A stretch of DNA of 26,818 nucleotides from Candidatus Methylomirabilales bacterium (GCA_046758505.1 JBHIAH010000031.1:1-26818), one strand, 5' to 3'; counted from the first letter of the stretch, positions 1 to 26,818 are shown. Notes: generated by a model from the sequence alone, not told the origin. Numbers and translations are program-made.

Positions 1-1376
1 CTGGCCGCCAGGTGGTAGAGGGACTGGCTCTCCCCGGGATCCGCCACCACCCGGAGGAAGGCCATGAGGAGGCGGATCTCTTCCCGGTTGTAGAGGCCGT
101 GGGCCCCCGAAAAGCGCCACGGGACTCCCTTCATATTCAGGGCCCGGAGGAAGGGATCGGCATCCCGGTTGGCCCGGACCAGAATGGCCATGTCCCGGTA
201 CCGGTATGCCCCCGAACGGCCCTTCGCCTCGATCAGTGCGGCGACGCCGTCCGCCTCACTCCCCAGCGTATCGTAATGACGATGCTCGACGGGACACCCC
301 CCCTCCTGGAGCGCCCGGAGGCGCTTGTCCACTCCCCCCCGGACCTCCAGGCGTTCGGGATCATTGTGACGGATCAATCGGTAGGCGGCATCCAGAATGG
401 CCTGGCTCGATCGGTAGTTCTGGTTCACCACCGCGACCTCCGCCTGCGGATAGACCTCGGTGAAGTCCAGCAGGTTGCTCGCCGCCGCTCCCCGAAACTT
501 GTAGATGGACTGGTCGTCGTCCGCGACCACGGTCACGTTTCCCTCCGGACCGGCCAACACCTTCAGGAGCTCCCACTGCGTGTAGTTCGTGTCCTGAAAT
601 TCGTCGACCAAGATGTAGCGGAACCGGCTCCGGTACTCGGCGAGGATCGCAGGATGCTCCCGAAAGAGCCTGAGGGTCAAGGCCACCTGATCTCCGAAGT
701 CCACCGCTCCTTCCCGGGCCATGAGCGTGTGATACTGCTGGTACGTCAGGGCGATCTCCTGCTGGCGCCGCGCCTCTTCCTGCAGACGGTCATCGTCCGG
801 GCGGGCCCGGGCCCGCCCGGCGAGATCCTCCGCATACGCGAGATACTCCGCAGGACTGACGTCCTCATCCTTCGCCCGGCTGATGAGGGTCAGGATCGCC
901 TCGATGTATCGGGTGGGATCCCCCAGGGGGCGATAATACGAGAGGGGAAAGTCGAAGAGCCGCTCCCGAAAGAAGACCACCTGCTCGGGGCGCGTGAGGA
1001 CGGTGAAATCGGGATTGAGCCCTAACGCCAGCGCCTGCTCGCGCAGGATGCGATCGCCGAAGGCGTGAAAGGTGCTGATCCAGACCTCGGCATAGCCATA
1101 GGGGACGAGGAGATCCACCCGCTCCTCCATTTCACCGGCCGCTTTGTCCGTGAAGGTGAGGGCAAGGATCTCGCTCGGCCTGGCCCGCTTTGCCCCGATG
1201 AGATACGCGATCCGACGGGTGAGGATGGTGGTCTTCCCGGTCCCCGCACCCGCCACGACGAGCAGCGGCCCCTCCGGGGCGGTGACCGCCTTGACCTGCT
1301 CCGGATTGAGTCCCTCCAGGATCGCCTCGACCGCCGGCGATCCCGGCAGGGTCGCGATCTGTTTCCGTTTTCCCAT
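1..1376 (-). CDS. UvrD/PcrA-family (SF1) ATP-dependent DNA helicase, 5' part; truncated by the left window edge
   Basis: Absent from the ORF track because it has no stop in the window. Manual translation from ATG 1376 (GGAGG upstream) gives MGKRKQ...LNPEQVKAVTAPEGPLLVVAGAGTGKTTILTRRIAYLI (Q motif, Walker A), LALTFTDKAAGEM (Ia), STFHAFG, ILVDEFQDTN (Walker B) and VADDDQSIYKFRGA (III). Confidence 0.95.
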   Translation of the reverse strand, partial: MGKRKQIATLPGSPAVEAILEGLNPEQVKAVTAPEGPLLVVAGAGTGKTTILTRRIAYLIGAKRARPSEILALTFTDKAAGEMEERVDLLVPYGYAEVWISTFHAFGDRILREQALALGLNPDFTVLTRPEQVVFFRERLFDFPLSYYRPLGDPTRYIEAILTLISRAKDEDVSPAEYLAYAEDLAGRARARPDDDRLQEEARRQQEIALTYQQYHTLMAREGAVDFGDQVALTLRLFREHPAILAEYRSRFRYILVDEFQDTNYTQWELLKVLAGPEGNVTVVADDDQSIYKFRGAAASNLLDFTEVYPQAEVAVVNQNYRSSQAILDAAYRLIRHNDPERLEVRGGVDKRLRALQEGGCPVEHRHYDTLGSEADGVAALIEAKGRSGAYRYRDMAILVRANRDADPFLRALNMKGVPWRFSGAHGLYNREEIRLLMAFLRVVADPGESQSLYHLAA

Positions 1377-1426
1377 CCTGCCTCCGCCCATCGGAGGCTC
1401 GCACACTCAGAAAGGGGTGTCAAGGG

Positions 1427-2038
1427 TTACCGGATCCGGGAGAGGTCGAAGACGAAGGGGAGCAGATCGCCGTGCGCGTCGGTCACCACCAGGACGACGG
1501 GTCCACGCAGATCAACCCGTGCTGCAGGGAAGAGGCAATAGATGTACACCCAGGCGGTCCCCCGGTCGGGAGGGTCCTGATGGGTCTCCACATGAGACGG
1601 GTTAAAGATTTCCCCGGCCTGGTGCAGGCTGACGCGATAGGCGGGGGGATGCTCCGGCGGGAGCGCTAACGTAACGGCAAAGGCCAGATGGTCTCTGACC
1701 GGCATCAGTTGCCGCTCGAGATCCCGCGGCGTGAGGGAGAGAGCGCGGTGGGCCGCCGCCCACCCGGCATGGGCCACCCGGGCGAAGGGCGACTGAAGCC
1801 AGGCCGAGCCGGTGAGCGGCTGACCCGGTTTCTGCATTCCCTCCGCCCGCCACTCGCGCGCGAACAGAGCGAAGGGGAGAGCCTGAGCTCGTTCCCCATA
1901 GCGGATGGCCTCGCCAATCTGCGACGAGGACAAGGTGAGGGAGAGGGCCTGGGCCTGCCCCGGCAGGAGACCCAGGAGCGAACCCAGGACCAGCACCGCC
2001 GACCGTCGGACCAGCTGACGAGACAGGAGCGCATCCAT
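1427..2038 (-). CDS. Hypothetical exported protein (203 aa)
   Basis: Starts 1 nt after the tolC stop. N-terminal signal-peptide pattern RRSAVLVLGSLLGLLPGQAQA. No recognised domain. Confidence 0.75.
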   Translation of the reverse strand: MDALLSRQLVRRSAVLVLGSLLGLLPGQAQALSLTLSSSQIGEAIRYGERAQALPFALFAREWRAEGMQKPGQPLTGSAWLQSPFARVAHAGWAAAHRALSLTPRDLERQLMPVRDHLAFAVTLALPPEHPPAYRVSLHQAGEIFNPSHVETHQDPPDRGTAWVYIYCLFPAARVDLRGPVVLVVTDAHGDLLPFVFDLSRIR

Positions 2039-2039
2039 C

Positions 2040-3596
2040 CTACATCCGGATCCGGTGCTTCTCCAGCACCACGCCTTGCGCCCGATCGAGGTTGGCTATC
2101 GACTTCTTATACTCGGTCAGCGCCCGCACCTCTGCCGACTGGGCCACGGCCAGGTCCCGCTGGAACCGGAGGACCTCAAAAGTGGTGGAGACCCCGGCCT
2201 CCAACCGCTTCTGCTCGATCCGGAGCTGCTCCTCGCGCAGCACCCTGGTCGCCCTGGTGTTGTCCACGACCTTGGCATTCGCCTCGATCCTCCGCACCGC
2301 CTCCCGGACCTCGGCGGTGATCTGAAGCGCCAGATTGCGGAGGGAGACCCGGGCCTGGTCACGCTCCAGTTTCGCCTTGATGAACTCGGCCCGAGCCGCC
2401 CGATTGCCCAGCGGGACGGTCAGCACGAACCCGGCCGAGTAGTTCAGGAACTTGCCAGAGCCGAGGACATCGAGGTCCTTCCCCAAGGACGGATCCTCCG
2501 CGCTGAGACCGTTGAGCCCCACGCTCCCCTGGAAGGAGATGTCCGGCAAGAGCTGATTCCGGGCGAGCCGGACCGTGAGTTCCCGATTCGCGATATCCAC
2601 CTTGGCCGCCCGGTACTCCGGCCGCTTGCGGAGGGCATCGGCGACCGCCCCGGACAGATTCGGCGTGACGGGTGAAAAGCTGGCAGGGTCGGTCGGAAGA
2701 ATGGCACCCCCCCACGCCCCCTCCTTGGGGATGTTCAGGACTACCTTGAGACTGTCCTCTGCATCCCGCACCTGCTTCTCGGCCACGACGACACCCGCCT
2801 CCCTCGCCGCAACCTCTGCCTGGGCCTGGGTGATCTCCACGGGCGCCGCCACCCCGGCCCGGACCCGGGCCCGGTTCAGCTCGGCGAGTTCCCTGGCCAC
2901 ACGGAGGGAACGCTCTGCGACCTTGAGGTTCTCCAGGGTAAAGACCAGGTCCCAGTACGCATTCTGGACCTGGGTGATCACGTCCATCGTCGTCTGGCGG
3001 AACCGATCCAACGACGCCTCCCGCTCGTTTTGGGCGATCTTGATCTCGACCCGATTGACGTCTACGCCGAAGTTCTTCAGAAGCGGCTGGGTGAGGGTCA
3101 GCGTGAGATCCGACGTGTAGGCAGTCCCGTTACCTGCCTGTGTGAAGAAGACGGCGTTGTTGAAGTTCCGGGTGTTGTTCGCGCGCAGCTCGTAATTCCC
3201 ACCCGTGGGCAGGTCCTGGCGCACACCGACGTTGAAGTCCAGGTCCTGATTGACGTTGGTCCCGCGTTGCGAGAGGGCCGACCGGCCCGGCGTCCGGGTA
3301 TTGGTAAAGCTCACCTCCGCGAAGGCGGCCGGGTCAAAGACCGCCTTGGCAGCGGTGATATCCGCCGCCCGGATCTTCGGATTGAACCCTTCGATGACGA
3401 TATCCAGGTTATTCTTGAGCCCGAGCAGGACGCTTTCCTGAAGCGAGAGAACCATCACCTGTCCGGCGGTCGGCGCGGGCTCCTCGGGCTTGCCCGGGAC
3501 CCCGGCCGATGTCTCCTCGCCCAGGGCAGATCCGGTCGAGGAGACGAGGGCCGCCAAAACCGCAGCTACGAACCACGGGTTTCGTGCCTTCTCCAT
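2040..3596 (-). CDS. TolC-family outer membrane efflux protein
   Basis: Signal peptide, LSLQESVLLGLKNN, LTLTQPLL, VQNAYWDL, QLLPDISF and two OEP-like repeats ending RLEAGVSTTFEVL. SD GAGGAGG upstream. Confidence 0.93.
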   Translation of the reverse strand: MEKARNPWFVAAVLAALVSSTGSALGEETSAGVPGKPEEPAPTAGQVMVLSLQESVLLGLKNNLDIVIEGFNPKIRAADITAAKAVFDPAAFAEVSFTNTRTPGRSALSQRGTNVNQDLDFNVGVRQDLPTGGNYELRANNTRNFNNAVFFTQAGNGTAYTSDLTLTLTQPLLKNFGVDVNRVEIKIAQNEREASLDRFRQTTMDVITQVQNAYWDLVFTLENLKVAERSLRVARELAELNRARVRAGVAAPVEITQAQAEVAAREAGVVVAEKQVRDAEDSLKVVLNIPKEGAWGGAILPTDPASFSPVTPNLSGAVADALRKRPEYRAAKVDIANRELTVRLARNQLLPDISFQGSVGLNGLSAEDPSLGKDLDVLGSGKFLNYSAGFVLTVPLGNRAARAEFIKAKLERDQARVSLRNLALQITAEVREAVRRIEANAKVVDNTRATRVLREEQLRIEQKRLEAGVSTTFEVLRFQRDLAVAQSAEVRALTEYKKSIANLDRAQGVVLEKHRIRM

Positions 3597-3993
3597 GCCG
3601 TTCCTCCTCTCGAAGACTCATCGCCCAACGGCTTCCGCCTCCGGCACCACGTGACTCCTTCACAGGCACCAATCGAATATGAACGGCATCGGGCAGATAC
3701 CAGCCCCAGGGGGCGAAGACCGGGAAGAGGACACTTTCCCCCAGGTGGGCGGCATTCGGCTCGCGGGAAACCTCCACGGTAGTGGCCCGATACCCGGGAA
3801 GCCGGGCCGTCACCTCCACGCCCCCGTCCAGGACCGAGCTCCCTTCGTAGAGAACCGGGGACCGGCCGATCATGCGCCCATCTACGAGGATCTCTGCATC
3901 GCCCGGTTCGGTGAAGACCATCATCGTCGAGGCACAGCCGCCCCACAGGAGGGCAAGCCCCACGAGACCCACCACCGTTCGGATTCGACGCAT
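3409..3993 (-). CDS. PEGA-domain-like lipoprotein
   Basis: MRRIRTVVGLVGLALLWGGC (lipobox-like), then TEPGDAEILVDGRMIGRSP...VTARLPGY (PEGA pattern). Start ATG 3993 follows a G-rich SD. The frame runs 188 nt into tolC. Confidence 0.75.
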   Translation of the reverse strand: MRRIRTVVGLVGLALLWGGCASTMMVFTEPGDAEILVDGRMIGRSPVLYEGSSVLDGGVEVTARLPGYRATTVEVSREPNAAHLGESVLFPVFAPWGWYLPDAVHIRLVPVKESRGAGGGSRWAMSLREEERHGEGTKPVVRSCGFGGPRLLDRICPGRGDIGRGPGQARGARADRRTGDGSLASGKRPARAQE

Positions 3994-4038
3994 CGCCCCC
4001 CCCTCTCCCACACGCGGTATTGAGATCCTGTGTTCCGC

Positions 4039-4704
4039 TCACCGCTCCCTGTGCGCGGAAACATTTGCGCTCCTCCGTTGCCCATCTTCTCCCCTCGCGG
4101 GGACCACCCGGATGCCGCCCAGGAAGAGGTTGACGAACGTCTCCACCACTTTCCCGGGGGAGTATCGGGGAGGTCGCTTGACGCCAAAGAGCTCATGAAT
4201 GAGCAGATGATGAATGACCATTCCAACAAAACTCCGAGCCGCCAGGAGGGGATCGATGGTCCGAAAGGCCCCGGCGGCGATCCGGGTCTCGATGTAGCGG
4301 CGCAGAAACCGGTGGAGTCTTCGCACGCGGGTTTCGAAAAAGATGGTGGAGAGGTCGTGCCCCTCGAGGGCGCTGAAGAGGAGCAGCCGCATCAGCGTCG
4401 AGTCCTCCGTGGTCCCCTCCATGAGCGTCAACGCCACCGCCTCGAACACCCCCCGATCGTCCCCCCGCTCCGCCGCCTCTCTGGCCGCGGCCACCACGTC
4501 CTCGGTCTTCGACTTCGCGTCGATGATGGCACGATACAGCGCGTCCTTGTTGGCGTAATACCGGAAGAGTGCCGCCTCGCTCACCCCCACAGTTTCGGCA
4601 ATCTCCCGCGTGGTGGTTCCCCGGAATCCCCGCTGGGAGAAGAGGGTCGCTGCCGCGTCAATGATCTGCCGCTTCCGCTCGAGCCCGCTCACCCGTCGAG
4701 ACAT
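4039..4704 (-). CDS. TetR/AcrR-family transcriptional regulator
   Basis: RKRQIIDAAATLFSQRGFRGTTTREIAETVGVSEAALFRYYANKDAL is a TetR HTH. Start placed at ATG 4704 after GAGGTG. Confidence 0.95.
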   Translation of the reverse strand: MSRRVSGLERKRQIIDAAATLFSQRGFRGTTTREIAETVGVSEAALFRYYANKDALYRAIIDAKSKTEDVVAAAREAAERGDDRGVFEAVALTLMEGTTEDSTLMRLLLFSALEGHDLSTIFFETRVRRLHRFLRRYIETRIAAGAFRTIDPLLAARSFVGMVIHHLLIHELFGVKRPPRYSPGKVVETFVNLFLGGIRVVPARGEDGQRRSANVSAHRER

Positions 4705-4715
4705 CGTCACCTCAG

Positions 4716-4755
4716 AAGTGTGTAAGCATTTACTAACTTTTTTCCACTTTGTCAA
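4716..4755 (-). promoter_or_regulatory. tetR promoter (-35 TTGACA at 4755-4750) with an overlapping imperfect palindrome, probably the TetR operator
   Basis: AAGT-GT-GTAA-GCAT-TTAC-TA-ACTT (4716-4739) is a dyad covering the -10/+1 region. Autorepression is typical of TetR genes. Confidence 0.65.
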
Positions 4756-4809
4756 CCCCTATTTCGGACCCTGCTGGATCGCTCCCAGGCCCCCTTGTGA
4801 GACTCCAGC

Positions 4810-6486
4810 CTACTCCATGAGGGCCCGTTTCCTCGCGATGCTCGCCTCTACCAGGGGACTCGGAACGGACCGGATCATCACATTCACGCAGGCGGGGCGC
4901 CCCGCGGCAAAGGCCCGGAGGAGGGCGGGACGGATGGCTGCCGGTTCCTCGACACACTCGCCGTGCCCTCCGAGCGCCTCAACGACCTTCTCGTACCGGA
5001 CGAGCCCCAGGTCGCAGCCAACGACCCGGTCCGGCCCGTAGAGGGCCGTTTGGATCTGCTTCTCCATGCCCATCGCCCCGTCGTTTCCGATGACCACCAC
5101 AATGGGGAGACCGTGGCGGAGGGCGGTATGGAGCTCGAACGCGTGATAGGCAAATCCCCCGTCTCCCGTGACCACCACGACCGGTTCGTGGGGTCTCGCC
5201 AGCTTGGCCGCGATGCCGAAGGGGATCGCCGCCCCCAAGGTTCCGAGGGGACCAAGCCGGAGCCATCGCCCGGCTCGGCGGGCGGGCACCGCGATTCTCG
5301 CCCACTGTGGGAAGTCCCCGGCGTCGATGGCAATGGTGGCCTCGGGCGGCAGGAGGTCCCGGAGCTCCCGGCACAGGCGCAAGGGATGGATGGGAATCTC
5401 GGAGGACTGCTCTCCGATCTGAAGGCTCATCCGCCACGCGCGGCGCACTTCGGAGAGGTGACGGATCCAGGGTCGCTCCGGCCACGGCGCCCTGATCCCC
5501 GCCCGGCACGCCGCCAGGAAGGATCGCACGTCGGCAACGATCCCCACTTCCACCGCACGGTTGCGCCCGATCTCAGCCGCGTGGATATCCACCTGGATGA
5601 TCCGCGCCCCGGGATGAAACACGCGTGGACCGCCGAAGGCCAGCCGGTAATCCACGCGCTTTCCGAGGATGCAGATCACATCCGCGTGAACAAACTCCCG
5701 GGCCGCCTGATTCAGGAGGGGGTCGGCGTAGCCAAAGCAGAGGGGATGGTCATCGGAGATCAGCCCGCGGGAGAGGCCGATCGTGAAGAGAGGAACCCGG
5801 GACCGCTCCACGAACCGCTCAAGGTCAGGGCCGGCCTGCGACCACCACGCGCCGCTCCCCGCGATCACGACCGGCCGCTCCGCCTCGCGGAGAAGGGCCA
5901 GGGCCTTCTCGACGAGGTCCGGCTCCGGCTGGTGGGCGGGCTGCCCCGCATCCGCCTGAGGAAGAGACACGGGGGCCTCTCCGGTTTTTCGGCTCAGGAT
6001 ATCGACGGGGATGGTGAGATGGACCGGCCCCGGCCGGCCCGTGAGGGCCTCGCGGAACGCCGTGGCAAGATAATCCGGAATCTGGCCGGGATCGGTCACC
6101 AGGGCTGCCCACTTGCTGATGGACCCGACCAGGGCGAGCTGATCGAGCTCCTGAAAGGCCCCGCGATTCGTGAGGAAGGACTCCGGGGCGCCGCTGATGC
6201 CTAGGACGGGGCACCCTTGCAGGAAGGCGCTCGTTAATCCGGTCAGGGCGTTGGCATGGCCGGGACCGCCCGTCACCACGAAAACCCCCGGCCGTCCGGT
6301 CGCGCGCGTCCAGGCGTCGGCCATCAGGGCCGCTGCCGATTCGTGACGGGTATCGATGATCCGGATATGGAAGTCGAGACACGCATCGTAGATGGGATTG
6401 ATATGGTCACCCGAGAGGCTGAAGATCTGCTCGACCCCTGCCTGCTTCAGCCCTTGGACGAGGAGACGGGCCCCGCTCATGATCAT
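4810..6486 (-). CDS. Thiamine-diphosphate-dependent enzyme (acetolactate synthase-like / 2-hydroxyacyl-CoA lyase-like)
   Basis: TRHESAAALMADAW (catalytic Glu), GRPGPVHLTIP and TGDGGF...VIGND (ThDP motif). Start uncertain (6480, 6486 or 6510). Confidence 0.92.
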   Translation of the reverse strand: MIMSGARLLVQGLKQAGVEQIFSLSGDHINPIYDACLDFHIRIIDTRHESAAALMADAWTRATGRPGVFVVTGGPGHANALTGLTSAFLQGCPVLGISGAPESFLTNRGAFQELDQLALVGSISKWAALVTDPGQIPDYLATAFREALTGRPGPVHLTIPVDILSRKTGEAPVSLPQADAGQPAHQPEPDLVEKALALLREAERPVVIAGSGAWWSQAGPDLERFVERSRVPLFTIGLSRGLISDDHPLCFGYADPLLNQAAREFVHADVICILGKRVDYRLAFGGPRVFHPGARIIQVDIHAAEIGRNRAVEVGIVADVRSFLAACRAGIRAPWPERPWIRHLSEVRRAWRMSLQIGEQSSEIPIHPLRLCRELRDLLPPEATIAIDAGDFPQWARIAVPARRAGRWLRLGPLGTLGAAIPFGIAAKLARPHEPVVVVTGDGGFAYHAFELHTALRHGLPIVVVIGNDGAMGMEKQIQTALYGPDRVVGCDLGLVRYEKVVEALGGHGECVEEPAAIRPALLRAFAAGRPACVNVMIRSVPSPLVEASIARKRALME

Positions 6487-6674
6487 GATGTGGAAGGATC
6501 CCTCCCGCACCCGCCGGTTCCCCCGCCGACAGGAGTGGCGCGGCGCACGACGACTGGTCGGGGGCGGTTCGCGCTCCTTGATGGCCTCGTGCAGTACGAA
6601 TGAGAAGGAGGTTCAGCGGAGGCGATCACGGCGTCCACGAGGATGTCGGTGTTGCGGAAGACGGTGCGGCCAAG

Positions 6675-8717
6675 TCAAGGAGACACGGGATGAAGATTGG
6701 ATTGCGCCGAGGGGAGAGGGAGCGTAAAGGTAAAGGTGCTCCCCCCATCCTCCCCCTCACTCTCTGCCCAGATCTCCCCCCCTTGCAGCTCGACGAGCCG
6801 CTTGGCGAGGGTGAGACCGAGACCGACTCCCGGGATCCGATGCGCGACGGCATTCTGCCCCCGGCCAAAGGGATCAAAGATCCGCTCCCGTTCCTCCGGG
6901 CGGATCCCGATTCCGTTATCGCGGACGGAGACCGCAACGGTGTCAGCGTCCCGAACACGGGCGCGAACGGCGACCTCGCCTTTTTCAGCGGTGAACTTGA
7001 TCGCATTCGAGACCAGGTTCAGGAGCACTTGCCGAACCTGATGGATGTCACCCCGGATCGAGGGAAGTCCCGGTTCTCCCTGGACCGTGAATTGAATCTC
7101 CTTGTTCGCCGCCTGAGGAGCCATCAGGGCGTGGACCTCCTCAAGGACGACGAGGGGGTTGAACTCCTCGGAGTAGAACGTCCTCTGGCCGGTATCCCCC
7201 TCGGCGAGTTCCAGCAGGTCATTGGCCAACTTCAGGATGTGCTGTGCGCTGCCATAAATATTTTGGAGATACTGCTTCTGCCGCGTGGAGAGGGGACCGA
7301 CGCGCTTGTCCTGGAGGAGCTCGGCGTACCCTAAAATCCCTGTGAGCGGTGTCCGCACCTCCTGGGAGAGTTGGGAGAGGAATTTGTTCTTTTGGTTATT
7401 GGCCTCGAGGAGTTGCTGGTTGGTCTGGAGCAACTGGTCATGGAGCCGGGCGCTTTCCAAGGCCGTGGCGGCATGATTGGCAATGGCAGAAAGAAGGGCA
7501 AGATCCGCCTCCCCGAAAGGCGTCTGGTCGATCCGGTTAATCAGCTGAATGACCCCGAGGACTCTCTCCTCGGTCTTCACCGGGACGCAGAGCATGGACC
7601 GGGTCTCAAAACCGGTCAGGGCGTCCACCCGCGAAGAAAACAGCGGGTGCTTCCTGACGTCGGGGAGGACGAGCGCTTCACCGGTCGAGGCCACCCAGCC
7701 GGCGATCCCCTCCTCCGCCGCGATGCGGAGTCCCTGCACCAACTCCCGCCTCTCCCCAAGGACCACCGCAAAGGTGAGCTCCCCTGTCTCCTCACGGAGG
7801 AGGAGCGAGCCGGCCTCGACCTTCATCAATGCCCCCACCTGCTCCATCACCAACCGCAGCAGCATCGGGAAATCGAGCGTGGAGGTAAAGGCCGCCGTCA
7901 CCTGATTCAGGACGCTTAGCTCTTGGAGCCGCTGGTGAACGTGGCTGACATCCCGGAAGATCATCACCCCGCCCGCCGGCTTGTTCTCCCCCATCAGGCC
8001 GGTCATCGTCACCTTGAGGACCCGCCCGCCGTATTGAAACTCAAACTCCTCCCGCCCTCTTGACATCTCCATCCGCCGAACCGCCTCCGGGATCGGGTCA
8101 CCGAAGAGGGACACGATCGGGGCCCCGATGAGCTCTGTTTCGGGTCGCCCGAGGAGCTGGACGCCCGCGGGGTTCACGTACACCGCCTGATGGGTCTCGT
8201 TGAACTCGATGACCGCCTCCCCCAGCGTGGCCAGCAAGGTATCCAGGTGGCGCTTGATCGAGAGGAGCTCTCGGGCGATAACCCGTGGCCGCACCTCGTG
8301 GAGACCGACGACGACCGGGGACCCCCCCTCTCCCTCTTCTCGCCCCAAGCGCTCGAGGATCTCCACGATGTCCGCCACCATTGCATCCATGCGGCGCTTG
8401 GCGATGTACGCCTTCGCCCCAATCTCCCGGAGATCCTGAAGGCTGGCCAGGCCCTCGGCCATGGTCGCGGTGACGACGACGACGGGGACCTCATGCAGGT
8501 GAGGATCTTGTTGAAGGTGACGGCAGAGTTGACGCCCGTCCATCACGGGCATGATGAGGTCCGTCACGATGAGATCCGGGTGATGGGCGCGCGCCTGTTC
8601 CAAGGCCTCAAGCCCATTGCGGGCCCTGGAGACGCGAAAGCCCGCCTCACCGAGCGCATCCCCGACGCCCCGGAGGATGAGTTCGTCATTGTCGACGATC
8701 AGGATTTCCTTGGCCAC
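6675..8717 (-). CDS. Hybrid sensor kinase-like protein, REC-PAS-GAF-HisKA-HATPase, with the H-box His replaced by Gln
   Basis: REC: ILIVDND...PDLIVTDLIMPVMDG...YIAK. PAS: YVNPAGVQLLG..ELIG. GAF: GIAGWV...SMLCVPV...GVIQLIN. H-box FLSQLSQEVRTPLTGILG. N box LNLVSNAIKFT, G1 DNGIGI, G2 GVGLGL. GTG 8717 preferred as start because it lies downstream of the sigma54 site. Confidence 0.92.
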   Translation of the reverse strand: MAKEILIVDNDELILRGVGDALGEAGFRVSRARNGLEALEQARAHHPDLIVTDLIMPVMDGRQLCRHLQQDPHLHEVPVVVVTATMAEGLASLQDLREIGAKAYIAKRRMDAMVADIVEILERLGREEGEGGSPVVVGLHEVRPRVIARELLSIKRHLDTLLATLGEAVIEFNETHQAVYVNPAGVQLLGRPETELIGAPIVSLFGDPIPEAVRRMEMSRGREEFEFQYGGRVLKVTMTGLMGENKPAGGVMIFRDVSHVHQRLQELSVLNQVTAAFTSTLDFPMLLRLVMEQVGALMKVEAGSLLLREETGELTFAVVLGERRELVQGLRIAAEEGIAGWVASTGEALVLPDVRKHPLFSSRVDALTGFETRSMLCVPVKTEERVLGVIQLINRIDQTPFGEADLALLSAIANHAATALESARLHDQLLQTNQQLLEANNQKNKFLSQLSQEVRTPLTGILGYAELLQDKRVGPLSTRQKQYLQNIYGSAQHILKLANDLLELAEGDTGQRTFYSEEFNPLVVLEEVHALMAPQAANKEIQFTVQGEPGLPSIRGDIHQVRQVLLNLVSNAIKFTAEKGEVAVRARVRDADTVAVSVRDNGIGIRPEERERIFDPFGRGQNAVAHRIPGVGLGLTLAKRLVELQGGEIWAESEGEDGGSTFTFTLPLPSAQSNLHPVSP

Positions 8718-8774
8718 ACTCTGCCTTTGGCAAGGACTGCGGGTGACTTCAGAGAACACGTCGCCAGCGATCAC

Positions 8775-8791
8775 AGCAAACTACGTGCCAA
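8775..8791 (-). promoter_or_regulatory. Sigma54 (-24/-12) promoter for the hybrid kinase
   Basis: Minus strand reads TTGGCACGTAGTTTGCT, matching TGGCAC-N5-TTGCW with exact spacing, 57 nt upstream of the GTG. Confidence 0.8.
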
Positions 8792-8949
8792 TCACTATAT
8801 CGGATGCGCGTGGGTATAACAGCCCTCTAAAGGGCGCCCGGCGACGCGCAATGGAACAACAGACCGCATCGGAACATTGCACCACGCGTCGGACGAGGTC
8901 CAGTAGGTGTCCGAGTTGCTTACCTTGCCGATGACCCCTCAGACATGAA

Positions 8950-9112
8950 GCCCTTCGACTCGCTCCCTTTCCTTGGCAGGATTGGGGCGCTTCGGCGGCT
9001 CGCTCAGGGCACCATTCGACGCGCGAGAAGCGGCTCTCCAGCCGCAGATGGCTTGCCATGAGCAACCGGGGAAAGCTCTCGTCGGAAAGCTTTCCCCGCG
9101 CGTCGAATGGTG
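8950..9112. repeat. REP-like composite inverted element abutting the tmRNA 3' end
   Basis: Two oppositely oriented units of the form CNTTCGAC-YCGC...GCTCA(G/T)GGC. Perfect 16-bp inverted repeat CACCATTCGACGCGCG (9010-9025 / 9097-9112). Internal hairpin CGGGGAAAGCT/AGCTTTCCCCG (9067-9098). Confidence 0.7.
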
Positions 9113-9460
9113 GAGGCGGCGGGAGTCGAACCCGCGTCCGAGAACAGGTCCATAGAGGCCCCTACATGCTTAGCCTGTGTTTTGCTTCTCGTCGGTGAAC
9201 ACCCCCACAGGCAGGGTTACTCACCAACCAGCCCTGCAGTTCTCGCCCGCCTCTCCCGGGCCGGGATCGGAAGGCCAGCTTACCTGTATGACACCGCACC
9301 TTACCCGGCAAGCGGGGCAAGGGCAGCGTGGCTACTCGTTAGGCAGCCAGTGCCAGCTGATGGTTGGCAGTTGTGTGTTTCCCATCGGTTTTACGAGGGT
9401 GATGGGACCTCGGCATGCCGCCTCTACCAACCTCGTCCCCGTCGAAACCGTTTCGCCCCC
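9108..9460 (-). ncRNA. ssrA: tmRNA; tag reading frame 9368-9339 encodes ANHQLALAA*
   Basis: 5' GGGGGCGAAACGGTTTCGACGGG and 3' GACGCGGGTTCGACTCCCGCCGCCTCCACCA. The acceptor stem has the G3.U Ala determinant, the tag ends LALAA-stop, and the gene lies next to smpB. Confidence 0.97.
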
Positions 9461-9479
9461 CTGCGGCCCGCAGGCCGCC

Positions 9480-9578
9480 GTTCATGGTTAATGGTTCATG
9501 GTTCATAGTTCAGAAAAAAGAATGAATACTGCCGAAACGCGTTTATAACCCTGAACTCTGAACCCTCAACCCTGAACC
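9480..9578. repeat. Inverted heptamer arrays, (GTTCANN)5 ... (CTGAACC-like)5
   Basis: gttcatg gttaatg gttcatg gttcata gttcaga (9480-9514) and tataacc ctgaact ctgaacc ctcaacc ctgaacc (9544-9578). Confidence 0.85.
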
Positions 9579-10024
9579 CTTTTGAGTGCATCAGCCATCT
9601 CCCGTTCCTGGGTCCGGCGCTTGAGGTCTTCCCGTTTATCGTACTGCTTCTTTCCCCGGCACAGGGCCAGCTCCACTTTGACCCGGCCCTCCTTCAAGTA
9701 GAAACTCAGCGGAACGAGGGTCAGCCCCCGTTCTTGAACCTTCCCGACCAGGCGGCGGATCTCCGCCCGGTGCAGCAGGAGCTTCCGGCGTCGCCGGGGC
9801 TCGTGGTTGAACCGGTTGGCTTGCGTGTACGGGCTGATGTGGCAGTTGAGAAGAAACACCTCCCCCCCCTCCACCACCCCATAGCCATCCCGCAGATTCG
9901 CCCCGCCCGCCCGGAGCGACTTGACCTCGGTCCCCCTCAGGGCGATGCCGGCCTCAAAGGCCTCCTCGATGTGGAAGTCGTGATACGCCTTTCGATTGGT
10001 CGTAAGCACCTTCCCGTGCGCCAT
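9566..10024 (-). CDS. smpB: SsrA-binding protein SmpB
   Basis: NRKAYHDFHIEEAFEAGIALRGTEVKSLR, NHEPRRRRKLLLH and GKKQYDKRE. Confidence 0.99.
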   Translation of the reverse strand: MAHGKVLTTNRKAYHDFHIEEAFEAGIALRGTEVKSLRAGGANLRDGYGVVEGGEVFLLNCHISPYTQANRFNHEPRRRRKLLLHRAEIRRLVGKVQERGLTLVPLSFYLKEGRVKVELALCRGKKQYDKREDLKRRTQEREMADALKRVQG

Positions 10025-10060
10025 ATTCTCTTACCCCTGCGTTATTCCCTCGCAGCATCT

Positions 10061-10089
10061 AGAATAGCCCTTTCCCCCTTTTTTTTCAA
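10061..10089 (-). promoter_or_regulatory. Sigma70-type promoter for smpB-ssrA
   Basis: TTGAAA-17 bp-TATTCT on the minus strand, about 36 nt upstream of the smpB ATG. Confidence 0.65.
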
Positions 10090-10148
10090 GTCAACACCCC
10101 CGGCGCCAGCCTCCCCAACCCGAGAAAAGAGAAAAGGGGATAAGTACA

Positions 10149-10835
10149 TTATTCGGGTCCCCCCTTCTTGGCGGGACGACCCCGTGGACGGAAGGTAAAT
10201 TCTAAGCTCAGACGTTTCGCGACTCGTTGTCGCCAGGCCTCGCTGCCGTAGGGCCGGCCTCGCCTGACCGATAGCCTCAACGCTTCGAGCTCCTTCGATG
10301 TTAGCCCCTCGTTCAAGAGCGAGAGCCAGTCGTCCGGGCGAGGCACTGGCCACGCCGACAGCGCCGGCTTATGCTCATCTGCGCCCCCTCGGAGCCGCAC
10401 CCAGACGCTCGACCACTGCCACTGCTCGGCCCTCTCGACCAAGCCTGCCCGCACGCCGTTCTGTTCCACGTAGCGGCAGACCGTTAGAAAGTGCTCGTCA
10501 TGGTGAACCGGAAACGACTTGTACGTGCCCTGATAGAGGTGTCCGCTTCCTACGCTGTCCCGGTTCAGATGCCAACGGCGTGCATGCGTGGTGGTCAGTC
10601 GATGCATGAACTTTCCCAGGTCTCCGTCCCGCTCGGGCCACACAACCAAATGCCAGTGGTTTGGCATGATGCAATATGCCAAAAGACGCATGGGGACACG
10701 CAACACCGCCTCGGCCAAGAGCCATTCAAACCTCTGATAATCACGGGCGTCTTCGAAGATCCTAATGCGCGCAGTGGCACGGTTAAGCACATGAAAGACT
10801 ACGCCACCCGGAGCGATGCGGGCCGTTCGAGGCAT
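10149..10835 (-). CDS. HUH Y1 transposase (IS200/IS605 superfamily, RAYT-like)
   Basis: MPRTAR..FHVLNR, AYCIMPNHWHL (HUH), GHLYQGTYKS, RYVEQNGVRAGLV (catalytic Tyr), WQWSS and C-terminal RPRGRP. Confidence 0.95.
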   Translation of the reverse strand: MPRTARIAPGGVVFHVLNRATARIRIFEDARDYQRFEWLLAEAVLRVPMRLLAYCIMPNHWHLVVWPERDGDLGKFMHRLTTTHARRWHLNRDSVGSGHLYQGTYKSFPVHHDEHFLTVCRYVEQNGVRAGLVERAEQWQWSSVWVRLRGGADEHKPALSAWPVPRPDDWLSLLNEGLTSKELEALRLSVRRGRPYGSEAWRQRVAKRLSLEFTFRPRGRPAKKGGPE

Positions 10836-10841
10836 ACACCG

Positions 10842-10870
10842 ACGCTATCGGAGGACCCTGCTTGCGTCAA
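10842..10870 (-). promoter_or_regulatory. Transposase promoter, probably giving a leaderless mRNA
   Basis: TTGACG-17 bp-TAGCGT, then 6 nt to the ATG at 10835. No SD. Confidence 0.65.
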
Positions 10871-10910
10871 CAGATAATTGTACTTATCCCCTTTTTATCC
10901 CCTTTTTCTC

Positions 10911-11090
10911 GCAGAGGCAGGGGCCCGTATAGCCAAAGGTGCTGAAGGGAAAACAGAACCCGACGCGCCGGACGAACCGGAGGGCGCCCTGTTCACTCCG
11001 CACCCTGAGGTGCGGCAGGCGGTGCAGCGACCGATCCCTCAGGGTCTCTACCGCCGCTCGCGTGATCCGGTCAGCGGAACCGCAGGGCAT
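10911..11090 (-). pseudogene. 5' remnant of a gene cut off by the transposase element
   Basis: ATG 11090 overlaps the DGQHR 3' end. It reads MPCGSADRITRAAVETLRDRSLHRLPHLRVRSEQGALRFVRRVGFCFPFSTFGYTGPCL and then runs into the element's repeat. Confidence 0.55.
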
Positions 11091-12204
11091 CCCGGAGCTC
11101 GCGGACGAGCGTCTCCACGGTCCCCCGCGTCCCCCCGGCCAGCTTCTGCCGCCACAGGCCCTCGGTCTCGAAGCGGGCGTCTCCGATCCGCTCCCTCCAG
11201 GGAGAGACCGCCTGGCGGATGGCGGCGGCGTCAAAGGGGTCTTTCTTGCTGTCCCGGGCGGCCGCCATGACATCCGGAGAGACCCGGATAAAGGCCCTGA
11301 GCGCCGTCCCGGTTTTGATGCTGTACTTCCGCCCCGCCCAGGCCTGGGGAAAGGCGGCCGCAATCGCCTTGAAATAGTTCAGGAAGAAGCGGCGCGCCCC
11401 CTCACGCAGCTCTCGGGCCCGCGCCTCCCCGCCAATCTTCTGGACCGTCTCGAAGAGCTCCACCATCTCCTCGGCCAAGGGAGCCTGGGAGACCTTCCCC
11501 CGTCCCACGCCGAGGATCCGGATCTCTCCCCGCAGGGGGGACGACTCGGCCTCGTTGAGGGCCCGGATGATGTCGTGGGCCAGTGCCTGGTTCTCGTTCG
11601 CGTAGAGCCGTCGCCCCGCCAGGCTGATCAGGTGGGACGGATTGAGGCGGGTGTGCTTGGCATTGATGGTGACGAAGAGTTCCACAACCTGCCGATCATC
11701 CAGGTGGTCAAAGAGGACGGCCGGGACCTCCATCCCGCTGAATTCCTGGGCCGCCGCGTGCAGGGCCAACAGGCGATGCTGGCCATCCAGGGCCCGCAGG
11801 ATGCCGGGCTCTTCCGGGATCTCGAGGAGCCCGAGGGTCGGGTTTGCCCCGCCCCGCGTAAACCGGAGCCGCCGCTCCGCAATGATGATCACCGCCCCCG
11901 GGATGGCGGGAAGGTTTCCCGCCTCCTGGCACTCCCGGTAGTATTGCAGCAGCTCCTCGATCTTCCGGTGGATCACGGGTCGCTGAAACGCCGCCTCGCC
12001 CCGGGCAATCCGCCGCTCCAAGAGCTCCCAGTTCACGCGCGTCGGCCGGCGGCGGCGCTTCCCCGGGGGCCCCTCGGCCGAGGCGTACCCCAAGACCTCG
12101 AACCGGACCAGCCGGTCGATATCAGCCGCCGAGAAGGAGGCTTGATAGAACTCGACGCCGAACTGCCTGACCCGATGGGCAGGCACCGTGATCATGGACA
12201 CCAT
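11071..12204 (-). CDS. DGQHR-domain protein (DndB/ParB-Srx-like fold)
   Basis: FQRPV...KIEEL..YY, IPGAVII, LRALDGQHRL and ELFVTINAK. Confidence 0.9.
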   Translation of the reverse strand: MVSMITVPAHRVRQFGVEFYQASFSAADIDRLVRFEVLGYASAEGPPGKRRRRPTRVNWELLERRIARGEAAFQRPVIHRKIEELLQYYRECQEAGNLPAIPGAVIIIAERRLRFTRGGANPTLGLLEIPEEPGILRALDGQHRLLALHAAAQEFSGMEVPAVLFDHLDDRQVVELFVTINAKHTRLNPSHLISLAGRRLYANENQALAHDIIRALNEAESSPLRGEIRILGVGRGKVSQAPLAEEMVELFETVQKIGGEARARELREGARRFFLNYFKAIAAAFPQAWAGRKYSIKTGTALRAFIRVSPDVMAAARDSKKDPFDAAAIRQAVSPWRERIGDARFETEGLWRQKLAGGTRGTVETLVRELRDALRFR

Positions 12205-12219
12205 CCCCTTTTTTCTGCA

Positions 12220-12287
12220 GTTCTCTGTTCACCGTTCTCAGTGCATAGCCGCCTCAACCCTTTGCCATCACCCGTGAACCGTGAACC
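12220..12287. repeat. Degenerate inverted heptamer arrays (GTTCNNN / GTGAACC)
   Basis: gttctct gttcacc gttctca gtgcata ... gtgaacc gtgaacc, between gcvPB and the DGQHR gene. Confidence 0.65.
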
Positions 12288-12290
12288 ATT

Positions 12291-13778
12291 TCAAGAGGTG
12301 GTCCGCCAGCGGAGCTTCGGCTCGCGCGCTGCTTTGGTCTCGTTCAGGCGAGTCACCTTGGGATGGTGAGGCGCTAACCGCACCAACTCCGGATCTTCCT
12401 CGGCCTCCCGGGCGATCCGCTTCATGGCATCGATGAACTGGTCGAGGACCTCCCGGCTCTCGGTCTCTGTCGGCTCGATCATGAGCGCCCCCTTGACGAT
12501 CAAGGGAAAGTAGATGGTCGGCGGGTGAAAGCCGTAGTCGATGAGGCGCTTCGCGACGTCCAGAGTGTGGATGTCCGTCCGCGACTGGAGGGCATCCGAG
12601 AAGACGCACTCGTGCTTGCAGTGCCGGTCATACGGGAGGTCGTAGATCCCCCGGAGCTGGCTCAGGATGTAGTTCGCATTGAGCACCGCCACCTCGGCCA
12701 CCCGCCGAAGTCCCTGGGGTCCCAGGGAACGGATATAGGCATAGGCCCGGACCATCATCCCGAAGTTGCCGTAAAAAGCGCGGACCTTGCCGATGGACTT
12801 GGGGAGCGCATGGTTGAGCACAAACCGCTTCCCCTCCCTCTCCACCGTCGGGACCGGCATGAAGGGGGCGAAATGTTTCTTCATCCCCACGGGACCTGAC
12901 CCCGGTCCGCCCCCGCCGTGGGGTGTGGAGAAGGTCTTGTGGAGGTTAAACTGGAGCACGTCGATCCCCATGTCCCCCACCCTGGCGATCCCGACCAGGG
13001 CATTCAGATTGGCCCCGTCACAGTACACCTGCCCCCCCTGCTTGTGCACGATGTCGGCGATCTCGACGCTGTGTTCCTCGAAGAGGCCCACGGTATTGGG
13101 GTTGGTCACCATGATGGCCGCCACCTCCCCATCCATCACGTCCGCCACCGCCTTCGGTTCCACGACCCCGCGCGGGCCGGATTTGACCGGGATCACCTCG
13201 TACCCACAGATCGCGGAGGAGGCCGGGTTGGTCCCGTGGGCCGAATCGGGGATGAGGACCTTCTTCCGCGGGTTGCCCCGTGAGGTGTGATACGCGCGGA
13301 TGAGCATCATTCCCGTGAGCTCCCCGTGCGCCCCCGCGGCCGGTTGGAGGGTGACGCGGTCCATGCCGCTGATCTCGGCCAGGTACTGCTCCAGCTCCCA
13401 CATGAGCTGGAGGGCCCCCTGGCTGAGCTCCTCGGGTTGATACGGATGGGCCCGGGCGAACCCCGGGAGACGCGCGACATCCTCGTTGACCTTCGGGTTG
13501 TATTTCATGGTGCAGGACCCGAGGGGGTAAAAGCCGATGTCCACGCCATAGTTCCATTGGGACATTCGGGTATAATGGCGGACCACGTCCACCTCACTCA
13601 CCTCGGGGAACCCCTCGATCTCCTCCCGGAGCAGCTTCCGGGGGAGCAGCCGCTCGGGCTTCTCCTCGGGGACGTCGCAGGCGGGGAGGGAGTAGGCGGC
13701 CCGCCCCGGCACGCTCTGCTCAAAGATGAGGGGCTCGTTGAACTGCAGTCCCCGTGTCCCTACCGTCCGCGCCCTCAT
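12291..13778 (-). CDS. gcvPB: Glycine dehydrogenase (decarboxylating) subunit 2
   Basis: [32 protein letters not shown] and [16 protein letters not shown] (PLP Lys). ATGA overlap with the gcvPA stop. Confidence 0.98.
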
Positions 13779-15124
13779 CGTCCACCTCCCAAGGCCTTGC
13801 AGAGTTGCTCGATGTCTCCCCGACTGATCTGCTCGGTGACGCAGAACAGGAGGCACTCCTTGAGTTCCGGATAAAAGCGACCCAGCGGAAGCCCCCCGAT
13901 GATCCCTCGCTTGAGGAGGGCGCGGGTCACCTCTCGCGGTGCACGGCGTCTGCTCTCCACGACAAACTCGTTAAAGGCGGGACCGCCAAATTTGAGGCCG
14001 AAGCCCCGGACCTTGCCGATCCGCTCCCGGGCAAAGTGGGCCTTCCGGAGGTTGAGGAGCGCCATCTCGCGCAGCCCGCGCCGGCCCATGGTGACCATAA
14101 AGATGGCCGCGGCGAGGGCACAGAGCCCTTCGTTCGTGCAGATATTCGAGGTGGCCTTTTCGCGGCGGATATGCTGCTCCCGGGTGGAGAGCGTGAGGAC
14201 GTAGCCCGGCCGCCCCTCCCGGTCGGCAGTCTCGCCGACGAGGCGCCCCGGCATGCTCCGGACGTAGGCCTCCTTCGAGGCGAAGAACCCGAGATACGGC
14301 CCGCCAAAGCTCATGCCATTGCCCAGGGCCTGTCCCTCCCCGACCACGATGTCTGCCCCCGCGTGGCCGGGCGGCTTCAAGAGGCCGAGCGCAATGGGTT
14401 CGGCGACCGAGACGACGAGGAGACTGTCCTGGTCATGGGCAGATCGGGCGAAGGCGTCCAGGTCCTCGGCGATCCCAAAGAAGTTGGGGTGCTGCACGAT
14501 CAGGCACGAGGCCTTTGTGGTCAAGAGCGACTTCACCTGCGCCAGATCGGTGGCCCCGCTCTTCTCATAGGGGACCTCCACGATCCGCATCCCCAGCCGC
14601 GAGGCGTACGTCTGCACCACCTGGCGATACTCCGGGTGGACGGCCCGGGAGATCAGGACCACCTCCCGCCCATTGATTCGGTGCGCCATCAGGACCGCCT
14701 CCGCCGTGGCAGATCCCCCATCGTACATCGAGGCGTTGGCCACCTCCATGCCGGTGAGCTGGCAGATCAGGGTCTGGTACTCATAGATGGCCTGGAGGGT
14801 TCCCTGCGAGACCTCCGGCTGGTAGGGGGTGTATGCGGTGAAGAACTCCCCGCGGAGGATGAGATGGTTCAAGAGCGCGGGGGTGAAATGGTTATACGCC
14901 CCCGCCCCCAGATAGGAGGTGTACCGATCCACGTCCGCGTTCTTCCCGGCGAGCTCCCGCATGTGGCGGAGGAGCTCCGCCTCGGACAGGGCCGGGGGAA
15001 GCTTGAGGTCCCCCTTGACCCGGACCTTTCTGGGGATGTCGGCGAAGAGCTCCTCGACGCTCTGAACACCGATGGCCTGGAGCATCGCCGCGCAATCGGC
15101 ATCGGTATTGGGGATGTACCGCAT
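13775..15124 (-). CDS. gcvPA: Glycine dehydrogenase (decarboxylating) subunit 1
   Basis: [36 protein letters not shown] and [17 protein letters not shown]. Start overlaps the gcvH stop. Confidence 0.98.
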
Positions 15125-15519
15125 CAGTGCCCTCCTCCGGCCTGTTCGAGGTACGCCGCATAGTCCGGGGCGGAGAAGAGAGTGTCCAGATCCTTTGCCT
15201 GGGTGATCTTGACCCGGATCATCCACCCGGCCCCGTACGGGTCCGAATTGACCAGCTCCGGCTTCTGCTCGAGCTCACGGTTCACTTCCACGACCTCGCC
15301 CCCGACGGGGCAGTAGAGGTCGGAGACCGCCTTGACCGACTCCACGACGCCGAAGGCCTCCATCTGGCCCAGCCGTCGCCCCGTCTTCGGCAGCTCCACG
15401 AACACCACATCCCCGAGCTGATCCTGCGCGTAGTGGGTGATCCCCACCCGTCCCGTCTCCCCCTCCACTTTGATCCATTCGTGTTCCCGGGTGTACTTGA
15501 GTCCCTCCGGCACATGCAT
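15124..15519 (-). CDS. gcvH: Glycine cleavage system H protein
   Basis: LKYTREHEW, GITHYAQDQLGDVVFVELP, VESVKAVSD (lipoyl Lys) and NSDPYGAGW. SD GGAGG before ATG 15519. Confidence 0.98.
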   Translation of the reverse strand: MHVPEGLKYTREHEWIKVEGETGRVGITHYAQDQLGDVVFVELPKTGRRLGQMEAFGVVESVKAVSDLYCPVGGEVVEVNRELEQKPELVNSDPYGAGWMIRVKITQAKDLDTLFSAPDYAAYLEQAGGGH

Positions 15520-15534
15520 GATGCCCTCCGATGC

Positions 15535-15607
15535 GTTCATGGTTCAGGGTTCTGAGTTCAGGGTCAAGAGGTCACGGTCCATGAACCATGAACCCTCAAC
15601 CATGAAC
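15535..15607. repeat. Inverted heptamer arrays, (GTTCANN)5 ... (CATGAAC)4
   Basis: gttcatg gttcagg gttctga gttcagg gtcaaga ... catgaac catgaac cctcaac catgaac, in the gcvT-gcvH gap. Confidence 0.85.
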
Positions 15608-15609
15608 CG

Positions 15610-16716
15610 CTATCGTTTGCGTTTATAAAAGGGGGTAGGAACGATCTTGGCCCGGACCGGCTCGCCCCGGACCAGGATGTCGACCTCGGTCCCGATCGTA
15701 GCATGCTCGATGGTGACGTACCCCAGCCCGATATTTGTGCCCAAGGTCGGGGAGGGGCCACCGCTGGTGACTTCTCCGATCTCCCGACCGTCAATGACGA
15801 TTTTGTAATGCGAGCGGCCGATCCCACGGCCCGTCATCTCGAACCCCACGAGCCTCCGCGTCAGCCCAGCGGCGCGCTGCTTCTCCAGCGCCGCCCGCCC
15901 GATAAACTCCCCCTTATCCAACTTGACGATCCAGCCGAGATCGGCCTCGAGAACCGTGTGGGCATCGTCAATATCGTTGCCGTACAGCGCCATCTTGGCC
16001 TCGAGCCGCAGCGTGTCCCGGGCCCCCAGCCCGACCGGACGAAGGCCCAGGGGACGGCCCGCCTCGAGGAGGCGATACCACAGGGTCTGGGCCTTTGCCG
16101 GGGCGAGATAGATCTCGAAGCCGTCCTCGCCCGTGTATCCCGTCCGGGAAATCAGGGCATCGGCATCCAGCACCTTGCCAGGCTGGAACCAGTAGTATCT
16201 GATCTGGCCAAGGTCCACGGGGGTGAGCTTCTGGAGGATCTCCGCGGCCCGGGGGCCCTGCAGGGCGAGGAGCGCCGTCTCGTCGCTGATGTTCCGCACC
16301 TCGCAGCTGCCGCTCGTATGCTCGACAACCCACTGATGGTCCTTTTCGATGTTGGACGCGTTGACCGTCACCATGTAGTGATCATCGGCCACCTTGTACA
16401 CCGTGAGGTCATCCACGAATGTGCCGCTGTTGTAACAGAGGGCCGCGTACTGGACCTGCCCGATGCGGAGCTTGGAGGCATCGCTCGTCACCAGGCGCTG
16501 CACCGCCGCCAGCGCATCCCGGCCGCGAAATTCGATCTCTCCCATGTGGCTGATGTCGAACAGGCCGGCAGCCCCCCGGACCGCCCGGTGCTCCTCCAGA
16601 ATGCCGGAGTACTGGACCGGCATGTCCCAGCCCCCGAAGGGGACCATGCGGGCCCCCATCTGTCGGTGAGCGGCGTTCAGGGGGGTCTGCTTCAGATCTG
16701 CCTGAGGCGTCTCGAT
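15610..16716 (-). CDS. gcvT: Glycine cleavage system aminomethyltransferase T (probable non-canonical start)
   Basis: FGGWDMPVQY, GLFDISHMGE, SRTGYTGEDGFE and GLGARDTLRLEA. The conserved LKQTPL..AH segment lies upstream of the first ATG (16659). SD AGGAGGT is 5 nt before ATC 16716. Confidence 0.97.
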   Translation of the reverse strand: METPQADLKQTPLNAAHRQMGARMVPFGGWDMPVQYSGILEEHRAVRGAAGLFDISHMGEIEFRGRDALAAVQRLVTSDASKLRIGQVQYAALCYNSGTFVDDLTVYKVADDHYMVTVNASNIEKDHQWVVEHTSGSCEVRNISDETALLALQGPRAAEILQKLTPVDLGQIRYYWFQPGKVLDADALISRTGYTGEDGFEIYLAPAKAQTLWYRLLEAGRPLGLRPVGLGARDTLRLEAKMALYGNDIDDAHTVLEADLGWIVKLDKGEFIGRAALEKQRAAGLTRRLVGFEMTGRGIGRSHYKIVIDGREIGEVTSGGPSPTLGTNIGLGYVTIEHATIGTEVDILVRGEPVRAKIVPTPFYKRKR

Positions 16717-16787
16717 GACGGACCTCCTCTGCGGTCAAGGAGGAATAGGGGGGCAAAGGAGCGAAAGCCCGGGACGATTGGCTTATT

Positions 16788-16815
16788 AATGTAAATGGAG
16801 TTTGATATTTGTCAA
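16788..16815 (-). promoter_or_regulatory. Sigma70-type promoter of the gcv operon
   Basis: TTGACA-16 bp-TACATT in an AT-rich patch about 70 nt upstream of gcvT. Confidence 0.6.
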
Positions 16816-17129
16816 GGAGAAAGTCGGGCGTGTGGACGGGGAGGGGAAGCGACCGTCCAACAGCCTCCCCGGCCGAAAATAAAACGCCATTAAATTTTGC
16901 TTGACACCCCTTCTCCCCTTTTGATAAAGGAGCGGGCAGGCTCAGGACCCACCAGGCATTTTGCCACTCTTCAGAGGAGGGGGTGATACATGTCAAGAGG
17001 TGTGAGGTGGGGCTCAGGGAACAGAAAGGGTTCTCCTGCCTCTCCATCTTAAGAACGCTGGTCCCGAACAGGGGTAACATCGAATCACGAGAGTCGTGTG
17101 AGGGAAACCTGTAGCGGGGAGGCGCAGAC

Positions 17130-18410
17130 ATGAATCGATGGATTATCTGCTTGGCCGGGACAGCCATCAACATCTGTCTCGGCGTCCTCTACTCGTGGAG
17201 CATCTTTGTCGTGCCCTTGATTGATAAGTATGGGGCAGAGGCCGGCTTCTCGCGGGCCTCGCTGACGTGGCCCTTCACCGCCTCGATCTTCACCTTTGCC
17301 CTGGTGATGGTCTATGCGGGCCGACTCCAGGATAGGATTGGGCCCCGGATTGTCTGCACCATCGGCGCGGCGATCATGGGGGCCGGGTTCATCCTGACCT
17401 CGTTCGCCGGCTCCGTGCCGGCGATCATCTTGACTTACGGGGTCATCGGCGGAGCCGGCGTCGCCTTCGGGTATGTGACCCCCGTCGTCACCACGATCAA
17501 GTGGTTCCCCGACATGAAGGGTCTCACGGTCGGGATTACGGTGGCGGGATTCGGATTCGGGGCGTTCGTCTTTACCCCGATCGCCGTGAAGCTCATCAAG
17601 AGTGTGGGCATCAGCAGTGCCTTTCTATACCTGGGGCTCATCTTCCTCATCGCCGTGGGGCTTCTGGCACAGCTGCTCCAGATCCCCCCTGCTGGGTATA
17701 GGCCCGAGGGCTGGACGCCGCCGCCCCCCAAGCCGGGCGGCGTGAAGGCGGCCAGGGACTACACCCCCGGCGAGGCCGTGAAGACCGCGACCTTCTGGAC
17801 ACTCTGGTTGGCCTTCCTTGGGAACGCGGGGGTGGGCCTGATGGTGATCAGCCTCATCGCCCCCTACGCCAAGAGCCTCGGCATGAGCCCAGAGACGGCG
17901 GCCTTCATGATCGGCTTCCTGTCGATCGCGAATGGCTTTGGGCGCATCATCGCGGGCTGGCTCTCGGATGTCATGGGCCGCACCCGGGCGATGATCTTGA
18001 TCTTCGGGATCACCACGGTGACCATCTTTCTGCTGCCGTTCATCGCGGGGACGACCCTCGGGTTTGCCACCGGGCTCATGATCGCCGGGGCGGCTTACGG
18101 GTCCAACTTCGCCCTCTTCCCCGCCGCCACGGCCGAGTACTTCGGCACCAAGAACCTGGGGGTGAACTACGCGGCCGTCTTCACCGCGTGGGGGGTCGCG
18201 GGGGTGGTCGGCCCGCGCGTCAAGGCGTATATGCTTGCATCGAGGACGGCAGGCCTTGAGAGAGGAACGCCAGAGTTTACGCAAGCGGCGCTGGGCGCCT
18301 ACAAGACAGCTTTCATGGTGGGCACCGGCCTGGGCCTGCTGGCGGTCGTCATGGCCATCGTTACGAAGCCGCCGAAGGAGGTCGCACCTGCCGCTGCCAC
18401 CGGCCGGTAA
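17130..18410 (+). CDS. MFS transporter, OFA / monocarboxylate (oxalate-formate, L-lactate) family
   Basis: About 12 hydrophobic segments, LGVLYSWSIF, GRLQDRIGPR (motif A), KWFPDMKG, GWLSDVMGR and FGTKNLGVNY. SD GGAGG. Confidence 0.92.
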   Translation: MNRWIICLAGTAINICLGVLYSWSIFVVPLIDKYGAEAGFSRASLTWPFTASIFTFALVMVYAGRLQDRIGPRIVCTIGAAIMGAGFILTSFAGSVPAIILTYGVIGGAGVAFGYVTPVVTTIKWFPDMKGLTVGITVAGFGFGAFVFTPIAVKLIKSVGISSAFLYLGLIFLIAVGLLAQLLQIPPAGYRPEGWTPPPPKPGGVKAARDYTPGEAVKTATFWTLWLAFLGNAGVGLMVISLIAPYAKSLGMSPETAAFMIGFLSIANGFGRIIAGWLSDVMGRTRAMILIFGITTVTIFLLPFIAGTTLGFATGLMIAGAAYGSNFALFPAATAEYFGTKNLGVNYAAVFTAWGVAGVVGPRVKAYMLASRTAGLERGTPEFTQAALGAYKTAFMVGTGLGLLAVVMAIVTKPPKEVAPAAATGR

Positions 18411-18438
18411 TCCACACGAAAGAGAGGCAATCTGGAGC

Positions 18439-18476
18439 GAGAGGCTGTCGAATCCCCCGACAGCCTCTCTTTTTTT
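18439..18476 (+). terminator. Rho-independent terminator
   Basis: GAGAGGCTGTCG-aatcccc-CGACAGCCTCTC (12-bp stem) followed by T7. Confidence 0.92.
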
Positions 18477-18479
18477 GCG

Positions 18480-19232
18480 ATGCAGACCCTGGTACAGGCG
18501 TTCCGCCTCGGTAAGACCATCGTGGTGACGATGCTCGCCCTCTGGCTGTCGGCTCCGGCACCAGCCTGGGCCGTCGAGTGTCGCTTCACCCACGAAACCG
18601 CCACACCCCCCTCAGGCCCGGAGCAGACCACCTTTATCACGGACTGCCCGCTTCCGCTGCCGGTGGAGCCGATCTGGACGGCGCTGCAGGATTTTCCACG
18701 GCTGGCGGAAAAGGGGGTGCGCCCCACGGAGGTCGAGTATGCGCGCGCGCTCGACTCCGAGGCGGCCAAGCGTGCGGTGGCAGCCCGGCTCAACAGCCTC
18801 CCCCTTGCGCGCAAGCCGGATGTTTCCCGGCTGCTCGCCCTCCCCCTGGATGGCCCTCTGTTGTACGAAGAGTTTTACCACGTCAATCTCTACTTCCTCT
18901 GGGGGGTACGCCGCTTTGCCGCCGATACCTCACAATCGGCAGCCGGGATTTATCGGCTGACCTTTGAGAAGGTGGATGGGTTGAGCAGCGAGGCGGTCTT
19001 CCGGGGGGGCTTTGAGCTGACCCAAGACGGAGACCGATCCCGCCTGCGCTACACCCTCACCCTGAGCATCCATGAGAAGCTTGCCGGGGAAGGCCTCCTC
19101 GATCTGCTGCAGCGGGCGGTCATGGGGAGGATGTACGTCGAGGGCTACCGAACCTACATGAAAGAGCGGGTCGAGGGGATCGTGCGGGAAGCACAACGCC
19201 TGGGCCGTGCCGACGGCAGCCGAGGTGAGTGA
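18480..19232 (+). CDS. Exported hypothetical protein, possibly SRPBCC/START-like fold
   Basis: Signal-like MLALWLSAPAPAWA. LPVEPIWTALQDFPRL, FRGGFELTQDGDRSRLRYTL and a long C-terminal helix resemble SRPBCC proteins. Start uncertain. Confidence 0.6.
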   Translation: MQTLVQAFRLGKTIVVTMLALWLSAPAPAWAVECRFTHETATPPSGPEQTTFITDCPLPLPVEPIWTALQDFPRLAEKGVRPTEVEYARALDSEAAKRAVAARLNSLPLARKPDVSRLLALPLDGPLLYEEFYHVNLYFLWGVRRFAADTSQSAAGIYRLTFEKVDGLSSEAVFRGGFELTQDGDRSRLRYTLTLSIHEKLAGEGLLDLLQRAVMGRMYVEGYRTYMKERVEGIVREAQRLGRADGSRGE

Positions 19233-19423
19233 TGGAGAACGTCTCCCTCTACCTCTGGTTGACTGTCGGGTTTTTCATCGGCTTCTGCATCACCGCGGCG
19301 GCCATCATCTGGTTCTTTCGGCAGCGGGCCCAGAGAACATGTGCCCCCCACGAGTGGGAGACCGGTCCCGACGGGCGGCTCCGCTGTGCGCGGTGCGGTC
19401 TGGTGGCCGGCGAGCGGGACTGA
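19232..19423 (+). CDS. Small single-pass membrane protein with a C-terminal C-H-C-C putative zinc ribbon
   Basis: TM LYLWLTVGFFIGFCITAAAIIWFF, a basic stop-transfer segment, then CAPHEWETGPDGRLRCARCG. Coupled to the upstream stop; SD GAGGTG. Confidence 0.75.
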   Translation: MENVSLYLWLTVGFFIGFCITAAAIIWFFRQRAQRTCAPHEWETGPDGRLRCARCGLVAGERD

Positions 19424-19462
19424 GACGACGCGATCCCCGCGTGGGTTGGTAGATTCCAGCCA

Positions 19463-19492
19463 TTGACGCCCGAGACATCCTTTCGGTATAGT
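19463..19492 (+). promoter_or_regulatory. Sigma70-type promoter
   Basis: TTGACG-18 bp-TATAGT, 10 nt before ATG 19503 (near-leaderless). Confidence 0.55.
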
Positions 19493-19502
19493 GATGAGCA
19501 TC

Positions 19503-19700
19503 ATGAGCCATGGCGGGGATCGGCGCGAAAAGCAGCTGCGCAAGGGGACCCGCTCCATCGTGTTCGGAGCGGCTGTCCTCATCGGCCTCGCCGTGTTCAA
19601 GATGGCGCAGCAGATCCCGCAATTGCAGGATTTCGAAATTCTGCTGGGCCTCGTGATTGGGGCGACGGTTTTCGCCATCCTCCGACGGTTCCTGCTGTAG
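19503..19700 (+). CDS. Small two-TM membrane protein
   Basis: SIVFGAAVLIGLAVF and ILLGLVIGATVFAIL flanked by basic residues. Confidence 0.7.
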   Translation: MSHGGDRREKQLRKGTRSIVFGAAVLIGLAVFKMAQQIPQLQDFEILLGLVIGATVFAILRRFLL

Positions 19701-19773
19701 AACGCGGCGATGGGGACCGGTGCTCCGGCCGCGGTCATGCATCGCGGAGCCGGGGCACTCCGGAAGGGAGCCA

Positions 19774-20421
19774 ATGGATCCAATCCTTGAATTTATAATA
19801 CTAGCCGTGCTGGCGATGCCCCTGGTGGCCGTCGTGCTCTATGTGGGAGCCACGCTGCTCGTTCTCCCCCTGACCGGAGAATCGATCTTCCGGTTTACCG
19901 ATCGACCGCTGGTCGAGGCGATCCTTGCGCTGGTGCCGATGCGACCCGGCCAGCGTTTCTACGACTTAGGGTGCGGGGAGGGCCGCATGCTGATTGCCGC
20001 CAGGGAGAAGTACGGCGTCGACGCCATCGGCTATGAGGTGAACCCGTGCGCGTATGTCTACGCGCGGCTGAACGCCTGGTGGCACGGGGGGGGCGCCCAG
20101 GTCCGGTTCCGGAATTTTATGCACGCGGACCTCTCGGACGCAGACGTCATCTATTGCTATCAAGCCTCGGGGGCGATCCAGCAGCTTCGGGACAAGTTCA
20201 CCCGTGAACTGAGACCCGGAACCGTCGTGATGAGCAACACTTACACCATCGAGCGCTGGCTCACGCCGACGGTGGTGACCTTGGAACACGGCATCACCAT
20301 TCGTAACATCTACTTGTACCAGGTCCCTTCTCCCCACGCGTCCACGCCCCCCACCCCCGAAGCTACGCCATCCGGGACACGAACAGAGGCAATCCCCCAC
20401 GGGCTGCGAGACCACTCATGA
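19774..20421 (+). CDS. Membrane-anchored class I SAM-dependent methyltransferase
   Basis: N-terminal TM, FYDLGCGEGR (motif I), GYEVNP, DLSDADVIYCY and ELRPGTVVMSN. SD AGGGAG before ATG 19774. Confidence 0.88.
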   Translation: MDPILEFIILAVLAMPLVAVVLYVGATLLVLPLTGESIFRFTDRPLVEAILALVPMRPGQRFYDLGCGEGRMLIAAREKYGVDAIGYEVNPCAYVYARLNAWWHGGGAQVRFRNFMHADLSDADVIYCYQASGAIQQLRDKFTRELRPGTVVMSNTYTIERWLTPTVVTLEHGITIRNIYLYQVPSPHASTPPTPEATPSGTRTEAIPHGLRDHS

Positions 20422-20589
20422 TGGACCCGGTGAACACACCGACCAATGCCAGCGCCCCGACCCGATGGCTGCGACTCGGGATCTGGATATTGCACGTGCT
20501 GGATGCGAGCGTGATCGAGGTCCGCGACGGACAGTATGTGGGATCAATCTGATGATCCTTCATCCCCCGGGCGGGGGAGAAGGAAAGCC

Positions 20590-20768
20590 AAGCTGTCACC
20601 AGCCAGCAATCAGCTCTCAGCAAAGACGAAAAAGAACAGCAGCCAGGTGTCAGTGCTCAGCAATCCGCTCCTGGGAGGTGTCAGCAGTCGGTCTGGACAT
20701 CCTGAAGTTGGTAGCTAACAGCGGACGGCGGATAGCGGACCGCTGACAGCTGATTGCTGACCGCTGCT
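20590..20768. repeat. Inverted heptamer arrays (TCAGCNN ... GCTGANN) between convergent genes
   Basis: cagcaat cagctct cagcaaa ... gctaaca gcggacg gcggata gcggacc gctgaca gctgatt gctgacc. Confidence 0.75.
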
Positions 20769-20774
20769 TGCTAC

Positions 20775-21023
20775 CTAGAAGAGGGGCCAGTCCCGGTCGA
20801 AGATCCTGATTTTCGGGAAGCCGATCAGGGATTGGGCCACACGCTTGTGGCACAGGGAACACACCATGCCGCCGGGTGAGGCTGCCTCCCACTGGTGAAG
20901 CGTACACCGGGCTTCCCGAAGGCGGCGGCGATCCAGCTTATGGAGCTGAAAGAGAATCGCAGCGTAGGCCAGCACTTCCACCGTGTAGAGCAGGAACATT
21001 GTTGCTGCATCCAGCGTGATCAT
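20775..21023 (-). CDS. Small single-pass membrane protein with a C-H-C-C putative zinc ribbon
   Basis: TM MFLLYTVEVLAYAAILF, basic RRRLR, then CTLHQWEAASPGGMVCSLCH. Same motif spacing as 19232-19423. Confidence 0.72.
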   Translation of the reverse strand: MITLDAATMFLLYTVEVLAYAAILFQLHKLDRRRLREARCTLHQWEAASPGGMVCSLCHKRVAQSLIGFPKIRIFDRDWPLF

Positions 21024-21047
21024 TGTGGGCCTCTTGGCATCTAGATT

Positions 21048-21281
21048 TCAGACACTTGTTTGGGTTGCAATTTCTGGGCCAGAGTCGGGTTCCGACGGGC
21101 CCGATTTTTTCTCGGCCACCGGGGAGATCCCCGCGGCGACCTCCAGACGGCGCCCGATGGCCTGATAGCCCTCCAGATCGGCCTGAACGGTCTCCGAGAC
21201 GGTCTCCGCCCCCGCGGAGAAGATCAGGCATCAGGTCAGGATAGGGCGTTGACAGATCAGTTGCCAAAGTCTGGACAGCAT
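21048..21281 (-). other. Small ORF (77 codons) with one in-frame TGA: pseudogene or candidate selenoprotein
   Basis: Strong SD AAGGAGGGG. MLSRLWQLICQRPILT-TGA(21233-21231)-CLIFSAGAETVSETVQADLEGYQAIGRRLEVAAG...TSV*. Ends 24 nt before the next minus-strand gene. Confidence 0.5.
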
Positions 21282-21453
21282 CGCTCCCCTCCTTTTCTTA
21301 CACTTATGTTGACGTGCGTTTGGTTACAAATATTCCTCAGAAACTCGCAAGATCTCGTTTAATGCTAATTGGCCCCATGATCGGCCCTTTCCCGGGGGCC
21401 ACGAAGAGAGGTCTACTGTGCGAGGTCTTGACGCGGCTGGGGCCTCGGGCGTA

Positions 21454-21527
21454 CCCTTTGACTATATGCTCAGGGAGGGCCCTTCGACCCTTCGACCTTG
21501 CTCAGGGCTCAGGGCAGGCCCTCAGGG
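21454..21527 (+). repeat. Cluster of CCCTTYGAC...GCTCAGGG REP-like units, one nested inside another
   Basis: ccctttgac-tatat-gctcaggg, then cccttcgac-ccttcgac-cttg-ctcaggg-ctcaggg-caggcc-ctcaggg. Same end motifs as 8950-9010. Confidence 0.75.
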
Positions 21528-21571
21528 TGCGTGCTGGCCGGACTCGGATTGGGGGATGCAACGAAAGAAAG

Positions 21572-21781
21572 ATGGGAACCGCAACACGCGACAACGTTGG
21601 ACTGGATTCCCGGACGACGCCTCGGGCGGGTGAGGGAATCCCCGGCGCGGTTGCTTCGCTCATCGCATGGGTGGGAGTCGGACTCCTGGTCTTGCTTTTC
21701 ACGGGGGTTCTTGCAGGTATCTGGATGGTCCTGGTGCAGGGAAACCTCCTCCCCCTAGAGGCCGTATGCCTGCGAGGCTAA
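21572..21781 (+). CDS. Small membrane protein (69 aa)
   Basis: Long hydrophobic stretch AVASLIAWVGVGLLVLLFTGVLAGIWMVLV; ends CLRG*. Confidence 0.6.
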   Translation: MGTATRDNVGLDSRTTPRAGEGIPGAVASLIAWVGVGLLVLLFTGVLAGIWMVLVQGNLLPLEAVCLRG

Positions 21782-21796
21782 GGGGGATTCCGGGGG

Positions 21797-21962
21797 GCAG
21801 CAATCAGCTATCGGCAGTCAGCAAATTTCCGGCTGTCAGCTGTCAGCAGTCAGCGACCAGCTATTAGGCTCAGGATGCCCCGGCTGACTGCTGACGGCGG
21901 ATTGCTGACTGCCAGTTCACAATTACTGACAGCCTCAGAATGTCTGATCGCTGACCGCTGCC
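21797..21962. repeat. Inverted heptamer arrays (CAGCNNT ... GCTGACN)
   Basis: cagcaat cagctat cggcagt cagcaaa; cggctgt cagctgt cagcagt cagcgac; then gctgact gctgacg gcggatt gctgact ... tctgatc gctgacc. Confidence 0.8.
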
Positions 21963-21971
21963 GGAGCTATT

Positions 21972-22409
21972 ATGTGGCCTGCGTTCCTGGTGACCGCCCT
22001 CCTCCTTCTCTTTGCCTACGGCATGGCCCGTGGGACGGCCTGGCTCGATCGTTGCTCGGATGACGAGTTTCGGCTCCTGATCTGGGAGGCCGAACCCCAG
22101 CGGGCGGCCGACGCCGTGAGCCGGTGGGTAGCCCAGGTGCTCGTCATCCGGCTCTGGGCGGCCGAGCCCGGCCACGTGTGGCTGCGGATCGAGGGCTGGA
22201 TTCTCTTCCCCTGGACCCGAGGGCTCGAGCGAGTCTGCCAGGAGCACCTTGCTCACCCCGACACGCGGCTCATCCTGGATCTCAGCCGGGTCAGGTGGAT
22301 CAGCCCTGCTGGGCGGCGGTTGCTGCAGGGCCTCGACGGGACCCGGGTGCAGATACAGCGCTGGCCTCGACACCTGCGACCTCTCGGCCCGGCGCCAGGC
22401 AGGGGATAA
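21972..22409 (+). CDS. Membrane-anchored STAS-like domain protein
   Basis: N-terminal hydrophobic helix. LRIEGWI...LERVC...RLILDLSRVRWISPAGRRLL matches the STAS lDls.v.fids.G pattern. SD GGAG. Confidence 0.65.
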   Translation: MWPAFLVTALLLLFAYGMARGTAWLDRCSDDEFRLLIWEAEPQRAADAVSRWVAQVLVIRLWAAEPGHVWLRIEGWILFPWTRGLERVCQEHLAHPDTRLILDLSRVRWISPAGRRLLQGLDGTRVQIQRWPRHLRPLGPAPGRG

Positions 22410-22473
22410 GTGTGTTCCGTGCTAGAAATCGCACGAGTGCGACAGTAGCCCCGGAGAAAAAACGAGGGACCCG

Positions 22474-23613
22474 ATGACGAGGATTACACCGGGCCACGGG
22501 AGCGACGCATCGGTACCGGACCTGCTCCAGCCGGTCCTTGAGGATTATGCCCAAGCCGTGCGGACCCCCATCCATGCCCATGCACCGGCAAGTCGCCTCT
22601 CTCCTCCGCGGCGGGATGGCGGTCTCCATCTGCACGTCTTTGCCCTCCCGGCCCAACCCCACTGGTCCACCTTCTGGCCAGTGACTCCAAGCGTCGAAAT
22701 CCCTGCGGTTTTTTGCTGGGGACTGGCTGCAGGAACGAAGAAGGCCTTGGACCCAGGGAACCTCTTCTCCCACGGCGCCTTAACATTCGATCAGAGGGGT
22801 CGCGCAATTACCGGGACCCTTGGAGAGAATATCTATGTCCTGTTCGACCTCTTGGGACAGCCCGAGCCGTTGGTTCCGGTCATCCTGCGGAGGATTCTCG
22901 ACCTGTGTCTGGGGGGGTTGTCGGAATCCCTGTCCCTGCAGAGCGGCAGGCTCCCCCATCAGGTGCACCTCACCCTTGACCGCCTCAAGCACACGACGAT
23001 GCTCATCACCCTGAACGAGCGCGCCGCCCGGGGAGAGCACCCGGGAATTCAGGATCACGTCTCCGACAACGCCGGGCCAGCCGAGGACGGGGAGTGTATC
23101 CGGAAGCGGATGACGGTGGCAGAAGAAAACCTCAGAGAACTCTCCCGGCAGATGGCGTCGCAGACACGCCTGTTGATGCACTGTCGGGAGCGGTACCGGA
23201 CGCTCACCAAGGCCGACGAATCGGAGGAAGCGCTGACGCGGGAATTCGACAGGCTACTCGCCATCCCGGAAGTGCGCGACGTCCAAGTCCTGGGGGACCG
23301 CCTGTGCGTGCTCACGGAAACCGTCGATACGGTGGTTGCCGGCCGGCGCTACCGGTTGGGACGCTTTCGCCTCGATATTCGCTTCAATGGCGATGTGGCC
23401 ATCACGAACCTTACCCGGGCATACGGCTACTATGATCACCCCCACATCTGGAACACCAAGCCGTGCCTCGGCAATATCGGTCAGAGTGTCGTGAAACTGG
23501 TCAGTGAGTTTCAGTGGGTCGCCGCAGCCGAACTGCTCCTCGAGTATCTGAAGACCGTGAGCCCCAAAGAGTGGTATACCCCCATCGACCACTGGGAGGA
23601 GCGCTCTCCGTGA
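22474..23613 (+). CDS. Coiled-coil protein with a C-terminal E2/UBC-like domain
   Basis: Heptad-rich middle region (RKRMTVAEENLRELSRQM...LTREFDRLL). Then beta strands YRLGRFRLDIRF, DHPHIWNTKPCLGN (compare UBC HPNI..G.ICL) and a closing helix LLLEYL. Confidence 0.7.
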   Translation: MTRITPGHGSDASVPDLLQPVLEDYAQAVRTPIHAHAPASRLSPPRRDGGLHLHVFALPAQPHWSTFWPVTPSVEIPAVFCWGLAAGTKKALDPGNLFSHGALTFDQRGRAITGTLGENIYVLFDLLGQPEPLVPVILRRILDLCLGGLSESLSLQSGRLPHQVHLTLDRLKHTTMLITLNERAARGEHPGIQDHVSDNAGPAEDGECIRKRMTVAEENLRELSRQMASQTRLLMHCRERYRTLTKADESEEALTREFDRLLAIPEVRDVQVLGDRLCVLTETVDTVVAGRRYRLGRFRLDIRFNGDVAITNLTRAYGYYDHPHIWNTKPCLGNIGQSVVKLVSEFQWVAAAELLLEYLKTVSPKEWYTPIDHWEERSP

Positions 23614-24251
23614 GCTGGACCGTCAACACCATTCCCGAGGTCCTGATCACACCGGCAGCCTTCCAGAAGCTGCGCCTGTACATCGACCTGTGCCCCATGG
23701 AGATCGGAGGACTTGGCGAAGTAGAGCGCCACGGTGCACATCTCTTGATCACCGACCTCTTCATTCTCCCCCAAAAGATTTCCCCGTCGGAAACGGAGCT
23801 GGACCCAGGAGCGATGCTCGAGATGCTCCAATGCTGCGTTGCCGAGGAGCGGAACCCCGCATCGCTCTGCCTCTGGTGGCACAGCCACGCCGAGATGGAC
23901 GTGGAGTGGAGCGAAACGGATGAGCGGACCATCGCGACCTTCCCCGGGGACTTCCTCCTCTCCGTTGTCGCCAACAAATCGGGCGCGTTGGCGTGTCGCC
24001 TCGACTTCCTGCACCCCACCCCACGGGTTTTCAGCGACCTTCCGCTCACCATCCTCCCCGGCCAGGGCGGCGAGGCGGACGTGACGGCGCTCCGGACCGC
24101 CATCATTGCCGAGATGTGCGAGAAGCTCCAGGTGGTCACCCGCGACCTCCAGTACCATGAGATCCCGGTCGAGGTGGAATTTTTGTCCTCCTTCGACCCC
24201 GAGCTCTGCCCACCAGCGTCTCCCCCCTGGTCGACGACCGATGACCGATGA
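23610..24251 (+). CDS. JAB/JAMM (MPN+) metallopeptidase
   Basis: MEIGG ... WWHSHAEMDVEWSETD is the exact E-xn-H-S-H-x7-S-x2-D motif. GTGA overlap with the upstream stop; SD GGAGGAG. Confidence 0.9.
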   Translation: MSWTVNTIPEVLITPAAFQKLRLYIDLCPMEIGGLGEVERHGAHLLITDLFILPQKISPSETELDPGAMLEMLQCCVAEERNPASLCLWWHSHAEMDVEWSETDERTIATFPGDFLLSVVANKSGALACRLDFLHPTPRVFSDLPLTILPGQGGEADVTALRTAIIAEMCEKLQVVTRDLQYHEIPVEVEFLSSFDPELCPPASPPWSTTDDR

Positions 24252-24378
24252 CCCGGGGAATTTCCAATTTCGAATTTCGAAATTCGAATTTCTGTCAACT
24301 CTGAACCCGACGGGGGTTGACTTCGGTTATCGGACCTCGAACGTTGGACTTTGGACCTTAAACCGTGACCCGTGAACA
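24233..24378. repeat. Composite heptamer arrays: (GATGACC)3, (AATTTCG)~5, (NNTGGAC/CGTGAAC)6
   Basis: gacgacc gatgacc gatgacc; aatttcc aatttcg aatttcg aaattcg aatttct; ctcgaac gttggac tttggac cttaaac cgtgacc cgtgaac. Confidence 0.8.
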
Positions 24379-24395
24379 CCGTGGAGGTGCCGACA

Positions 24396-25127
24396 ATGCA
24401 ATTCGTTCGAGTGACCGATCTCCAAACGGCGGATAACCACACCGTCCCCGCCTACGCGTTTCTTCCCGAATCCCCGCGCGGCGGCGCGGCGGTCGTTCAC
24501 GGGTACGGGGGGTGCAAGGAACAGATGCTCGGTCTCTCGGCCCGCCTCGGCGAGGAGGGATGGGCAACGACCGCCGTCGACCTCCGGGGCCACGGGGAGC
24601 ACCCCGCCCCCCTCGATGCGGGACTGCTGCAGGATCTGGAGGCCGCCCTGAGCTGGCTCCGCCGCTACGGGCGGGTGGTCGCCGTGGGACATAGCCTGGG
24701 CGGGCGGTTGGCGCTCACCTCCAGCGCCGATCTCGTCATCGCCATCTCTCCCGCCGTCGCGAGCCGGCCCTCGGAGGAGGGGCGGCAGATGCTTCTTGCA
24801 TTCGGCGCGACCACCGTGCGAAGCCCGGAGCCGGGCTTCATCCTGGAGCTCCTGCGGAATATGGAAGAGGTGAAGGAACCCACCCGGCCCGCCCTGCTCC
24901 TTCACGGGGCGCAGGATATCCCCACCCTTATCGAGGGCATCCAGCGGGTAGCGGGCAACCTTCCCAAAGGAACGCTGGCGCCAGTGACCACCTTCCAGCA
25001 TCCCGAGACCCCTCTCCCGCCCGCCATCCTCCCGTACCTTCACCGCTGGTTCAACCACCTCGACCTGAAGTTCAACCCCGAGGTCTTCCGGCGTGCCGCC
25101 GCATGGCTCCGCGAGGCGAAGACCTGA
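24396..25127 (+). CDS. Alpha/beta-fold hydrolase
   Basis: VVHGYGG, DLRGHG, GHSLG (nucleophile elbow), HGAQD and a C-terminal His candidate in FNHLD. SD GGAGGT before ATG 24396. Confidence 0.92.
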   Translation: MQFVRVTDLQTADNHTVPAYAFLPESPRGGAAVVHGYGGCKEQMLGLSARLGEEGWATTAVDLRGHGEHPAPLDAGLLQDLEAALSWLRRYGRVVAVGHSLGGRLALTSSADLVIAISPAVASRPSEEGRQMLLAFGATTVRSPEPGFILELLRNMEEVKEPTRPALLLHGAQDIPTLIEGIQRVAGNLPKGTLAPVTTFQHPETPLPPAILPYLHRWFNHLDLKFNPEVFRRAAAWLREAKT

Positions 25128-25156
25128 GCGTTGAGGGCACAGGATTGCGTGAGAAC

Positions 25157-25300
25157 AGTCGAGGGCGAATAGTTGAGAGTCGAGAGTGCAGAGATTTCGG
25201 GTTTCGCATTGCGAATTTCGAATTTGAAAAGTCTTAAGCCTCGTAGTTAAATTCGAAATCCCTCGGTCGCCGGTCTGGGGTCCCCTGTCTCCAGTCTGCC
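25157..25300. repeat. Composite heptamer arrays: (AGTCGAG)5, (AATTTCG-like)5, (NGGTCNN)5
   Basis: agtcgag ggcgaat agttgag agtcgag agtgcag; gatttcg ggtttcg cattgcg aatttcg aatttga; cggtcgc cggtctg gggtccc ctgtctc cagtctg. Confidence 0.75.
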
Positions 25301-25312
25301 TCAGCGGTCGCC

Positions 25313-25341
25313 TTGACACACGGATGGAAGCCCCCTAAGCT
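25313..25341 (+). promoter_or_regulatory. Sigma70-type promoter for the E2-D-like gene
   Basis: TTGACA-17 bp-TAAGCT, 30 nt before GTG 25372. Confidence 0.7.
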
Positions 25342-25371
25342 AGACTCAACCCATAGAGGGGAGAGAGCATC

Positions 25372-26163
25372 GTGGAGTGGATCGAGGTCCGGGGGAAGAC
25401 GGTCTCCCTGTACCGGGAGGGGACCCCGCCCACCGTTGATCGTGAGGTTCCGCTCGAGGATTTCCTCCGGGAGGTGGCCGCGTCGGCCCGCCGACCCGGG
25501 CGAGGGCGCCACGTCCTCCTCCCCCCCGGCACCCGAATCGTCAAGCCCGACGGGGGAGGTAACGCCCTCTGCATCGAGCAACCCCCACAACTCCGACGGC
25601 TCCGGTGGAGCGCCGCCGCCATGGGCAAGGGGGGAGAGTATCAGAGCTACCGGCTCGCGGTCCCCTATACCGTCTACATCTTCCTCTTCCACCAGGGAAG
25701 CTTCGAGGAGATGCGCGTCTACTACCGGACCGCCCCGCTCGAGAGCTCAGAGGACGTCCTGCTGATGCCGAATCTCTGGAACGTCCAGGCCGATCCTGGA
25801 AAGCGCTCTGCCTGTCGCGCCTGTCTCAGGGGCCGCCCGCTCGATCTGTGGGGGAACCCTGTCGCTAATCAGGTCACCGTCCTCCTCGACTACTTCTGGA
25901 GTACCGGCTTTAACACCGACATCGCGGGAAACTGCTTCGAGCGGGCCCGGGGCCTGGACCCCCGCATCAGCTCTCTCGAGGCGTGGGAAAAAGCCTCCGA
26001 GGCCGACCCCCTCTTTCCGCTGGCGCTCGACTGGGAGCGGCTCGAGCCGACCGTCGGTGAAATCATGGATCACCTACTCGAGACCGGTCCCCAGCCGCGG
26101 CAGGCCATCGCTGAAACCTCCGACCTGGCCGACCTCATCTACCGCATCCCCGAGCGGAAATAG
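25372..26163 (+). CDS. Prokaryotic E2 family D-like protein (PRTRC protein B-like)
   Basis: LLPPGT..., EQPPQLRRLRW, YRLAVPYTVYIF, VYYRTAPL....L.MPNLWNV...ACRACL and YFWSTGFNTD follow the order of Prok-E2_D motifs as I recall them. Confidence 0.7.
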   Translation: MEWIEVRGKTVSLYREGTPPTVDREVPLEDFLREVAASARRPGRGRHVLLPPGTRIVKPDGGGNALCIEQPPQLRRLRWSAAAMGKGGEYQSYRLAVPYTVYIFLFHQGSFEEMRVYYRTAPLESSEDVLLMPNLWNVQADPGKRSACRACLRGRPLDLWGNPVANQVTVLLDYFWSTGFNTDIAGNCFERARGLDPRISSLEAWEKASEADPLFPLALDWERLEPTVGEIMDHLLETGPQPRQAIAETSDLADLIYRIPERK

Positions 26164-26175
26164 AGAGGGGGAAGC

Positions 26176-26553
26176 ATGGCGGCATGGCGGTTCGACCTCC
26201 ACCGGGCGGAGCACCCCCTGTATCTGAGCTACGAGGGGTCTGTTCTCGCCCCGGGAGAGACAGAGCCGATCCATTGCTTCCTCTTGCTGGGAAAGGATTC
26301 CCTCACCGTCGAACTGAAGTCCCTCAGCCGCATCATCCCCGAGGAGATCATGCGGGCCTGGATAAGCCACCTGGGACCCCCTGCCTATGGTCCCATCACC
26401 CATTCCCGGACGGGGGAGATCGAGGAGCCCTTTGGCGAGATGATCCTAACCGCCACGTGGCGCTTCCCACCGGAGGAGCAGGGACGCCTCAGAACCAGGG
26501 TCGAGGGGCTCATGGAAAAAAGACTTGATCACGAACCACCTTCTCGATTATAA
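26176..26553 (+). CDS. Hypothetical protein (125 aa)
   Basis: Starts 12 nt after the upstream stop, with a purine-rich SD and GC3-biased codons. No recognised domain. Confidence 0.7.
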   Translation: MAAWRFDLHRAEHPLYLSYEGSVLAPGETEPIHCFLLLGKDSLTVELKSLSRIIPEEIMRAWISHLGPPAYGPITHSRTGEIEEPFGEMILTATWRFPPEEQGRLRTRVEGLMEKRLDHEPPSRL

Positions 26554-26663
26554 AACAGAGTTTGAGGGCGGTTCTTCTCGAGAGAGGAGGCTGGGAGCCG
26601 CGACAGGGAAGTGTGGGCGCGCTTTCACGCCACCGCGGAATAGTCACAAGGGAGGAAGGAGAC

Positions 26664-26818
26664 ATGATCCCAAGCCAGGAACGGAAGCGCATGGAGGAAC
26701 GATTTGGGGAAATCGGCGAGGGCCTCACGGAACTCACCATTCAGGGAAAGCGGTACAATCTGTATGCGCTGCTCAGGGGGATCGGCATGGACCATGCCGA
26801 CATCCGCCCCATTGACGC
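26664..26818 (+). CDS. Hypothetical protein, 5' part; truncated by the right window edge
   Basis: Strong SD GGAGGAAGGAG. MIPSQERKRMEERFGEIGEGLTELTIQGKRYNLYALLRGIGMDHADIRPID is open to the edge. Not in the ORF track. Confidence 0.75.
   Translation, partial: MIPSQERKRMEERFGEIGEGLTELTIQGKRYNLYALLRGIGMDHADIRPID

What the first reader, a model, noticed from the sequence alone, without database searches (positions are those of the whole stretch)
22474..26553. Putative bacterial ubiquitin-type conjugation locus: coiled-coil E2-like + JAB + second E2-D-like gene, with no E1 or Ubl in view
Seen: the 379-aa protein ends in HPHIWNTKPCLGN (His 23437, Cys 23464), is coupled by a GTGA overlap to a protein with a complete JAMM motif, and is followed 1.1 kb later by a protein with PNLWNV...CRACL...FWSTGFN. 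Known: E1, E2, JAB and Ubl genes form operons in bacterial conjugation systems (CBASS Cap2/Cap3, Bil/ISG15-like antiphage systems, PRTRC-type loci). Inferred: two different E2-fold proteins plus a deconjugase mark a protein-conjugation system. Its layout matches none of those I know, since no CD-NTase, ThiF/E1 or beta-grasp gene is adjacent. It could be a new or dispersed system, or a decaying one.
Basis: partly seen in the sequence, partly recalled or inferred. Interest (0 to 1): 0.8.

Follow-up and report, generated by a model that had tools for sequence, protein, structure and literature searches.

The report
Split bacterial ubiquitin-like tagging network
This stretch holds two different ubiquitin-conjugating (E2-like) enzymes and a tag-removing protease whose activating enzymes and tags lie elsewhere in the same genome, so it is probably the accessory part of two untested bacterial protein-tagging pathways, one of them built on a large, uncatalogued enzyme family.

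Summary
The motifs and coordinates are real. The 379-aa protein has a C-terminal UBC-like domain whose HPH...C motif is invariant in 51 of 51 aligned relatives. The JAB keeps a full JAMM motif. The 263-aa protein is a weakly supported E2-D-like protein with an invariant Cys. E1 and Ubl are missing from the locus, not from the genome. Contig C34 carries a paralogous coiled-coil E2, an E1 and a Ubl ending in GG. Contig C9 carries AAA, E2-D, JAB, E1 and Ubl. The window thus joins spare parts of two pathways of a Methylomirabilales (NC10) genome. The retained genes are under purifying selection (dN/dS 0.16-0.31). Five dispersed components are all present or all absent in 25 of 30 near-complete genomes of the order. 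The coiled-coil E2 family has no Pfam match, about 2,400 clusters, and sits beside JAB and E1 in 26 of 29 IMG/VR contigs. Best reading: E1-charged, JAB-reversed protein tagging working in trans, with several E2s per E1; no biochemistry or expression is shown. This scan found the same layout before on other DNA (e1-5251686) and noted this genome's partner loci. Verdict: new variant of a known kind.

The parts
22474..23613 (+). Coiled-coil E2 ('ccE2_A', 379 aa): uncharacterised N-terminal alpha/beta domain (about 15-150), long helices (161-248) and a C-terminal UBC-like domain (248-377) with HPH (23437) and the predicted catalytic Cys331 (23464)
   Evidence: AlphaFold2 model, pLDDT 81. Foldseek ranks 1-33 are all E2 entries, best E 3.5e-3. 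VIA Z 7.1, rmsd 4.2, 117 aligned to UBE2S, tied with an RWD domain at Z 7.3. HPH..C aligns with HPN..C of UBE2L3 at E about 0.2. No Pfam, NCBIfam, PHROG or PADLOC family.
23610..24251 (+). JAB/JAMM metallopeptidase ('JAB_A', 213 aa), coupled to ccE2_A by a GTGA overlap; predicted Ubl-maturing and deconjugating enzyme
   Evidence: Prok-JAB E 0.005, below the cut-off. E, H, H, S and D are present in 50 of 50 homologues taken from the fetched loci by profile (25 cellular, 25 viral). It is the only copy of this JAB type in the genome.
24372..25127 (+). Alpha/beta-hydrolase (251 aa, GHSLGG). A conserved neighbour; probably not a required part
   Evidence: Pfam Abhydrolase_6, E 1.4e-13. Lies next to the E2-D-like gene in three families, but is also found in G123, which lacks all five core components.
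25224..25253 (+). Weak sigma-70-like consensus match upstream of the E2-D-like gene (lead only)
   Evidence: 9 of 12 matches; 2 sites found against 0.6 +/- 0.8 in shuffles
25372..26163 (+). E2-D-like protein ('E2D_A', 263 aa) with invariant Cys151 (25822); paralog (45%) of the E2 in the AAA-E2-JAB-E1-Ubl operon on contig C9
   Evidence: Model pLDDT 83. VIA best Z 4.8 (rmsd 4.7, 126 aligned); 29 of the top 30 rows are E2, UEV or RWD entries by title. ESM Atlas nearest clusters carry PF14460 on 11-22% of members. hhalign to confirmed Prok-E2_D proteins is colinear over 149 columns but not significant (Prob 0.3, E 0.23).
26176..26553 (+). 125-aa hypothetical protein, not a Ubl; stands where 4 relatives have a GEKG-type Ubl and a second E2-D-like gene
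   Evidence: No Pfam match. 28% identical to a downstream conserved hypothetical family. The same layout is seen in L020 and L164.

Best explanation
The window is the accessory ('second E2') locus of two ubiquitin-like protein-conjugation pathways that Methylomirabilales keep as dispersed chromosomal genes. Pathway 1: the C34 ThiF-type E1 adenylates the GG end of the C34 Ubl and takes it on its conserved Cys. It passes it by transthiolation to Cys331 of the window's coiled-coil E2 or to the C34 paralog, which transfer it to lysines of target proteins. The His that replaces the Asn of eukaryotic HPN supports catalysis. With no E3 in view, the variable N-terminal domain and coiled coil choose the targets. 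The window's JAB is the only peptidase of this type: it removes the tag and, in families whose Ubl has residues after GG, matures it. Pathway 2: the window's E2-D-like protein is a second E2 for the C9 operon, charged by the C9 E1 with the GEKG-type Ubl; the C9 AAA ATPase probably unfolds or remodels tagged proteins. Shown: genes, folds, conserved residues, selection and co-occurrence. Inferred: all chemistry, which E1 charges which E2, the targets and the biological role. For the role I favour a cellular stress or proteostasis tag slightly over a dedicated anti-phage weapon.
For: Partners exist in the genome: ccE2-E1-Ubl(GG) on C34 and AAA-E2D-JAB-E1-Ubl on C9. The ancestral unit is seen intact. 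Of 37 genome loci, 4 have ccE2-JAB-E1, 14 have ccE2-E1 without JAB, 17 have ccE2-JAB without E1 in the fetched DNA, and 2 end at the gene; L071 is a further intact one. 26 of 29 viral contigs with the E2 domain have JAB and E1 within 5 kb. The same-genus genomes carry ccE2 (13 of 13), the C34-type E1 (11 of 13), the C9-type E1 (12 of 13), E2-D (12 of 13) and JAB_A (9 of 13). Of 30 genomes at least 90% complete, 13 have all five components and 12 have none; the shuffle mean is 2.0, but kin are not independent. The Ubl of JAB-less operons carries residues after GG in other families, so it needs a JAB in trans. The E1 Cys is invariant in 49 of 49 rows. dN/dS against congeners is 0.21-0.31 for ccE2_A, 0.16-0.23 for JAB and 0.16-0.22 for E2D_A. 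GC of the locus is 0.633 against 0.628 for the genome. In 4 relatives the gene after E2D_A is a Ubl; one tested is 57% identical to the C9 Ubl.
Against: No structure match passes a strict threshold: Foldseek E > 1e-3 for both proteins; VIA Z 7.1 and 4.8 lie in the range the tool calls common. Prok-E2_D does not hit the genome or any of 55 aligned members, and the profile comparison is not significant. The downstream His that defines class 6d E2s is replaced by Asn. The window's lineage lacks the Ubl and second E2-D that 4 of 6 close loci carry, and L024 keeps only a 47-residue remnant of the second E2-D, so the locus has been losing genes. Pairwise dN/dS at dS 0.6-1.1 would miss recent relaxation. 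The two trees disagree on whether the JAB-linked copies form one clade (support 92; not grouped). 5 of the 30 near-complete genomes are partial. ThiF, ThiS-like and JAB genes also serve sulfur transfer (PMC1779556, Table 1 passages).
Confidence: 0.65

Rival explanations
1. The pathways are anti-phage conjugation systems in the manner of Bil, or counter-measures against phages that carry the same cassette. The extra E2s widen the range of phage proteins tagged, or the JAB strips phage-made tags. The chemistry is the same as in the best explanation; the purpose differs.
For: Characterised relatives (Bil, CBASS Cap2) are anti-phage (PMC11601596 Introduction). The same cassette is common in IMG/VR contigs, often with several E2 paralogs. 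Presence is patchy within two genera.
Against: No PADLOC model hits the window proteins. The loci keep conserved positions among ordinary genes across families and have host-like GC. ccE2 is retained in 13 of 13 congeners, unlike the sporadic spread described for class 6 operons.
Confidence: 0.3
2. The beta-grasp proteins are sulfur or acyl carriers for a small-molecule or tRNA modification. The E2-like proteins and the hydrolase act on the carrier, and no protein tagging occurs.
For: The E1s are minimal single-domain ThiF proteins and the C34 Ubl hits Pfam ThiS. JAB, ThiF and ThiS-like genes form sulfur-transfer operons. An alpha/beta-hydrolase is a conserved neighbour.
Against: No rhodanese domain is fused to either E1, and no biosynthetic gene was recognised among the operon genes scanned. 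UBC-like folds with an invariant Cys at the E2 position are present. The viral cassettes show the same core.
Confidence: 0.12
3. The window locus is a decaying leftover of duplicated operons; only the C34 and C9 operons work.
For: The Ubl and second E2-D are lost in this lineage, with a remnant in L024. JAB_A was not found in 4 of 13 congeners, which are 79-96% complete.
Against: The frames and catalytic motifs are intact, and dN/dS is 0.16-0.31. JAB_A has no second copy in the genome. The ccE2 paralogs are 36% identical, and the C34-type copies of different families group together to the exclusion of the window-type copy, so the duplication is old.
Confidence: 0.07
4. The three genes form one self-contained, E1-independent system, the most literal reading of the first report.
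For: The three genes are co-oriented and syntenic in 6 of 7 close loci.
Against: The trio is confined to this genus in the loci seen. Elsewhere ccE2-JAB lies without E2-D, E2-D lies without ccE2, and JAB stands alone. The genomes that carry them also carry the E1s.
Confidence: 0.03

Closest known systems
Bil systems, Type I and II (BilA Ubl, BilB E2, BilC JAB, BilD E1); bioRxiv 10.1101/2023.09.26.559546 (passages read), PMC11601596
   Same: Four stand-alone components, a Cys-bearing E2 and E1, a JAB that exposes the terminal Gly, and no E3, so the E2 is thought to pick targets.
   Different: Here the E1 is a single 220-240-aa ThiF domain, not IAD-AAD-CYS. The E2 has an N-terminal domain, a coiled coil and an HPH motif. 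The order is E2-JAB-E1-Ubl, the genes are split over contigs with two E2s per E1, and no PADLOC Bil model hits the window proteins.
Class 6d operons of Iyer, Burroughs and Aravind 2006 (PMC1779556, section 14 and Table 1 passages); the PRTRC cassette of NCBIfam (equating the two is from recall)
   Same: Stand-alone Ubl, JAB, E1 and E2. The C9 JAB and E1 have PRTRC models as best NCBIfam hits. The window's 263-aa protein aligns colinearly with Prok-E2_D, Cys on Cys.
   Different: Scores are far below the cut-offs (32.8 vs 101.8 bits; 54.2 vs 144.75 bits). The downstream His is absent. An AAA ATPase leads the C9 operon. The E2 is duplicated at a second locus, and the loci look vertically inherited rather than mobile.
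Eukaryotic UBC-fold E2s (UBE2L3/UbcH7, UBE2S)
   Same: A four-strand meander with flanking helices, and HPx..C spacing.
   Different: HPH or APH in place of HPN; fused to a coiled coil; weak scores only.
Type II CBASS Cap2/Cap3 and Bub (6E) systems (PMC11601596 abstract, Introduction, section 5)
   Same: Bacterial E1, E2 and JAB chemistry.
   Different: No E1-E2 fusion and no CD-NTase among the genes scanned. Cys is conserved in both E1 and E2, unlike the Tyr/Ser oxyester chemistry of Bub.

Membership tests
UBC/E2 superfamily (379-aa protein) | UBC fold | tested here: met
   Foldseek ranks 1-33 are all E2 entries (best E 3.5e-3, prob 1.0); VIA Z 7.1, rmsd 4.2, 117 aligned, tied with an RWD domain. 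Each score alone is modest.
UBC/E2 superfamily (379-aa protein) | Conserved Cys at the E2 catalytic position | tested here: met
   C331 is invariant in 51 of 51 rows and aligns with the UBE2L3 Cys. Of 144 distant hits, 117 match HPH..C and 20 have APH..C.
UBC/E2 superfamily (both proteins) | Forms a Ubl thioester and transfers it to lysine | not testable with these tools
   Needs biochemistry.
Prok-E2_D / class 6d E2 (263-aa protein) | Match to PF14460 or significant profile similarity | tested here: inconclusive
   No HMM hit. hhalign Prob 0.3, E 0.23, though colinear over 149 columns. Atlas neighbours carry PF14460 on 11-22% of members.
Prok-E2_D / class 6d E2 (263-aa protein) | Conserved His downstream of the Cys (PMC1779556) | tested here: not met
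   Asn181 is invariant at the aligned position.
PRTRC / class 6d operon | Components reach the NCBIfam PRTRC cut-offs | tested here: not met
   The window proteins have no PRTRC hit; the C9 JAB scores 32.8 vs 101.8 bits and the C9 E1 54.2 vs 144.75 bits.
JAB/JAMM peptidases | Glu plus HxH, Ser and Asp zinc motif | tested here: met
   E31, H91, H93, S101, D104; 50 of 50 profile-selected homologues keep them. The Pfam score is below the cut-off.
Bil (Type I/II) | E1 with tandem IAD-AAD and an inserted CYS domain | tested here: not met
   Both partner E1s are single ThiF domains of about 220-240 aa.
Bil (Type I/II) | Anti-phage activity by Ubl conjugation | not testable with these tools
   Needs phage challenge.
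Type II CBASS | CD-NTase and an E1-E2 fusion in the operon | tested here: not met
   None among the 29 window ORFs or the 12 ORFs of the partner loci scanned.
Bub (6E) | E1 and E2 lack a catalytic Cys; DUF6527 present | tested here: not met
   Cys is invariant in E1 and in both E2 families; no DUF6527 hit.

The most novel reading that the evidence does not exclude
Methylomirabilales have domesticated two virus-associated ubiquitin-like pathways into one chromosomal, vertically inherited network with eukaryote-like logic: one E1 per tag, several E2s with built-in coiled-coil target adaptors, peptidases acting in trans, and an AAA unfoldase as reader. The all-or-none retention of both pathways means they are functionally coupled, for example sequential or mixed tagging of the same substrates.
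Probability: 0.25. Interest if true: 0.85.

Novelty: new variant of a known kind. Interest (0 to 1): 0.62.

Why it matters
The bacterial conjugation systems described in the papers I read are compact operons with one E2, tied to phage defence. If the reading holds, this is a dispersed, stably inherited bacterial system with more than one E2 per E1, which is the step that gave eukaryotic ubiquitination its target range. It also supplies small, testable enzymes (a 220-aa E1, a 77-aa Ubl, a 130-aa E2 domain) for an E2 family of thousands of sequence clusters. That family has no entry in the domain libraries searched and is frequent in viral contigs, so the same assays would address what virus-borne ubiquitin-like cassettes do.

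Tried and rejected
Complex prediction of the C34 E1 (two copies) with the window E2 domain returned 'no answer' (score 0.02 against a mark of 0.32); it is not used either way. No RNA holder was listed for the locus, so expression is untested. Viral scans with alignment A2 and plasmid tblastn with the 263-aa protein found nothing. INPHARED phages gave no match to two ccE2 queries. Terminase_6N, Phage_portal and Gp23 were not found in 5 large IMG/VR records, and the Gp23 control rang nowhere, so their viral nature rests on the IMG/VR label. Alignment A3 was too divergent for a pattern scan. The careful tree did not finish and the clade test did not return, so both trees are quick searches. ccE2 against E2-D-like profiles showed no similarity; ccE2 against Prok-E2_D gave Prob 10, E 0.003, over the Cys region only. 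The N-terminal domain of ccE2 was barely tested by the fold searches. The 125-aa gene was rejected as a Ubl. The hydrolase and the downstream 453-aa family were rejected as required parts because they occur in genomes lacking all five components. A third ThiF gene on C95 sits in a different context. Only one proteasome-family hit was found in the genome, probably HslV (inference), so a 20S proteasome endpoint is not supported. Ten literature searches listed no paper on this family or on NC10 ubiquitin-like genes. The 2011 survey of prokaryotic ubiquitin systems by Burroughs et al. (recalled) was not held under the DOI tried, and no supplements were seen; either could list the family.


Full report
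Observation. The 379-aa protein has HPH at 23437 and Cys331 at 23464. A GTGA overlap couples it to a 213-aa protein with E31, H91, H93, S101 and D104. The 263-aa protein begins 1,121 nt later. The gap holds an alpha/beta-hydrolase gene. The last gene (125 aa) is a homologue of a neighbouring hypothetical family, not a Ubl. Close homologues are labelled Methylomirabilales or NC10, so the genome is inferred to belong there. The window is contig C31 of a genome estimated 96.8% complete. It overlaps contig C99 by 55 exact bases, and C99 gave no hit to the E1 or Ubl queries.

The coiled-coil E2. An AlphaFold2 model from 51 rows (pLDDT 81, pTM 0.55) shows an N-terminal alpha/beta domain, long helices at 161-187 and 202-248, and a four-strand meander with flanking helices. 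Foldseek ranks 1-33 are all E2 entries, though none reaches E 1e-3. VIA-align gives Z 7.1 (rmsd 4.2, 117 aligned) to UBE2S, tied with the Knl1 RWD domain at 7.3, in a range the tool calls common. A family profile aligns HPH..C on the HPN..C of UBE2L3 at E about 0.2. H322, P323, H324, C331, G333 and N334 are invariant in the 51 rows chosen from 114 hits. The profile finds 4,036 clusters at E up to 1e-3 and 2,441 at 1e-10 among 1.84 billion representatives; some weak hits may be coiled-coil noise. Of the 144 new proteins listed, 117 match HPH..C, 20 have APH..C and 7 neither, so the His opposite the eukaryotic Asn is the more constant one. No E2 family was hit in Pfam for 49 of them or for 81 domain rows. 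One named member is from a Parcubacteria bin. The E2 domain is the most conserved region: 76% mean identity in 14 close rows, against 61% for the N-domain and 53% for the helices.

The second E2-like protein. Its model (pLDDT 83) gives VIA Z 4.8 at best, but 29 of the top 30 rows are E2, UEV or RWD entries by title. Foldseek is weak (best E 0.12). Cys151 is invariant in 55 rows. The nearest ESM Atlas clusters (score 0.96-0.97) carry Prok-E2_D on 11-22% of members. Against this, PF14460 hits neither the genome nor the 55 members. A profile comparison with 13 Prok-E2_D proteins, 5 of them confirmed by Pfam, is colinear over 149 columns with Cys on Cys but not significant. The class 6d His is replaced by Asn. 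'E2-D-like' is therefore an inference.

Where E1 and Ubl are. A ThiF search of the genome and ORF listings show two partner loci. C34: a ccE2 paralog (36%), an E1 and a 77-aa ThiS-like Ubl ending in GG, with no JAB. C9: a CDC48-like AAA ATPase, an E2-D paralog (45%), a different JAB, a different E1, and a Ubl with GEKG and a 15-residue tail. The two JABs show no BLAST similarity to each other and the two E1s only 28% over 109 residues, so these are two pathways.

Comparative layout. Of 37 ccE2 loci from GTDB genomes, 4 have JAB and E1 behind the E2, 14 have E1 without JAB, 17 have JAB without E1 in the fetched DNA (three of them short), and 2 end at the gene. The window's trio occurs in 6 of 7 close loci with enough DNA. 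Four of the 6 add a GEKG-type Ubl and another E2-D-like gene, one keeps a remnant of that gene, and one matches the window. Many loci are the same DNA as loci and are not counted twice. In other families the pieces separate: ccE2-JAB alone, hydrolase-E2D alone, or JAB on its own contig. ccE2 was found in 13 of 13 congeners and 40 of 201 genomes of the phylum (4 of the 40 only at E about 1e-4), E2-D in 12 of 13 and 29 of 201. For 54 genomes of the order covered by all five searches I tabulated ccE2, JAB_A, both E1s and E2-D by hand; 12 of the 66 genomes were left out because searches did not list them. Among the 30 at least 90% complete, 13 have all five, 12 none and 5 some; shuffles give 2.0 all-or-none cases on average. 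Kin are not independent, but both states occur within two separate genera. The C34-type Ubl ends at GG in this genus and carries extra residues in other families whose operon lacks a JAB, which argues for JAB action in trans.

Selection and history. Nei-Gojobori dN/dS against 6-7 congeners is 0.21-0.31 (ccE2_A), 0.16-0.23 (JAB), 0.16-0.22 (E2D_A) and 0.13-0.19 (hydrolase). The JAMM residues are kept in 50 of 50 profile-selected homologues, and the E1 Cys in 49 of 49; selection by profile favours intact copies. GC matches the genome. In a quick tree the 42 Methylomirabilota ccE2s form one clade (SH-aLRT 100) among long viral branches. In a longer alignment the C34-type copies of this genus group with those of other families (93-94) and apart from the window-type clade (100), so the duplication is old. 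The two trees disagree on whether all JAB-linked copies share one origin. The direction of transfer between viruses and cells was not tested.

Viral relatives. A 178-kb IMG/VR contig carries AAA, ccE2, ccE2, JAB, E1 and Ubl in a row. A codon-restricted pattern scan gave 72 loci on 69 contigs. Twenty-nine have the E2 domain; 26 of these have both JAB and E1 within 5 kb, and 11 a recognised Ubl. Two pairs give identical hits and are not independent. Several loci hold 2-5 E2-domain genes with very different N-terminal lengths. Three hallmark families were not found on five records, so their viral status rests on IMG/VR.

Mechanism. By analogy with Bil (10.1101/2023.09.26.559546, passages), each E1 adenylates its Ubl and passes it through Cys thioesters to an E2, which modifies lysines without an E3; the JAB matures and removes the tag. 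Gene order in intact operons assigns ccE2_A and JAB_A to the C34 pair, and E2D_A to the C9 pair with its AAA ATPase. All of this is inferred. Confidence is 0.65 for conjugation in trans. Whether the purpose is cellular or anti-phage is nearly even, so those two readings overlap.

Comparison and novelty. It works like Bil and class 6d operons but fails their membership tests (E1 architecture, 6d His, PRTRC cut-offs). It is not CBASS or Bub. Papers seen: PMC1779556 (section 14 in full, Table 1 and other passages), PMC11601596 (abstract, Introduction, section 5), 10.1101/2023.09.26.559546 (passages), PMC11354881 (passages); all others as search listings only. Ten searches listed no paper on this family. 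No supplements were seen, and the recalled 2011 survey was not held. Earlier notes of this scan describe the same layout in another genome and the partner loci in this one; my reading was recorded before I saw them and they are not independent evidence. Verdict: a real, functional-looking new variant of bacterial ubiquitin-like conjugation; interest 0.62.

Noticed in passing
window 9108-12204: A tmRNA gene (9108-9460, minus strand) and smpB lie beside an IS200-like transposase (10149-10835) and a DndB-like gene (11071-12204); possibly a small inserted patch.
   Followed up: no
window 21972-22409: A 145-aa gene just upstream of ccE2_A, conserved in 5 close loci with dN/dS 0.15-0.26 in the 4 tested. 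Its C-terminal half reads like a STAS (anti-anti-sigma) motif by eye (recalled; no Pfam hit).
   Followed up: partly
window 26645-26818 and G000:C99:1-1761: A conserved run of hypothetical genes (about 110 aa and 453 aa, no Pfam) follows the E2-D-like gene in three families; the 453-aa family is in 39 of 66 genomes of the order, sometimes in two copies.
   Followed up: partly
L004:408-3434 (G000:C95): A 414-aa protein with a C-terminal ThiF domain and a similar-looking N-terminal half lies between a GNAT-like gene and a MoxR-like AAA gene (labels by eye): a third, different E1-like locus.
   Followed up: no
L051:5232-10724: The viral cassette is preceded by an AAA ATPase with a weak proteasomal OB-domain hit, and its Ubl ends in GN rather than GG.
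   Followed up: partly
L050:771-11529: An Anaerolineales locus has the ccE2-JAB-E1 core flanked by two AAA genes and several further small genes that may include more E2-, JAB- and Ubl-like parts.
   Followed up: no
L014:6504-6830, L017:7239-7565, L018:13623-13913, L021:13610-13894: GEKG-type Ubls end at the Gly in one locus and carry unrelated tails of 3 to about 16 residues in the others, as expected of a disposable pro-peptide.
   Followed up: partly
window 24260-24360 and 25140-25300: Intergenic stretches with repeated short AT-rich words, also seen between other genes of this genome and its relatives; not analysed.
   Followed up: no
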